From: a virus
Taxonomy: Duplodnaviria; Caudoviricetes
IMG/VR virus record: IMGVR_UViG_3300012922_000008
Coordinates: 1-57,989 of that record
Length of the DNA stretch: 57,989 nt
Direction: 5' to 3' (one strand)
A program made the translations under genes and the position numbers. Below are positions 1-57,989 of the stretch, one piece after another (the stretch's first letter is position 1; every line of letters starts with the position of its first letter). The notes beneath the pieces are model-generated. The model was not told the DNA's origin, made no database searches, and was given only the letters and a program-made list of their open reading frames with translations.

Positions 1-26
1 GAAGGAAACTGTGGTACAGCCCATAC

Positions 27-212
27 AAAATTTTAGAAATCATAAAACTTAAACTATAGATAACAAAGAACTTAGCAGGGTCCTATACTCAATATAGATG
101 AAAAGGTAAGTTATTGATAATAATAGAGTTATTTAGTCTGTAAGTTAAACAATTGAAAGGACTTTAAGTTGTTTGTTATCAGTGTGTAAGTTGTTGAGTA
201 GATTGAGGGACT
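27..212. repeat. Cluster of imperfect ~25-bp TAAG-N17-CTTA-like dyad motifs in the AT-rich non-coding left end
   Basis: 50-74 TAAACTATAGATAACAAAGAACTTA; 107-131 TAAGTTATTGATAATAATAGAGTTA; 141-165 TAAGTTAAACAATTGAAAGGACTTT; 165-189 TAAGTTGTTTGTTATCAGTGTGTAA; 27-51 also ends in ACTTA. Confidence 0.5.
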
Positions 213-385
213 AGTTGGTCTGGAAGTATCTTTAGGTAAAATTCCGGTTTTTGCCTAATTCAAACGAATACTCTCTTGTAGAGAGAGATTGGACCTGGGG
301 GAGGGGAGTATTTTAAACTTAGTCTTAGCTATTATAGGTGTAACTATCTATGGGGGAATCCTGATTTCTGGGTTTATTAAGACTT

Positions 386-814
386 GTGTCAAATTTCAAA
401 CTAGACGATTGGCAGCTCGAAGCCGCTGACTTGATGGCCCGGACGGGATGTAGCCTCTCAGGAGCTGTAACTGAACTAGGCCGGATTGAGTCTATTGAGA
501 ATTGTAATAAGATTTTGAAGAGGGCTACGTTTCAGAGAGTCCTATGGGAAGCTAGACATCGGTTTTTTAATGAATTAGGGTCGAATCCAAACTATAAGAA
601 AGAGTCCGCGATTGGGAAGTTATTGAGTTTAGCAGAAAAACTAGAGGTTGAGGGAAAGTTTGATTCGGCTGCTGAAGTGGTTTTTAAGATTGCGAAGATG
701 AATGGTTGGACTGGGCCGGAATCAACTGTAAACGTATTTGGAGATTTGAGTCAGAAAGATATAGATAACATAAGAAAGAAGCTTTCTAAGCCTTCGGAGC
801 TAATTACACATTGA
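386..814 (+). CDS. Putative terminase small subunit
   Basis: 142 aa, helical, two genes upstream of TerL; C-terminal 'KMNGW...TVNVFGDLSQKDID' is typical of TerS-like proteins; mainly a positional call. Confidence 0.5.
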   Translation: MSNFKLDDWQLEAADLMARTGCSLSGAVTELGRIESIENCNKILKRATFQRVLWEARHRFFNELGSNPNYKKESAIGKLLSLAEKLEVEGKFDSAAEVVFKIAKMNGWTGPESTVNVFGDLSQKDIDNIRKKLSKPSELITH

Positions 815-1197
815 GCGTTTCAGTCACACTATCCGGTTCTATTAAAGCTACGGACTCCGTTTCCGGCACAATTGCTTTATCAAAAGTACTTACTGCATTA
901 GTTACCCCTGGAACAGTCTTCTCTGAGGCTAGTGGGGCTACTGTAGGAACTTCTCCTACTGCTATTACTATTCCAGTTAGTCCAGTTACTTTCCTTTACA
1001 TTAAGAATACTCATGCTACTCAGACTCTTACAGTAACTTGGACACCTAATGGAGGAGCAAGTAACGCAGTTATTACTCTTCAACCAGGGTCTTTTATAGC
1101 TTTTGGAGAATCAGTATTAGGGTTGAGCGGAATCACCGCTCTAACAGTTGTCGGGAGTGGAGCTTCAACTTCTTATGAGTTTGTCTTCGGGGGATAA
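811..1197 (+). CDS. Small beta-rich putative virion protein
   Basis: T/S/G/V-rich 128 aa with 'FLYIKNT...TLQPG' pattern. Confidence 0.55.
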   Translation: MSVSVTLSGSIKATDSVSGTIALSKVLTALVTPGTVFSEASGATVGTSPTAITIPVSPVTFLYIKNTHATQTLTVTWTPNGGASNAVITLQPGSFIAFGESVLGLSGITALTVVGSGASTSYEFVFGG

Positions 1198-2716
1198 AAC
1201 AGAGGATGTACTGGCTAGGCTTAATAGACTACCAGAAGAGGAGCGTCTAGCTATATTAGACGCCATGACGGAGAAGCGGCGAAAGAATACTTTTGTTAAG
1301 TATTTTGAGCCCTGGGCGGAGCAGAAGGATGCAATCAGAAAATTTGATAGAACCAAGAAAATCTTCGGACTTCTTGGCGGGAATAGAAGCGGCAAGACCG
1401 TTCTCGGAGCTTTCATCGCCGTTGCCTGGTGCCTTGGAAAAGAGTACTTCAGAGACGAACCTGCTTGGGAATGGGTTAGAGACCTTCCCATCCCAGAACC
1501 ACCTAATAACGTTTGGGTCGTCGGAGTTACGAACAACGTTCTTAGAGACGTTATCTGGTACGAAAAACTACGACATGGCAAGTCTCATCCTGCTTTTTTA
1601 CCGAGCGACGGAGCTATTCGAGATTGTAAAGATGGAGATTTCCAAATCTTCTTCGAAAATGGAAGCCTCCTTACAGGTAAGTCTGCCGAAGCTGGACGTG
1701 ATAAGTTTCAAGGAGCCTCCATCGACCTCGTTTGGCTCGATGAAGAATGCGAACAGTCCATCTTTGACGAATGCTACCAACGAACAGTCGATTGCGCAGG
1801 ACGAATTCTCCTCACTCTTACCCCACTTACAGACATCAACAGTGGAGTCCGAACCCCTTGGGTCTTCGACCTCTACGAAGAGTTCCTTGCAGGAGACGAC
1901 GACTTAGTTTTCTGTCAGCTCTCAACACTAAATAGCCCGTTTGTTCCTGAGGACGAGAAGAAGAAGTTAATCGAAAAGTGGAGTGGAGACCCTGAAGAGG
2001 GCGCAAGATTATATGGGAAGTTCGTTAGGCGTTCTGGTTTGGTATATCCTTGGTGGGACAAATCCAAACACTGTATACGACCCTTTCCCATCCCTAGGTT
2101 TTGGCAACGAATTGTTTCTATTGACCCTGCTGCAACTGGTATTACTGCTGGTATTTGGCTTGCCGTGGATGAACAAGGAAACTACTTCGCTTACAGAGAA
2201 TACTACGAGCGAGACCGAATAGTAAGTGAACACGCAAAAGGCATTAAAATGCGTTGTCAAGGTGAGCCTGTTGACTATTGGCTTCTTGACCCTAAGTGGG
2301 GCAGCCAGCGAGCGGCTGAGAACCACAAGAATGGCGCACAGTTATATCGTGAAGCTGATATTCCAGTTAGACTACCTGAAGTTGGCGAAGATTACGGATT
2401 GGCGGTCAGCAAAGAGTACATTTCCGCAACAGTCACACCCGGAGCGAGACATCCTAAGTTCTTTGTGATGGGGGATTTACCGAACTTTATACATGAAATA
2501 ACCCATTATACGTATGATAGTTGGGCAAAGGGTGAGATGAAGGGGCTTTCAAAAGAGAAACCCCGCAAGCGGAATGACCATTTATTGAATGCTATGCAGT
2601 ATGCAATGTGTTTAAGACTCAAAGGTAGCAAGAAGCGCAGTACTGATATCTTCGGAAACATTGAACAGGACTTAATAACTGCTCAACAGAGACGACAAAA
2701 TAGTAGTTATACCTAG
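1175..2716 (+). CDS. terL: Terminase large subunit
   Basis: Walker A GGNRSGKT, Walker B VWLDEE, coupling motif TLTP, nuclease-domain SIDPA and C-terminal DHLLNA; in-frame ATG at 1175 (ORF track starts at 1148). Confidence 0.95.
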   Translation: MSLSSGDKTEDVLARLNRLPEEERLAILDAMTEKRRKNTFVKYFEPWAEQKDAIRKFDRTKKIFGLLGGNRSGKTVLGAFIAVAWCLGKEYFRDEPAWEWVRDLPIPEPPNNVWVVGVTNNVLRDVIWYEKLRHGKSHPAFLPSDGAIRDCKDGDFQIFFENGSLLTGKSAEAGRDKFQGASIDLVWLDEECEQSIFDECYQRTVDCAGRILLTLTPLTDINSGVRTPWVFDLYEEFLAGDDDLVFCQLSTLNSPFVPEDEKKKLIEKWSGDPEEGARLYGKFVRRSGLVYPWWDKSKHCIRPFPIPRFWQRIVSIDPAATGITAGIWLAVDEQGNYFAYREYYERDRIVSEHAKGIKMRCQGEPVDYWLLDPKWGSQRAAENHKNGAQLYREADIPVRLPEVGEDYGLAVSKEYISATVTPGARHPKFFVMGDLPNFIHEITHYTYDSWAKGEMKGLSKEKPRKRNDHLLNAMQYAMCLRLKGSKKRSTDIFGNIEQDLITAQQRRQNSSYT

Positions 2717-2723
2717 GGCTAAA

Positions 2724-3503
2724 ATGAAAACACTCCTTGCTTTACTTCTTTCTATACTCTTCATAGCAACCCCAATTTCTAGTATTGCTCAGGAAGTAGA
2801 TAGAACTAAGATGAGCAAGTCCCATCAAAGAGCTTTCGATGCTTCATTGGCTGTTTTCATTGATGAAGGTGATGGACCAAGGTTTACGTGTTCAAGCACA
2901 GTTGTTGCACATGTGGCTAGTCAAACTTCAACTTTTCGCAACTCTTATTTGCTTCTAACTGCTGGACACTGTGTGTTAGGTGATGGACGAAGTGCTGACT
3001 CTAAGTATTTTATTGCAGAGGACCTAAATAAGAAAGTCAAGTTTCAGCCAGTTAAGGTTGTAAAAGCTGAAAACGACGACTCTTATGACTTTGCACTGTT
3101 AGAACTTCAAAGCGATAAAGAATATCCGTCTATTAAGATTAGCGATAAGAATGGCTCCCCAGACCTAGAAGACAAGGTTTATGGAGTTAATTTCTCCCTT
3201 GGACTCGCAAAGCAAGTAGCTTTGGGAGTTGTAGCTTCAAAAGAAATGACCGGCGACGCTGAATGTTCACCCTGTAAGGGGCGTTATCTAGTCCATCTAT
3301 TTGAAGCTGCTGGTGCAAGCGGTTCTTCGATTATCGATGAGAAGTCTGGTGAGATTGTTGGAGTGACGGAACTTGGTTTCCCTGGCGCGAATGTTGGATT
3401 AGCTGCCGAGATTATGGATGCCTTTCGAGAATTCCTTAGTAAGCCGGTTGAGACTATAAGCCCAAAAGCCCAAAGCCTTCGAGCAAGTCGGATAGTACAG
3501 TGA
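2724..3503 (+). CDS. Trypsin-like serine protease with N-terminal signal peptide
   Basis: Catalytic triad motifs LTAGHC, DFALL, GASGS; hydrophobic N-terminus. Confidence 0.9.
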   Translation: MKTLLALLLSILFIATPISSIAQEVDRTKMSKSHQRAFDASLAVFIDEGDGPRFTCSSTVVAHVASQTSTFRNSYLLLTAGHCVLGDGRSADSKYFIAEDLNKKVKFQPVKVVKAENDDSYDFALLELQSDKEYPSIKISDKNGSPDLEDKVYGVNFSLGLAKQVALGVVASKEMTGDAECSPCKGRYLVHLFEAAGASGSSIIDEKSGEIVGVTELGFPGANVGLAAEIMDAFREFLSKPVETISPKAQSLRASRIVQ

Positions 3504-3664
3504 TATTGTTCTTCTTAATACCACTTTTCTTCTTTCTCTTGAAGGCCGGTTCAGAACTAGCTTTAATTGTTATTGCGTATGCTGCGCTAAAGTATATTAG
3601 GTTTAAAGTTCCAAGCGGACCGTCAGTGTTTGAGAGACTAAAAAGGGCCTTCAAAGCCTTCTAA
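3500..3664 (+). CDS. Small hydrophobic protein (54 aa, not in ORF track)
   Basis: GTG overlapping the protease stop; reads MILFFLIPLFFFLLKAGSELALIVIAYAALKYIRF...; fills the gap before the next gene. Confidence 0.5.
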   Translation: MILFFLIPLFFFLLKAGSELALIVIAYAALKYIRFKVPSGPSVFERLKRAFKAF

Positions 3665-3685
3665 CCCACCAGGAGAGGGTCATCA

Positions 3686-4315
3686 ATGAAGACTGATAAT
3701 CCTGGTAAGCTTGTTGCTTATTTTGTGAGACACGGTGAGACAGACGGAAACGCAAAGGGACTTTTTCGAGGGGCTTTAGACTTTCCTCTTAGTGCCAAGG
3801 GCCAACATGATGCGTCTCGTCTCGCGGATTACTTCAGCAATACTAATCTTGGTACTGCTTATAGTTCTGATACCGCGAGAGCTAGGACAACGGCTGAAAC
3901 AGTCCTTGAACCAAAGGGCATTACGGCGTCCGAGACACCGGATTTAAGGTCTTGGAATGTTGGTTACTTAGCGGGGCTGTCTAAGTCTGAAAACCAAAAA
4001 GATATTGATTTCTTTCAACATAATAGTGATACAGTAGTTCCAAATGGGGAGTCTCTACATCAGTTTAGAAATAGGGTTCAACCAAGGATTAAGCACTCTA
4101 TTTTAACAGGTATTAAGGACGGGGTTCCTTCAATAACCTTTACTCATTCCAGTGTGGTACAAGAGGTATCACACATGTTACATAATGATTATAAGTTTGC
4201 AAAAGTGAAACCGGGGGGCGTCATTGGCGTCTATAAAAATGGGAACAAACTATCAGTTAAAGCACTCTTCAAACCAAGTACAAAAGGAACCACAAAGCTT
4301 GAACAGGGTATGTGA
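3686..4315 (+). CDS. Histidine phosphatase (phosphoglycerate mutase family)
   Basis: VRHGETD, YSSDxxRAxxTA, PNGES and FTHS motifs; AGGAG RBS upstream. Confidence 0.92.
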   Translation: MKTDNPGKLVAYFVRHGETDGNAKGLFRGALDFPLSAKGQHDASRLADYFSNTNLGTAYSSDTARARTTAETVLEPKGITASETPDLRSWNVGYLAGLSKSENQKDIDFFQHNSDTVVPNGESLHQFRNRVQPRIKHSILTGIKDGVPSITFTHSSVVQEVSHMLHNDYKFAKVKPGGVIGVYKNGNKLSVKALFKPSTKGTTKLEQGM

Positions 4316-4866
4316 TGGTAGGTAGGAAACGTACTAGTAATAGATATGAATACATGAAGTCTTTACGAGATACATGGAAATCTCAGGGACTTTGTACTCA
4401 ATGTGGCAAAAATAAAGCGTTAGAAAATAAAGTAAACTGTTCTTTTTGTAAAGTTCGTACCGCCCAAAATGCTATTAAGCGTCGATTAAAAGAGCGAGAA
4501 TTAGTTTTTAGTCATTATGGTACCATCTGTGTTTGTTGTTTTGACTCTACATTTGAGCTTTTAACTATCGACCATATTAATAACGATGGTAATATCCATC
4601 GAAAAGAATTAAATAACGAAGGTGGAGAACATTTTTATCGTTGGTTAATTAGAAATAACTTTCCCAAAGGGTTCCAAACTTTATGTTGGAGTTGTAATGT
4701 AGGAAAGAGGCTAGGAAAGGGAATATGTCCACATCTAAAGAATGTCGTGGGGAACATCGATTCTTTGCATTGGAACACATTGCAATCGAATCCACAGGTA
4801 AGGTACTTATCCCAATTGTCTGTACGTCCTGTGGAGAACTTAAAGTACATGAAATTCACGCATTAG
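4312..4866 (+). CDS. HNH endonuclease (probable homing endonuclease)
   Basis: CVCC...LTIDHINNDG...LCWSCN; N-terminal CxxC pairs; AT-richer than neighbours. Confidence 0.85.
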   Translation: MMVGRKRTSNRYEYMKSLRDTWKSQGLCTQCGKNKALENKVNCSFCKVRTAQNAIKRRLKERELVFSHYGTICVCCFDSTFELLTIDHINNDGNIHRKELNNEGGEHFYRWLIRNNFPKGFQTLCWSCNVGKRLGKGICPHLKNVVGNIDSLHWNTLQSNPQVRYLSQLSVRPVENLKYMKFTH

Positions 4867-4924
4867 AAAATAAAACAACTAAGGCGTAATATAGAACGAA
4901 ACTTTAAAACAAGGAAAATAAAAA

Positions 4925-5563
4925 ATGGCTATCGCTGCTGCGGCTCTTTCATATCTTGGTCAGCCCTCTTCGGCTGCTCAGGGTCAAATTATAAATAATG
5001 GACTTGGTGGACAGCTCTCTGAAGAGCTGATGGGTATCGCTACTTTCGTGGGAGACGGGGCGACTACTACCGCCACTGTCAACTGGATTGATGGTGTTCA
5101 GAAAATCTTTCAGCGTCCGGTTGTTGTGATTCCAGTTCTTTCTGTTACGGCTCCGGCTACTCTTGGCGGCGTTGCTAACCAGGCCGTTTACTCTGGTGTT
5201 GGTTCATTTAGTCAGTTTAGCAAGGGTCAAACTATTACCTTTGCAGGCTTCTCCAACGCGGGAAATAACGGGGCTTTTGTTATTAACTTGGTGTCCACAT
5301 CTTCAGTTACTGTCACTAATGCCTCTTCGGTTGCTGAATCGAATCCTCAGGCTACTGGTGCGGTCAACTTTGGTGCAGTTCTTCCAGTTGCTCAAGGTTT
5401 TCGTTCTGGTGTAAGCGCAGCTAACGTTGCTGATACGGCTGCGAATACCATCACAGCTTCCATTAACACTATTACGGCTACAGGGGCTCTTGTTACTTTC
5501 TCGGCGGCTCCTGCTAACGCGGCTACTTGTTCCGTGGCGGTTAAACTTGATTCAGTTGTTTAA
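4925..5563 (+). CDS. Putative virion structural/decoration protein
   Basis: A/T/G/S-rich; contains GQTITFAGFSNAGNNGAFVI beta module. Confidence 0.6.
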   Translation: MAIAAAALSYLGQPSSAAQGQIINNGLGGQLSEELMGIATFVGDGATTTATVNWIDGVQKIFQRPVVVIPVLSVTAPATLGGVANQAVYSGVGSFSQFSKGQTITFAGFSNAGNNGAFVINLVSTSSVTVTNASSVAESNPQATGAVNFGAVLPVAQGFRSGVSAANVADTAANTITASINTITATGALVTFSAAPANAATCSVAVKLDSVV

Positions 5564-5589
5564 TCTAAAAGGCATAGGAGAAAACTAAT

Positions 5590-6087
5590 ATGCTTTTTAG
5601 AAATGAAAACCCGGTTCTGGGACCGCTCTCTCAGATTAACGAACTTGGAACTCTTGGTACTAATAGTACCCTTGTCTCCAACAACTTTAAACCAACTTCT
5701 AGGGAGTTTGTAACAGTTACCCAGTTAGCTGCTGCTTCTTTGGCTTCTGATTGGATTTACCAAGCTCCTTGGGCATGTCAGATTATCGCTGTACGCGCTA
5801 ACTTTACAGTTACTTCGACTTCAGGGACTTTAAATATCGTCAAAGTCACTGCTGATGCTGTCGCTCCTACAACTGCTGACAACGGAACGACCGTTCGTAA
5901 TATTGTTAGCGCCCCACTTTCTTTAAGTGGAACTGCCAATACTCGCGTTAACGGTGTTATGAACTCTGCCGCATCTGGACTCCCAACATTCCTTAATGCT
6001 GGTGACCAGCTTGCCTATCAACTTGCAGGAACTCTTACTGGATTGGTTGGTTTGACCTTTCAAGTTGAGTACGCACAAATCGGGTAG
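5590..6087 (+). CDS. Putative virion structural protein
   Basis: AGGAG RBS; beta-rich 165 aa in the structural arm. Confidence 0.55.
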   Translation: MLFRNENPVLGPLSQINELGTLGTNSTLVSNNFKPTSREFVTVTQLAAASLASDWIYQAPWACQIIAVRANFTVTSTSGTLNIVKVTADAVAPTTADNGTTVRNIVSAPLSLSGTANTRVNGVMNSAASGLPTFLNAGDQLAYQLAGTLTGLVGLTFQVEYAQIG

Positions 6088-6174
6088 CCCATAAACCTAC
6101 CTCTACCTCTGGAGCCGTCTCGGAGATAGGTGAAATATGAGTTATCAGTGACGGCCACCCTTTAGAAGTTAAAT

Positions 6175-6248
6175 GTTATCGTAGTTTAACGTAAAATACG
6201 AAGCTTGTACCTTCGCAGATGTTGGTTCGAGTCCAACCGATAGCTCCA
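6175..6248 (+). tRNA. tRNA-Thr(UGU)
   Basis: Acceptor GTTATCG/CGATAGC plus T-CCA; anticodon arm CGAAG-CTTGTAC-CTTCG; T arm GTTGG-TTCGAGT-CCAAC. Confidence 0.92.
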
Positions 6249-6254
6249 TCTTAT

Positions 6255-6590
6255 ATGTTACTATTCCTAGCCTTTACATACTTCGCCCTATGTACTTTCG
6301 ATAGCTGGATTACGCGAAAACGCCTAATCCACTATGGACCGCAGGTCGAAGGGAATGAAGTTATTAGGAATCTTTCCACCAAAATGGGTCCTGAAGTAGC
6401 GACGTATGTAGGTATCATCCTACCTTCAATACTAATAACCCTTGTTTTAGTAGCTATAAACTGGCCTATTGCTCTTTCAGGACTTATCGGATACCGAGTT
6501 AGAATGTTCGTTAATCAATTTCAAAGTCTTCAGTTTGAAAAAGAAGCACGTAGGATTAAGGAAAATATTAATCGAAATTCCCAAGAGTAG
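6255..6590 (+). CDS. Small membrane protein (DUF5658-like)
   Basis: Three hydrophobic segments and D..IT...E.N pattern; start moved to ATG 6255 because 6219 lies inside the tRNA. Confidence 0.6.
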   Translation: MLLFLAFTYFALCTFDSWITRKRLIHYGPQVEGNEVIRNLSTKMGPEVATYVGIILPSILITLVLVAINWPIALSGLIGYRVRMFVNQFQSLQFEKEARRIKENINRNSQE

Positions 6591-6659
6591 GCTTCACCCT
6601 CCAAGCCTCAACGGGTAACCCCGTTCCCTCTCCTCTTGGGAACCTTTTATAGAAACAAT

Positions 6660-6992
6660 ATGAGTCTTTATTCAAAACGCGATGCAGAGAAGCTTGCTTC
6701 AGAAGCCTTAGACCCTAATAAGGTACTGCTTACTTGTGGGATTCATCAATGGACGTACAATTCTAAAAATAAATACGGTAAACCAATCCCGCCTGTATTC
6801 AGGTGCAAGCAATGTCAAATGGTATCATTCATGGGTCTAATAGCTAATACCCCTCCTGACAGACGCCAAGAGACAGTTGAAATGCTTGAATATTCTATTC
6901 ATAAATTAATTGAAGCTGAAAAACGGGGTGAGTTAGACAAAACTACTCTCTTTAAGAGACCCGAAGTTTCAATTGAGCGAGACGTAAATTAA
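6660..6992 (+). CDS. Hypothetical protein with possible Zn site
   Basis: CGIH...CKQC; in-frame ATG at 6660. Confidence 0.55.
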   Translation: MSLYSKRDAEKLASEALDPNKVLLTCGIHQWTYNSKNKYGKPIPPVFRCKQCQMVSFMGLIANTPPDRRQETVEMLEYSIHKLIEAEKRGELDKTTLFKRPEVSIERDVN

Positions 6993-7763
6993 ATGCCAAC
7001 CTTCTTTCAAGATGAAATTAATGTTGATATCGTTCAACATACACCGCGTATTGCTCCAGTTTTAGGTCGGGCCAATAGCCCTACTAACGGTGCAATATGG
7101 TATGATAGTGCTTCAAACGCCTTTCAAGGAGTTGTTAATGGTGTTGTAGCTGCTATTGGGGGAGCAGGGGCTCCTGTTTTTAGCGCTATTACTCCAGGAA
7201 CAAATACTGGAGCTTTAGTTATTGGTACGGGGGGTTCATTAACCCCGAGTGGAACAGGAACGATCACGCCTAGTTTTCCGATATTGGCTCCCAATGGGAC
7301 CGTTAGCGCACCTTCGTTTAGTTTTTCATCGTTTCCGAACTATGGAATGTATGCTCCTGGAGGAAATCTTGCCATCGCTGTAGCTGGTGCACAAGCAATC
7401 CTTATAAGCGGCGGGGGTATTGTTACTGACCGTACCTTTTCGGCTCCTCTTTATGGAACGACATCAAATTGTTCCTCTAGTGCTTCTCCTGCCGTTTGTG
7501 GTTCCGCTACAGCAGGAAGTTTTGTTCTACCCGCCGCTGCGACAACAGTTACGGTTAATACAACAGCCGTAACGGCAAATTCTCAAATTTTCGTTATTGA
7601 AGACGACTCGCTTGGGACAAAGTTAAGCGTGACGTGCAACACAGCGACAGCGGTACCGGAGCCTAATATCACGACACGTGTAGCGAGCACTAGTTTTTCT
7701 ATAGCTGTTACTGTTGCGCCAGCGACTAATCCAAAGTGTTACAGTTATTTTATAGTGAATTAA
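6993..7763 (+). CDS. Short fibre/appendage protein
   Basis: G/T/S/A-rich; 'APNGTVSAPSFSFSSFPNYGMY' fibre-type motif; N-terminus shared with the next gene. Confidence 0.7.
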   Translation: MPTFFQDEINVDIVQHTPRIAPVLGRANSPTNGAIWYDSASNAFQGVVNGVVAAIGGAGAPVFSAITPGTNTGALVIGTGGSLTPSGTGTITPSFPILAPNGTVSAPSFSFSSFPNYGMYAPGGNLAIAVAGAQAILISGGGIVTDRTFSAPLYGTTSNCSSSASPAVCGSATAGSFVLPAAATTVTVNTTAVTANSQIFVIEDDSLGTKLSVTCNTATAVPEPNITTRVASTSFSIAVTVAPATNPKCYSYFIVN

Positions 7764-7804
7764 ATAGCACCACAACATCAAATGGTTAATGAAACAGTAG
7801 GCTA

Positions 7805-10750
7805 ATGCCAACTTTCTTTAAAGACGAACTAAACGCAGACGTTATACAATTTACCCCAAGAGTTGACCCAGTTATTGGACGAAGCAATAGTCCTTCTAGT
7901 GGTGCTATGTGGTATGACAATACTTCAAATTCCTTTCATAGTATTGTTAATGGTGTAGTTACAAATCTTGGTGGGACTATATCTTTTGCTGGAGTTCCAA
8001 CTGGAAGTTGTACTACCTCTCAAATTGCAGTAAATACTGGAACTGGTGATTTTTATTCTTGTAGTAATGGAGCTTGGGTAAAAGTTGGTCCTACCGCCGG
8101 TTCTTTAGTTAGTCCTATTACCTCTCCCAATCCGCTTGCTTTTGATGTAGATTTGCACTTCAAGGGTCCTAATCCTTACGTTGATATAACACGATTTGGC
8201 GCTCGCGCTTGCGATAGGAATACTACTCCTTGTGCAGGCGGCCTTACAGCGAACATGACTTCGGGCTCTGCTGTCGCTACGATTTCTTCAGCAAGTACCT
8301 TTATTAATGGCGATGGAGTTGTTGTTTATGGCGCTGGAACAGCGTCAGGATTGACCACACCAACTGGACTAGCAATAACAAATGTTCTAGCAACGATGGG
8401 CACTGGAACAGGTCTTACTACCCCGAGTGCTATAGGGTCTGCTACTACTTGCTATAGAGTTATAGCTCGTACTACTGGCGGGGGCTACACTCCAGCTTCG
8501 TCTGAGGTTTGTACTACAACTGGACAAGCAGCGCGAGGTGCGGTAGTTATTAATCTCACTTCCTGTACTCGTTCTGGCGTTCAAGTAACGTGCACAACTG
8601 CTACAGCCACTCCGTTATTGGTTGGTGGTGTCGGAGCAGAAGCTTATATCGGCGGTGCCCCGGGTAGCCCAACTGATTCAAGTTTTCGCGGTTGGCGGAC
8701 AGTTTCACCGACCGATGCCACTCATTTTACGTTTACTGATACAGCCACAAATACCGGAAACGGAGCTGTGACTAGCTGTACAGGCGGAACCGTAACTTTT
8801 TTCGCGGCTAATCATCTCTCTTGGAATGCGGTTAGCAATGCTTGGCTTTATTATATCTATGGTGGAGCCACTGGTGCCGAAACCTTAATTGGGGTAAGCC
8901 GACCACAAGGACAAGCAGCAGCGTCGTTCGTAACAGATACGACTTTTGATGATTTTGGTTCTGGTTTGATGAGTAATATAAGCTTCCCTTCTTGGATTCC
9001 AACAACGCCTCCAATAGTAGGAGCGAACAACAATCTTTCAACCACGATTTTGTCGGGAGCAGGTACTACAACTCTTACGTTGAACGCAAGCGCAGGCGCT
9101 ACTGTCTCGGGAGCAGGGATTCGCTTAGACGCTGGACCAGGATTGATTGCTGCGGCTACAGCGGCGAATGGGTTGGGACCGCTCTTTATTCCTGTTGACG
9201 CATCATTAGCTAATTACTTCGTTATCAACAATTATACTGACCTAACTCCTTACTTACTCTCAGTTGTACAAAGTGGAACGCTGTATTTGCATGAAACCAT
9301 TGCGTTAAAGGGTAGCGGTCTCCGGTACATGGGTGACCGCTCAACAGCAACTGGAGGTTCTGGAGGCGGAGGCGCAAACACTTGGGGTAACTACCCGAAG
9401 ATATGGGTGGTTGAAGCCGTCCCTGGAATATACCTGGATAGTACGTTCGGCTCCGCAATGAACGGTATCCATTTTCAAGGTGTCCCCGCAAACGGTGCCC
9501 TTTTGATGCTTGCGGAAAATGGTTTCAACCTCGCTTTTAATGATGTCAAATGGACAACAAGCACTGGCAGTATTGATTATATGGGTTTCGGGCTAATTCT
9601 TCGTGGAGTAGGTGGTCAATCTGTGTCTGGTATCACGATGGACAGGGTCAGCTTTAACGTTGGCAGTTACTTAAACGGGGTTACCCACAACACGCCATTT
9701 TTTTGTAACAGTTGTGGCGACCTCACCATAAAAAAAGCATACAACACCCAATCCGGGTTTATCTTTTTGGGGAATCCGTCGGGAGGGAGTTTCAAACTTA
9801 TAGAAGACCACTATAATGGTGGTGCGACTCCTCTTATTAGCGTGGGCGGCTCCGGGAATATGGGAATCGAATTAGGCGAACCCGCACTTCCTATTATAAT
9901 GGATACTGTTGGGCACCCTTGTGTAGCAGTCTTTTTTGGCGGTACCTCTATTTTTAACAATGGGTGTACTCCTACTGGAGACATATTTCAGTCTCCATCT
10001 GTTACCGGTGTGGTACAATTTTCAACAAGTGGTTTTACTGCCGTTCCTGTTGTATTTAACAACTCGTTATCTACCCGACTACAGCCAACAGTTAGCTCGC
10101 AAACAAACACGTCTTCACTCGTCTTTAATGTTACCGGCCCCGGTGGAATTTCAGTTGGTTATAATAGCGATTCTATCTTTGTAAATGGCCCACCTCCAGC
10201 AGCACCAACTTGTTTAGTAAGTGCAGGAGGCTCAGTTCCGCTTGGCACATGGTCTTTTATAGTACAGCCTTATTGGTGGAATGGTCTAGAGGGTACTGTT
10301 TCAGCGCCCTCTACAGGTTGCACAACAACTACTGGCAACCAAACTATTACTGTAAACTGGACAACAACTGTCGGAGGAAACCCAAAGCAGTATGGCGTAT
10401 TCGCAAGCAACGGCGGTGGGTTTGGGGGTTTTGCCGGGGGTCCGCTATTTTCCCCTAATACTACCTCTGTCATTTGGAGTAGCGGTTCTGTTGCTTCTCC
10501 AATCTCAAATGGCGTGCAACTGGGTGGCCCTACTATGCTATTACCGGGGAATCAAGGCATAGTTGCCCCGCAGTTCCTTGTACCGTCACCTGCCGGAGCA
10601 GTTGCAACGATTCAAAGTGGAGCAGGGGTTCCATCCGCTGGACTGTGTACAACATCAAAAGGCGGGTCGCTATATTTTCGTACCGACGGCACAACTACTA
10701 CATCGCTTTATGTGTGTGATGGAGCAACAGGTACTTGGACCGCAAAGTGA
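7805..10750 (+). CDS. Tailspike/tail-fibre receptor-binding protein
   Basis: 981 aa; 'YVDITRFGA' tailspike-type motif, beta-rich body, Fn3-like modules, C-terminal 'GGSLYFRTDG...LYVC...W' module. Confidence 0.8.
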   Translation: MPTFFKDELNADVIQFTPRVDPVIGRSNSPSSGAMWYDNTSNSFHSIVNGVVTNLGGTISFAGVPTGSCTTSQIAVNTGTGDFYSCSNGAWVKVGPTAGSLVSPITSPNPLAFDVDLHFKGPNPYVDITRFGARACDRNTTPCAGGLTANMTSGSAVATISSASTFINGDGVVVYGAGTASGLTTPTGLAITNVLATMGTGTGLTTPSAIGSATTCYRVIARTTGGGYTPASSEVCTTTGQAARGAVVINLTSCTRSGVQVTCTTATATPLLVGGVGAEAYIGGAPGSPTDSSFRGWRTVSPTDATHFTFTDTATNTGNGAVTSCTGGTVTFFAANHLSWNAVSNAWLYYIYGGATGAETLIGVSRPQGQAAASFVTDTTFDDFGSGLMSNISFPSWIPTTPPIVGANNNLSTTILSGAGTTTLTLNASAGATVSGAGIRLDAGPGLIAAATAANGLGPLFIPVDASLANYFVINNYTDLTPYLLSVVQSGTLYLHETIALKGSGLRYMGDRSTATGGSGGGGANTWGNYPKIWVVEAVPGIYLDSTFGSAMNGIHFQGVPANGALLMLAENGFNLAFNDVKWTTSTGSIDYMGFGLILRGVGGQSVSGITMDRVSFNVGSYLNGVTHNTPFFCNSCGDLTIKKAYNTQSGFIFLGNPSGGSFKLIEDHYNGGATPLISVGGSGNMGIELGEPALPIIMDTVGHPCVAVFFGGTSIFNNGCTPTGDIFQSPSVTGVVQFSTSGFTAVPVVFNNSLSTRLQPTVSSQTNTSSLVFNVTGPGGISVGYNSDSIFVNGPPPAAPTCLVSAGGSVPLGTWSFIVQPYWWNGLEGTVSAPSTGCTTTTGNQTITVNWTTTVGGNPKQYGVFASNGGGFGGFAGGPLFSPNTTSVIWSSGSVASPISNGVQLGGPTMLLPGNQGIVAPQFLVPSPAGAVATIQSGAGVPSAGLCTTSKGGSLYFRTDGTTTTSLYVCDGATGTWTAK

Positions 10751-10983
10751 TACAAACACAACAACAATGCATGTGTGATGTTTGTCGTTTATTAGACTAT
10801 GACTGTTCTTTTAAACTTTGTTTCTATTGTTCAATGTGTGATGCGTGGATATGTAGTAATGATTTCAATAATTGGCCACGTCGTATAAAAGCAGCAATTA
10901 AAAGGAAGTTTGAGCCAGGATATAAAGGTTTACAAAATTACACGGAGGTAGTGCAAAGTGAACGAGCGGGAACAAATAATTAA
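10735..10983 (+). CDS. Cys-rich small protein
   Basis: CDVC, CFYCSMCDAWIC. Confidence 0.5.
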   Translation: MDRKVIQTQQQCMCDVCRLLDYDCSFKLCFYCSMCDAWICSNDFNNWPRRIKAAIKRKFEPGYKGLQNYTEVVQSERAGTNN

Positions 10984-11095
10984 TTTTCTTCTTCAGTCGG
11001 CTGACCAGAAAAATAAGATTATTGAAGAACTTCAAAAACAAATCACAGAACTTCAAAAGAAACTTAATGACCTGGCACCAAAGGATATAGTCTAA
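10958..11095 (+). CDS. Small coiled-coil protein (45 aa, not in ORF track)
   Basis: GGAGG RBS then GTG; MNEREQIINFLLQSADQKNKIIEELQKQITELQKKLNDLAPKDIV; TAATG coupling to the next gene. Confidence 0.6.
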   Translation: MNEREQIINFLLQSADQKNKIIEELQKQITELQKKLNDLAPKDIV

Positions 11096-11472
11096 TGGCA
11101 ACTATACAAGCTATTTACCCTCCCGATTATCCTGCTAGTCAAGCGACTGGATTGGTAGGTACTATAGCGGTTGGAGCAGTTACAGCAGCCATTACTATTG
11201 GTAAATATAGACTTTTTAAAATTACCTTTTTAACTGAAACAACCCCACCAAGTTCAAGTAATCTTGGACTCCGTTTTACAACGGGTATAAGCGATGGCTC
11301 TGGAGCTTCTGCACCAGTTCCTACAGCCGCATCTCCTCTTTTAGTTAATAATCAAGAAAATGTTTTTGAAATGAGTGGCTCAATCGACCAAATTCGTTTT
11401 GCAAATTTAGCAATTGATAACGGAGCTACTAACCTCATTTCTTACTGTATTCTTCCTCTTACTAGGGTATAA
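11095..11472 (+). CDS. Putative virion protein
   Basis: Translationally coupled (TAATG) to the portal gene. Confidence 0.55.
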   Translation: MATIQAIYPPDYPASQATGLVGTIAVGAVTAAITIGKYRLFKITFLTETTPPSSSNLGLRFTTGISDGSGASAPVPTAASPLLVNNQENVFEMSGSIDQIRFANLAIDNGATNLISYCILPLTRV

Positions 11473-13721
11473 TGGCAAACACGCTACTTGGCGACTCAAT
11501 GGGGCAAGGAGGAGCACAATCTCTCCCTCCTGGACAGAGTGCAACTACTACTGCTCAACAGACTCAAGCAGGTCTTACTACTGATAGAAACGTGTTGGTT
11601 ACTTGGACGTTGGATACTCTCCAACGTATGCGTAACTTCCGCAGGCCTTTCGACCAACGGCGAGCATACTTCTATCGCCAGTATATTGGTCAACGCGACC
11701 GTAGGATGTATCCAGATAATCTTACTCCCCGGTCAAACACTTTTGTTCCTTACCCTCATCAAATTGTTGACGCTATTGTAAGCCGCGTACATGATGCTTT
11801 CTTTGGAATTGAACCTCCTATTGAAGTTCGTCCAAAAGGTGGTTCACCTGAAGCAGCTTGGCAAATGCAAGCTGTGTTACTTACCTGCCTTAAAAAAGCC
11901 CAATGGATTAAGCAAATTGAACTTGGCACCCGTGATTGTGGTATCTATGGGCACTTTGGTATTAAAGTTGATTGGGACTGGAACACTGATACTGTTACTG
12001 GCCCTGAGCCTGTTTATCAAATGCAGCCTCGCATGGATGAACAAGGCCAGCCTATAATGAATCCTGACGGTTCCCCGTCAATGTTACCTGTTCTCAATCC
12101 AATGACAGGGCATCCAATTCAAATTGGACAGGAACTAGTATCTAAGCAAGTTCCTCGAAATTGTCCGAAACTATCTGTCATTGACATCTATGATTTGCTT
12201 ATCGACCCAGATGGCGAACAGGTTGCGCATGTATTTGAAACTTCTTGGGGTGAGATAAAGCGTCAGGTTACTAATAATCCTAAGTTATATTTCCCAGAGG
12301 GTATAGCGGAACTAACAAATAGAATGTCTCAGTACCGAGACCTTGACCGAGACGGTATTATCATACGTATGGCAGAGTTGTGGGACAACACAAAGAAGAC
12401 TGTTACACAAGTAACATTTGGAGAAGACGCAGATGCAATTGGATGGAAAGACCGTAGATACCAATATCGTAATGCCTCGTACTCAGCTTACAAGCGACGT
12501 GTGTATAATGGCCCACCAGTCTTACTCTACACTGGCCCCAACCCCTTTGCACATCAACGAATCCCCATCCTTCATTTGGGTTACATCCCCATTAAAGGCG
12601 ACGCCTATGGAATAGGGGCAATCGAATTCGTAAGTGACCTTTGTGAAGGTGTTAACGTCTTCACAAACATGATTACTGACAATTGGAACATGGGCATCAA
12701 TCGTAGGTTCGCCTATGACGTAACTGTTGATATAGACCATGACCAACTCGATATGGGCAACGTCCCAGGCGGGAAAGTCGGCGTCGTCGGCGACCCTAAT
12801 AAAGCAATCATGCCCTTTGGCTCGTTCACCCCTAACCAAGGCGATTACATGATAATCGACCTCTATAAAGACATGATTCAAATGGGGTCGGGCATCTCAG
12901 ACTTCTACTCTCAAGGTACAGGTAGCTCTGGTGGAAATAGAACTGCAAGCGGTATTTCTCAAGTTATTAACGAGTCCGGCTACATATTCAAACTATTCAT
13001 CCGACGATTTGAACTAGAAATCCTGCAACCCATGTCGGAAATGGTTGCGTCCATGATTCAACAGTTTGGCACGGACGAAATGGAATATTCCATTACCGCA
13101 GCCAACCCGGAGATTCCAAAGTATGGACGAGTTAAACTTGAAGATTTGCTCGGAAATTATGAATTCGATTTCGTTGCTGCGAACTACGCGACAGGAAAAG
13201 TTGTTAAGCAGCGAAACCTTATGGCTTTTTACAACCTTGCTATGCAGAGTCCCTATGCAAACCAAGGTGAATTTCTTAGAGAAATTGCACGAAGCATGGA
13301 AATTAACTTCGCCAGCCGTCTCTTAAAGACAGACCAACAGGTTCAACAGTCCGCTCAACAGAATGAGCAAGCTCAATTCCAAAACGAACTCATTCAACAC
13401 TTACTTAAGTTCGAGACAAAGGCCGCTGTTGAACAAATTAAGAAGCCTGAATTCATGCCTGCTGGTTCAGTCCCCGCACCAACAGAGCAAGTTAAACACG
13501 GCGCAGCTATTCAAGATATCGTTGAAAACTATCTCGCAGATACCGCTGACCAGCTATTCGGCTTCCAACCTGGAACCGAACCTATCCGACCTCCAGGACG
13601 AGAAGGTGGGCAGCGGAAGTCACAATTTGAAGGCACAATCCCCGGCGGAAATCAAACAGACTCAGAGCGTTCTTTCGCCCAAAACATGGGCGGCAACTCT
13701 CTAGGAACAAGTGGAACATAA
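11472..13721 (+). CDS. Portal protein (podovirus/P22-like type)
   Basis: 749 aa upstream of scaffold and capsid; 'RSNTFVP', 'DLLIDPD', 'AYGIG', 'RTASGI' motifs; Q-rich C-terminal coil. Confidence 0.85.
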   Translation: MANTLLGDSMGQGGAQSLPPGQSATTTAQQTQAGLTTDRNVLVTWTLDTLQRMRNFRRPFDQRRAYFYRQYIGQRDRRMYPDNLTPRSNTFVPYPHQIVDAIVSRVHDAFFGIEPPIEVRPKGGSPEAAWQMQAVLLTCLKKAQWIKQIELGTRDCGIYGHFGIKVDWDWNTDTVTGPEPVYQMQPRMDEQGQPIMNPDGSPSMLPVLNPMTGHPIQIGQELVSKQVPRNCPKLSVIDIYDLLIDPDGEQVAHVFETSWGEIKRQVTNNPKLYFPEGIAELTNRMSQYRDLDRDGIIIRMAELWDNTKKTVTQVTFGEDADAIGWKDRRYQYRNASYSAYKRRVYNGPPVLLYTGPNPFAHQRIPILHLGYIPIKGDAYGIGAIEFVSDLCEGVNVFTNMITDNWNMGINRRFAYDVTVDIDHDQLDMGNVPGGKVGVVGDPNKAIMPFGSFTPNQGDYMIIDLYKDMIQMGSGISDFYSQGTGSSGGNRTASGISQVINESGYIFKLFIRRFELEILQPMSEMVASMIQQFGTDEMEYSITAANPEIPKYGRVKLEDLLGNYEFDFVAANYATGKVVKQRNLMAFYNLAMQSPYANQGEFLREIARSMEINFASRLLKTDQQVQQSAQQNEQAQFQNELIQHLLKFETKAAVEQIKKPEFMPAGSVPAPTEQVKHGAAIQDIVENYLADTADQLFGFQPGTEPIRPPGREGGQRKSQFEGTIPGGNQTDSERSFAQNMGGNSLGTSGT

Positions 13722-13722
13722 T

Positions 13723-14136
13723 ATGGCTGGAATCTTTGGCAACACAATGGATACAAACTCAAGCGCAGAGCAATATTCTCTGTCGTTTCAATCTTCTCAA
13801 GAAGTCACTAGCGAAGGTACTTCTGGCACGCAACCAGTTATTACTCAACAGAACCAAGTTTCTTCTGTTACTTATATGCCTGGTGATGTAGCGAAGCCGA
13901 ATCAAACGGCAGGTGAAATTTCAGTTGCTCTACCTTTCTTCACTCCTGAACATACAATGGGTTTTCAGGATTGGACAGTTAATGGTTGGGACACTGAAGG
14001 TCGTACCAAAACTAATCCCGGCATGGAAGACTATCATCACGAACCCGCTTATCCAAACCCCTTCACTTCCGCCGCAGTAACTCCTCCCTCATACAAACAA
14101 GAAGCTCACGTTTCTACACGTAAAGGAAAATCGTAA
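13723..14136 (+). CDS. Hypothetical head-module protein
   Basis: ATG just after the portal stop; TAATG-coupled to the next gene. Confidence 0.55.
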   Translation: MAGIFGNTMDTNSSAEQYSLSFQSSQEVTSEGTSGTQPVITQQNQVSSVTYMPGDVAKPNQTAGEISVALPFFTPEHTMGFQDWTVNGWDTEGRTKTNPGMEDYHHEPAYPNPFTSAAVTPPSYKQEAHVSTRKGKS

Positions 14137-14534
14137 TGGCTACATGGTCTGAATTCGACGCAGCAGTTAGCGCAACTCGCGCAAGTGATTTGGTCGCTAA
14201 AAAGTGGCCCGATGCTCAAGCCGGAGCTTATGGCGGAGCTGATGCTGGCCCAAGAGAATCTTATGGTGGAACTGAAGAAGCAATGGCGTCCAATGCCAAG
14301 CCTCGTCAGTATAGTCCGGTTGTAACTCCTGACCCTCCGGGTAGTGGAGAGAACTATCTCAGCCCTGGACCTAGGTCTGATACTTCCGTCCACGCACACT
14401 TCGGACAGTACTCTTCGGGTAACTTTAATTCAGCAGCCTCCAATGTTTGCAGTGGAGACGCCCAGATTGCCAAGTCCTGGCCGGATGCGTTAGGTGGAGC
14501 ACTCGGTTCCGTGGCGGATGAGTATAAAGACTAA
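14136..14534 (+). CDS. Hypothetical protein with a terminal repeat motif
   Basis: AKKWPDA near the N-terminus and AKSWPDA near the C-terminus. Confidence 0.55.
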   Translation: MATWSEFDAAVSATRASDLVAKKWPDAQAGAYGGADAGPRESYGGTEEAMASNAKPRQYSPVVTPDPPGSGENYLSPGPRSDTSVHAHFGQYSSGNFNSAASNVCSGDAQIAKSWPDALGGALGSVADEYKD

Positions 14535-14541
14535 GTGAGGG

Positions 14542-14937
14542 ATGATGTTTGAAAAGTTGAGGGAACTCTTTAAACCGAAAGTAGTCTATAAGATAGTTGA
14601 AGTAGCCAAGCCTAGACCCTTTTATCGGTGGGACCAAAACACCAAGGACGCAATTGGAACTCTATCCAGTCATCCTGGGTTTGTCGCTCTAACTGAACGA
14701 CTCGCTTTAACTAAGGCTCAGTTGGAATCCACCCTTAAACAGACCATGCATAAGGACCTACGACAAGTAGATTTCTTACAGAGTGGACTGTTTTGGAGTC
14801 AGTGGCTTAAGGAACAAGTTGAGAAGTCCACCACTAAAGGGTCCGTGAGAACTTTCTTAGACCCGTATGAAGAAGAATTGAAAGCGTTCAAGGAGCTAGA
14901 CAGTAGAATTGAACGGGTAGGAATGGACCAAGTTTAA
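14542..14937 (+). CDS. Hypothetical helical protein
   Basis: GAGG RBS; lies between portal and scaffold. Confidence 0.6.
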   Translation: MMFEKLRELFKPKVVYKIVEVAKPRPFYRWDQNTKDAIGTLSSHPGFVALTERLALTKAQLESTLKQTMHKDLRQVDFLQSGLFWSQWLKEQVEKSTTKGSVRTFLDPYEEELKAFKELDSRIERVGMDQV

Positions 14938-14989
14938 TCGCCACAAGCGATAATCAGTAAATTTAATACAGAAACCCACAAGGTGATGT

Positions 14990-15904
14990 ATGTCAGAACT
15001 AGACCAAGTAGCCCCAGGCGGCATAGTAGATTTAAGTAAGGCCCCTGGTGGCTTAGACGACGCTACGTTTGACTCTTTGTTCCCCGCAGAGCCAACGCAG
15101 AAAGTAATCGCACCTGTACAACAGGTGCAAAACAATCAGGGAACACAGCAGACTCAGCAAACTCAGACTACCCAGACCGCCACACAAGCGACGGCTACTG
15201 AACCCTTTATTAAAGGTGATAAATCTGTTTATAAAACGTCTGAAGCTGCTATCGAAGGCATCAATCAAAAAGATGCTCTAATTGAGCAATTGCGTCAGCG
15301 ATACGCTCTTACGACTGGAATTGATCCAATTACTGGTCAACCTGTTGGACAGGCTACACAGCAATTTAACGACGATTACACTCAGAATCCTAATAAGTAT
15401 TTAGATGACCTTTACAGTGCCGCAAAGCAGGGTGGCCCACAAGCCTACACTCAAGTGCAGCAGAAGCTCATTATGGATACTCTTAAGCCGTTTGCGCCTG
15501 CGTTAAACTCGCTGGCTAAGAACCAAGCTCTTGAATCCGTTTCAAGTGGGAATCCTGAGGCCGCTAAGTTCGTTGCCTCCCCTGCCTATCAAAAGACTAT
15601 GGAAGCAAATCCAGACCTTGCATCAGCAATCGCTACAGCCGAATCTGATTATAGATTCCACTCTCGCCTACCGGGGCTTTATAAGCTTGCCCATCTTGCA
15701 GGCCAAGGGATGCAACTGCCAGAATTACTGAAGGCGAATGCCTCTCAGACTCAGACTCAAACAACCCAAGTTAGAACAACTGCACAGCAAACCACGCTTA
15801 CTCCATCTACTGAAGCGGCAAAGAATCCATCTTTTAGAAACATTGATGGCATTCGCGCAACTATTAAAGATATGGAAGCGAGAGGGGCTAAACTAGATTT
15901 CTAA
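14990..15904 (+). CDS. Putative capsid scaffolding protein
   Basis: Q/T-rich, largely helical 304 aa immediately upstream of the MCP. Confidence 0.7.
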   Translation: MSELDQVAPGGIVDLSKAPGGLDDATFDSLFPAEPTQKVIAPVQQVQNNQGTQQTQQTQTTQTATQATATEPFIKGDKSVYKTSEAAIEGINQKDALIEQLRQRYALTTGIDPITGQPVGQATQQFNDDYTQNPNKYLDDLYSAAKQGGPQAYTQVQQKLIMDTLKPFAPALNSLAKNQALESVSSGNPEAAKFVASPAYQKTMEANPDLASAIATAESDYRFHSRLPGLYKLAHLAGQGMQLPELLKANASQTQTQTTQVRTTAQQTTLTPSTEAAKNPSFRNIDGIRATIKDMEARGAKLDF

Positions 15905-15924
15905 CGGGTTAAAATAGGACTTCC

Positions 15925-16941
15925 ATGTTTAATAAATTTCTTTCCCTCGTCGGGATTGTACTTGGCTTCGGTGATGACATCGTTACGGTGATTACTGGCG
16001 CTTCTGGTACCCCCGGCCCTGCTGGTTCGCTTGCTAGCGACCAACAGACTTATTTCAGCGCGAAGCTGCTCGAAGTTGCGGTCTTGATGACCGTGCTCGA
16101 CCAGTTTGGCGACAAGGACCCCATTCCGTCCAATTCCAGCAAGAGTATTCAGTTTAACCGTCTAGAGAAGCTCGCTACCACAACTTCCCCGGCTCAGTTG
16201 ACTGAAGGCGTTATGCCGGATGCGGCTGGTTTGGCGATGTCCCAGTTTACCGCTGTGGCGGAACAGTACGGCCTTGTGCTGCGCTTGTCTGACCTTGCGG
16301 AACTGACTTCTAAGCATGACGTTGTTGGACGGGCTCTGTATGTGCTCGGCCTGCACGCGGCTGAGACGTACGATATTCTTATCTTCAACGTGCTCTCTCA
16401 GGCTACTTCCACCTATTTCCCCAACGGCAAGACTGCTACCACAATCACCGCTGCTGACAAACTCGGCTACGTTGATTCCACTGCCATCCACGCTAACTTG
16501 ATGGATGCTGGCGCTCGTCCTTATGACGATGGTAATTACGTCTTTGTTGTGTCCCCTCAGGTTCATGCTGTTCTTCAACAGGACCCTGATTGGAAGGCGT
16601 CTCACCAGTTGGCGAAGCCGGACAATATTTGGCGTGGTGAATTCGGGCAGCTTGCCGGATTCCGCTTCGTTAAGTCGAACGCTCCGGGCTTTGCTCCTGT
16701 CACTTCCGTGACGGCTGGCAGGGCTAACAAGGCCTATTTCTCCTTCGCTATTGGGCGCAATGCCTATCAGATTTCTGACCTTCAGAACCTCCGCGTGTAT
16801 GCGGCTGCTCCTGGTGGACAGACTGATACCTTGCAACAGAGCCGTAAGCTTGGTTATAAGTTTGCTTTCAAGGCAATTATCACCAACCAGAGCTGGATTT
16901 TTGGTGTCCAGTCTGCGGGACAGAACTCCGTTACGAACTAA
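15925..16941 (+). CDS. Major capsid protein (N4-gp56-like)
   Basis: 'IPSNSSKSIQFNR', 'LTEGVMP', 'EQYG..LSD', 'GEFGQLAGFRF', 'DTLQQ..LGYK' motifs; codon usage of a highly expressed gene. Confidence 0.9.
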   Translation: MFNKFLSLVGIVLGFGDDIVTVITGASGTPGPAGSLASDQQTYFSAKLLEVAVLMTVLDQFGDKDPIPSNSSKSIQFNRLEKLATTTSPAQLTEGVMPDAAGLAMSQFTAVAEQYGLVLRLSDLAELTSKHDVVGRALYVLGLHAAETYDILIFNVLSQATSTYFPNGKTATTITAADKLGYVDSTAIHANLMDAGARPYDDGNYVFVVSPQVHAVLQQDPDWKASHQLAKPDNIWRGEFGQLAGFRFVKSNAPGFAPVTSVTAGRANKAYFSFAIGRNAYQISDLQNLRVYAAAPGGQTDTLQQSRKLGYKFAFKAIITNQSWIFGVQSAGQNSVTN

Positions 16942-16958
16942 TAACAATTAACTGACAT

Positions 16959-17023
16959 TAGGGAGCATCTCGTTATAAGTCCTGGCTTCGGCTATAGGCA
17001 ATCATTCGACGCTCTGCTCCCTA
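16959..17023 (+). other. Extended stem-loop after the capsid gene
   Basis: TAGGGAGCA (16959-16967) / TGCTCCCTA (17015-17023) enclosing a GGC-TTCG-GCT sub-hairpin. Confidence 0.55.
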
Positions 17024-17102
17024 GTTTCATAACTGGTCTCAGGCCAAACTTCCAAGGCACTGTACACCATACCTCTGACAACAGAGTGAAAAGGATAGTA
17101 AC

Positions 17103-17432
17103 ATGGCTGACAACAGCGCAAAAGTAGAAGCACCAAAGCTTAATGAAACTCAACAGCGTATCGTAGATGCGAAAGATAAAGCTAACTGGGAATGGGTGGT
17201 TGTTCCTGACCACGACCTATTTGGCAAGCCCCATAAAGGCATTAACCATAACTTCCAACAGTTCGGCCCTGGCCGTCACTTCCTCGACCCAATCACCGCA
17301 GAGCAAGTACGCACTAGCGTCGCTAACGGAATGACCAGCGAGATGCGTGTTATGCAGTCTCAGACGCCTCCGGGCTACCTTGAAATTATGAAGAAGATTG
17401 GCCGAGAACCCGCTACTAACCCAAACTTTTAA
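17103..17432 (+). CDS. Hypothetical protein
   Basis: AAGGA RBS; abuts the endolysin gene. Confidence 0.6.
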   Translation: MADNSAKVEAPKLNETQQRIVDAKDKANWEWVVVPDHDLFGKPHKGINHNFQQFGPGRHFLDPITAEQVRTSVANGMTSEMRVMQSQTPPGYLEIMKKIGREPATNPNF

Positions 17433-17915
17433 ATGCCAGCGGACTTCAATCTCGCTATTAAAGTTGTCCTGGTGAATGAGGGAGGATACGTTTCTAATCC
17501 CCATGACCCAGGTGGTGAGACCAACTTTGGGATAAGTAAACGGGCTTATCCAAACTTGGATATCAAGCACTTGACTAATGAGCAAGCCGCTGAGATTTAC
17601 CGCCACGACTACTGGCTCTATGGCGACCTAAACAATCAAGATATAGCCACTAAACTCCTCGATATGTCCGTTAATATGGGTATTAAACGAGCTATAACTC
17701 TCTGCCAAATCTCCATAAACGATATAGGCGGACATTGTGGAGTCGATGGAAAGTGGGGCAAGCAAACTGAGTCCACCATTAATGGGTCAGATGCTAGTCT
17801 ATTACTACCAGAAATTAGGGCTAGTCAGAGTCATTATTACACTAATTTAGTTGCACAACGACCAGAGCTATATCAATTTTTACGTGGATGGCTTAGGCGT
17901 GTTCAAAGTTGTTAG
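17433..17915 (+). CDS. Endolysin, glycoside hydrolase family 108 with PG-binding C-terminus
   Basis: EGGYVSNPHDPGGETNFGIS; VDGKWG; FLRGWLRR. Confidence 0.93.
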   Translation: MPADFNLAIKVVLVNEGGYVSNPHDPGGETNFGISKRAYPNLDIKHLTNEQAAEIYRHDYWLYGDLNNQDIATKLLDMSVNMGIKRAITLCQISINDIGGHCGVDGKWGKQTESTINGSDASLLLPEIRASQSHYYTNLVAQRPELYQFLRGWLRRVQSC

Positions 17916-17925
17916 GAGAGCTTAA

Positions 17926-18366
17926 GTGGGCTTTGATATATCTAGTTTAATTGGTGGTTCAATTGGAGATGCCTTCGCTAAGATAGTTGGTGTCTTTAAA
18001 GTCTCGCCGGAGAAAGTCCTTGAGTCTCAGACTGAATTAGAAAAGATTCGCCTGCAACTTGAAAGCCAACTAGTTCAGCAAGTAACTGCTCAAATTGAAG
18101 TTGATAAGCAGGAAGCGGTTAATTCAAGTATCTTTGTGGCTGGCTGGCGACCCTTTATTGGGTGGATTTGCGGTTCTGGTCTAGCCTGTCAGTTCATTAT
18201 AGGTCCAATTTTCACTTGGATTTCCACTCTCATTCATCGCCCTACTCCCTTCCCTACCCTTGACCTTGGGACCTTAATGACCTTACTTCTTGGAATGTTG
18301 GGACTTGGTGGTATGCGAACTTATGAAAAGGTTAATGGAGCTGTTGGTGCAGGTAAATTACAGTAA
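17926..18366 (+). CDS. Holin (GTA-type 3TM family)
   Basis: FVAGWRPFIGW and LLLGMLGLGGMRTYEK signatures; next to the endolysin. Confidence 0.88.
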   Translation: MGFDISSLIGGSIGDAFAKIVGVFKVSPEKVLESQTELEKIRLQLESQLVQQVTAQIEVDKQEAVNSSIFVAGWRPFIGWICGSGLACQFIIGPIFTWISTLIHRPTPFPTLDLGTLMTLLLGMLGLGGMRTYEKVNGAVGAGKLQ

Positions 18367-18379
18367 TCTAAATTACACA

Positions 18380-18431
18380 TACCCCTTACAAAGTGCGGCT
18401 ATCATGCAGCAACTTGAAGGGGTATTTTTTT
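18380..18431 (+). terminator. Probable intrinsic terminator after the lysis cassette
   Basis: TACCCCTT...AAGGGGTA followed by a T run. Confidence 0.6.
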
Positions 18432-18445
18432 CGGAGACCATCTAA

Positions 18446-19636
18446 GTGGCTTATACACAATTCCCACAGGTTCAGGATATCTTGAACGGAGTCTCTCAGG
18501 ACATCCACTCGCAGTTGTCTGCGACAACGAATCCTGGGGTTAATATTCTTATTGATTACACGAATCGTGTACATAAGCAGGTATTGAGGTTTAGTAGGTG
18601 GACATTCCTATCAAGTGACTTTCTGTATTTCCTAACCGACCGGGGTCAAAGTAAGTACTGGCTTGGACAGGCCCAAGACCAACCACCTGGAACAGTGGAT
18701 ACTGGGCTTCACCTAACAGATGTAGATAAGCTTAACAAACAAGAAATCTGGGATATTACTAACCTCCGGCAATTGAAGTGGTTATCATCCCCGCCTATTG
18801 GACCTAATCTTATTACCCAGACTGGGGTTCAAAGGCCGGGACTACCATCGAATTTTATTCAGAATCCAAATAATCCGTTCATTCTTGAAATCTATCCGGC
18901 TCCTGATAACCAGAATACAAACCAATTATACCCTCAAACTCCCGTAATGACGACTACACCTGGTGGAGCTTTAACTGGGCGTACGTACATAGTTAAGGTT
19001 ACTTTCACCGACCAACTCGGTGGAGAGAGTGTAGCTTCTAGCAACATTATTGCAAACACCTCAGCAGGGGGTCAGCTATTCATTCCTGCAAATAGACTTG
19101 CTGTTATTAAGAGTCCAGTGGTTCCTATTCCAGCTTCTACTTCTGGAGAGTTATATAACGGCTATAACGTGTACGCTTCAGTCGCCAACTTGGTTAATGG
19201 AGTAGTTACTAACGAAGGCTCAGAGACTCTTCAGAACGTTACTCCTATTGCTATTGGGACAGACTTCATTGAGCCTACTACAGGGCTAACAACTACGGGC
19301 CGCATCCCTCCAATTGTCAATACTCTTCAGCCTCTTGGGGCTTATATTATCCGGTTTAAGTATTTTAAGAATCGAATCAACTTACTTGACCCCAATGACT
19401 TCTTACAAGTCCCAGATGACTATAAAGACGTAGTAATTAATGGGGTCAATGGGTTTGCTTTTAAACTTCTCGGTAAGAACGAAGAAGCTCAACACTCATA
19501 TCAATTATACCGCGCAGGACTAACTGAAATGGTTTGGGATAAGAACTTATTTCCTGAAGGTGTTAATTTTATTAGACCAGATGCGGGGTCCTATATCAAT
19601 CAGCAGATACTAGGCTTCCTCCCACCCCTGATATAA
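18446..19636 (+). CDS. Putative head-tail adaptor (tail tubular A-like) with inserted Fn3-like module
   Basis: 'RWTFL', 'EIYPAPD', 'QVPDDYKDVV' adaptor-like motifs; precedes the large tail protein. Confidence 0.6.
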   Translation: MAYTQFPQVQDILNGVSQDIHSQLSATTNPGVNILIDYTNRVHKQVLRFSRWTFLSSDFLYFLTDRGQSKYWLGQAQDQPPGTVDTGLHLTDVDKLNKQEIWDITNLRQLKWLSSPPIGPNLITQTGVQRPGLPSNFIQNPNNPFILEIYPAPDNQNTNQLYPQTPVMTTTPGGALTGRTYIVKVTFTDQLGGESVASSNIIANTSAGGQLFIPANRLAVIKSPVVPIPASTSGELYNGYNVYASVANLVNGVVTNEGSETLQNVTPIAIGTDFIEPTTGLTTTGRIPPIVNTLQPLGAYIIRFKYFKNRINLLDPNDFLQVPDDYKDVVINGVNGFAFKLLGKNEEAQHSYQLYRAGLTEMVWDKNLFPEGVNFIRPDAGSYINQQILGFLPPLI

Positions 19637-19637
19637 C

Positions 19638-22600
19638 ATGCCAGAGTTTAGAACAACTCCACAAAAGATTGAAGACAATCAGCTCTACCGCTACTATCGA
19701 AACCAATGGTTACTAGCAGGGACTGATAACTTCACGCAACCTCCTGCTCAAAATCAGGACATGTTTGAGCAGTTGCTTAACATTCTTCCTCCGGCTACAA
19801 ACACACTTAAGCGTCGTTATGGATATCGAAACTTCTTTCCTAAACTAGACCTAGGTGGAGTCACTGGAGACGAGAACGTTCAAGCTCCCCCTACTACTCC
19901 AGTAGCTACAATTAAAGCACGAAACCTTTATTCATATGAAAATCATACATTTAATGAACGTACTATCATTGGAACCTCCGGTGATGGTACTGGGGCTAAC
20001 TCATTAACAAACAATGTAAACTACTGGGATGTTTCGGGGAACTCTGTCTCAATATTCACTCCAACTGTAGGTGCAGGTAATCCCCGTGCGGTTAATGCGC
20101 GAGACTATGAGTACTTTGTAGATGGGATAGCCGGAGACCAAAAAGCTTGGAACATCATTGGAGGTCTATCAAAATGGGGAATAGTTGCCCCTACAGTTGC
20201 TCCCAGTATTGCAGCGACATCTAATGTGACCGCAACTTGGTCAGCTAATACAATCTTCAGTACAACGGGAATCCAAGTTGATTCCAATAATAACATAGAA
20301 CAATTAGTTAGTGTTAATGCCTTAGGAACTAATGCTAATGCAACCTTAGGTACAACTGGTACTGGACAGCCTACCTGGAATCAAACTCCGGGCGGTAATA
20401 CTACCGACGGCGGAGTTACTTGGAATAATAGAACCCCTATCGGCCTGTGGTTTCCGAATAAGCCCTATTCAAACATCAATCCTGGCGGAACTGCCGGTTC
20501 CCCGGCAATGATATATGACCCCACCTCTAATGCTTTATATCAAGTAGTTAGTGACGGTCCGTCTAGTAGTGCAAGTCGCCCTCCCTTTACTGCAACTAAT
20601 GGATGGCATTTTACTGAAAGTACTGGACTACAATGGTACTTTATCGGTGCATCCCATCCATCTGGACAACAGTGGACTCCAAGCACCTTTTATCCCCACG
20701 GTGGAGGTCAGATTCAAGATACCTCCAATGGGATGATTACTGAACCTGTCTCAGTTGCTAAAGCTTACAATAGTACCTTAAATATATTCAATCAACCCGT
20801 ATATGTTCAATGGGTAACAACTGCCGGAACTTCTGCTGCTAGCTACGCAACTCCCGCTTGGCAGTCGTACATATCTTCTACTCAACCAGTTTATGTTTAT
20901 GACAATCAATTAATCTGGTTAAACTTAGGTACTGCAAACTGGACTGCCGCAACTGCTGTTCGACCCTGGGCGTCAGGTTCTACTAACTTCACAGCAATCA
21001 AAGATAGCAATGGGAATATTCAGGTTTGTATCGTAGGTGGAACCACTTCAGGTAGTGCTCCTACTTGGTCCACTACTTATGGTGGTCAAACTCCTGACGG
21101 TAGTACAGTGGTCTGGACGTGTGTAAAAGTTAGCCTTAGTTGGGCTGCAAGTACGCAATGGTTCCTACCTACTTCCGGCTTTACGGCTCCTTTAACAACC
21201 TCAGCCTTTGGTGGCTCAACAATTATTGATTCAAACAATAATATTGAAACCGTTATTAATTCCGGTAAGTCGGGTGGAACAGCTCCAGCTTGGAATGCAG
21301 TAAATAATACAACCACAGATGGTACTATCACTTGGTTTGATATTCAAGCCGCAGGTGCTCTTGGGTCTGGACAAGTTACTTTAATTACTCCAGTTGGCCG
21401 ACGTTATTATATAGTATATCTTAATAGCGCCAAACAAAACTTCAGTGATATTAGCCCCGCAAGCGTTTCAACTGGCCCCCTAACCAATGGGGAAGTCTTC
21501 ATTTTCAACATCCCTATCTCCCCGGACCCTCAAGTAGACCAGAAAGTTATCCTTGCTACTGCGGACGGCGGAGACCCGACTATCTTATACTTCTTAGGTC
21601 AAATACCAAACACAACTACTTCATTTGTCGATAATGTCACAAATCAAACCCTAATCTTAAGCAACATATACGCCCAACTCGATGTAAACGGAAATCAGAT
21701 TGGGGTATTTGCAAATCAACCACCACCAAATGGGTCCTTCCCTATTTTACATAAGGGACGTGTCTATATGATTGTGGGTACGCAACTTATTTTCTCTAAG
21801 AGCCTTGCGGAGGTTTCCACTTCAACTGGTATAGTTGCTGGACGATTTGAGGAGGACTTTCCTCCTACTTATGCAATTGATTTCTCACCGGGGGCTGAGA
21901 ATGGTAAAGGATTGCTTAGTGATGGATATGCTTTATACATTGGTACTGAAAAACACATCCGCCGTCTATTAGGTGATAGCCCACTTAACTTTCAACAGCC
22001 AAACGTTATCTTTTCTGAAACCGGATTGATGACTCAAAATGTGTGGAAGATTGTGTTCTTAGAAGGAACTCCTATTGGTACAATGTGGGTTACTCCAGAC
22101 TTTCGAGTTATTGGGAGTGACTTCAATACCTACAATGATGTTGGAACAGCGATTCAATCAACTCTAAATACAATCAACCCTGCCGCAGTAGATAACTGTT
22201 GGGCAGAAAGTATAACATACGGACCATATAATTTTTACGTTTTAACGATTGCAACAGGTAACAATACCAATCCTGATACAGTTTGCGTGTACGACCTACA
22301 TCTTAGAAAGTGGTACATTTGGCAGTTCGTGGATTCATTTATCAGCGGTATATTCTATATTAATATTGCAGGTATTCCCCGTTGGCTAGTAGTTGACTCA
22401 AGTGGATTTGTAAGATTTATCGACCCCACTCTGCTCATGGACAGACAACTATCAACTGAAACTGCTGTTGGTATTACAAACACAATTAGAACTGTTTGGT
22501 TAGAACTGGGAGATGCTTCACTTCGTAAAACAATGAACGAAGTGGAACTAGCAACTAGCAATACATCTACTTTAATAACTATTGAAGGAGCATCAACTGA

Positions 22601-22814
22601 ACAAGACTTCTTCTCCCCCAATGTGGTTATTTCCAATCAACCATTAGTGCCTAATATTTTTGGACAGTTAAAGACTTTTACTTCTGGCTTTCCGGCTATC
22701 TATAGGTATTACAGATTCACTTTCACAAGTACATCATCTCTTGCATTAAGTTCAATTAGTGATGTTATTCTTGGATACTTTGCTGTGGAAGTACTTCCTC
22801 TTAATAGAATTTAA
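19638..22814 (+). CDS. Tail nozzle/stabilisation-like protein with Trp-rich repeat insert
   Basis: N-terminal 'LKRRYG'; C-terminal propeller-like region ('HKGRVY', 'VYDLHLRKW'); central repeats PxW...TTDG.VTW. Confidence 0.65.
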   Translation: MPEFRTTPQKIEDNQLYRYYRNQWLLAGTDNFTQPPAQNQDMFEQLLNILPPATNTLKRRYGYRNFFPKLDLGGVTGDENVQAPPTTPVATIKARNLYSYENHTFNERTIIGTSGDGTGANSLTNNVNYWDVSGNSVSIFTPTVGAGNPRAVNARDYEYFVDGIAGDQKAWNIIGGLSKWGIVAPTVAPSIAATSNVTATWSANTIFSTTGIQVDSNNNIEQLVSVNALGTNANATLGTTGTGQPTWNQTPGGNTTDGGVTWNNRTPIGLWFPNKPYSNINPGGTAGSPAMIYDPTSNALYQVVSDGPSSSASRPPFTATNGWHFTESTGLQWYFIGASHPSGQQWTPSTFYPHGGGQIQDTSNGMITEPVSVAKAYNSTLNIFNQPVYVQWVTTAGTSAASYATPAWQSYISSTQPVYVYDNQLIWLNLGTANWTAATAVRPWASGSTNFTAIKDSNGNIQVCIVGGTTSGSAPTWSTTYGGQTPDGSTVVWTCVKVSLSWAASTQWFLPTSGFTAPLTTSAFGGSTIIDSNNNIETVINSGKSGGTAPAWNAVNNTTTDGTITWFDIQAAGALGSGQVTLITPVGRRYYIVYLNSAKQNFSDISPASVSTGPLTNGEVFIFNIPISPDPQVDQKVILATADGGDPTILYFLGQIPNTTTSFVDNVTNQTLILSNIYAQLDVNGNQIGVFANQPPPNGSFPILHKGRVYMIVGTQLIFSKSLAEVSTSTGIVAGRFEEDFPPTYAIDFSPGAENGKGLLSDGYALYIGTEKHIRRLLGDSPLNFQQPNVIFSETGLMTQNVWKIVFLEGTPIGTMWVTPDFRVIGSDFNTYNDVGTAIQSTLNTINPAAVDNCWAESITYGPYNFYVLTIATGNNTNPDTVCVYDLHLRKWYIWQFVDSFISGIFYINIAGIPRWLVVDSSGFVRFIDPTLLMDRQLSTETAVGITNTIRTVWLELGDASLRKTMNEVELATSNTSTLITIEGASTEQDFFSPNVVISNQPLVPNIFGQLKTFTSGFPAIYRYYRFTFTSTSSLALSSISDVILGYFAVEVLPLNRI

Positions 22815-22815
22815 T

Positions 22816-24366
22816 ATGCCTCTACGAATCACAAACTCAACTACTGACGTAGCGTCCATTAATAGATGGGCTGAAGATGTTGAAAGTAGACTTGGAGCTA
22901 CAAGTAAACAATCCAATCACGCGGTAACAGCGATTAAACAAATTCTTGCTACTCCTCCTGCTGTGGCAACTTCAATAACTGATGGCCTTACTCACGGCGA
23001 CGCAGTTTGGGAGCACGACTCTGCTTATGTAGAGTTACGCGATGATTTTACTCCTTACTATGGTACGTATGGCGTTGTTGCTGGTTCTCTTAGTTTTGGA
23101 CAATTGGGGTGGAGTCTTGTGGGGCAATTTCCCTCCGCAGTTCAGAGCGGTGGTGCTCCTCCGTATATTGGTCAAGCAGCCTGGGACCAGAATAGCGTGG
23201 TGAATACCTTCGGTGCCATTCTTTTGAACGATATGTATACCCAAGGAACTCAGCCTATAACGAACGTAAACCAAAATTCATTCGCATTGCTTGAAAATCC
23301 AGGATGGAAACTAACATGGATTTTTAAATGGGACGGGGCTACAGCCAGTGTCGGCGGTTTTGATGCTACTAAAAAATCCTGCTATGTGGGTTTGTCGGGG
23401 AGTACTGTAAATAATATAGTTGGCTCTGTATCTGCACGACCTGATGTATTTATCGGGCTGCGTTATGATACAAGTATAACACCCGGCGCATTAACTTTAA
23501 CGTCTGTTGATAACGGAACACCCGGCGGTGCTCAATACCACGGAACTATAACTGGCGGAGTAAATGGTTCGTACATAGGTTTAACCTTTGTGGTTACTGG
23601 TTTTACAAACGCACTCAACAACGGTACTTTTGTTTGTACACAAAGCACTGGTACAATTCTAACATTACAAAATACTATTGCAGTTTCAGAAACTCACGCC
23701 GCAACGGCAACGGCCTCCGGACCAAATGATTCCTTCTTCACCTTTGAGGCTGTTCTTAACCAGCAGTATGCGACAGGTGCAAGACACAACGCCCAAGGCC
23801 AAACGCTCGTCACATCGGTAGCTCCCGCGATGGGTGTATGGCACCGCTTGGATATTACATGTAAAGCCGTCGGTGTTGTGGTAATGACGCTAGATGGTTC
23901 TGGAACAAATACATTTACTGTCACTGTTCCCACAATGTTGGTAAATATGAATAGCGGGCAAGCCTCCCGCAATAAAAATGAGGGGAGAGTATCTGTAGGC
24001 CCTATTGGGACATCCGGTAGTCACAGCTATATGCCATTTACTAGTGGAAGTGTTGTTGGTATAGGTGGCCTTACTGCCCCAAATGCGTCATTGAACGGCA
24101 GTTGGACAATCTTTAATGGCGATGGTGTAACTGTACGATTTGACTCTCCAGGCATAGATATAGGAAATAATACCCCATTTCCTGACGGCATTCTTGTTGG
24201 CTATCCAAGTTTGATGCCTGTAGCTATATTCGGCAATGACGACTCAGCCGCGCCTGTGAATGAACAAACTCAATTTTCTGTTGATTACTTTTCGTTCGTT
24301 TGGAATCCAAATCTCAGCTCTAGCGCTCCAGGAACACCAGATAAGACCAAACCAAGATACTGGTAA
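22816..24366 (+). CDS. Putative tail/receptor-binding protein
   Basis: ATG at 22816; 'LRDDF', 'VWHRLDI', 'VDYF' lectin-like motifs; beta-rich. Confidence 0.55.
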   Translation: MPLRITNSTTDVASINRWAEDVESRLGATSKQSNHAVTAIKQILATPPAVATSITDGLTHGDAVWEHDSAYVELRDDFTPYYGTYGVVAGSLSFGQLGWSLVGQFPSAVQSGGAPPYIGQAAWDQNSVVNTFGAILLNDMYTQGTQPITNVNQNSFALLENPGWKLTWIFKWDGATASVGGFDATKKSCYVGLSGSTVNNIVGSVSARPDVFIGLRYDTSITPGALTLTSVDNGTPGGAQYHGTITGGVNGSYIGLTFVVTGFTNALNNGTFVCTQSTGTILTLQNTIAVSETHAATATASGPNDSFFTFEAVLNQQYATGARHNAQGQTLVTSVAPAMGVWHRLDITCKAVGVVVMTLDGSGTNTFTVTVPTMLVNMNSGQASRNKNEGRVSVGPIGTSGSHSYMPFTSGSVVGIGGLTAPNASLNGSWTIFNGDGVTVRFDSPGIDIGNNTPFPDGILVGYPSLMPVAIFGNDDSAAPVNEQTQFSVDYFSFVWNPNLSSSAPGTPDKTKPRYW

Positions 24367-24369
24367 CTT

Positions 24370-24582
24370 ATGCCTATTGATAATGATAAAATATACGACA
24401 AGCTAATGATATTTCATTCCGAGTTTACAGAGTTTCGCGGCGACATGAAGGCCCGTGTTGCTCATGTAGAAAAGGAAATTGAGTCAGCAAGAACATGGGA
24501 GAATGTTAAGATATTCTGTATCTTACCTGTAACTGCTGGTTTACATAGCCTTGCTTCAAGACTAGGACTTCTAAAAGGATAA
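24370..24582 (+). CDS. Small coiled-coil/membrane-anchored protein
   Basis: Coil followed by a hydrophobic C-terminal segment. Confidence 0.5.
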   Translation: MPIDNDKIYDKLMIFHSEFTEFRGDMKARVAHVEKEIESARTWENVKIFCILPVTAGLHSLASRLGLLKG

Positions 24583-24585
24583 CCT

Positions 24586-24798
24586 ATGTTTATCGACCCC
24601 TCAATGGGTGGAAGGGTATATAATCCTTGGTTCTCGCAATCTAATATTCTTCAACGATTTGGGGAATCAAATCCGGCAAAATCGCCAAGTCCTCAATCTC
24701 AAGCTCTAACTAATGGTGGTACTAACTACCGTTTCTTTGGAGCTTCTCAGCAGCAACAATCTCCACAAGCACATCAAGTATTTAGAAGTTTCTTTTAA
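24586..24798 (+). CDS. Hypothetical Q/S-rich protein
   Basis: AAGGA RBS; co-linear with the operon. Confidence 0.5.
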   Translation: MFIDPSMGGRVYNPWFSQSNILQRFGESNPAKSPSPQSQALTNGGTNYRFFGASQQQQSPQAHQVFRSFF

Positions 24799-24809
24799 AA
24801 GAGGGATAT

Positions 24810-25157
24810 ATGAATCGTGTTAGACTAGCTACAACAGAGGAAGTTGAATCTATTAAAGATAAAAGCGATTTGGACCAGGGGGATGTAGTGTTTGCCCTTG
24901 ATACTCAAAAGGGAGTAGGACTAGCAGTACGGCGTATCTGTACTGAAATTGACCCAATGTTTCCTGGAGTTGAGTGGGATACTCGACTTAGAGCGATGTT
25001 TACAAGGGACTTGGAAACAGTTTTATTTGCTCAAGGCGGCACACATTATTACTTTAATGTTTTAGCTTCTGACGAAGAATGGCAACACGTAGTAGAGACT
25101 TGGGGAGCTACAAAGGTTTCAACTGCTCCGGTCATACGGTACAAACGAGTTTTATAG
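24810..25157 (+). CDS. Hypothetical protein
   Basis: GAGG RBS; precedes the internal virion genes. Confidence 0.55.
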   Translation: MNRVRLATTEEVESIKDKSDLDQGDVVFALDTQKGVGLAVRRICTEIDPMFPGVEWDTRLRAMFTRDLETVLFAQGGTHYYFNVLASDEEWQHVVETWGATKVSTAPVIRYKRVL

Positions 25158-25775
25158 GTGATTACATTGTCCACGCAAAATAAACAAACTTCCACAAACC
25201 AATACGACCCTCAGAGTATGGGTGTGTTTGGCGGTTTGAATAAGACTTTTGGCTCCGCTATTCAAGATGAAATTCAGAATCCATACAGTAGCATGTTCTT
25301 TAATCAACAGCTTGGTATGGGTAATCAGGCAATGCAAACTCAAGCTGCCTCAGGCAATCAAGCGATGCTTCAGCGAGCCCAAGCCTTAGGGATTAGTCCA
25401 AGTTCTCCGTTATTTGCCTCAATGATGTCCCAACAGCAACGTGGGAATCAAAGTAATCAAAGCAATATGTTTAATAATCTTCTCTTACAAGCTGGTCAAC
25501 TTCGGCAAGGCGCTATTGGTCAAGCTGGTGCATATCGTCCACTTCAAACGGGTCAGTCTCAAGTTCAAACTCAAAGTGGTCTAGGGACGTGGCTGCCTCA
25601 ACTAGCTGGTGCTGCTTTAGGCGTGGGCATGGGGGCTGCCACAGGTGGAATGTCCAAAATGGGTGGTGGGGGACCATTTGGAGGTAGTGCTCCTGGATTA
25701 TACGGTTCAGGTGGAGGTTTCTCAGAACTACCTATGTCCCCAGACGCTATGAGCGGAAACCCCTTCCTTCGCTAA
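25158..25775 (+). CDS. Putative internal virion (ejection) protein
   Basis: Q/G/M-rich with a C-terminal glycine-zipper segment. Confidence 0.6.
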   Translation: MITLSTQNKQTSTNQYDPQSMGVFGGLNKTFGSAIQDEIQNPYSSMFFNQQLGMGNQAMQTQAASGNQAMLQRAQALGISPSSPLFASMMSQQQRGNQSNQSNMFNNLLLQAGQLRQGAIGQAGAYRPLQTGQSQVQTQSGLGTWLPQLAGAALGVGMGAATGGMSKMGGGGPFGGSAPGLYGSGGGFSELPMSPDAMSGNPFLR

Positions 25776-25784
25776 GGACTAAAG

Positions 25785-26888
25785 ATGCCATTCAACAATA
25801 ATCAAGACTTTAGTTCTCAATTAGATACAATGCTCGCGCCTTATCAAAGCGCGATGCAAAGACTTCAACAGCCTTATCCAATGCTTGGAAGGATGGGCGG
25901 TTCTTTAGGTCAGAACCATCCCCTCCTTGCAGGAGCATTGAATCAAGGACTTGAAGCTGCTGCTTTTACTCCCGGCCCTCAAGGTCCTGAAGGAGTAGGT
26001 GGGGGTATTAGCCGAGCCTTACAAGGCGTCCTTGGAGCATCACAGTTTGACCGTCAACGTATGTTGCAGTCAGCGATGCTTCCCTATCAAATGCTTCAGC
26101 CTCGTTTGCAGGCTGAAGATACTCTCGCTCAGATTAAAGAGCGTGGACAACAGGGTGACTATCTAGCTGCTCATGCAAAGTATCTCGGTGAAATGACTGA
26201 CCTTAAAGGTCAAGACTTAGATATTAAACAACAACGAGCAGACCAGGCTAAGTATGGACGACTGCTAAGCTCACCTGAAGAACGCTTTGCTTATGCTCGA
26301 CATCCCTTTAAAGACCCTCAAAATCCAACTGATGACGAATTAGGAGCAGTTCAAAGGGAATACGAAAGTATTAAGTCTAAAACTCAACATACTCCTATGG
26401 GTTCTTATGAAGAACAAATAGAGAATATGCGCTTAAACCCCGACCCTGCCATTAAAGCTGAAGGCGAACGTCGGTGGCAAGACCATCTTAATACTCTTAA
26501 TGTAGCGGCAGGAGGTCAAGCAGGCGCTAGAAAAGAAGCTGACCAGCCGTATGAAATTACTCAACGAGTTCGTGCTGAAGAACAAAAAACAATTCTTGAT
26601 GACCTACCACGTAAGATTAATACTACAATGGAAGCTTATGCTAACATAGCTCCTAACTCCCCTGCATATAAAAAGTATGTCGCAGAACGTGACGCTAGAG
26701 AAGAAGAACGTAAGCAGCGTATAAATGATTTTGCTAACTATTTAAGAACAGACGCCCCTAATTATCACGAATATGCAGCTAACAGAGTTGCCTATCCTCG
26801 CAGGGGCGATAGTCGCGGTATGCCTTCAGGTGACAACAGACCAACCACTCCAAGTGACAGTGGTTCCACCTGGACGCCGAAAAAATAA
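25785..26888 (+). CDS. Putative internal virion (ejection) protein
   Basis: Gly-rich N-terminus, helical charged body; second of three consecutive ejection-like genes. Confidence 0.6.
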   Translation: MPFNNNQDFSSQLDTMLAPYQSAMQRLQQPYPMLGRMGGSLGQNHPLLAGALNQGLEAAAFTPGPQGPEGVGGGISRALQGVLGASQFDRQRMLQSAMLPYQMLQPRLQAEDTLAQIKERGQQGDYLAAHAKYLGEMTDLKGQDLDIKQQRADQAKYGRLLSSPEERFAYARHPFKDPQNPTDDELGAVQREYESIKSKTQHTPMGSYEEQIENMRLNPDPAIKAEGERRWQDHLNTLNVAAGGQAGARKEADQPYEITQRVRAEEQKTILDDLPRKINTTMEAYANIAPNSPAYKKYVAERDAREEERKQRINDFANYLRTDAPNYHEYAANRVAYPRRGDSRGMPSGDNRPTTPSDSGSTWTPKK

Positions 26889-26896
26889 GAGGCTTC

Positions 26897-29800
26897 ATGC
26901 CCCAACAGAATCAATCTAATCCCTCCCAAATTCCGGGAGAGGATGTTCTTCTTGATACTCTAAGACGCTCTAAAATAACGGACGAACAACGTCAGCAGCT
27001 CTGGGATGCTTACCGCACACCCGGAGGTGAACCGGAATTTACAGGTGCTTTAAACAAACTTGACATCCACGATGATGTCAAGCAAACCCTTTATGATATG
27101 CGGTTTAAAGGGTTTAAAAATCAACCTACTAATCAACAGGCTCCTACTCCTGACGCTCAAGCGCCAAAGAGTGCGGAGCCTTTTTCTGTTGGTGCTTACC
27201 AAGCACGCAAGGGCGGACCAGTACTAAATATCAATCAGTATCCATCAAATGCCTTTGCCCAAGGCGCAGAACGGATGCTCGGAGTAAATAGACCCCCTCC
27301 TGAAGACTTACCACATCCATATCTTGATGCTATTAGTCAAGCTATGCAGAGTACTGGTAAGCTCATGGAAGCGACTGCAAAGGACCCCTTTGCTCCCTTT
27401 CATGCTATCGTTAGCGGAGTATCAAGTGCCGTTGCAGATGTAGAATCAGGTATTAAGTACAGAGACCCTCGCCAAGTAGCCGCTGGAACTGGTGAGACCC
27501 TTGGAGTCCTTAGTGCAACTGAAGAAGCTCGAAGGGCTAAGGATGTAGCTGGCACCTTAATGACTGGACGACCCATTGAGGGTGGGGTGTCTGCCGACAA
27601 TTTACCCGGGCTTACACGCGAGAACGCAATCAAACTTCAAGGAATGGGGTTCTCTAACCAAGAAATCTCCACCATGAATGCCCAAGAGCTTAACAGTGCT
27701 CTTGCCGGAAGTCGTAAGCCCACTCCAGCACCAAGACCGACCGAAGCCGTTCCAGGGGCGAAGGCCAGTGCTACTAATCAAGCCTCAGCCGCACCCGCTA
27801 CATCCCAAGTCTCCTCAGTCCCAACTAAAGCTCCCGAACCTCAACCACAAGGCCCCGGTGGAGACTTCCGTGGAACTACAGGTCCCCTTCGCCCATACGA
27901 CCCAAGTGGAAACCGCTTTGCTCAAGGCGGGACAGTTGGAATGGAGCCGCTTGACCTAATAGCTCCTAAGCCTAATACAAACCAAGGGAGTCCTAGACCA
28001 CAAGTAGACCCGATTACTGGGACTAGTCAGTTGGGATTTCAAAGGCCTACTACCACCTTAAAGGGTCCATCAAACATACCTGGCTCAGACCCATTACAAA
28101 TGGCGTTAGAGAATAGGGCACTCTTTCAAACTAAGCCTACGTCTTCTTATATTGCTTCTGAGAAGGCAGCTACCATGTCCGCTCCTCGTCCGAGTTTAGG
28201 ACCGGAGTTTGAAGCTGCACAACAGTCTTATGATAATGAGCGTAATAAAGCCATCCTACGGGACCCTAAAGCTTCTCCTGAAGATAAGAGGATTGCTCAG
28301 AGTAGACTTAATGAAGGGATAACTACGGAATCACAGCCTATTAATAGAGGCACTTATACTGGTGTTCCTGTTGAACCTGTTTATACAAAGGCGATGCCTG
28401 GAACACAGGTTCCTGTTGCTTCAGTTGACGCTCCATTGCCTGCTCCTATTGAGAAGCCTGTTACTAAGTCCCAACCTCCAGCTTCCCATGAGCTTCCCCG
28501 GTCTGTTCAAGATGGCTTAGACTTGATGATGAAGACTAAGAAGCTTATTGACGAAGCTCCAACTGATGTGGCTCGTCAGGCCGCTCAACAGCGATGGAAT
28601 GACCTTGCAGCTACAACTAAGGGCTTACTTAAGTACCACCTTCAATCATTAAGCCCTGAACAACGTCAAATGTTATTAGATGACCAGCAAGCTAAAGGTT
28701 CTCGACATGACGCTCAGGCTAATGCGATAAATGATATTATAGCTGGCGACAAAATGTCACAAGCTCTGCGTGCAGAGATGCGCGGAGAGAAGGCTATGTC
28801 TGCAAGAGGACAAGCTTTTCTTGTCCCTGGAACTGCTACTCACGGGGATATACGCATTGCTATCCATGAAATACTTGGTGATAGGACGGCTACGTCCTTT
28901 GATGAAATCGCTATTAATCAACGTGCGAAGGCGCGTGAGCAAGGGTTAGACCCTGATGCTGTTCTACCCGAAGGGTATCGTCGTGTGTTGCCTGAAGAGT
29001 TTCAGACGATGCGACTTGCGGCTAAGACTGAGCTTGGGGAGATACAAGAGAATTTTAAGAATAGACTAAAGGATATTGTTAGTGACCGGATAGAAAAAAA
29101 CCCTGCACTTATGCAAGAGCAGGGTGAAGAGGCAGCTAAAAGTATACATGTACAAGCTTTGAAGGAGCTGCTTGCTGAGAAGAATGAGAAGGGTTTAACT
29201 CTAGCGGAACAGATTAAAGAACTTCGAGACTTAATTGGCCGTGATGTTCAACGTCCTTTGTATGCTAAAAAGGGTGCGCCTGTTGTAAGTGCTGAAGGTG
29301 TAGTTAGCGCCCCTGGGGATATACCAGCTAAGTCTCTTGAAGTCGCACGTCGAATTTGGGATAAGAAGCTTAATAAAATTCCTGATGATGTAGAATGGGT
29401 TAAGAAGGCTGATGAACATAAAGAGCGTGGAAGATTAGCGAAAGCTATTGCTCAAGGGTTGAAGTCTATACTTGAAGCGAAGCCGCCTAAGGGTAAAGAA
29501 GGCGAAGCTGGTTTCATTGGAGACCAAGGCTCAGGACGTGCTTCAGATATTCAAGTTCCAGATATACAAAAGGCTGTACAGAATGTAATAAAAGAAGGGA
29601 TTACCGCGTGGACTATTGGGGATGATAAGCCTGCTAGCTTCCGTGGTTGGATATCACCTGACGGGAAAAGATTTATCTCGTCAGCATCAAAATCAGGACT
29701 GATGTCGGAATTATCAGACCACGATACTTTAGCGTGGGTAGCTCTTGGTAAGCCTCAAGTACGAGGGGGGCAATCTCAAAAAGCATTCCTAGAAAATGGA

Positions 29801-32800
29801 TGGATTCGTAAAGAGAACAACGGTAACTATTCAGTTGGAAATCTTAAAGAGAACACTATAGACGCAATTGAGATGGATTTAATTCGTAATCGTAGTATAA
29901 GTACGGGTGTATTTATTGATGTATGGGAACCTAAAGGTATTCGTTCAATCGATATTCAGCAAGGGTGGGAAGATTTAAAGAGTTCTATTAAACAAGAGCT
30001 ACGTCGTCAGCGAATGTCTGAAGTATCACAAGCAGGTAAAATTGGTGGAGCTGAACTTCTAACTGGTGCTACTCTTGGAGCTGTCGCAGGCGGTGTAGCT
30101 GGACATGTTCTTGGTGGGACAACTGGAGCTGTAGCTGGAGTAGTGATGGGCTATAGTCTTGGCTTCTTAGCTCCTGCCATTCTACAATCTCGTCCAGTAA
30201 TTCAAGCCATGAAGACTATGGCTAACGTAGTTCGTGGGGCAGGGCTTACCCTTAAGCAGTGGTTCCAAGGCGTTCCTCAAAAGGGTATGCAAGGCGTAGA
30301 CCCTAATATGGACGACATTCTTAAGGAACAAATAGCTCATGCGGACCGTTCAGTTAAGTGGATTGAACGAGCCAAGCAACTCCCTGCTACTATCTATAAG
30401 GGCTTTGACCCGTTCGCTTATATAACTGATAAGAAGAACATGGGAATGATTGGCCGGGTGATGATGAGCTTTGACCCGAAGGGGAGAGTGTTCAGAGACC
30501 TCACTATCCCTGACAATCAAAGCTTATATATGGCCCTAGCAAATGCTGGCGGAGATGCTCTGGGCCAAAGACGCTATCAGAATATGTCTTATAATGATAT
30601 AAAGGTCGATGCTAATAAAGCAGGTCTTCGAGAGATGTTGGACCGCTATCTAAACTTGAAAGCGTATCAACGTACAAACGAGGTTCTTCAAGAACATATA
30701 CAAACACTTGATTCTCAGATTCAGAACCTTCAAACAAAGCTTCAATCCCCTTCCAATACAGTCCGTCAAACAGTGGCTCTAAACGACGACCTTAAAGAAT
30801 CTCAAAAGATGCGTAAGGAGATTCAAGACAGAGTAGACCAAGGTAGAGCGACGCCTAAAGGCTACACTCCTCAGAAGATTCAAGACTCTCTTCAGAAGAT
30901 GCAGCAGGTTCTTGGGCCACAGGACTATTCAAATGTGGAGCAACTAGCTCAAAGAGCTTTTCAATCTCGCGCACACATTCTTGATATACTATTTGATAGT
31001 GGCATTATTAGCCAAGACGCTTATACTCAATACAAAAGTCGCGGTAATGAATACATTCCTATGGAACGTATTATGGACGACTTAGAAAATCAAAAGTTTA
31101 CCTCTGCCGCTTCACTTCTGCACCTCCGTCATCAAACGGTCATTCAAACAATGGAAGGTAGCGAGCGTACTAACGTAAGTCCTTGGGAAGCCTTCGACCA
31201 TGCTGACCGCAAAGCCTTTAACCAACTATACCGCAACGATGCAATGAAAAGTGCGCTTGATTTAGCACAAGCCTATCCTAACACAATTGGCCAAGAGTTC
31301 TCCCCTGTTAAAGCTGACTATCAGCCCAAAGCAGGTGAAATGGTTCTTGGTCATTACGAAAATGGTCAGCCTAAACTCTTTGCTGTACCTAAATACCTTG
31401 GCGAGACAATGCAGCGCGTACCTCTTGCTATGAAGACAGGCCTCGGTATCTTTGCAAATTGGTATGGACACGCCTTTAAAAAGGCTGCCACGATTGGTAA
31501 TATTGGCTTCCAAGCAAGTAGCCTCTTGGCTCACGCTATTAGTGGAGCTATTCTTTCCCCACATGGAGTTGAAGCGAAAGCAGACCTTCCAGTTCAAGTT
31601 GTAAAGTTTCTTAATGATTGGCGTAAGGCCGCAAAGGATGTCTTGAACCAAGGTCAATTTGTACGCGAGCTTACCCGCTACGGCGGAGCCTCAGGTTCGT
31701 TTCAAGCTAAAGTTGACCCTGAATACTTTGCTAACCCTAGTGAACTAGGCTTCAGAGGCAAGCTTGCTAAGGGACAAATCCTTGATGCCGCTCAGGACTT
31801 AGCCATCGCATTAGAGAACATTAACCGCACTAACATCTTCATGCGTGCTCGTCAGGCGGGGCTTACAGCAAAAGCCGCAGCTTGGGAAGCCAAACAGTTT
31901 GCTGGTATGCCAGACTTCTCTAGGCTTGGTGATATCTCACAGCCTCTAAATCACATCTTCATGTTCTTTAACGCAGCAAATCAATACCTTACTCAAGCTA
32001 TGTCTGCTATTCGTAAAGACCCTAATCGTATCTTCGGTCTTATGGCAACTATGACCGCTATGAGTATTGCGCTTAGTGCATGGAACATGCAACAGGTCGA
32101 TTCTAAAGGAAATAACTTACTCCGTAAAGAAACAACCTTCGACCGTCAACGTAATTGGATAGTTGAACTACCTTGGACTTACTACACCCACGCTGGAGCT
32201 GAAAAGGGCTATACAGTAAAAATCCCCAAGCCGTTCATTGTACGTCTACTCAATCCAGTTGAAGACGTAATCAATTACGGAATGGGGAAGGAAGCTCGTA
32301 CTGGGCAACAGCAAGCGCTAGACTCTATAGCTAATGTTTCACCTATTCACTTGAACCTAAAAGCTGATGACCTTGCAAAGTCGGCAATTCAGTCTGGGGT
32401 TTCTGCACTTCACCCTCTTGCAAAGTTTGGGATTCAGCAGTTCTCAAACACGGATGATTATGGTCGTCCAATTGTTCCAGGCAGCCAGCAAGGTATCGCA
32501 AGTCAGTACCAAGAAGGTCCATATACTTCCTCAGTTGCTCAGCGTATGGGCAAGGGAGGTGTTCAAGGAGCTGTGGCTGGTGGAGCACTTGGAGCAATGT
32601 TAGGCGGCATGACAGGACTTCCTGGAGCAGTTGTAGGGGGAGGAGTGGGAGCTGTTGCTGGTGCATCTGGTATATCTCCTCGTCGTATTGACGTAGGTGT
32701 TCGTTCGCTAACGGCAGGGGCTGGTGCTCAAGCTGAGAGTATACTTGACCCTTTCTTTGGTGGTACTGAATCAAAGCATCAGCTTTCTGGGATGGAACGT

Positions 32801-33244
32801 TTTCGTCAGGCTCCATTACTTGGTCCTATCATTAGTAGATTTACTACGTCGCCAAGTGATGCGGAGTTTGAAACGCTCTCATCGAGATACTATACCATTC
32901 TTCAACGGGCGCAGACTATTAAGCAGACAGCGGATATGCTATTAAAACAAGGTAAGGCTGAAGAGTCTGCTAGATATGCTCAAGCACATCAGTCTGAATT
33001 GTTTAAAGCAATGGCTTTATTTCAATTAGATAAGGTAATCAAGAACGCAAATGAAATGGTAAGACAGCTTCAAGCAAGTCCTGAAGCCGATACGCCCTCA
33101 GGTAAAGAAGCAATACAGGCCGCCTACGAAGCTAGAACTCAACTACTTCGCCAAGCCAAGACTTTAATGGATAGTGCGGAAACAAAAGCTTCAGACACCG
33201 GCCCAATGGCCAACCCAGTCTCCAATTCAGGTTCCAATAAATAA
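26897..33244 (+). CDS. Large internal virion/polyvalent protein with LPD38-like C-terminal region
   Basis: 2115 aa; two glycine-zipper segments; 'PDFSRLG...FMFFNAA...VKIPKPF...YGRPIVP' resembles LPD38-type proteins. Confidence 0.7.
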   Translation: MPQQNQSNPSQIPGEDVLLDTLRRSKITDEQRQQLWDAYRTPGGEPEFTGALNKLDIHDDVKQTLYDMRFKGFKNQPTNQQAPTPDAQAPKSAEPFSVGAYQARKGGPVLNINQYPSNAFAQGAERMLGVNRPPPEDLPHPYLDAISQAMQSTGKLMEATAKDPFAPFHAIVSGVSSAVADVESGIKYRDPRQVAAGTGETLGVLSATEEARRAKDVAGTLMTGRPIEGGVSADNLPGLTRENAIKLQGMGFSNQEISTMNAQELNSALAGSRKPTPAPRPTEAVPGAKASATNQASAAPATSQVSSVPTKAPEPQPQGPGGDFRGTTGPLRPYDPSGNRFAQGGTVGMEPLDLIAPKPNTNQGSPRPQVDPITGTSQLGFQRPTTTLKGPSNIPGSDPLQMALENRALFQTKPTSSYIASEKAATMSAPRPSLGPEFEAAQQSYDNERNKAILRDPKASPEDKRIAQSRLNEGITTESQPINRGTYTGVPVEPVYTKAMPGTQVPVASVDAPLPAPIEKPVTKSQPPASHELPRSVQDGLDLMMKTKKLIDEAPTDVARQAAQQRWNDLAATTKGLLKYHLQSLSPEQRQMLLDDQQAKGSRHDAQANAINDIIAGDKMSQALRAEMRGEKAMSARGQAFLVPGTATHGDIRIAIHEILGDRTATSFDEIAINQRAKAREQGLDPDAVLPEGYRRVLPEEFQTMRLAAKTELGEIQENFKNRLKDIVSDRIEKNPALMQEQGEEAAKSIHVQALKELLAEKNEKGLTLAEQIKELRDLIGRDVQRPLYAKKGAPVVSAEGVVSAPGDIPAKSLEVARRIWDKKLNKIPDDVEWVKKADEHKERGRLAKAIAQGLKSILEAKPPKGKEGEAGFIGDQGSGRASDIQVPDIQKAVQNVIKEGITAWTIGDDKPASFRGWISPDGKRFISSASKSGLMSELSDHDTLAWVALGKPQVRGGQSQKAFLENGWIRKENNGNYSVGNLKENTIDAIEMDLIRNRSISTGVFIDVWEPKGIRSIDIQQGWEDLKSSIKQELRRQRMSEVSQAGKIGGAELLTGATLGAVAGGVAGHVLGGTTGAVAGVVMGYSLGFLAPAILQSRPVIQAMKTMANVVRGAGLTLKQWFQGVPQKGMQGVDPNMDDILKEQIAHADRSVKWIERAKQLPATIYKGFDPFAYITDKKNMGMIGRVMMSFDPKGRVFRDLTIPDNQSLYMALANAGGDALGQRRYQNMSYNDIKVDANKAGLREMLDRYLNLKAYQRTNEVLQEHIQTLDSQIQNLQTKLQSPSNTVRQTVALNDDLKESQKMRKEIQDRVDQGRATPKGYTPQKIQDSLQKMQQVLGPQDYSNVEQLAQRAFQSRAHILDILFDSGIISQDAYTQYKSRGNEYIPMERIMDDLENQKFTSAASLLHLRHQTVIQTMEGSERTNVSPWEAFDHADRKAFNQLYRNDAMKSALDLAQAYPNTIGQEFSPVKADYQPKAGEMVLGHYENGQPKLFAVPKYLGETMQRVPLAMKTGLGIFANWYGHAFKKAATIGNIGFQASSLLAHAISGAILSPHGVEAKADLPVQVVKFLNDWRKAAKDVLNQGQFVRELTRYGGASGSFQAKVDPEYFANPSELGFRGKLAKGQILDAAQDLAIALENINRTNIFMRARQAGLTAKAAAWEAKQFAGMPDFSRLGDISQPLNHIFMFFNAANQYLTQAMSAIRKDPNRIFGLMATMTAMSIALSAWNMQQVDSKGNNLLRKETTFDRQRNWIVELPWTYYTHAGAEKGYTVKIPKPFIVRLLNPVEDVINYGMGKEARTGQQQALDSIANVSPIHLNLKADDLAKSAIQSGVSALHPLAKFGIQQFSNTDDYGRPIVPGSQQGIASQYQEGPYTSSVAQRMGKGGVQGAVAGGALGAMLGGMTGLPGAVVGGGVGAVAGASGISPRRIDVGVRSLTAGAGAQAESILDPFFGGTESKHQLSGMERFRQAPLLGPIISRFTTSPSDAEFETLSSRYYTILQRAQTIKQTADMLLKQGKAEESARYAQAHQSELFKAMALFQLDKVIKNANEMVRQLQASPEADTPSGKEAIQAAYEARTQLLRQAKTLMDSAETKASDTGPMANPVSNSGSNK

Positions 33245-34092
33245 TGGCTATTAAGTATCCAGTTAGAAAATACCTTGGTCAGTATGAGTCGTGGCTCCTA
33301 CATCTCTATGGTAGGAAGTCCATGCTTTATAACGATAAGTACTTAGAGCGATTCTTTAGCCACTTCCCTCAAGCTAGCGGCCTAGAACAGTTTGGAACCC
33401 CAGACGTTCATCAATATAAAACGTGGCGTGAAAACGTAGGTAATAGCTCCGCGTTCAAAGTCATGCAGGAGATTAAGTGCCTGGAGCGTTTCTTTCGCTT
33501 CCTTATTGAGGACCAACAGCTTCCGCTTTCCAATCCGGCTAAACCATTTGTTAAGCATGTTAATCGTAATCATATTGTCCGCCGTAAGAAGGATAACCTC
33601 CGCCTAGAAGAGTACAAGAGGTTGCTTGAAGCTTGCGTTAAGTTTGAGCCCCGCCTAGTCCAATGGATGTCGGGGATGATACAAGGTGTAAAAGTTATCG
33701 GGTCTCCTAACATGACCAGTCAAATGGCTGGCAGGCTGTTTAAGAAAGTGGCTGTGATTGCTGGAATGCCTTACGTGACTATGCGCTTGGTGAAGCAAAG
33801 TCTGAAGTCCGGCCTCTGGCGTGAAATTATACATGAGTGGGCGAATATCCAACTCACCAATCTGGGCTATAAGGACAGCGCCGACTCCGCGCTCAATCAA
33901 GCCCAATTTGAAAGCCACCCCATGCGAAAGGTCAATGTCTCTACCCTCCACGAATGGGCCACGGTCCGTGACGCGAGCAATCACATAATTTCCATTGACG
34001 GGGTTAAGTATAAGCAGATGAGTCCCGAATCGGATAGTCCTAGAAGCGACGGTCATCTCATCTTGGTGAAAGTGGACGCCGCTAGCAGTTAG
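33244..34092 (+). CDS. Tyrosine-recombinase-like protein, catalytic residues apparently missing
   Basis: Core-binding pattern 'LERFFRFL...NPAK', 'LRLEEYKRLLEA', 'RLFKKVAVIAGM..VTMRLVKQS' in place of HxLRH. Confidence 0.6.
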   Translation: MAIKYPVRKYLGQYESWLLHLYGRKSMLYNDKYLERFFSHFPQASGLEQFGTPDVHQYKTWRENVGNSSAFKVMQEIKCLERFFRFLIEDQQLPLSNPAKPFVKHVNRNHIVRRKKDNLRLEEYKRLLEACVKFEPRLVQWMSGMIQGVKVIGSPNMTSQMAGRLFKKVAVIAGMPYVTMRLVKQSLKSGLWREIIHEWANIQLTNLGYKDSADSALNQAQFESHPMRKVNVSTLHEWATVRDASNHIISIDGVKYKQMSPESDSPRSDGHLILVKVDAASS

Positions 34093-34428
34093 CTTACCAT
34101 CGAAACCTGGCCCGTACCAGCTTGCTACAACTCTATCGTACTTCAAATGCCTCACAGCCTTCACGGGTTGTGGGGCTTTAATTTTGTTAAGTTGACCCAC
34201 CATAAAAGGGTCCATTGGTTGAGTGTAATTAACCGCCGAAACCAGTGGCGTCATCAATAGGACCAAGCTGATTAAGGACACGGTCTTCCATAATGGTTTT
34301 AAGAATGAATTGAGATTTGATTCGGAGAGAGTCAAGATTTCCTGACTTACAAAGAAGGTGGAAGTCATATCCGAGGTATCCGTCAAGGGCTGTCTCGGAA
34401 GCGTGGTTCTTATCTCTGTTTGGGTCAT
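33655..34428 (-). CDS. rlpA: RlpA-like lytic transglycosylase (DPBB domain); start uncertain
   Basis: ASWYGPGFDGKLTASG...TVASRT...VTDRGPFVEGRDIDLS; signal-like hydrophobic stretch upstream. Confidence 0.88.
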   Translation of the reverse strand: MTQTEIRTTLPRQPLTDTSDMTSTFFVSQEILTLSESNLNSFLKPLWKTVSLISLVLLMTPLVSAVNYTQPMDPFMVGQLNKIKAPQPVKAVRHLKYDRVVASWYGPGFDGKLTASGVHFHQDEMTVASRTIRFGTHLLILNPVNGNYVIARVTDRGPFVEGRDIDLSHGVAFKLGLIERGVGAVLIAQIGELDIRPLMYNFTPEAGLQTLLHQAHSHVRHSSNHSHFLKQPASHLTGHVRRPDNFYTLYHPRHPLD

Positions 34429-34858
34429 AGTATTGAGTCCCGTCCTCTTGCAATCGAATTACCTCAACGAGAAAACCGTCGTGGTTTTTGACCCAAGCTG
34501 CTTCATTCTCAAAACGGACATCAGTTACCACAGCAATTTCAGGATTCTCAAACTTAATTTTATCGGCAAGTACGTGAACCCAATGGTCGGGACTATTCTT
34601 CCTTACTACTTCAGTTCCATACCATTGAAGGATGGCTGTATATCCATAAATAGGGTCTTCCTTAGCAACAGGCAAAGCTTTAGTTTGGTTTGCAAGTTGC
34701 CATCGAGGAACTAATTCCTCATGGCGTTCTTTACAATATCGCTTCAGTTCATCGGCAAAACTATATAGAACTATCTCAGGATGAACTTCCTTCATATAGT
34801 TTGCGACGTAATTTTTTCCTTGGCGGGCGCGCGAACCCAAACCTATAAGTAGCATCAT
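34229..34858 (-). CDS. Deoxynucleoside monophosphate kinase
   Basis: GLGSRARQGK, SFADELK, LQWYGTE, TDVRFENE, HASE. Confidence 0.9.
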   Translation of the reverse strand: MMLLIGLGSRARQGKNYVANYMKEVHPEIVLYSFADELKRYCKERHEELVPRWQLANQTKALPVAKEDPIYGYTAILQWYGTEVVRKNSPDHWVHVLADKIKFENPEIAVVTDVRFENEAAWVKNHDGFLVEVIRLQEDGTQYYDPNRDKNHASETALDGYLGYDFHLLCKSGNLDSLRIKSQFILKTIMEDRVLNQLGPIDDATGFGG

Positions 34859-35427
34859 GCCTCCAATATAATTTTAGCGAACTCGTTAAAGTTATTTACT
34901 GTATTTGGAAATCCATTTTGAAACCCGGCATCCCAAGGCCACTTGCACATATAGGTTTTACAGTTAGGAGCTGCCTGTAAGACTTCAAGTACATTTTTAT
35001 CCCGGTCGTCAATATAATAATCTAACTTCAATCCTTTAACAACAGGCCCTTTATCATCTGATAAAATTACATTAGCATGATAAATATTACACGTATCTTC
35101 TAACCACTTTGCGCTTTGTAAGTCTACAGGCAAACCTTTACCATCCTTGCGGTTAGTAATAAACACTACTCTGCAACTATCAGTTAATGTTTCAAGTAGC
35201 GAAGTGTTAGAGAGTCTATCTAAGTGCATCCACCAATTTTTACTCTTATCAATAGTCTTCCACATTAAACTCTCTTCTTGACTGGACATTCCTAGTGAGT
35301 CAAATCCCCATCCAGTTTGAATAAGAGAGTCATTTGGTCTACCATTAAACAGTTTCTTACACACATTCCTGGCGGAGCCTACAAAGTCGGCCAAGACTCC
35401 ATCAATATCAACACCAACTTTAAGCAT
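34855..35427 (-). CDS. 5'(3')-deoxyribonucleotidase (HAD family)
   Basis: DIDGVLADF, ITNR, YIDD; ATG at 35427 coupled to the upstream stop. Confidence 0.85.
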   Translation of the reverse strand: MLKVGVDIDGVLADFVGSARNVCKKLFNGRPNDSLIQTGWGFDSLGMSSQEESLMWKTIDKSKNWWMHLDRLSNTSLLETLTDSCRVVFITNRKDGKGLPVDLQSAKWLEDTCNIYHANVILSDDKGPVVKGLKLDYYIDDRDKNVLEVLQAAPNCKTYMCKWPWDAGFQNGFPNTVNNFNEFAKIILEA

Positions 35428-36200
35428 TACTTCCCTCCATATAACTGCCCACCATACGAACACAATCCATTAACTGTAATGACAGAATAATAATTAAACT
35501 GCCCTGACTCAAGTACATCTATAATGTTGAAACCCGTAAGCCATGCGGTAGGACGGTTTCTAAGATATTCTGGATTAACATGTCCACTGATAGGAGAGAT
35601 GATGCCTTGCCACTTATTAGTATGCTGGACGGGGGAAACTTTAGTGTAGGTCTGTGGAGCATGAGTGTGGCCTGCCAGAACATTTCCAGCGTACAGTTCG
35701 ACTGCTTTACGAGAAGGGAACATTCCAGCTTGGTTCCCAACGCCTGTAAGCGTTTCACCATGGATAACATTGAGCTTTCCGAGTCGATATGCGTGACCGA
35801 GAGGAATAACTGTCCAGCCTCGTTCGACCAAGCGTAGCAACTTAACATGTCCAATTGCATCTTCGAGTTCCGGTTGCTCATTGATTAAGTCCTGTTCCCA
35901 GTCTTCATGGTTGCCAATAATCCAAACCTTCTCGCAACCTTTAGGAAGGAGCTTCTCAAGGGGAGTGAGAATGTTCCTATCAAAGCCTTCGATATCATTT
36001 AAATAAGAACGACGTGTACGAAAGATGGGAGTTTGTTTTGTATGATGTGAAATACAATCGAAGTGAAACTGGTCTCCGCCAAATATGAACACATCAACCT
36101 TATTTCGTCCAACGTAGTCCATCCAACAATTCACTGTTGGTTTATCAATCTTTGGATAGTGTAAATCATATACTGCGACAGCTTGGCGAACTTTAGGCAT
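35427..36200 (-). CDS. Calcineurin-like metallophosphoesterase
   Basis: DLH, GGD, GNHE, HG and GHTH motifs. Confidence 0.88.
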   Translation of the reverse strand: MPKVRQAVAVYDLHYPKIDKPTVNCWMDYVGRNKVDVFIFGGDQFHFDCISHHTKQTPIFRTRRSYLNDIEGFDRNILTPLEKLLPKGCEKVWIIGNHEDWEQDLINEQPELEDAIGHVKLLRLVERGWTVIPLGHAYRLGKLNVIHGETLTGVGNQAGMFPSRKAVELYAGNVLAGHTHAPQTYTKVSPVQHTNKWQGIISPISGHVNPEYLRNRPTAWLTGFNIIDVLESGQFNYYSVITVNGLCSYGGQLYGGK

Positions 36201-37086
36201 GGATATATCGGCCTTCTTCTAAAAGATTTAAGTGCATTTCGGTTCCGTGGTTGTATCTACCAAAGAAATAAAAATCTCGGGTGCGTCCTCCATCCAAAGG
36301 TGCGTCCATAACAACAATATGCCCCGCTCCTCCGACAAACGCGCTCGAACCTCTTGCCCATTGAAGTGTAGGCTTATCATCACGTCGTCTAGGGTCATCT
36401 GATTTCTTCTTATTATGATGTGTAAACACTACCGATAGATACCGATTCTTAAACAGAGCATTAAGCTTATTTATGTTATTCTGAATAGTTGCACTGTCAT
36501 TTTCACCTTCTGGTGGTAACTTAGCCAGTCCGATGAAAGTGTCCAGTACAACAATCTTAGCTTTCGTAATCGCAAGCATCCTCTCGATGAAGGCTAGCAT
36601 TTGGTCCCAGGTTTTTATTTCTGGTGGAGTGTCTTCGGCCAACAAGACGAAGAAGTTGGGATTCCCAAGTAGAGCAGGCACTTCCTTAACCTGTCGCTTG
36701 AATTCGTGCTCAGTTTGTTCAGTAAGGTATAGTACCTTGGCGGGAGTACAGACCTCTCCGAGGAAGCTACCTCCAGTAACCACTGCCTGCAAGATGTGAA
36801 ATAGGAGTATTGTTTTACCGCATTTTGGCTCTGCGCTAATAATTGTTTTAGCCCCAACGGGTATCCAGTTTGGGGCGTACCATTCGATTTCAAGGTCTGG
36901 TCTGTCTTTGAGCTGTTCGAGTGTGATGAGCGGAGACCAGGGTTCTGGTCTCTCATCCCACGTTTGGAACTCATATTCTTTATATTCGATTTCATGTTGA
37001 TTCAATACGGACTGACTAAGATAGTCCTGCGGTTCAATTGACATTAAAGTCAATCTTCTCTCCCGGTTCGACTGGTTGATTCTCAA
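36193..37086 (-). CDS. AAA_25/RepA-like helicase-ATPase
   Basis: AEPKCGKT, VVLDT, THHNKK, ARGSSA; true start may be the internal ATG (MSIEP). Confidence 0.85.
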   Translation of the reverse strand: MRINQSNRERRLTLMSIEPQDYLSQSVLNQHEIEYKEYEFQTWDERPEPWSPLITLEQLKDRPDLEIEWYAPNWIPVGAKTIISAEPKCGKTILLFHILQAVVTGGSFLGEVCTPAKVLYLTEQTEHEFKRQVKEVPALLGNPNFFVLLAEDTPPEIKTWDQMLAFIERMLAITKAKIVVLDTFIGLAKLPPEGENDSATIQNNINKLNALFKNRYLSVVFTHHNKKKSDDPRRRDDKPTLQWARGSSAFVGGAGHIVVMDAPLDGGRTRDFYFFGRYNHGTEMHLNLLEEGRYIHA

Positions 37087-37345
37087 GAGCTTGCATCTTT
37101 GCGTTCATAACTTTCTTTTGAGCATCCAGCTTCAAGAAAGCTTCCTTAACCTCTCGGTCAATATGTTCTTCAACAGTCTCAAGCTCCCCCGCCTCAAATG
37201 CATCATACTGATGCTCAATACCGTCACGGGACAACTTTGCGCGATGAACTTCAAACTTCCCATCATCAAACTGTTTTCCAGTAAGGTAAACATACTCACC
37301 TGTAACCTTCACGCTAACAATTTCACCAGCTTTTAAAGTGCTCAC
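37034..37345 (-). CDS. Hypothetical protein
   Basis: Overlaps the polymerase stop (GTGA coupling). Confidence 0.6.
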   Translation of the reverse strand: MSTLKAGEIVSVKVTGEYVYLTGKQFDDGKFEVHRAKLSRDGIEHQYDAFEAGELETVEEHIDREVKEAFLKLDAQKKVMNAKMQALENQPVEPGEKIDFNVN

Positions 37346-39810
37346 TTTTGCTCTCTGATTTCCGCCCAGGAAGCTCCTGGTGCTCCAATTTTAAATGCAA
37401 TCTTAAACTGAAATCCGCCTAACTGCGGCCACTGCTGCGTCATAGCCTTGGTAAGTTGTTCTTTACATTCTTCTACGAGATGATAAGGTGACGCCACAAG
37501 TAAGCTATCATGCACTTGAACGTTAAGAGTGGCGGGTCTTGGTAATGGCGCGAGAACACACGATACTTTAAGAACATTTTCTTCACTCCATCCAATCCTT
37601 TCGTACATCAAAGCAATCATAGAGCGAATACAGATGTCTGCTCCTGTGCCTTGAAGGATAAACCGCAAACCTTCAGTGTAAGCTTTCTGACTCCACAACC
37701 AACGCTTACGGCTGAATGGATTTCTTAATACTCCATCCTTAATACCTTGATTACCAGTTCTCTCTTGCCACTGAACTGATTTCCAGTTCAGCTTCTTCCA
37801 CATTAGAAGCAAGTCCCTACAATCCTTCTCAGGAACATTGTACTTCATCGCCATCATCTTAGGACCCATACCAGCATCAGCACCGTGGTTCGTATGCTTG
37901 GCCCTATCATACTGCCAACCAGCTTTATCAATCTCGGCTATTGGGATTCCGTAGATTTGATTGGCTAGCCACTTGTGTTCATTGAACCCCGGCTCATTCA
38001 TTCTCCTCAAACGGTCTTCATCATTTGCAAAATAAGCAGCGAGTGTATTTTCCAACGAACTAAAATCAGCTTCAATCCAACACCAGTCAGGATGGTTTGG
38101 GACATAAATATGCTTGGCCTTAGGTGTAATATTCTGCATATTCGGTTCACTAGACGATAACCGCCCAGTAGAAGTGCCGTGCGGAAGAAAGTTCGCATGA
38201 GTCATTCCTTGAGAAATAGAATGAGAATCATCGTCTTGAAGGAAGCCGCTTATAATAGTAGAGAGTGAATTAACTTTACGAAGGATGTCTAAATCAGGAT
38301 TCTTAGTCTTACGAAAGAGACGCTCTAGCGCGTCTTTGTCCGTCGTGAGCTTCTTCGTTTTGGGGTGGAACTGTTCGGGGAGCTGTAATGTGCCGTACAA
38401 ATAGTCAGCAACAACTTTCGGAGAACTCCAGGGGGTAACTCGTTCCACTCCTGGCACGTGTATGTACTTAACAGGCTTTCCACTTTTGCCAAGAGTTCCC
38501 TTTGGCGCAAGTTCACGTACACGGATGGGTTTGTCATATGGCTTCAACTCCTGAGGTAACTTCTCTTCTAGTTCCTTCAACTCTGCTAAGTATTGAATGC
38601 GAAGCTGCTTCAATCTCGCGGGGTCTGTCTTTACACCTACATCGTGCATAAGTTTGCACACTTTTGCCAAAGGGACCTGTGAGTATTTGTATAAATCTTC
38701 CATACCTAATTGCTTGACAAGTGGCCGTAGCTGGAGGTATGACTGGAGTGTAACATCCACATCCCTTGCACAATACAACGCCATATTTTCGTTGTTCAGA
38801 TGTTTCCATGCTGGTTTTTGAGTGAAGATACTAGAGATAAATTCAAGGTCATGCGGACAATCTGGTTGTACCAGATGATGAAGCAACATGATATCCCAGA
38901 GTTGCTTTAAATTATCAAACCTAACTTCATTTCTTTCTAGGAAAGGTATGTCAAATGAGATGTGGTTCTGTCCAACCAGCTCCTCTGCGGTCTTAAATAC
39001 CGCCATAAGAGCGCCAATATAGTTCCCACTCCAAGGGACAACAGTAACATAATAAGGCTTAACAGCAAGCCCGACCATAGTAATTTTATTAGTACGTCGG
39101 TCAGTTTCAATGTCGAAACACAAGACTTTTGCGTTGCAGAAACTAAGCACGTCGTCCACTGTGGGTTGGAGCTGATAATGTTCAGGTGGTACATCTAAGC
39201 CCTTTTTCAAATCAGAGATAGTGGCGGGAATCATTGACTGGTCCCGCATAAGATAACTAGGATGAAGAATCCCAATAACCTTAGGCTTATCTTCTCCGTG
39301 TACTGGAAGTGGAGAACCTCTCCACTTCATTATTCCATCTGTCTTACCAGTAAGTTTTCGTAAAGCTTTATCTCCAATAGCGTCGATACGAGTCCAGGGG
39401 CGGCTATCAAGGAGCGGCTTAACGTGGTTTCTATAGCATTGCTCCACCGCAACCTTCGCATCCGGCTCCGAGATATACTTTCTAGCAGCAGGGTCCGTCG
39501 GGTACAAATTGGCAGGCGGCCTACAATTAATTGTATTGATGATAGTGAGTGACTCACGCTTAATTCCTGCTTTACCCCACAACATGTTCATTACACGACC
39601 AGAGCCTCCAACAAGAGGCTGGCCTTGAGCTGCTTCTTCACGGCCCGGCGCTTCAGCCAAAGCTAATCTAAGTGATGGACCCACTTGTGGTGGGACTAAA
39701 TTCTGCTCCCATCCCTTATGATGTACTTCAACTCCATCTTCATCATACTTAAAATCAACTTTAAGCATGGGACAGCCAGCACATCTATTATCATCAACAC
39801 ACTTAGTCAC
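37342..39810 (-). CDS. polA: Family A DNA polymerase with N-terminal uracil-DNA-glycosylase-like domain and 3'-5' exonuclease
   Basis: UDG family-4 motifs AEAPG..E..G.PLVG.SG, CRPP, HPS; exonuclease FDIET, N..FD, YCARD; polymerase TGRLSS.PNMQN, ADFSSLE, QGTGAD, QVHDS. Confidence 0.95.
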   Translation of the reverse strand: MTKCVDDNRCAGCPMLKVDFKYDEDGVEVHHKGWEQNLVPPQVGPSLRLALAEAPGREEAAQGQPLVGGSGRVMNMLWGKAGIKRESLTIINTINCRPPANLYPTDPAARKYISEPDAKVAVEQCYRNHVKPLLDSRPWTRIDAIGDKALRKLTGKTDGIMKWRGSPLPVHGEDKPKVIGILHPSYLMRDQSMIPATISDLKKGLDVPPEHYQLQPTVDDVLSFCNAKVLCFDIETDRRTNKITMVGLAVKPYYVTVVPWSGNYIGALMAVFKTAEELVGQNHISFDIPFLERNEVRFDNLKQLWDIMLLHHLVQPDCPHDLEFISSIFTQKPAWKHLNNENMALYCARDVDVTLQSYLQLRPLVKQLGMEDLYKYSQVPLAKVCKLMHDVGVKTDPARLKQLRIQYLAELKELEEKLPQELKPYDKPIRVRELAPKGTLGKSGKPVKYIHVPGVERVTPWSSPKVVADYLYGTLQLPEQFHPKTKKLTTDKDALERLFRKTKNPDLDILRKVNSLSTIISGFLQDDDSHSISQGMTHANFLPHGTSTGRLSSSEPNMQNITPKAKHIYVPNHPDWCWIEADFSSLENTLAAYFANDEDRLRRMNEPGFNEHKWLANQIYGIPIAEIDKAGWQYDRAKHTNHGADAGMGPKMMAMKYNVPEKDCRDLLLMWKKLNWKSVQWQERTGNQGIKDGVLRNPFSRKRWLWSQKAYTEGLRFILQGTGADICIRSMIALMYERIGWSEENVLKVSCVLAPLPRPATLNVQVHDSLLVASPYHLVEECKEQLTKAMTQQWPQLGGFQFKIAFKIGAPGASWAEIREQK

Positions 39811-39964
39811 TTATACCCACCCTCACTAATTTCGTCTAATAAAAGTAATGTTGCGGTGATTACGGCGGCTAGTATCAGAATGGCTTGTATCATTTTTCCA
39901 GAGTGTTAACCAAAGGGCAATGGGCGGAGTTATGAGTGCAGCTAAAAACATCGCAGCTATAATA

Positions 39965-40090
39965 TCACTTAATACTAAGTCGAGCATACATTGAGAGACC
40001 GAGAATAGTTGAGAGAATTAGAAAGGTGATGAAGGACTTGACTACTGTCCAAGGTGCGTAGTTAGATTTAGGATATTTACCACCAGTCAA
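39965..40090 (-). CDS. Small membrane peptide (41 aa)
   Basis: AGGAGG RBS before TTG at 40090; hydrophobic C-terminal half; replaces the longer 40285 start, which runs through structured sequence. Confidence 0.55.
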   Translation of the reverse strand: MTGGKYPKSNYAPWTVVKSFITFLILSTILGLSMYARLSIK

Positions 40091-40104
40091 AGGGTCCTCC
40101 TGAC

Positions 40105-40295
40105 AAAAAGTAAAGGCCAGCTCACGCCGTGAGGGAGCAAGCTGGCCGTTGGTTGTTGTGTGGTTGTTAATGGAAGATGGAAAGGACGGGTATTCGCCCC
40201 CTATATTCCCCGCCGATGGACGCCCAAGGTACGCCTTGGCGACACCTCTAAAGGTTTGAGGGAGCCCTCCAAGCAGCCCCTCCACGGGACTAACG
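40105..40295 (-). ncRNA. Candidate ~190-nt structured small RNA ending in an intrinsic terminator
   Basis: GC-rich intergenic block; CCAAGG/CCTTGG stem (40224-40239); GGCCAGCT/AGCTGGCC stem (40115-40147) followed by a U tract on the - strand. Confidence 0.5.
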
Positions 40296-40299
40296 CTTG

Positions 40300-40449
40300 T
40301 TAGGAAGATTGTTTCTTGTGGAACAAGGATAGAAGCTTATCCTTGATTGTATCGTAGAGATTATAAGAGGCATAATACTCAGCAATACTTGTAAGGAGTC
40401 CACCCGTAAAGAGTATTCCAACTAATTTAGCTATTTGAAGGAAACGCAT
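40300..40449 (-). CDS. Small hydrophobic protein (49 aa, not in ORF track)
   Basis: TAATG-coupled to the SSB-like gene; MRFLQIAKLVGILFTGGLLTSIAEYY... Confidence 0.55.
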   Translation of the reverse strand: MRFLQIAKLVGILFTGGLLTSIAEYYASYNLYDTIKDKLLSLFHKKQSS

Positions 40450-40913
40450 TAAGCCGCAGCTTCCACAGAGAAGATATTGAAACGCGGGTCTCCTTCAACT
40501 TGATTCCCACTCTTATCCAAGTACTTATTCGCGTCAATAGATGCCCCAAACCTTGCAGCACCATTTACACTAACTCGACGGAAGTACTCGGGGAAAGTCT
40601 CCCCAGGCAAGGAGTCAACTCCCAAAGCAATCTCAAGCTTCTTCATTGCTTGAGCACTAAACGACATCGGCTTACCAGCATTCTTACCTTGCTTCTGGAT
40701 AGCCTCCGGGTCAGGATACGCCCAGAACACTCGCTTACCAGCGTGCTCGCCTTCTGCAACTGCGGCAGACAAGTTCAACTCCATCACGCCTGTATTGCGA
40801 TTCGGACGTTCATCAACATATGGAACTAACTGAAATACGTACTTTCCGACTGGCGGAATATTCTTCTCAATCTTAACTTCACTTGCTAATACAGTTTCAA
40901 AGCCCATCCACAC
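40449..40913 (-). CDS. Putative ssDNA-binding protein (DUF669-like)
   Basis: 'IPPVGKY', 'EGEHAGKRVF' OB-fold-like motifs; next to the AAA_24 gene. Confidence 0.6.
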   Translation of the reverse strand: MWMGFETVLASEVKIEKNIPPVGKYVFQLVPYVDERPNRNTGVMELNLSAAVAEGEHAGKRVFWAYPDPEAIQKQGKNAGKPMSFSAQAMKKLEIALGVDSLPGETFPEYFRRVSVNGAARFGASIDANKYLDKSGNQVEGDPRFNIFSVEAAA

Positions 40914-41114
40914 ACCTCTTTGTGTTTTATTTTTAGTTTGATTTTACTACTAGGAATTTCGAGGGATATTTCTATCCCTCTGGTTACTCTTCATTCCACT
41001 AAAAGTGGCGAAGCTTAGTTAGCCAAAATTAATTAGGGAAGTTGTCACTAAGGACCTACAGTCCTTCCACCACTGGGACTTCAGGGTCAGGAAGTTGCCC
41101 AGATATTTGTGACT

Positions 41115-41315
41115 TTACTTCCCTAAACTTGTCTTTCTTAAAATCTGACCATTAGGGCAAATACAAAAATGTGTCCGCTTCGGAAAAAAGGTTCCCTCTT
41201 TATTTGAGAACCCATTCTTTACAAAGCTACCTGAGTTGCCGCAGAGGGAACAAAGACCTTCGTGTAAGTAGTGTTTAAGCCAAAAATCAGCTACCTTATT
41301 ATTGTACTTTAGCAC
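41115..41315 (-). CDS. Small Zn-finger protein
   Basis: CSLCGNSG...CICPNG. Confidence 0.6.
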   Translation of the reverse strand: MLKYNNKVADFWLKHYLHEGLCSLCGNSGSFVKNGFSNKEGTFFPKRTHFCICPNGQILRKTSLGK

Positions 41316-42126
41316 GTTGTTCCTCTAAGAACTTATTATAAGCTTCCTTTGCTCTCGTAAGAATATCATCAAAAGTCCCAGTATTAGCTTCTAAGTCATA
41401 ATCAAGTTGTTGAGGTAAGAAGCTACCCAGTTTAGCAACGCTTAATCTATTCTTAGCTAAAAATCCCCCTCGTTCACTTGTCAGCCAATATCTTGCTGAG
41501 TACCTAGTTCTCGCGTCCTTAGGGTCGCGCAATCTTGTTTCAGTTCTACCTAAAAGAACTAGGTCAAACATTGCAGTCGAACCTAAGAACATTTGTCCAG
41601 GAAAATCTGCGCCCACTAATATTTCTGTTTGTAAAGCTTCGGGGTCAGGCTTATCAATCTTTAAGGTAGCAGTACAAACAATATGCTTTGGTTGGTCAAT
41701 AAATTTCTTAGTCAGTTTTCTTGTATACTCAGCCATTGTACCATAGTCGTCAATTTCTGGAACTCCAGCATTACGTTTAAAAGACTCACCCTTTAATCGA
41801 GGAATAGAAAGTGCTTTATCTTTAATAAAGGTTTTTGCAATATGAGATAAAGAGTCAAGAGCTAATGTTTCTTTATCTTTAAAGATTGCTCCTGAACAAA
41901 ATGAATCAAAATCTTCATATGAATTTATTTCAGCGTAGTCTAATCCATAGTGTGCAACTGAAAGCAGGCCACGTCCATGTCCCGTCTCTGATACTCCGAT
42001 TCCAACTTTAGGACAAGTACTAAGGAAACTTGTTTTACCAAAACCTGGCATCGCAACTAAAAGTATTTTAAGAAGTAAGTTTTTAGGGTCAATTAATTCT
42101 TTTGAGTTCTTAACAAGAAGTGCCAT
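41299..42126 (-). CDS. AAA_24 (Sak4-like) ATPase
   Basis: AMPGFGKT, LALDSLS, DYG, FDLV, LAKNR. Confidence 0.85.
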   Translation of the reverse strand: MALLVKNSKELIDPKNLLLKILLVAMPGFGKTSFLSTCPKVGIGVSETGHGRGLLSVAHYGLDYAEINSYEDFDSFCSGAIFKDKETLALDSLSHIAKTFIKDKALSIPRLKGESFKRNAGVPEIDDYGTMAEYTRKLTKKFIDQPKHIVCTATLKIDKPDPEALQTEILVGADFPGQMFLGSTAMFDLVLLGRTETRLRDPKDARTRYSARYWLTSERGGFLAKNRLSVAKLGSFLPQQLDYDLEANTGTFDDILTRAKEAYNKFLEEQRAKVQ

Positions 42127-42236
42127 TCTTTAAGGTATCCCTCTGCGCGTTGCAAAATCGTAATATCTTCGTCTACTTTTCCAAGCAAATGATTACATCT
42201 TTTATCGGTACTAACGGGTATTGTTTCTTGACCCAC
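42093..42236 (-). pseudogene. Remnant C-terminus of an endonuclease VII-like gene
   Basis: GTG-initiated 47-aa frame containing CNHLLGKVDEDITILQRAEGYL. Confidence 0.45.
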
Positions 42237-42473
42237 TTAGCTTTATCCTCATCCATTGTTATACTACGGAAGAAGTCAATTTGGGTATCACGCAGCGCAT
42301 TCAAATAAGCAGGACTCACCGAGCCGGGTATAATTGTCCGCATGGACCCTCAAAATTGTGGGAAGCCGTATTCCTAGACTGACAGTTCAACAGAGCGACT
42401 TCCCCAGTGTAAGGAGCATATAAACCTTTAGGTTTCATATCGTTTCTTACAATAGACTATTCGTGGGTAGAAG

Positions 42474-42992
42474 CTAAAAACCGTAATTTAAAGCATGTAA
42501 TTTTACCTTTAGATAACGCCATTTGTCGTTCGCCCACCCCTCACGACGGTTAAAAAAGGTATCCAGTTCTAACTCACTTAACCCTTTTAACTTCATCAAA
42601 ACAAAAGACTTATCATCATCATTCAAGTATCCTACAAGCCTGTCAAGAGTCAATTTATCTGATGGACCCTTTTCTTGGTGGGGTATCGTATAATCTGGTA
42701 CTATACTTATCTCCTGTCTTTTGTTATACTTACGGTACACATCAACAATATTCCTTCGCACCACCATATTTACCCAGGTGGTAAACTGCGACCGCTCTGG
42801 TTTAAACGTTCCTAGAGCCTCCCAGACCTCAAGAATGGACTCTCCAATTGCGTCCTCTAAGTGCCTGTATGAAGACGAATTCCGGCATTCAGATTTGACT
42901 ATACTGGTTATGAAGTTAACAAGACCTGTGGAGAATTCATCCACCAGTAGAGGGTCCTTTAGGTAAGCTTCATGGAGTTCATTTAGTTTCAT
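42474..42992 (-). CDS. ECF-type sigma-70-like factor
   Basis: Region 2 'EDAIGESILEVWE....FKPERSQFTTWVNMVVRRNIVDVYRK'; divergent region 4. Confidence 0.85.
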   Translation of the reverse strand: MKLNELHEAYLKDPLLVDEFSTGLVNFITSIVKSECRNSSSYRHLEDAIGESILEVWEALGTFKPERSQFTTWVNMVVRRNIVDVYRKYNKRQEISIVPDYTIPHQEKGPSDKLTLDRLVGYLNDDDKSFVLMKLKGLSELELDTFFNRREGWANDKWRYLKVKLHALNYGF

Positions 42993-43102
42993 AACATTTT
43001 AATTGTTTTAATAGCTCTTGAACCCTACAAAAAGGACAATGCTTTAGCGTACATACATAATCCGATTCTAAATGTTGTGACCAAACTATAGAAAGAATGT
43101 CG

Positions 43103-43279
43103 TCAATCTTCGGTTTTTTCATTTGGCACGTCTCCATGAACGAAGCCTAATTCATTATCTAAATGGTTAAGCTCAGATGTAATATTCTCATCCGCATCCT
43201 TTAGATATTCAAGGAAAGCTTGACGTTCTTGTTTGGATAAGTTACGGAGAAATGCTAGTGTTTCTGGTTTGAGTTTCAT
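43103..43279 (-). CDS. Hypothetical protein (58 aa, not in ORF track)
   Basis: AGGAG RBS, ATG; MKLKPETLAFLRNLSKQERQAFLEYL... Confidence 0.55.
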   Translation of the reverse strand: MKLKPETLAFLRNLSKQERQAFLEYLKDADENITSELNHLDNELGFVHGDVPNEKTED

Positions 43280-43312
43280 GGTTGACTCCTGTGGAAATTT
43301 AAAAAGGTAGGT

Positions 43313-43495
43313 TTATTCTGCTTCAGTTTCCCAAAATCTAACGTGTTTGTGAGCGCCCCAATCGATTTCCTTTTGGGGATACCCATCACGTAAGAGAGTT
43401 TGTTCAATAGACTCGTTCTCTAGGGGGAGATATTGTTTTGGAAATCCATATCGCCAACCGGAGGGAGGGTCATATATCCTTATTCTTGACATCAA
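43313..43495 (-). CDS. Small phage hypothetical protein
   Basis: DPPSGWRYGFPK motif; coupled to the upstream gene. Confidence 0.65.
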   Translation of the reverse strand: MMSRIRIYDPPSGWRYGFPKQYLPLENESIEQTLLRDGYPQKEIDWGAHKHVRFWETEAE

Positions 43496-44031
43496 TCCCC
43501 CAATCCTGTAGCTAGGTACTTTTTTGGATGTGAAACAAACTTATCGAACTCAACTGGCATGTAATCTGTGTACTCAACTGCAAATAACCTCTGCCAAGGT
43601 TGGTGTAGTTTCTTTTCTGGAAGTCCATCTTCGGGCTTAAACCCATGCCAGATGTTATGAAGGTGTCCATGTATGTTAAGGTCACAACCTCCGGCTCGAC
43701 TAGTATCTGGCCTATGAGTAAGCCAACAATTACGGAACTTCAATCCATCACAAGCAAAGTTAAACCCATGCTCCATCCACCAAGTACAGCTCCGCTGGTC
43801 ATCATGGTTCCCACGAATAAGAATTTTATTCCCTGGTAGAGAAGGAACAATCCACTCCCAATCCTTCATTGAACCAATAGCTACGTCTCCTAAATGAATG
43901 ATTGTATCTTCAGGTCGAACAACGTGATTCCAATTGCGGATAAGTAACTCTGTAAAGTTACTTGGCCTATCGCAATAGGTTTTCATGTTTTCGTGCTTGA
44001 AGTGGGTGTCAGCTACTAGATAGACGTTCAT
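43492..44031 (-). CDS. Metallophosphoesterase
   Basis: ADTHF, HLGD, RGNHD, THRP, HGHLH. Confidence 0.9.
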   Translation of the reverse strand: MNVYLVADTHFKHENMKTYCDRPSNFTELLIRNWNHVVRPEDTIIHLGDVAIGSMKDWEWIVPSLPGNKILIRGNHDDQRSCTWWMEHGFNFACDGLKFRNCWLTHRPDTSRAGGCDLNIHGHLHNIWHGFKPEDGLPEKKLHQPWQRLFAVEYTDYMPVEFDKFVSHPKKYLATGLGD

Positions 44032-44438
44032 TTAAGGCCCCGCTCTCGTCCTCTACGAGTAACACAAGCTTTACATCTCCATGAACCGTTCGAGAAGTAA
44101 TACAAATTGCCAGCCATTAATTTATGTCCCCGTTTACAATGAGACCATCTTGCTTGTTTTCTATTATTGTTTGCTTGCTGTTTTCGTGTAGACCATTTAC
44201 AATTGCTTGGTTTGTAATCTCCATTGTTATTAACTCTATCTAAGGTTTTATGGGGTGGACGAATACCCATGTCCTTTAAGAAATTAATAAAGTCGTCCCA
44301 ACGTTTACAAACCTTAATACCCCGTCCTCCATAATAATGATAGTTGTCGTCTGTTTTAGTTCGACAACGGCGTTTCATTGTATGCCAGGAATTATAAGTT
44401 CTGGAATGTTTATTATGTCTAGCATGTCCATGAGTCAT
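44028..44438 (-). CDS. HNH homing-endonuclease-like protein
   Basis: YGGRGIKVCKRW, TLDRVNNNGDYKPSNCKW; C-terminal HCKRGH...CKAC. Confidence 0.88.
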   Translation of the reverse strand: MTHGHARHNKHSRTYNSWHTMKRRCRTKTDDNYHYYGGRGIKVCKRWDDFINFLKDMGIRPPHKTLDRVNNNGDYKPSNCKWSTRKQQANNNRKQARWSHCKRGHKLMAGNLYYFSNGSWRCKACVTRRGRERGLK

Positions 44439-45349
44439 TGAATTATTGGTAGTCCTTCTAAATGTAGATATTCCTTTTTTGGCCTGTATTTATATTTCAG
44501 AATTTCATCTACATTTTCTCCATAACGGTGAATTAAGTAGAACGGACAATATCCGTAGGTATAGCATTGGTCCCTATTCGCGGGCCATTCTGTATCTCCA
44601 AATATCCTCTTGTACCTCTCAATCTCGTCTGCAACGACAACAATATCTCTAATTGCAATGTCAATAGCTCTCTGATTCCGTTCAAGTTTTTGTCGTTCGG
44701 CAGGGAAGCTAGGACCGACTTGACCCTTCTCACTTTGTCTTGTAAGGACATTAACATAGAAGTTTCCTATTGGCTCCTTATAAATGCGTTCCGCAGCCCA
44801 CAAATATAATGATGCTTGGTCGCGGGCACCCCATTTTTGAGGTAAGTTCGACTTAGCACCGCGTTTCTCTGTCTTATGGTCCCAAATATCCAGTTTACCT
44901 TCTTCGTTACGGATTACTAGGTCTATTTTACCGATAAGGACGTGATAGTCAGGACACCAGTTATCACAGTCCTTACAATAGTAGTCCCCGTCGGCATTTG
45001 GACCTTGCGGGAGTTGATAACAACGGTCACACAGTCGAGGTAAAGCAACCTTAAACGTCCTCTCTACATCCACAATATCCAATACCGCCTCAGGATACCT
45101 GGCCTGGTAAGCCTGCATCATTATTTCAGCTTCAGTTTCAAGTATTTCATTAGGGTGGTTCGGGTACTTGAGGATACCTTTATAATACTCCTCAAGCCTC
45201 TCATGTACTCGTCCACCGTAGTCGAGGGAAGAGTATCCCTCCCCTTCCAATACAAGCGGCTCAATACCTGTTCCATTTCGCTCATTTTGCTCATAGTACT
45301 TCCAAGGACATTCCCGAAATTGAGAAGCTTTACTATTGTCGATTTCCAT
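44435..45349 (-). CDS. PD-(D/E)XK Cas4-like exonuclease
   Basis: N-terminal CP, GKIDL, DHKT, QxxLY, C-terminal C....CPF; extra internal Zn ribbon. Confidence 0.88.
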   Translation of the reverse strand: MEIDNSKASQFRECPWKYYEQNERNGTGIEPLVLEGEGYSSLDYGGRVHERLEEYYKGILKYPNHPNEILETEAEIMMQAYQARYPEAVLDIVDVERTFKVALPRLCDRCYQLPQGPNADGDYYCKDCDNWCPDYHVLIGKIDLVIRNEEGKLDIWDHKTEKRGAKSNLPQKWGARDQASLYLWAAERIYKEPIGNFYVNVLTRQSEKGQVGPSFPAERQKLERNQRAIDIAIRDIVVVADEIERYKRIFGDTEWPANRDQCYTYGYCPFYLIHRYGENVDEILKYKYRPKKEYLHLEGLPIIQ

Positions 45350-45351
45350 TT

Positions 45352-45609
45352 TTAACCTTTAACATTAATTATATTACACCGTGTAATTGAGGACCATGGA
45401 ATTGATAAAGGATTAAGCCGTGCTCCTTCATCGCCAATTGAATTCGACACTTCTAAAATCCTTCTATTAGAAAAAGTAACATACCCAACTGTTACTACAG
45501 AGGGTATACTAGCAGTTACCCTGTTTTTATTATTCCACCCTGGAGAATAGTTGGAATCGGACCAGGTTATATCAACTAAATCATGTTCAGCTAACGGCAA
45601 GGCTTTCAT
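45352..45609 (-). CDS. Hypothetical phage protein
   Basis: 'ITWSDS...TVGY...IP' pattern; GAGGAG RBS. Confidence 0.6.
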   Translation of the reverse strand: MKALPLAEHDLVDITWSDSNYSPGWNNKNRVTASIPSVVTVGYVTFSNRRILEVSNSIGDEGARLNPLSIPWSSITRCNIINVKG

Positions 45610-45629
45610 TCAGGACTCCTCAGCAGATT

Positions 45630-46253
45630 TTACGGCTTATATACAAATCCATTCTTCTTTGGAGCTTCAGGCGTTTCCCAAAAAGCCCTATCTCCTTTAT
45701 ATCCAGGCCACTTATCAGGCTCCCAACCATTACAAAAGTACCTAGCAACATCACTCTTAAAGACTAGATAGTACCTATAATACCTCATCTTCGCAATTTC
45801 TTCTTTAGTCCTCTTACGGTCAATACGAAGTAGAGTGAGATAGCGTTCTGGATAGCTACGCTTATCTATATTCACAATCCAATCTTTATCTAACTTATCC
45901 CACAAGCCCATTGAGCATGAGCCGCTTAAAGAGTGGTGACAAGTATAAGTTGATTGCTTTCTAGTTTGTTTATCATTAGGGTTTGACACATTATTTGGGA
46001 ATATCTTATAGAATAGATTAACTCCACTATCCCCACTATGAGAATCGTGCCAATCCAGTGTCTTCTTTGCAATCTTCCAGCCTGCGGCTAAAAGTAACCC
46101 AGGTGTTTCATAAGAGTCCTTCGCGTCAGTAAAAGCTATCCTTGTTTTAATCAAAGCTTCTTGCGCTTTAATTGCCTCTTTAAAAGTTTGGCCTGCATAT
46201 GACCGAAGATGATTAATCTCCGTTAAATCATTATAATGCTGAACCAACTGCAT
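45630..46253 (-). CDS. Hypothetical protein
   Basis: 207 aa, AAGGA RBS, overlaps the upstream ligase gene. Confidence 0.6.
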   Translation of the reverse strand: MQLVQHYNDLTEINHLRSYAGQTFKEAIKAQEALIKTRIAFTDAKDSYETPGLLLAAGWKIAKKTLDWHDSHSGDSGVNLFYKIFPNNVSNPNDKQTRKQSTYTCHHSLSGSCSMGLWDKLDKDWIVNIDKRSYPERYLTLLRIDRKRTKEEIAKMRYYRYYLVFKSDVARYFCNGWEPDKWPGYKGDRAFWETPEAPKKNGFVYKP

Positions 46254-47058
46254 TTTCGTTCCTTCCCAGTATTTTAAGTGACTTCCATGTATCTTGGATA
46301 TCTAAATCAACCCGTGCCTCTAGCTTTAACTTCGGCTCAAATATCTTCTCAACTACCCTAGCAGCGTCATTATCCTTACTTTTGTATTGCTCAAAGAGCA
46401 TTTTTAGTCCTACCAATCCATTCAACTCAACCTTTGGATTAGTGGCAATCAACTTCGCCGCAGTTATACAAAGTAAAGTAGTTACAGGTGAATAGAGCCA
46501 AGAACACATAGACCTATATTCAAAATGATTGTCCTTATCAGCGCCCCTAACGGAGCTTAACTTCCCATAATCTAGTTGTCCATATCTCCTACGGTGATGA
46601 CAGTCCTCTTTGGGTAGGATATCCAAGTCCTCAAATAATATAGTAAGGGCATCTAAAGCCTTAACTCGTACTTGATTCTCTTTTGTTAGATACTCAAGGG
46701 GGATACTCTGATTCCTAAACTCATAAGTCCCGCAAGGAATATCAAAGTGTATATGCCCACCCAAGGTTATCAAGCGCCTAGGAGACTTATAATGTGCCCC
46801 ACCCCTAAACGTATATCCTGCATTAATAAGGTTCTTTGATACACTATGCATCAACAATAGCTTACGCATCCTTCTTAGTAACCTAAATGTCGATTTAGAT
46901 GGCTTTGGCTTAATCTCAAGTACATCCCCTCCGTGGTCAAGGGCAACCTCAAGAGCATCCTTTGTTGTATAAGCAGCAACATTAATTAAAGTACCAGCCT
47001 TATCCAAAGCTATATACTCAGGGTCAGCTCCAATTAAGAATGTGTTTACTAGTTGCAA
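46231..47058 (-). CDS. phiEco32-like COOH.NH2 ligase type 2 (copy 1)
   Basis: GADPEY, LEIKPKP, GGHIHF, RRYG, FEYR..SW. Confidence 0.85.
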   Translation of the reverse strand: MQLVNTFLIGADPEYIALDKAGTLINVAAYTTKDALEVALDHGGDVLEIKPKPSKSTFRLLRRMRKLLLMHSVSKNLINAGYTFRGGAHYKSPRRLITLGGHIHFDIPCGTYEFRNQSIPLEYLTKENQVRVKALDALTILFEDLDILPKEDCHHRRRYGQLDYGKLSSVRGADKDNHFEYRSMCSWLYSPVTTLLCITAAKLIATNPKVELNGLVGLKMLFEQYKSKDNDAARVVEKIFEPKLKLEARVDLDIQDTWKSLKILGRNENAVGSAL

Positions 47059-47673
47059 TTAACCTACCTCCTCATACAGAGGTGGAAGTTTGGGATTAAA
47101 CCAAATAGCGTCAGGTATTTGAACAGCTTGTGCTTGACCAGCTGCCCCTATTAACTGCCCTACATTTTGTATATTATGCTGTTGAACTACTTGATTAGCC
47201 CAACCAGCAGGCATATCATAAATTCTTCCTGCCTGTGGAACTTCTATTGGGTCAATAGGCAAGACATCTCCATCTCTATTGTTATATCTTACTTTATACT
47301 TAATATTACCGGGATTTTTAATATTTGGCTTCTTAATCTCAATCGGCTTCTTAAACTTTTTCCTCAATTTAGGAATCCCAAGCTTTAACTCAATCCTCTT
47401 CTTCCCGTAAAGAGACTTCTTTATCTTAGCCCCCTTAGGCTCCCTAAACACCTTAATATCCCACTTCCCTTCATTCTTAGCCATCCAAAATAACTTCTTC
47501 CAGTGCGGCCAAGTAGCAAATATTACTGGGGCAACTTGTTCAATTACAACATTTCTATATTTCTTCCTCCAACTTTCCTCAATATACCTATGAGCCATCC
47601 CGCCAATACAAGGTCCATACTGAGGATGCATGGCAACTATTCTAACTCTACTGCTCATTGTTTCTCCGCCCAA
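47059..47673 (-). CDS. Hypothetical Lys-rich protein
   Basis: K-rich middle and Q-rich C-terminus; lies between the ATP-grasp and ligase genes. Confidence 0.55.
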   Translation of the reverse strand: MGGETMSSRVRIVAMHPQYGPCIGGMAHRYIEESWRKKYRNVVIEQVAPVIFATWPHWKKLFWMAKNEGKWDIKVFREPKGAKIKKSLYGKKRIELKLGIPKLRKKFKKPIEIKKPNIKNPGNIKYKVRYNNRDGDVLPIDPIEVPQAGRIYDMPAGWANQVVQQHNIQNVGQLIGAAGQAQAVQIPDAIWFNPKLPPLYEEVG

Positions 47674-48413
47674 ATCGAAACATGCTTCGCTAACCTCACC
47701 CCCGAACTCCTCTGAATCGAATCAATATGAGGCATTGAATTAATCTCAAGCACATAATACTTCCCATCCTTCCCCTTCAATATATCCACCGCCCCCCAAT
47801 CCATACCTAATGCCGCCACAGCCTTAATACAAGGACCCTCTATTTGGTGGGTTCCGATTAACTCATCTCTCTTAATAAACTTAAATCCAAATCTCCGGTT
47901 CCGCATAAATCCTTCATACTCGCCTTTTCCCTTATAGACCTTTTCATAAGTGGCGAAGGCTTTGTTGCCTAGGACCCATACCCGATACTCCGTATCGGTT
48001 GGGATGAATACGCTGAAGAAGTCATGTTGGCCCACCCGCTGTACTTGACGAATATCGTTAGCGGTTTTACAAACTACAATATCTTTACCCTTAGTATGAT
48101 GTTTTTTTCTAGCTAAAACCGGTTGTAATTGAATCCAATAGCTAACATCTAGGTCATCATCTATATGAAACGTCTTAGGACATAGTACATTTTTATCTCT
48201 GAACTGCTTAAAACAATTGAACTTATCATACTGATTCACCTTACTATTCAGAAACGGCTTTGGCCCGTTATAACTTCTTCCCCAAGATAACCCCACCATA
48301 AATGGGTCATCCTCTGAACGGACTACCTCATGCCCAAGTTCCTCAAGATGATGAGTCATTATTTTGATTGCTGTGTTACTTGCTTTACCGCCTTTTAAGT
48401 AGATTGTTTGCAT
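47655..48413 (-). CDS. ATP-grasp amide ligase (RimK/YheC-like)
   Basis: EYRVWV, GAVDIL, YVLEINSMP. Confidence 0.88.
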   Translation of the reverse strand: MQTIYLKGGKASNTAIKIMTHHLEELGHEVVRSEDDPFMVGLSWGRSYNGPKPFLNSKVNQYDKFNCFKQFRDKNVLCPKTFHIDDDLDVSYWIQLQPVLARKKHHTKGKDIVVCKTANDIRQVQRVGQHDFFSVFIPTDTEYRVWVLGNKAFATYEKVYKGKGEYEGFMRNRRFGFKFIKRDELIGTHQIEGPCIKAVAALGMDWGAVDILKGKDGKYYVLEINSMPHIDSIQRSSGVRLAKHVSIWAEKQ

Positions 48414-48606
48414 TATTAATAGGCCATCGTACTCGATAGACTATAGTCCCCTTTCCGTTTACTATTATACTGGTGGTATCCTTGTATACATGAGCATTTT
48501 TCTTTTTATAAGTTCCAAACTTTCCTTGGTCAGTTGTTAATTCAACATAACGAGCGTCACGTTCTTCTTTAGAATAAAATACTTGTTCTTGATAGTTAGT
48601 TGACAC
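48385..48606 (-). CDS. Hypothetical protein
   Basis: GGAGAGG upstream; co-linear with the operon. Confidence 0.55.
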   Translation of the reverse strand: MSTNYQEQVFYSKEERDARYVELTTDQGKFGTYKKKNAHVYKDTTSIIVNGKGTIVYRVRWPINNANNLLKRR

Positions 48607-49609
48607 GTGCCTCTCCTAGAGGACTTCCACACCCACCCTTATCTTTCGGACAAACTAACTCATTCAAATCCATACTCAACTGATGCTTCCCAAGAATCAA
48701 CGGCTTCTGACACTTCGGACACGTTAATAATATCTTATCCCCGGCATCCTTAGCAGGGAGTATAGTCTTAACATCTTTATTAGTGTCTGCTTCTTTTGTC
48801 CACTTATCCTGGCGCTCTTTGTAATTAGTGTAAACTCTCCGTACAGGTTCTCTGTAAGTCCCCCAAAAGCTCTTAAACTCTCCGTGCATCTCTTTACCAT
48901 CCGGCCCAATAATCCATAATGTACTGTCAGGGAATGGGCTGAATCCCATATCAGACCTTGGGAACTGCCAGCAAATCTTAAACCTTTCTTTAACAGGCTT
49001 CATAGCTCGATGGATAACATTCTTCTCGCTAGCAAATACTAAGAAGTCATCTGTACTACCAAGCGTAAGCGGAGACCCCGACCTCCCAAATAACATTTTC
49101 CCAGGATACTTAGGACTCATAGCTGCTATCGCAGCAGAGCCTCTTACTTCATTCAACATCACTATAGCCTTAGGAGTAATACCATGCTCATCAATGATAG
49201 CTCTAATGATGTCTGAATCTGTCTCCGCAGCCCGGTCAAGCTTCAATCTCTTAAACACCTCATCATCATTCTCAATCTTCCCGTTATGAACAACAGCCGT
49301 ACATCCATTAAACATAGGATGATTGTTCTTTGCAAACCGCGGATTCCCCTTCGTAGCTGCCCGAGCATGAACTATAACCTGTTCTGCATCTTTTAGGTGC
49401 TCATTCATCCACTCTTCATATATCTGAGACTTTACAAACGTCCAAGCGGGAACATCGTTCTTTAAAGTATACACGTCCCCCTTCTTATTCTGAAGGGCAA
49501 TCCCAGACGCATCATTCCCACGATGTTCTAGTCCTGTAAGCAACAATCGAATCATGTACTCTTCGATTGGCTTGTCACTATACTTTCTGATTCCGGCTAG
49601 ACCGCACGT
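48596..49609 (-). CDS. Class II glutamine amidotransferase (Ntn fold), apparent ACG start
   Basis: Extended frame gives (M)CGLAG, then RGNDASG, HARAAT.G, NNHP, HNG, ETDS; C-terminal CPKC...C Zn ribbon. Confidence 0.88.
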   Translation of the reverse strand, partial: TCGLAGIRKYSDKPIEEYMIRLLLTGLEHRGNDASGIALQNKKGDVYTLKNDVPAWTFVKSQIYEEWMNEHLKDAEQVIVHARAATKGNPRFAKNNHPMFNGCTAVVHNGKIENDDEVFKRLKLDRAAETDSDIIRAIIDEHGITPKAIVMLNEVRGSAAIAAMSPKYPGKMLFGRSGSPLTLGSTDDFLVFASEKNVIHRAMKPVKERFKICWQFPRSDMGFSPFPDSTLWIIGPDGKEMHGEFKSFWGTYREPVRRVYTNYKERQDKWTKEADTNKDVKTILPAKDAGDKILLTCPKCQKPLILGKHQLSMDLNELVCPKDKGGCGSPLGEARVN

Positions 49610-49610
49610 A

Positions 49611-49811
49611 TCAATACCCTCCTTTCACTTTTTCCAATCGAATTTGAGCTAATCTGGCTCTTAAGCGCGTTTCCATATTAACAGCATGAATAACCTCATC
49701 GTGTTGACAATAATATTTATAGGAAGCACACCAAGCACTGGTATCATGGATATATTTACCAGTAGACTCTTTTTCTAAGTCCATCAATAATTTATCATCT
49801 ATATCAAGCAT
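49611..49811 (-). CDS. Hypothetical protein
   Basis: TAATG-coupled to the upstream ligase gene. Confidence 0.6.
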   Translation of the reverse strand: MLDIDDKLLMDLEKESTGKYIHDTSAWCASYKYYCQHDEVIHAVNMETRLRARLAQIRLEKVKGGY

Positions 49812-51310
49812 TATAAAGTTAGCTCCTTACCAATATATTTAACATTCTGCTTAACCTCATTCTTTCTGACCCAATCTTCAAAACACCCTTCCTTAACATC
49901 CTTAACATTCCATATTGGAAATAGCCCAGATGTAAGAACTTTTCTAACTTGTTGAATAGTATTATACTGTCTAAGAGATTGTGGAAGACAAATTCTAAGA
50001 TGCTTAACATCATTACCAACATTAGTACGCGCTAACTTCATATTCGGAAATATCTTAGTTATCTCTTGTAATCCTTTACTAAAATCATATTTCCCTTCCT
50101 CATATTGGATAATTTTAGCTTGGTCACTACTAGTAATCTCAATCCTCATACTTCTATGACAAGCTAAATCATGTACAATCTCTCCTACGCCCATCTTATG
50201 ATACGTCTGCGTGAAGCTCATATTCCATATATAGCCCTTTGGCAGCTCTTTAGGCTCCCAATTACAAACTGGTAGGTCGGGACGAATAGCTTCTTTATTT
50301 ACAAGATAATTAAACACAGCTTGTCTCTCATTCTCAGTCCCTTCAATTATTGAAGGATAATAAGAAACCGGCATCTTGTTTGGTTGAGGAAATACTATTC
50401 CCCATTCTACCTTAAAATCTCCTGCCCCTTGTTGTTTAGGTAATCCCCACTTCTTCAAAGCATTAAAAGCAATCCAAGCGTCATCGTCAACATTCTTATA
50501 ATAAGCTAACAAATTACTTATGGCCTTTTCAAGGAACTTAGCTTTCCTCTCAGAGTTCTTGTATATATTCAGTATCAACTTAGGCTCATATACTGTAAGC
50601 TTAGACAACACTAACACTAAATACGCCATCCAAGGGGAATCCATCCATGTAGGAAAGGACCTATACTCATATCCATATCGCTGAGGCCTAAAATCCCCAT
50701 AATGCCCATACTTAGTCTTAGCCCGACGATAGTCATTAAGTTTATCATTGAAAACTCCCAACAACATCAAAGACATATTAAGAGTATCAAAAGTGCTTAT
50801 ATCTCTGTCTCTTTCTATTGCTCCCCGCCTTCTTGCTAAATGAACATGTCCCCCAATTCCGTCCTGACCATCCCAAGGAGTACTTAACCAACTGTACTCC
50901 AAGCTACTCGGAAAAGTAACTGCCATCCACCTCAACTCTGCCAACATAGATGCAATAATATCCAATATAAACCTACTTGGCCGTGGCCTAAGCTCAACTA
51001 ACCTACCATTCATATCCATACCAAAAGCTAATCCAGTATTTAAACCAAGCTTCATAGCAGGTACTAATGAGCTAGTTAGCGGGTCTAACAATGAATACTC
51101 TGGGTCCGCCCCTACCGTAAACCTATTCACTAACCTTGGATTCTGGGGGATACAAGTAAGTGAATTAACAGTATTCATCTGGCCAATCCACTTCTCCACT
51201 AACCTATTTGGTATCCCTATCTTTACATTCTCAGGAATCTCTTCAATTGTTGTATATGCATGTTCAACAACAGATTTCAAGAATGTAGATTTCAATTCAG
51301 CAAATTCCAT
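49811..51310 (-). CDS. phiEco32-like COOH.NH2 ligase type 2 with C-terminal extension (copy 2)
   Basis: GADPEY, ELRPRP, GGHVHL, YGHYGDFRPQRYGYEYRSFPTW. Confidence 0.88.
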   Translation of the reverse strand: MEFAELKSTFLKSVVEHAYTTIEEIPENVKIGIPNRLVEKWIGQMNTVNSLTCIPQNPRLVNRFTVGADPEYSLLDPLTSSLVPAMKLGLNTGLAFGMDMNGRLVELRPRPSRFILDIIASMLAELRWMAVTFPSSLEYSWLSTPWDGQDGIGGHVHLARRRGAIERDRDISTFDTLNMSLMLLGVFNDKLNDYRRAKTKYGHYGDFRPQRYGYEYRSFPTWMDSPWMAYLVLVLSKLTVYEPKLILNIYKNSERKAKFLEKAISNLLAYYKNVDDDAWIAFNALKKWGLPKQQGAGDFKVEWGIVFPQPNKMPVSYYPSIIEGTENERQAVFNYLVNKEAIRPDLPVCNWEPKELPKGYIWNMSFTQTYHKMGVGEIVHDLACHRSMRIEITSSDQAKIIQYEEGKYDFSKGLQEITKIFPNMKLARTNVGNDVKHLRICLPQSLRQYNTIQQVRKVLTSGLFPIWNVKDVKEGCFEDWVRKNEVKQNVKYIGKELTL

Positions 51311-51318
51311 TTATCCCT

Positions 51319-51738
51319 CTAAGCGATACGATATATACCTTTAGATACAACATACGGCCATTTTAACCAATTAGGAAAGTTCTCTGCCATAACTTCAGGA
51401 TGATAAAACTGCCACAATTTTACATTCGTCTTACGAACACCCGGACTCCATCCTCCAGCATAATTCATGTCTAAATGAAGTAACCCTCCTCGGTCAAACT
51501 CTCCATATATCGTTATAGCTTCCACGTTCTTAACTGGAACCTTACAGAACTTCAACCATTCATTATACATAGTTCTAGATGGCTTACCAAGATACATAAA
51601 ACTACGCTTTCCCGCAATCGCACTTAAGAATATACGAGTAGGAGCTTTCCCAGGAAAGGGTTTAATTCCTCTTGCATGAGTTATACTCTCAGGCTTTTTA
51701 ATCCACTTTGATACTATTTGTGTAGTAAATCGTTTCAT
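51319..51738 (-). CDS. Hypothetical protein
   Basis: 139-aa ORF in the operon. Confidence 0.55.
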   Translation of the reverse strand: MKRFTTQIVSKWIKKPESITHARGIKPFPGKAPTRIFLSAIAGKRSFMYLGKPSRTMYNEWLKFCKVPVKNVEAITIYGEFDRGGLLHLDMNYAGGWSPGVRKTNVKLWQFYHPEVMAENFPNWLKWPYVVSKGIYRIA

Positions 51739-51750
51739 AATCGTTTCAAA

Positions 51751-52230
51751 TTAAGCTGGAATCTCTAACCCTGGTCTTTTAGCTTTCTGTCCCAAATCCT
51801 TCGTAAGATAGACAACCTTATTCCCTGACTTAGCGTTTATAAAGGGCTTACTAATCTCATAGTTAATTAGATTACCCCAAAGATGTTTATTAAGCCTCTC
51901 ATAAGACATAACTTGAGTTAAAATCAATGACCCAAACCCTGCCTCATATGCCGCTTCTCGAATAGCTTCAACTACCTGATTAAAATAAAGAGGCTCCCTA
52001 GGCATCGGGTCAATATAGCTCGCTGTCAAAACCGCACAGCACCCCGGCATCTGCTGAAGCATAAACACTGCATTAAAGTCCTTTGCCGTAATCTGGCAGT
52101 GAACCGCATCCCACTCGTTATGTCCCCACAACTTCTTAGGATTGCTCTTAAACCCCCACCCATTCTTCTCACAAATCTCTGGAAGTGTCTCCAGAATCAA
52201 GTTTGGATGTCCAACCATTTCTCTTAACAT
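51751..52230 (-). CDS. Hypothetical, possibly degenerate GNAT-like protein
   Basis: 'FMLQQMPGCC...A.EAGFGSLILT' parallels the neighbouring GNAT. Confidence 0.45.
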   Translation of the reverse strand: MLREMVGHPNLILETLPEICEKNGWGFKSNPKKLWGHNEWDAVHCQITAKDFNAVFMLQQMPGCCAVLTASYIDPMPREPLYFNQVVEAIREAAYEAGFGSLILTQVMSYERLNKHLWGNLINYEISKPFINAKSGNKVVYLTKDLGQKAKRPGLEIPA

Positions 52231-52349
52231 TACTTCGTTCTCCTTTTCTTATCAAATTGCTTCATGCTCACGGACCCACTTTTGGGTGGATAGATTGGGT
52301 GTCAAGTTCTCGGTCCCCTTCATAGCTACCTGTAACATAACAAGACATC

Positions 52350-52919
52350 TTATCCTCCCTTCTTCTTAACATCCTTAATCTGATTCATAGCCTGTCTCAA
52401 CGCATGTGGTGTAGCTGTAGTATACTCCCACTCAGCCTCACAGTCCTTACAACACAGCGGCAATCCATATACCTTACGATGTGTCGCTAAAGTACAGATA
52501 ATACACTCGTTAGAGCGTTTGAACATCTTATAAGCTTCTTCAAGTAGCGCTCCACATCCATTCTGTTTATGAGCCTTGCGCTCTTTCTTAGTGAAGTAGA
52601 AGCAATTACATGCTCTACAGTTCGCCCACCCCTTCCGCCAGTGTGAGCCTTGAGCGCCGCACCAATATCGATAATCACCACCGTTTAAAGGGTCACCTTC
52701 ACCAGTGAGATTAGTTACTGTGTAGCCAGTGTTAACTCGCTCCGCTACATAGTACTTCTCCATCTTGGGCATTCTGATGCCCCCAGGGAAGCCAGAGACT
52801 TTACGGACTAGGTAATCGGGGAGACTAATCATGCAATCGTTTTCCCCACAAAGCGGTTTTTGTGTCTCGACGACTAGTAAATCGTATCCATCCGCTAGTT
52901 TGAAGAAGATGAATCTCAA
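52350..52919 (-). CDS. Cys-rich hypothetical protein
   Basis: CRAC, CIIC, CCKDC. Confidence 0.55.
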   Translation of the reverse strand: MRFIFFKLADGYDLLVVETQKPLCGENDCMISLPDYLVRKVSGFPGGIRMPKMEKYYVAERVNTGYTVTNLTGEGDPLNGGDYRYWCGAQGSHWRKGWANCRACNCFYFTKKERKAHKQNGCGALLEEAYKMFKRSNECIICTLATHRKVYGLPLCCKDCEAEWEYTTATPHALRQAMNQIKDVKKKGG

Positions 52920-53217
52920 CTATATTGTCATTTTTTACCGTTGCTAACAATAAATTCACGCCAGCTTCTTTTGCCAAATTCTCGCGTAACTGTAAAAGTT
53001 TTCTTCCTTCTCCTCTATTACGAAATTGAGGTTCAACCAATACACCGTGAGTGATAATAGTACGTCTATTACCCGGCATAAAACTCATGCTAAACTTTGC
53101 AACAGTTGTTACATACTCTATTGTTCGTTTATCTCGAAGAATAGGATACATACCACGTGTATGAAAAGCACGCTGTAGCAGGTATATTGATTCATTAAGA
53201 GAGTTTGTGCGTATCAA
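52825..53217 (-). CDS. GNAT-family acetyltransferase
   Basis: Motif A VEPQFRNRGEGRKLL; N.......GW. Confidence 0.75.
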   Translation of the reverse strand: MIRTNSLNESIYLLQRAFHTRGMYPILRDKRTIEYVTTVAKFSMSFMPGNRRTIITHGVLVEPQFRNRGEGRKLLQLRENLAKEAGVNLLLATVKNDNIVEIHLLQTSGWIRFTSRRDTKTALWGKRLHD

Positions 53218-53375
53218 TTTTGAAAACCTTTCTCTGGGTTCCGTTTTGCCGGAACTGAAAACTCTACCTTCTCACTCTCTTCTTGACACTTTGGACACGG
53301 TTGAGTGTCGTACTTTGCATCTACAATACTCTCAAACCTCCCATGCTTAGGGCATTCAAACTCGAATATTGGCAC
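53214..53375 (-). CDS. FmdB-like zinc-ribbon protein (53 aa, not in ORF track)
   Basis: GTG start; MPIFEFECPKHGRFE...CPKC. Confidence 0.75.
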   Translation of the reverse strand: MPIFEFECPKHGRFESIVDAKYDTQPCPKCQEESEKVEFSVPAKRNPEKGFQN

Positions 53376-53805
53376 GATACACTCCATCTTCAATAGGATT
53401 ATTATACTTCATACCGGGAAACGTATGTTCATATACCCAAGAACTCATCCACCCAAAATCTGGTCCTTCAGGATTACCAACCCCAACTTCAACAATTTTA
53501 CGAGTGTAAGCAAACCCATTAGATTCAATGCTATCCAGCCATTTCCAAAGCTTCTGAGGAATCTTAAATACCTCCCCATACACTTCCCTATGAATATCCT
53601 CAGTAAACCGTAACCCAACCCCGCTACCAATGCTATAAAGAATAGCCCCCGGCAACACAGCCTCTCCAATAAACTCTGCTCTGTATGTAAGGTCAAGTAT
53701 AAACCCACGTTTTAATATGCCATAGACAAATAGATAATCACACACCTTCTCAGGCTCTTGAAGAGATACCTCATTCAAACTCCACGCTGGAATTACTCCC
53801 GTCAT
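53356..53805 (-). CDS. Gamma-glutamylcyclotransferase (AIG2-like)
   Basis: LFVYGILKRG, VYGEVF, LDSIE, WVY. Confidence 0.88.
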   Translation of the reverse strand: MTGVIPAWSLNEVSLQEPEKVCDYLFVYGILKRGFILDLTYRAEFIGEAVLPGAILYSIGSGVGLRFTEDIHREVYGEVFKIPQKLWKWLDSIESNGFAYTRKIVEVGVGNPEGPDFGWMSSWVYEHTFPGMKYNNPIEDGVYRANIRV

Positions 53806-53972
53806 TTATTCACCCACCCATTCAAAACTTGATTCCCGCACTTACAACGCCAGATTGGGAGGTCTAGGTTGTAGTCCACACTATGAGAGATAGAAAAGCG
53901 CAAGTACGCACGCCCCTCACAATGTCCACACTTTCGTCCAATTATAGCGTTCCAAATTACTCTTAACATCAT
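53802..53972 (-). CDS. Small Zn-ribbon protein (56 aa, not in ORF track)
   Basis: AAGGAG RBS; CGHC...WRCKCG; ATGA coupling to the GGCT gene. Confidence 0.6.
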   Translation of the reverse strand: MMLRVIWNAIIGRKCGHCEGRAYLRFSISHSVDYNLDLPIWRCKCGNQVLNGWVNK

Positions 53973-53979
53973 TACTCCT

Positions 53980-54545
53980 TAAAAAGTATCGGGGTGGGTG
54001 AAAAGCCCTCTCGCTCTAATCCACCCCTCGACATTTCCATTTGTTTTAGCGCAACCAGCGGCCAAACTGGTTTGGTTTTAGTCTACTATAGGGTCCACGA
54101 AGGTCCGCTAAGTATTTGTGCGCATATTCACCTACTTGAGAGAACTCAAGCAAATGAAGTCAATCACAGCTATTCACCGCTGTGAATATCAACCCAACAC
54201 AAAGCCTCTAAGAAGTGTGTCCTAGCTCTGCCCTAGTAGACAATTATCTTAAGTCATAGCCATATCCTTGTTTAGAACGGGGTGCCTGAGTATTCCATTA
54301 ATATAAAGCCCTTAACAGAACATCGGAAGTCAGCTCTCAATGGACCGTAGGTCCTCAAGCTTCCCACCTAGCCTCTACACCGCCCACAGAGGGACACGAA
54401 CATACAACCATCAACAACTATACACTAGGAACAACAACCACATAGCGGACTTGGCTCTCACCAAGCTGGCCCGAAAGGGCCACCCACCAATAGTCATCAC
54501 CAGCAGAGTGCGTTAGCATTCTTCGGCAATGTGTTGGGAACTCGT
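53980..54545 (-). ncRNA. Candidate large (~560-nt) structured non-coding RNA
   Basis: Long gap without a convincing ORF in a densely packed operon; about 10 visible helices including long-range ones; ends in a GC-rich hairpin plus U tract on the - strand. Confidence 0.65.
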
Positions 54546-54878
54546 TTATTCAAACATACTCCAAGCTTTATTGTATTCATCATCATTCATTAGACTTGAG
54601 TGGTCAGTTAATTTCTTATTAACCTCAGACTGACATATCCCACCACCACAAATCAAAACTCCCTTGTAGTTCCTTTGTACAGACCTTCCACAATAAAAGC
54701 ACATTAATCCAGGCATTACTTTCCCACTCCCGCCACAAGTTTCACAAACTTGTGAGTTTATTAAGGAGTTAAAGATAGCTTGTCCACTACAAGTAGGACA
54801 GCTTACTGGTTTGACAGTTTTGCCCAACTCTCCATACTCCCATCTCCATGACCAGTCCAGGGTTGATTGAACTTCCAA
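54546..54878 (-). CDS. DnaJ-type zinc-finger protein; start uncertain
   Basis: CPTCSG...CETCGGSG, CFYC. Confidence 0.6.
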   Translation of the reverse strand: MEVQSTLDWSWRWEYGELGKTVKPVSCPTCSGQAIFNSLINSQVCETCGGSGKVMPGLMCFYCGRSVQRNYKGVLICGGGICQSEVNKKLTDHSSLMNDDEYNKAWSMFE

Positions 54879-55852
54879 TTAGACACAAAATCCCCTGGGT
54901 CTTTAACAAGGGACTCAATGCCGTTCATTGCAAGATTGTGCACTTGTGGTTTCCAGCCTTTATTAAATAAACCATAACGCCCAAAAGTTGTCAAATAATT
55001 CAAAAGGTACTTATTTTTGGTAATCAACGCCCTAGCTGCTTTTTGGTTATTCTCATTAATAATACCAATAACTTCCATCTCATCAGCTTGCCATAAGTCT
55101 TGAGCTTTACTATCAACTAAGGCCAATACACCCCTTACAATCTCAAATGCCAAATTCGTAATCCCCGGATGTGATAGCACAGGCGAACTTAGAACTCTAT
55201 ACTCTAATCCATGAGGTGGTAGTCTATACTCTCCAGCTAATCCGTAGTACTCTCGTCGTTTATTACTCTCTAAATGTGCTCCTGCTGCAACAAAGAACAC
55301 TCCAAGAACCGCATCTAACGCTTTCACATAAGGCACAAATTTATTCATTTGAGCTTCAGGAGTCTTGTAATGAGGCCCCCACCCAGACATATGAACATGA
55401 ACTCCATTAAACCTATATCTCAACTTACGCGGGTCCCCACAATCTCTACCTCCCATGTGATAAGCATTATGTGATGGGTCACAGCCTAGAATAACATATT
55501 GTTCAGGAGTCTTCTTCAACACATCAATAGGAATCATCGGAGCGTTATCAAGTACTAATGAAGCTCCATTAGACTTCTCCCAAATACCTTTCAATCCATT
55601 CCTAATTGAATCAACAAGATAAGCTATACATCCATGTGGACGCGCGCCTAGCTCAGCTTGGAATCCATCATTGTAAATTGTAGCGCCATAGTCATTCCCT
55701 TGTTTTAAAACTTCTACTTTAACCGGCTTATCCTTGGGCGGAAGAAACTCAAACGCAGGCAATATCTTCCCATCCTTACTCCTAGAGAATATCTCCGGGT
55801 CTGAACCAAACTCATAATGCCTAAATCGTTGGATACGTGAGAAGTCCTGCAA
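54803..55852 (-). CDS. phiEco32-like COOH.NH2 ligase type 2 (copy 3)
   Basis: GSDPEIF, GCDPSHNAY, HVHM, RREYYGLAGEYR..PHGLEYRVLS. Confidence 0.9.
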   Translation of the reverse strand: MQDFSRIQRFRHYEFGSDPEIFSRSKDGKILPAFEFLPPKDKPVKVEVLKQGNDYGATIYNDGFQAELGARPHGCIAYLVDSIRNGLKGIWEKSNGASLVLDNAPMIPIDVLKKTPEQYVILGCDPSHNAYHMGGRDCGDPRKLRYRFNGVHVHMSGWGPHYKTPEAQMNKFVPYVKALDAVLGVFFVAAGAHLESNKRREYYGLAGEYRLPPHGLEYRVLSSPVLSHPGITNLAFEIVRGVLALVDSKAQDLWQADEMEVIGIINENNQKAARALITKNKYLLNYLTTFGRYGLFNKGWKPQVHNLAMNGIESLVKDPGDFVSNWKFNQPWTGHGDGSMESWAKLSNQ

Positions 55853-56042
55853 GTTTAATCTCCTTCCTTACAACATCAGGTTCAACAGGCTCCTGATGTT
55901 TAACTGCATGGTCTTTATCAATATGATGCAACCTACACTGTTCACACCAAAGTAAATCCACAACCTCAATCATATCGCCCCTAATAACAGTTACAGTCCC
56001 CGGTCGTGGTCTAAATAGAGCCATTATCGTGTTATAATCCAC
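55821..56042 (-). CDS. Hypothetical protein
   Basis: CEQC..HH; co-linear with the operon. Confidence 0.5.
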   Translation of the reverse strand: MDYNTIMALFRPRPGTVTVIRGDMIEVVDLLWCEQCRLHHIDKDHAVKHQEPVEPDVVRKEIKLAGLLTYPTI

Positions 56043-56268
56043 CCTTCATCTCCGGTATTGCAATTCGTTCCCACATTCTCCTATGACAACTAACACATTC
56101 CATCCTGGTATTCATTATTCCAGGGTCGATAGAACTTGCCCATGCTGCTGTCAATCTCATCCCCAGTAACCTACTACAAAACTTACAATCAACAGCACTT
56201 TCAAACTCAAACTCTTTATACTGAGGTTGAACCGTTCCCATCTCGGACATTTGGCATTTCTCTCTCAA
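56032..56268 (-). CDS. Small CxxC protein
   Basis: CKFC...CVSC. Confidence 0.5.
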   Translation of the reverse strand: MREKCQMSEMGTVQPQYKEFEFESAVDCKFCSRLLGMRLTAAWASSIDPGIMNTRMECVSCHRRMWERIAIPEMKGGL

Positions 56269-56497
56269 CCGCAGTAATTTTAACTACATTAGCTGAAGTA
56301 AACACATCTACTTGCCCTGCCTTCAACTTATTCTCCCTAATTACAGTCATCGGCTGCCCAATAGTAATCTTATGTGGCCAAGCAGCAAGCTTACCAGACG
56401 CCATTACTTCCTTATTCTCAAGAATCCTAACCCAAGTCTTAGCCGTCCTATCCAAGCGCCACGTTGTACCACTGGATGTGAGTATATCTAAAATCAT
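56216..56497 (-). CDS. Hypothetical protein (paralog A)
   Basis: TSSGTTWRL...WP...IG..., similar to the next gene. Confidence 0.65.
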   Translation of the reverse strand: MILDILTSSGTTWRLDRTAKTWVRILENKEVMASGKLAAWPHKITIGQPMTVIRENKLKAGQVDVFTSANVVKITAVEREMPNVRDGNGSTSV

Positions 56498-56727
56498 TAC
56501 AATATCTCCGTTACTAACGAAGTCCTCACTATGTGAACATTAAATCCTTCTTTAATCGTATCATCTTGAAGGAACGCCGGGAAGCCGATTGCAAGGTAGG
56601 GCCACGTAATTAAATGTCCGTGCTCATTTCTAATTGGACCAGACTTACTAGTAGTTCCTAATCTTTTCCAAGTCATCTTCTTCTTGTTTAGGCTATAGGT
56701 TGAGCCTGATTCAGTTTTGAATCTCAT
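56497..56727 (-). CDS. Hypothetical protein (paralog B)
   Basis: TESGSTYSL...WP...IG...TS.V..I. Confidence 0.65.
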   Translation of the reverse strand: MRFKTESGSTYSLNKKKMTWKRLGTTSKSGPIRNEHGHLITWPYLAIGFPAFLQDDTIKEGFNVHIVRTSLVTEIL

Positions 56728-56970
56728 TTAACCTTCGCCTCCAATCTCATAGCCTTGATATAGCCAATCAAAATAGTTATACTCCGACTCATGTGCTGTG
56801 CTAATCCTCTGTACAGGCTCAACAGGTTCAACTGAAGCCTCAGTTAGTGGACGCTTTTCGACCAACAAAGTCGGGTCCCATGACTTATTATCCAACCAAT
56901 TATAGCTCATGGTAAATCTCCTTCCTTCCCAACAAACCAAATTGTAATAAACGGCACTAAATTTACACAA
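56728..56970 (-). CDS. Hypothetical protein (likely start at the internal ATG, MSYNW)
   Basis: AAGGAG precedes the internal ATG. Confidence 0.5.
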   Translation of the reverse strand: MCKFSAVYYNLVCWEGRRFTMSYNWLDNKSWDPTLLVEKRPLTEASVEPVEPVQRISTAHESEYNYFDWLYQGYEIGGEG

Positions 56971-57045
56971 AGTCTGTTATATATAGCCGCATAATGTATG
57001 CCAATCCAACAACTACCCCATCTAAACAGTAAACCAATCCGTAAA

Positions 57046-57576
57046 TCAAGCTTCCCTATTTGAAGGTGAAGGAATCTCATTCCCAAACTCCTTATCTAAT
57101 ATCAACGCCCCGCTCACCTTAGCCTGTAACTCTTCTTTTATATCATTTGGCGCTTGACTATTAGCTATACTTACAGCAGCCTCAACTGCCGCTAATCTAG
57201 CGCACATACAGCCTTTTCCATGCTGCTTAGGCGCAAAGCACTTAATCTTCGCCCTATGTCTAAACACCCTCATACTCTTAATCTTCTTCTCTACCTGCTG
57301 AAGAATACTATCATAGATATTACAGTCGAAACCATTAATACTCCTAGCAGTACTAACAACCATAAAGCATCTAGCAACGCGCCTAACCGCGTCTCCATAA
57401 CTCGTAATACCAGAAATTTCATCTTTGCGACCAAAGTAAGTTGATATCCTAGCATATTCTCCATGATATAAGCTCGGTAAACCATCTCCTTCACCTGCAA
57501 CTAGTTTAGATAACTGTTGTTTAGCACAATCTAAAGCAATCTTATCTTCCTTATAAGTCTCAAGTGAATAGGACAT
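57046..57576 (-). CDS. Hypothetical protein
   Basis: AAAGGA RBS, 176 aa. Confidence 0.6.
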   Translation of the reverse strand: MSYSLETYKEDKIALDCAKQQLSKLVAGEGDGLPSLYHGEYARISTYFGRKDEISGITSYGDAVRRVARCFMVVSTARSINGFDCNIYDSILQQVEKKIKSMRVFRHRAKIKCFAPKQHGKGCMCARLAAVEAAVSIANSQAPNDIKEELQAKVSGALILDKEFGNEIPSPSNREA

Positions 57577-57700
57577 CTTGTCCTTTCTTATAGCGCCAAA
57601 TGATAGATAACTATGATAATTGTCTCACTACCACCTTCAAGCAAAGGTCTAGCAGCAATAGATACTTCAACAGACTCAAACTTGTTAGCTTGAAACCACT

Positions 57701-57895
57701 CTATATAGTTTCTGGTTGATACTTGGGTTGGTCCAAAGAACACACGTGTTTCAAGCACTGAAAACCTCCGTTTGCTTTATTGGTTAAGTTCCGTAAGCGC
57801 CTATCCTCACGCTTATTAACCGCACGCTGGATAGATACAGCATGACGCTCTTTATACTTATTTATCCACGCTTGATACGTAATGATATCTTCCAA
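57701..57895 (-). CDS. Hypothetical protein
   Basis: GGAGG RBS before TTG. Confidence 0.55.
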   Translation of the reverse strand: MEDIITYQAWINKYKERHAVSIQRAVNKREDRRLRNLTNKANGGFQCLKHVCSLDQPKYQPETI

Positions 57896-57902
57896 GAATT
57901 AC

Positions 57903-57989
57903 CTCCCACTCCTACTCCAACTCCCACTCCTACTCCAACTCCCACTCCTACTCCAACTCCCACTCCTACTCCAACTCCCACTCCTACTC
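57903..57989. repeat. Perfect 18-bp tandem repeat (CTCCCACTCCTACTCCAA, ~4.8 copies, runs off the window)
   Basis: Units start at 57903, 57921, 57939, 57957 and 57975 (partial). Confidence 0.97.

What the first reader, a model, noticed from the sequence alone, without database searches (positions are those of the whole stretch)
53980..54545. Large, multiply pseudoknotted non-coding RNA candidate inside the amide-ligase operon
Seen: a ~560-nt gap in an arm where genes otherwise abut or overlap. Local hairpins: TGGCCC/GGGCCA 54467-54482; CTTGG/CCAAG 54450-54465, which on the - strand has a GAGA tetraloop closed by U-G; GGACC/GGTCC 54342-54354; TCACAGC/GCTGTGA 54164-54185; CTTGAG/CTCAAG 54135-54150; AACCAG/CTGGTT 54053-54072; and a terminal GGGGTGG/CCACCCC 53991-54027 with a U tract. 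Long-range pairs: GTCTACTA..GGG 54081-54093 with CCCTAGTAGAC 54231-54241; GTCCGCTA 54103-54110 with TAGCGGAC 54443-54450; CCCAACACA 54193-54201 with TGTGTTGGG 54530-54538; TCCTAG 54220-54225 with CTAGGA 54425-54430. The last three cross the first, implying pseudoknots or alternative folds. Known: phages encode large ornate RNAs of this scale (ROOL and GOLLD classes). I cannot match it to tmRNA, RNase P or group I/II intron consensus. Inference: possibly an undescribed large RNA class, and its position among peptide-ligase genes raises the possibility of a functional link.
Basis: partly seen in the sequence, partly recalled or inferred. Interest (0 to 1): 0.9.

Follow-up and report, generated by a model that had tools for sequence, protein, structure and literature searches.

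The report
New large structured phage RNA
The 573-base gap holds a real, conserved, elaborately folded non-coding RNA that matches no described RNA family and always sits beside one zinc-finger protein gene in a soil-phage amide-ligase operon; what it does is unknown.

Summary
The finding holds up. The gap 53973-54545 is the largest non-coding stretch of the minus-strand arm. It encodes a structured RNA on the minus strand, the same strand as the genes. It folds far better than shuffles (z -5.32; opposite strand -2.35). Nucleotide homologs lie at the same operon position in 16 of 62 related metagenome loci.

Compensatory changes support 43 of 92 pairs in a ~350-nt 5' domain and 27 of 36 pairs in a ~200-nt 3' domain, beating shuffled and slid controls. 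G-U pairs outnumber A-C by 197:5 and 48:8, which fixes the strand. Substitutions show no codon periodicity.

Rfam 15 gives nothing for the window or for six homolog loci.

All seven local hairpins are confirmed. Only one of the four long-range pairs is conserved, so "multiply pseudoknotted" is not supported.

A smaller core of the 5' domain recurs in distant operons (ligase 34-37% identical). It always directly follows a DnaJ-type Cys-rich ORF.

Function is unknown. My best guess is an operon-embedded RNA that forms an RNP, as OLE RNA does. There are no expression data. This scan had not noted the RNA on other DNA.

The parts
53987..54543 (-). Whole conserved structured RNA (about 557 nt). It starts 2-3 nt after the stop codon of the Cys-rich ORF and ends about 14 nt before the start codon of the next ORF.
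   Evidence: Nucleotide conservation across 11 aligned homologs; nhmmer hits in 16 of 62 loci; MFE z -5.32; strand set by GU:AC counts.
54192..54539 (-). 5' domain (~350 nt): a nested rod closed by long-range helix P1, with one side branch (P4).
   Evidence: RNAalifold on A3: 92 pairs. 93.5% of cells paired against 84.4% shuffled and 37.5-43.8% slid; 43 pairs with changes on both sides against 20.2 shuffled.
54525..54539 (-). P1 5' strand; pairs with 54192-54206 (closing helix, 14 pairs).
   Evidence: Helix 1: 7 of 14 pairs change on both sides. 9/9 paired in 9 of 10 sequences.
54192..54206 (-). P1 3' strand.
54517..54523 (-). P2 5' strand; pairs with 54210-54217 (7 pairs, one bulge).
   Evidence: Helix 2.
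54509..54516 (-). Conserved internal-loop motif CUAACGCA (5' side, between P2 and P3). The ACGC/ACAC core is invariant in all 14 aligned members, including the distant ones.
   Evidence: Invariant columns of A3 and A6; coordinates.
54216..54225 (-). Conserved internal-loop motif CUAGGACACA (3' side, opposite the previous motif).
   Evidence: Invariant G324 G325 A326 A328 C329 in A3. The same WWGGAYACA motif is seen by eye in L035, L002 and L033.
54503..54508 (-). P3 5' strand; pairs with 54226-54231.
   Evidence: Helix 4: 100% paired, 2 pairs change on both sides.
54436..54495 (-). P4 branch: stem 54483-54495 / 54436-54449 carrying twin hairpins P4a (54467-54482, GGCCC/GGGCC) and P4b (54450-54465, GNRA-type loop).
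   Evidence: Helices 5-7. The same twin-hairpin branch appears in the MFE folds of L035, L002 and L033. This is the core of model R2.
54232..54429 (-). Long inner arm: P5 (54413-54429 / 54232-54248), P6 (54392-54409 / 54252-54267) and P7 (54373-54384 / 54279-54290), with a variable tip 54291-54372 that includes hairpin 54342-54354.
   Evidence: Helices 8-12; 11 of 15 pairs in P5 change on both sides. The arm is much shorter in L035.
54372..54393 (-). Near-invariant motif CCCUCUGUGGGCGGUGUAGAGG (internal loop plus the P7 5' strand). Found only in the window's clade.
   Evidence: Invariant columns of A3; the pattern is present in 13 related loci and the window's own L001.
54266..54288 (-). Near-invariant motif CAGGCACCCCGUUCUAAACAAGG (P7 3' strand plus internal loop).
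   Evidence: Invariant columns of A3.
54186..54191 (-). Linker between the two domains. In relatives, ORFs of 68-69, 84 and 144 aa with their own ribosome-binding sites are inserted here.
   Evidence: Alignment A2 columns ~430-940; ORF maps.
53987..54185 (-). 3' domain (~200 nt). It has two 5' hairpins (54164-54185 and 54133-54152). H1 is 54085-54113 with a UUCGY loop. H2/H3 (54073-54083 / 54030-54039) enclose H4 (54053-54072, loop UUGGCC). H5 is 53991-54027 and encloses H6 (54002-54017, loop GAGAGG).
   Evidence: RNAalifold on A4: 36 pairs, 27 with compensatory changes. 96.2% paired against 70.9% shuffled. The two 5' hairpins were tested. Model R1 finds this domain only in the window's clade: 13 matches in 64 sources.
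54546..54878 (-). Cys-rich ORF (110 aa as listed; eight invariant Cys; DnaJ CXXCXGXG-like). It lies directly upstream of the RNA and co-occurs with it.
   Evidence: Pfam DnaJ_CXXCXGXG E 5e-4, below the family cutoff. Invariant Cys in A8. An HMM finds it in 22 of 63 loci, the same set that carries the RNA.
54803..55852 (-). COOH-NH2 ligase type 2 gene (349 aa). Its 3' end overlaps the listed start of the Cys-rich ORF.
   Evidence: Pfam PF14395 E 1.1e-9.
53802..53972 (-). 56-aa Zn-ribbon ORF directly downstream, with ribosome-binding site AAGGAG at 53975-53980.
   Evidence: Homologs follow the RNA or an intervening HNH ORF in L013, L015, L017, L018 and L023.
53356..53805 (-). GGACT / gamma-glutamyl cyclotransferase-like gene. 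In L035 and L002 it is the gene directly after the RNA.
   Evidence: Pfam PF06094 E 4.7e-12; ORF maps.

Best explanation
The gap encodes a previously undescribed class of large structured non-coding RNA, transcribed from the minus strand as part of the phage's amide-ligase operon.

Shown:
- The RNA has a 5' domain of about 350 nt. A long closing helix (P1-P2) leads to a conserved asymmetric internal loop (CUAACGCA / CUAGGACACA), then P3, then a three-way junction. One branch (P4) carries twin hairpins, one with a GNRA-type loop. The other is a long arm with near-invariant internal loops.
- After a short linker there is a 3' domain of about 200 nt.
- The outer 5' core (P1-P4) recurs in distant operons. 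The long arm's invariant motifs and the 3' domain are additions of the window's clade.
- The RNA always directly follows one DnaJ-type Cys-rich ORF.

Inferred:
- It is made by read-through of the operon, because no promoter-like or terminator-like site was found at its ends.
- It is excised at the closing stem of 20 bp or more, as RNase III excises rRNA. That comparison is my knowledge, not a test.
- It acts as a folded RNA in a ribonucleoprotein with the adjacent Cys-rich protein, the way OLE RNA pairs with the neighbouring oapA gene.

What the particle does for the ligase pathway is unknown.
For: Folding: MFE z -5.32 on the minus strand against -2.35 on the plus strand.

Conservation: nhmmer finds homologs in 16 of 62 loci, always downstream of the ligase. 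Nucleotide identity of the RNA to the window is 58-95%. That roughly equals the ligase gene (56-89%) and exceeds the Cys-rich gene (46-73%) in 7 loci.

Covariation:
- 5' domain: 93.5% of 919 cells paired; 43 of 92 pairs change on both sides; 0 of 500 shuffles reach either value; slid controls give 37.5-43.8% and 12-17 pairs.
- 3' domain: 96.2% paired; 27 of 36 pairs; 0 of 500 shuffles.
- The two further hairpins: 12 of 15 pairs.

Strand: GU/UG against AC/CA is 197:5 and 48:8.

Not coding: mismatches by position mod 3 are 279/332/325 and 141/163/147, against 1244/701/432 in the ligase gene.

Not a known family: Rfam 15 gives nothing.

Core in distant operons: model R2 hits L031 (E 2e-4), L002 (E 7e-3) and L032/L033 (E 0.058), each at the predicted place and strand. 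L035, L002 and L033 fold into the same architecture, with z -5.33, -2.28 and -4.59.

Co-occurrence: the Cys-rich ORF is in 22 of 63 loci. R2 finds the RNA directly after it in 20. L022 has only 75 nt downstream, and L035 has the RNA by fold and motifs only. None of the other 41 loci has either.

Analogy: the ole gene is embedded in an operon, and ole and oapA almost always lie in tandem (PMC9723947, passages).
Against: - No expression evidence was available, so neither a discrete transcript nor processing has been seen.
- The family is small: about 13 distinct lineages, all uncultivated, with several near-duplicates in the alignments (W/L013/L014, L015/L016, L023/L025). Cell counts therefore overstate the number of independent events.
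- The structures were predicted from the same alignments on which the pairs were counted, which favours them against the slid controls.
- The distant hits have weak E-values (7e-3, 0.058, and the calibration is rough), and L035 is missed by the model.
- No sign of RNA binding was found for the Cys-rich protein: AF2 pLDDT 65 and no structural match with E<=0.001. DnaJ-type zinc fingers usually bind proteins (my knowledge).
- In L002 the P1 3' strand overlaps the start codon of the next gene, which would also fit a cis-regulatory role.
Confidence: 0.8

Rival explanations
1. A cis-acting mRNA element rather than an RNA gene: a very large leader, riboswitch, translational operator or transcript-stabilising insulator. 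It would control or protect the genes downstream (Zn-ribbon, GGACT) or upstream (ligase, Cys-rich ORF).
For: It lies inside a co-oriented operon, and no promoter-like or terminator-like site was found at its ends. It ends a few bases before a ribosome-binding site. In L002 the P1 3' strand covers the start codon of the GGACT gene. Conserved unpaired loops could bind a ligand.
Against: The gene directly downstream differs among relatives. It is a Zn-ribbon ORF in W, L013 and L017; an HNH ORF in L015, L018, L023-L025 and L028; a 166-aa ORF in L019; and GGACT in L035 and L002. Unrelated ORFs are inserted between the two domains in three lineages. At 220-560 nt it is well above the size of known aptamers (my knowledge). 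No Rfam riboswitch or leader matches.
Confidence: 0.12
2. Two separate RNAs rather than one: the 5' domain and the 3' domain are independent genes that happen to be neighbours.
For: No helix between the domains is supported. ORFs are inserted between them in L015/L016, L018 and L019. Distant members L035 and L002 have only the 5' core, and model R1 finds the 3' domain only in the window's clade. L033 has a different structured 3' region (z -4.18).
Against: In the window's clade both domains are present, in the same order, in 10 of 10 loci where the contig covers both, L025 carrying a truncated 5' domain. They diverge at similar rates. GOLLD RNA also has two domains, with genes (tRNAs) in its linker (bioRxiv 10.1101/2024.12.08.627333, passages).
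Confidence: 0.2
3. A self-splicing or mobile intron-like element (a group I intron or a relic of one), given the ORFs inserted within it and the HNH endonuclease genes beside it.
For: ORFs lie inside the element at a fixed site in three lineages. An HNH endonuclease ORF directly follows it in L023 (PHROG HNH E 1.5e-9), and similar ORFs follow it in L015, L018, L025 and L028 (by eye). It has a GNRA-type loop and is a large structured RNA.
Against: No host gene is interrupted. The upstream ORF ends with its own stop, and the downstream ORF has its own ribosome-binding site and start. Both flanks differ among relatives. No intron family of Rfam matches at E<=10. No P3/P7-type crossing helices were found. 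The HNH ORFs are better read as free-standing homing endonucleases placed beside a conserved sequence (my knowledge of T4-type phages).
Confidence: 0.02
4. A DNA-level element (replication origin, packaging site or recombination site) whose inverted repeats only look like RNA helices.
For: Many inverted repeats lie in a non-coding stretch.
Against: 245 G-U pairs against 13 A-C across the two domains make the helices valid on one strand only. The opposite strand folds much less well (z -2.35). The helices are irregular, with conserved loops. There are no iterons or direct repeats in the alignment (by eye).
Confidence: 0.01

Closest known systems
OLE RNA (ornate, large, extremophilic RNA of Bacillota) with its partner gene oapA
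   Same: Both are about 600 nt, with intricate secondary structure interspersed with highly conserved nucleotides. Both genes are embedded in a protein-coding operon and sit in tandem with a small protein gene that occurs only where the RNA occurs. For OLE these points come from PMC9723947 (passages).
   Different: There is no sequence or structure match, since nothing scored against any Rfam family. This RNA is in phage, not in bacterial chromosomes. The partner candidate is a soluble-looking zinc-finger protein, whereas OapA is a transmembrane protein. A promoter of its own and an RNP are shown for OLE and untested here.
[quoted passage not shown]
   Same: Both are large structured RNAs of unknown function encoded by phages. 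Both have two domains, one universally conserved and one less conserved, and a linker that can hold other genes. In GOLLD these are tRNAs (bioRxiv 10.1101/2024.12.08.627333, passages). Here they are small ORFs.
   Different: No match to any Rfam family. In this RNA the conserved part is the 5' core, not the 3' region. It is not near a tRNA island: the only tRNA of the window is at 6175-6248. Nanocage assembly is shown for GOLLD and untested here.
ROOL RNA (rumen-originating, ornate, large)
   Same: Similar size (about 580 nt, recalled). Encoded by phages and prophages. Function unknown, and no protein partner identified (passages).
   Different: No match to any Rfam family. ROOL is described as having multiple pseudoknots and lying near tRNA islands. 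Here no pseudoknot is supported, the context is an amide-ligase operon, and there is a candidate protein partner.
Group I introns carrying homing-endonuclease ORFs
   Same: Both are large structured RNAs that tolerate ORF insertions at fixed peripheral sites and have HNH endonuclease genes close by.
   Different: This RNA interrupts no gene, matches no Rfam intron family, and shows no supported crossing helices.

Membership tests
Any described RNA family (Rfam 15, 4227 models; these include tmRNA, RNase P, 6S, group I and II introns and riboswitches by my recollection, and GOLLD, ROOL and OLE) | Covariance-model score at or above the family's gathering score | tested here: not met
   In the whole window at gathering scores, only tRNA at 6175-6245. 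In the region 53800-54700 at E<=10, three chance-level snoRNA/lncRNA rows with E 2.7-6.8. In six homolog loci (42865 bases) at E<=1, no rows.
Group I intron | Interrupts a host gene whose exons join after splicing | tested here: not met
   The upstream ORF ends at its own stop, and the downstream ORF has its own ribosome-binding site and ATG. Both neighbours differ among relatives.
Group I intron | Conserved core with P3/P7 long-range (crossing) helices and a guanosine-binding site | tested here: inconclusive
   The search of all column pairs found no supported crossing helix, but short invariant helices would escape it. No intron model matched.
GOLLD / ROOL | Location beside tRNA islands in phages or prophages | tested here: not met
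   The one tRNA gene of the window is about 48 kb away. The feature itself is taken passages.
GOLLD / ROOL | Self-assembly into RNA-only multimeric cages | not testable with these tools
   Needs native gels or cryo-EM. The only lead is a conserved palindromic hairpin loop UUGGCC in the 3' domain, present in 10 of 11 sequences.
OLE-type operon-embedded RNP RNA (resemblance of arrangement, not homology) | The RNA gene in tandem with a protein gene found only where the RNA is found | tested here: met
   The Cys-rich ORF is in 22 of 63 loci. The RNA lies directly after it in 20 by model R2 and in L035 by fold. L022 lacks downstream sequence. Neither is found in the other 41 loci.
OLE-type operon-embedded RNP RNA | Physical RNA-protein complex | not testable with these tools
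   No tool here scores RNA-protein binding. The protein model is of low confidence (pLDDT 65).
Riboswitch / cis-regulatory leader | Constant position upstream of one regulated gene family, with an expression platform | tested here: not met
   Four different kinds of gene follow it among relatives. No terminator-like site was found at its end. Only in L002 does P1 cover the next start codon.
Protein-coding gene | A conserved open frame and three-base periodicity of substitutions | tested here: not met
   The longest stop-free stretches are 48-84 codons, on differing strands and frames. Mismatches are 279/332/325 and 141/163/147 by position mod 3, against 1244/701/432 in the ligase gene.

The most novel reading that the evidence does not exclude
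The RNA takes a direct part in the chemistry of the surrounding amide-ligase pathway, and is not merely a neighbour. It could be a scaffold or acceptor that presents a substrate to the COOH-NH2 ligases, ATP-grasp enzyme, GATase and GGACT. It could itself be the molecule they modify. Or it could be a ribozyme or self-assembling RNA particle working with the Cys-rich protein. Any of these would be an RNA-dependent step in a class of enzymes thought to act without RNA.
Probability: 0.12. Interest if true: 0.95.

Novelty: new variant of a known kind. Interest (0 to 1): 0.8.

Why it matters
Few large, intricately folded non-coding RNA classes are known in bacteria and phages. Those whose roles are understood do sophisticated jobs, such as the ribosome, RNase P and self-splicing introns. 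Those still unexplained (OLE, GOLLD, ROOL, raiA) have recently shown unexpected architectures, as seen in passages of bioRxiv 10.1101/2024.12.08.627333.

A further class would add a test case, for four reasons:
- covariation support is strong;
- the RNA is built of modules;
- there is a candidate protein partner;
- the RNA has a fixed place in a phage amide-ligase operon whose own product is unknown.

It also gives a concrete handle on that operon, because any model of the pathway now has to account for an RNA of 220-560 nt that travels with it.

It is found only in uncultivated soil phages, so synthesis of the RNA and protein would be the way in.

Tried and rejected
- Nucleotide search of cultured phages with the 573 nt: no match.
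- Cultured phages by tblastn with the ligase: 58 records, all below 60% identity and 25-27% among the 30 rows listed. The one I opened, Pseudomonas phage PA11, has a gap-free cluster with no Cys-rich ORF or RNA. The RNA is therefore not a general feature of phage amide-ligase clusters.
- Viral-contig scan with a 15-base motif: 46 stretches, and none of them is a homolog. L064 and L104 are a tRNA-like gene preceded by a chance copy of the motif (by eye). L092 is a 22-base match inside what reads as coding sequence, and R2 did not hit it.
- A 24-base pattern of the 3' domain: 0 matches in viral contigs and 0 in genome contigs.
- A two-motif pattern of the 5' domain: 0 in genome contigs. As written, it fits only the window-type spacing.
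- ARAGORN: no tRNA or tmRNA in the gap.
- Sequencing runs: no RNA holder listed; six soil DNA runs, one of them perhaps the source. I did not lay reads, because DNA contigs cannot show a transcript.
- Cys-rich protein: AF2 mean pLDDT 65.3. Foldseek against the PDB gave no match at E<=0.001. The weak top rows were Anti-TRAP, DnaJA2 and BSD2 zinc fingers at E>1. I draw nothing from this beyond agreement with the sub-threshold Pfam DnaJ_CXXCXGXG hit.
- PHROGs gave nothing for eight small ORFs of the cluster.
- MAFFT plus RNAalifold on the 14-sequence alignment with distant members kept only the GGCCC hairpin. The alignment is not structure-aware, so I relied on single-sequence folds and model R2 instead.
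- A kissing contact between CCCUCU (5' domain) and the GAGAGGG loop (3' domain) was considered. Both are near-invariant, so it cannot be tested by covariation.
- A K-turn in the conserved internal loop was considered and dropped, because the 5' side has no GA (by eye).
- Stop-codon read-through was considered and dropped, because the frame closes again after 10 codons (by eye).
- Literature: five searches found no paper describing an RNA in COOH-NH2 ligase or amidoligase operons. 'amidoligase' + 'phage' + 'structured RNA' gave 0 papers. I saw only listings, except for the two papers read by passages.
- The description of phage amidoligase neighbourhoods by Iyer and colleagues (2009) is recalled, not seen.
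- Supplements were not opened.
Full report
WHAT IS THERE

The window is a 57,989-base virus record, estimated 91% complete. From about 34 kb to its end, the genes run on the minus strand.

Counting minus-strand ORFs of 50 aa or more, the stretch 53973-54545 (573 nt) is the largest uncovered gap of that arm. The other three gaps of at least 120 nt are 130-201 nt.

The gap has these neighbours:
- Upstream: a 110-aa Cys-rich ORF (54546-54878). Its listed start overlaps the end of a COOH-NH2 ligase type 2 gene (54803-55852).
- Downstream: a 56-aa Zn-ribbon ORF (53802-53972), then a GGACT-type gene (53356-53805).
- Further along the same strand: a GNAT, a second and third COOH-NH2 ligase, a RimK-type ATP-grasp enzyme and a class II glutamine amidotransferase.

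This agrees with the neighbouring note of this scan (e1-6282399).

IS IT MORE THAN CHANCE?

- The minus strand of the gap folds to -212.2 kcal/mol, against -177.1 +/- 6.6 for 100 dinucleotide shuffles (z -5.32; none as good).
- The plus strand gives z -2.35, with 3 of 100 shuffles as good.
- Rfam 15 gives no match in the window except a tRNA 48 kb away. With loose filters on 53800-54700 it gives only three chance-level rows, E 2.7-6.8.
- ARAGORN sees no tRNA or tmRNA there.

RELATIVES

I therefore took an alignment of the ligase with its 15 closest database relatives to the contig collections. This gave 9 distant loci among viral contigs and 52 loci among metagenome contigs.

nhmmer with the 573 nt finds homologs in 16 of 62 loci. 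In each, the homolog lies on the ligase strand, downstream of the ligase.

Identity of the RNA to the window is 93/95% (5' domain / 3' domain) in L013 and falls to 58/58% in L028. That tracks the ligase gene (89% to 56%) and exceeds the Cys-rich gene (73% to 46%).

STRUCTURE

5' domain. Ten full-length sequences were aligned (A3). RNAalifold predicts 92 pairs, arranged as follows:
- a closing helix P1 (54525-54539 with 54192-54206);
- P2;
- a conserved asymmetric internal loop (CUAACGCA opposite CUAGGACACA);
- P3;
- a three-way junction. One branch (P4) has twin hairpins. The other is a long arm (P5-P7) with two near-invariant loop-and-stem motifs.

Counted on the alignment:

| Measure | Observed | 500 shuffles | Slid by 1-3 columns |
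|---|---|---|---|
| Cells paired | 93.5% of 919 | 84.4 +/- 0.6% (0 reach it) | 37.5-43.8% |
| Pairs with changes on both sides | 43 | 20.2 +/- 2.7 (0 reach it) | 12-17 |

3' domain. Eleven sequences were aligned (A4), giving 36 pairs, 27 of them with compensatory changes. Counts:

| Pairs tested | Measure | Observed | Shuffled | Slid |
|---|---|---|---|---|
| 36 pairs | Cells paired | 96.2% | 70.9% | 34.8-44.4% |
| Two hairpins at the domain's 5' end | Cells paired | 85.7% | 66.1% | not quoted |
| Two hairpins at the domain's 5' end | Pairs changing on both sides | 12 of 15 | not quoted | not quoted |

Caveats:
- Several rows are close relatives (W/L013/L014, L015/L016, L023/L025).
- The structures were derived from the same alignments on which the pairs were counted.
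- The tool's own notes warn that related sequences can beat shuffles without any structure.

The slid controls and the many distinct pair types per position argue that the signal is real.

STRAND AND CODING

- In the predicted pairs, G-U/U-G cells outnumber A-C/C-A cells 197 to 5 (5' domain) and 48 to 8 (3' domain). The helices therefore exist only in the minus-strand transcript.
- Mismatches to the window sequence by position mod 3 are flat: 279/332/325 and 141/163/147. The ligase gene gives 1244/701/432.
- The longest stop-free stretches lie on different strands and frames in different relatives.
- This is RNA. It is neither a DNA element nor a hidden gene.

- All seven local hairpins are real and conserved.
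- Of the four long-range pairs, CCCAACACA x TGTGTTGGG is P1 (9/9 paired in 9 of 10 sequences).
- The other three are fully paired in 4, 1 and 2 of 10 sequences, and they compete with supported helices.
- A scan of all column pairs of the joined alignments returned the consensus helices at the top and no convincing crossing or inter-domain helix.
- The RNA is best drawn as two nested domains. Pseudoknots between invariant stretches cannot be excluded.
- The last hairpin is followed by a U run only after a 5-nt spacer, and the scan did not call it a terminator. No promoter-like site stands before the RNA.

MODULARITY

Between the two domains, relatives carry inserted ORFs with their own ribosome-binding sites:
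- 68-69 aa in L015/L016;
- 84 aa in L018;
- 144 aa in L019 (PHROG 889, function unknown).

A 127-aa ORF sits between the Cys-rich ORF and the RNA in L015/L016.

An HNH endonuclease ORF directly follows the RNA in L023 (PHROG HNH E 1.5e-9; Pfam HNH_5 E 6.5e-5, below cutoff). ORFs that look alike by eye follow it in L015, L018, L025 and L028.

I read these as free-standing homing endonucleases and morons placed at module borders of a conserved sequence. That reading rests on my knowledge of T4-type phages and is not a test.

Because both flanks vary and the flanking ORFs are complete, the RNA is not an intron in a gene.

A WIDER FAMILY WITH A SMALLER CORE

- Model R1 of the 3' domain finds it only in the window's clade: 13 matches in 64 sources.
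- Model R2 covers the 5' strands of P1-P3 plus the P4 branch. It finds 21 places in 65 sources, plus one noise hit at E 4.9. These include L031 (E 2e-4), L002 (E 7e-3) and L032/L033 (E 0.058), whose ligases are only 34-37% identical. Each hit lies on the right strand, directly after the Cys-rich ORF. The E-values are rough and weak; the placement is what persuades.
- L035 is missed by R2. Its 229-nt gap at the same place folds with z -5.33 into the same plan (long closing helix, P4 with twin hairpins, one further arm) and carries the two loop motifs.
- L002 and L033 fold alike, with z -2.28 and -4.59.
- L033 has a further 426-nt structured stretch (z -4.18) unlike the window's 3' domain.
- Rfam finds nothing in six of these loci at E<=1.

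The universal part is therefore P1-P4. The long arm's invariant motifs and the 3' domain are clade-specific additions.

ASSOCIATION

An HMM of the Cys-rich ORF (eight invariant Cys) finds it in 22 of 63 loci.
- R2 finds the RNA directly after it in 20 of those.
- L022 ends 75 nt after the ORF.
- L035 has the RNA by fold and motifs.
- None of the other 41 loci has the ORF or the RNA.

Phage PA11, a cultured phage with a distant ligase, has a gap-free cluster. The RNA is therefore tied to the Cys-rich gene within one lineage of ligase operons. It is not tied to amide-ligase clusters in general.

Pattern scans found no copy in 185,579 species' genomes, and none in IMG/VR beyond the window's own record and L002. 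Those patterns fit only the window's clade.

WHAT IT MOST LIKELY IS

It is a new class of large structured non-coding RNA.

By arrangement it is closest to OLE RNA. [quoted passage not shown]

By host and build it is closest to GOLLD. GOLLD is phage-encoded and has one conserved and one variable domain, with genes in its linker (bioRxiv 10.1101/2024.12.08.627333, passages).

It is a member of neither.

I infer, without a test:
- read-through transcription;
- excision at the closing stem of 20 bp or more;
- action as an RNP with the Cys-rich protein.

The protein itself gave no help. Its model has pLDDT 65 and there was no structural match at E<=0.001.

The main rival is a cis-acting mRNA element. 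The changing downstream gene and the ORF insertions speak against it, but L002, where P1 covers the next start codon, keeps it alive.

No RNA sequencing run was listed, so expression is untested.

NOVELTY

There is no Rfam match. Five literature searches found no paper describing an RNA in these operons. Families described but not yet in Rfam, and papers outside the held library, cannot be excluded.

Another note of this scan (e1-5632432, not checked here) reports small RNA hairpins and a retron-like reverse transcriptase in a different phage amidoligase operon. RNA elements in such operons may therefore be a wider theme.

Noticed in passing
L025:3247-3686 compared with L023:2635-3181: L025 is nearly identical to L023 but lacks about 107 nt of the RNA: the 3' strands of P5, P3, P2 and P1, and the first hairpins of the 3' domain. 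It is either a natural deletion that would unfold the 5' domain or an assembly artefact.
   Followed up: partly
L023:3182-3454; also L015:2597-2986, L018:6164-6436, L025:3687-3959, L028:3851-4159: HNH endonuclease ORFs of about 90-130 aa sit directly 3' of the RNA in several lineages but not in the window. They are probably free-standing homing endonucleases. Only the L023 ORF was checked against profile libraries.
   Followed up: partly
L015:2274-2480, L016:2382-2591, L018:5712-5966, L019:5735-6169: Unrelated small ORFs, each with its own ribosome-binding site, are inserted in the linker between the two RNA domains. The L019 ORF matches PHROG 889 (function unknown).
   Followed up: partly
L033:6060-6485: A second strongly structured non-coding stretch (426 nt, z -4.18) follows the RNA core in this distant operon. 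It does not match the window's 3' domain model.
   Followed up: partly
window 54060-54065 (hairpin 54053-54072): The loop of this 3'-domain hairpin reads UUGGCC in 10 of 11 sequences and contains the palindrome GGCC. It could make a loop-loop contact between two copies of the RNA. Two GCGC tetrads (near 54120 and 54049) could pair with each other as a pseudoknot. Both are invariant, so neither can be tested by covariation.
   Followed up: no
window 37342-39810 (-): The family A DNA polymerase carries an N-terminal uracil-DNA glycosylase-superfamily domain (Pfam UDG E 6.4e-11) ahead of the exonuclease and polymerase domains.
   Followed up: no
window 42474-42992 (-): A phage-encoded sigma-70 region 2 protein. 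The operon's promoters may therefore not fit the sigma-70 consensus used in the promoter scan.
   Followed up: no
window 54803-54878: The listed TTG start of the Cys-rich ORF overlaps the ligase gene by 76 nt. Relatives begin later (LGKT...), so the true start is uncertain and the two genes may be translationally coupled.
   Followed up: no
L064:3225-3336 (-), L104:9694-9804 (+): A tRNA-like gene with a long variable arm (GGTTCGAATCC T-arm, by eye) is preceded by a chance copy of the CCCTCTGTGGGC motif. This produced a weak false nhmmer hit.
   Followed up: partly
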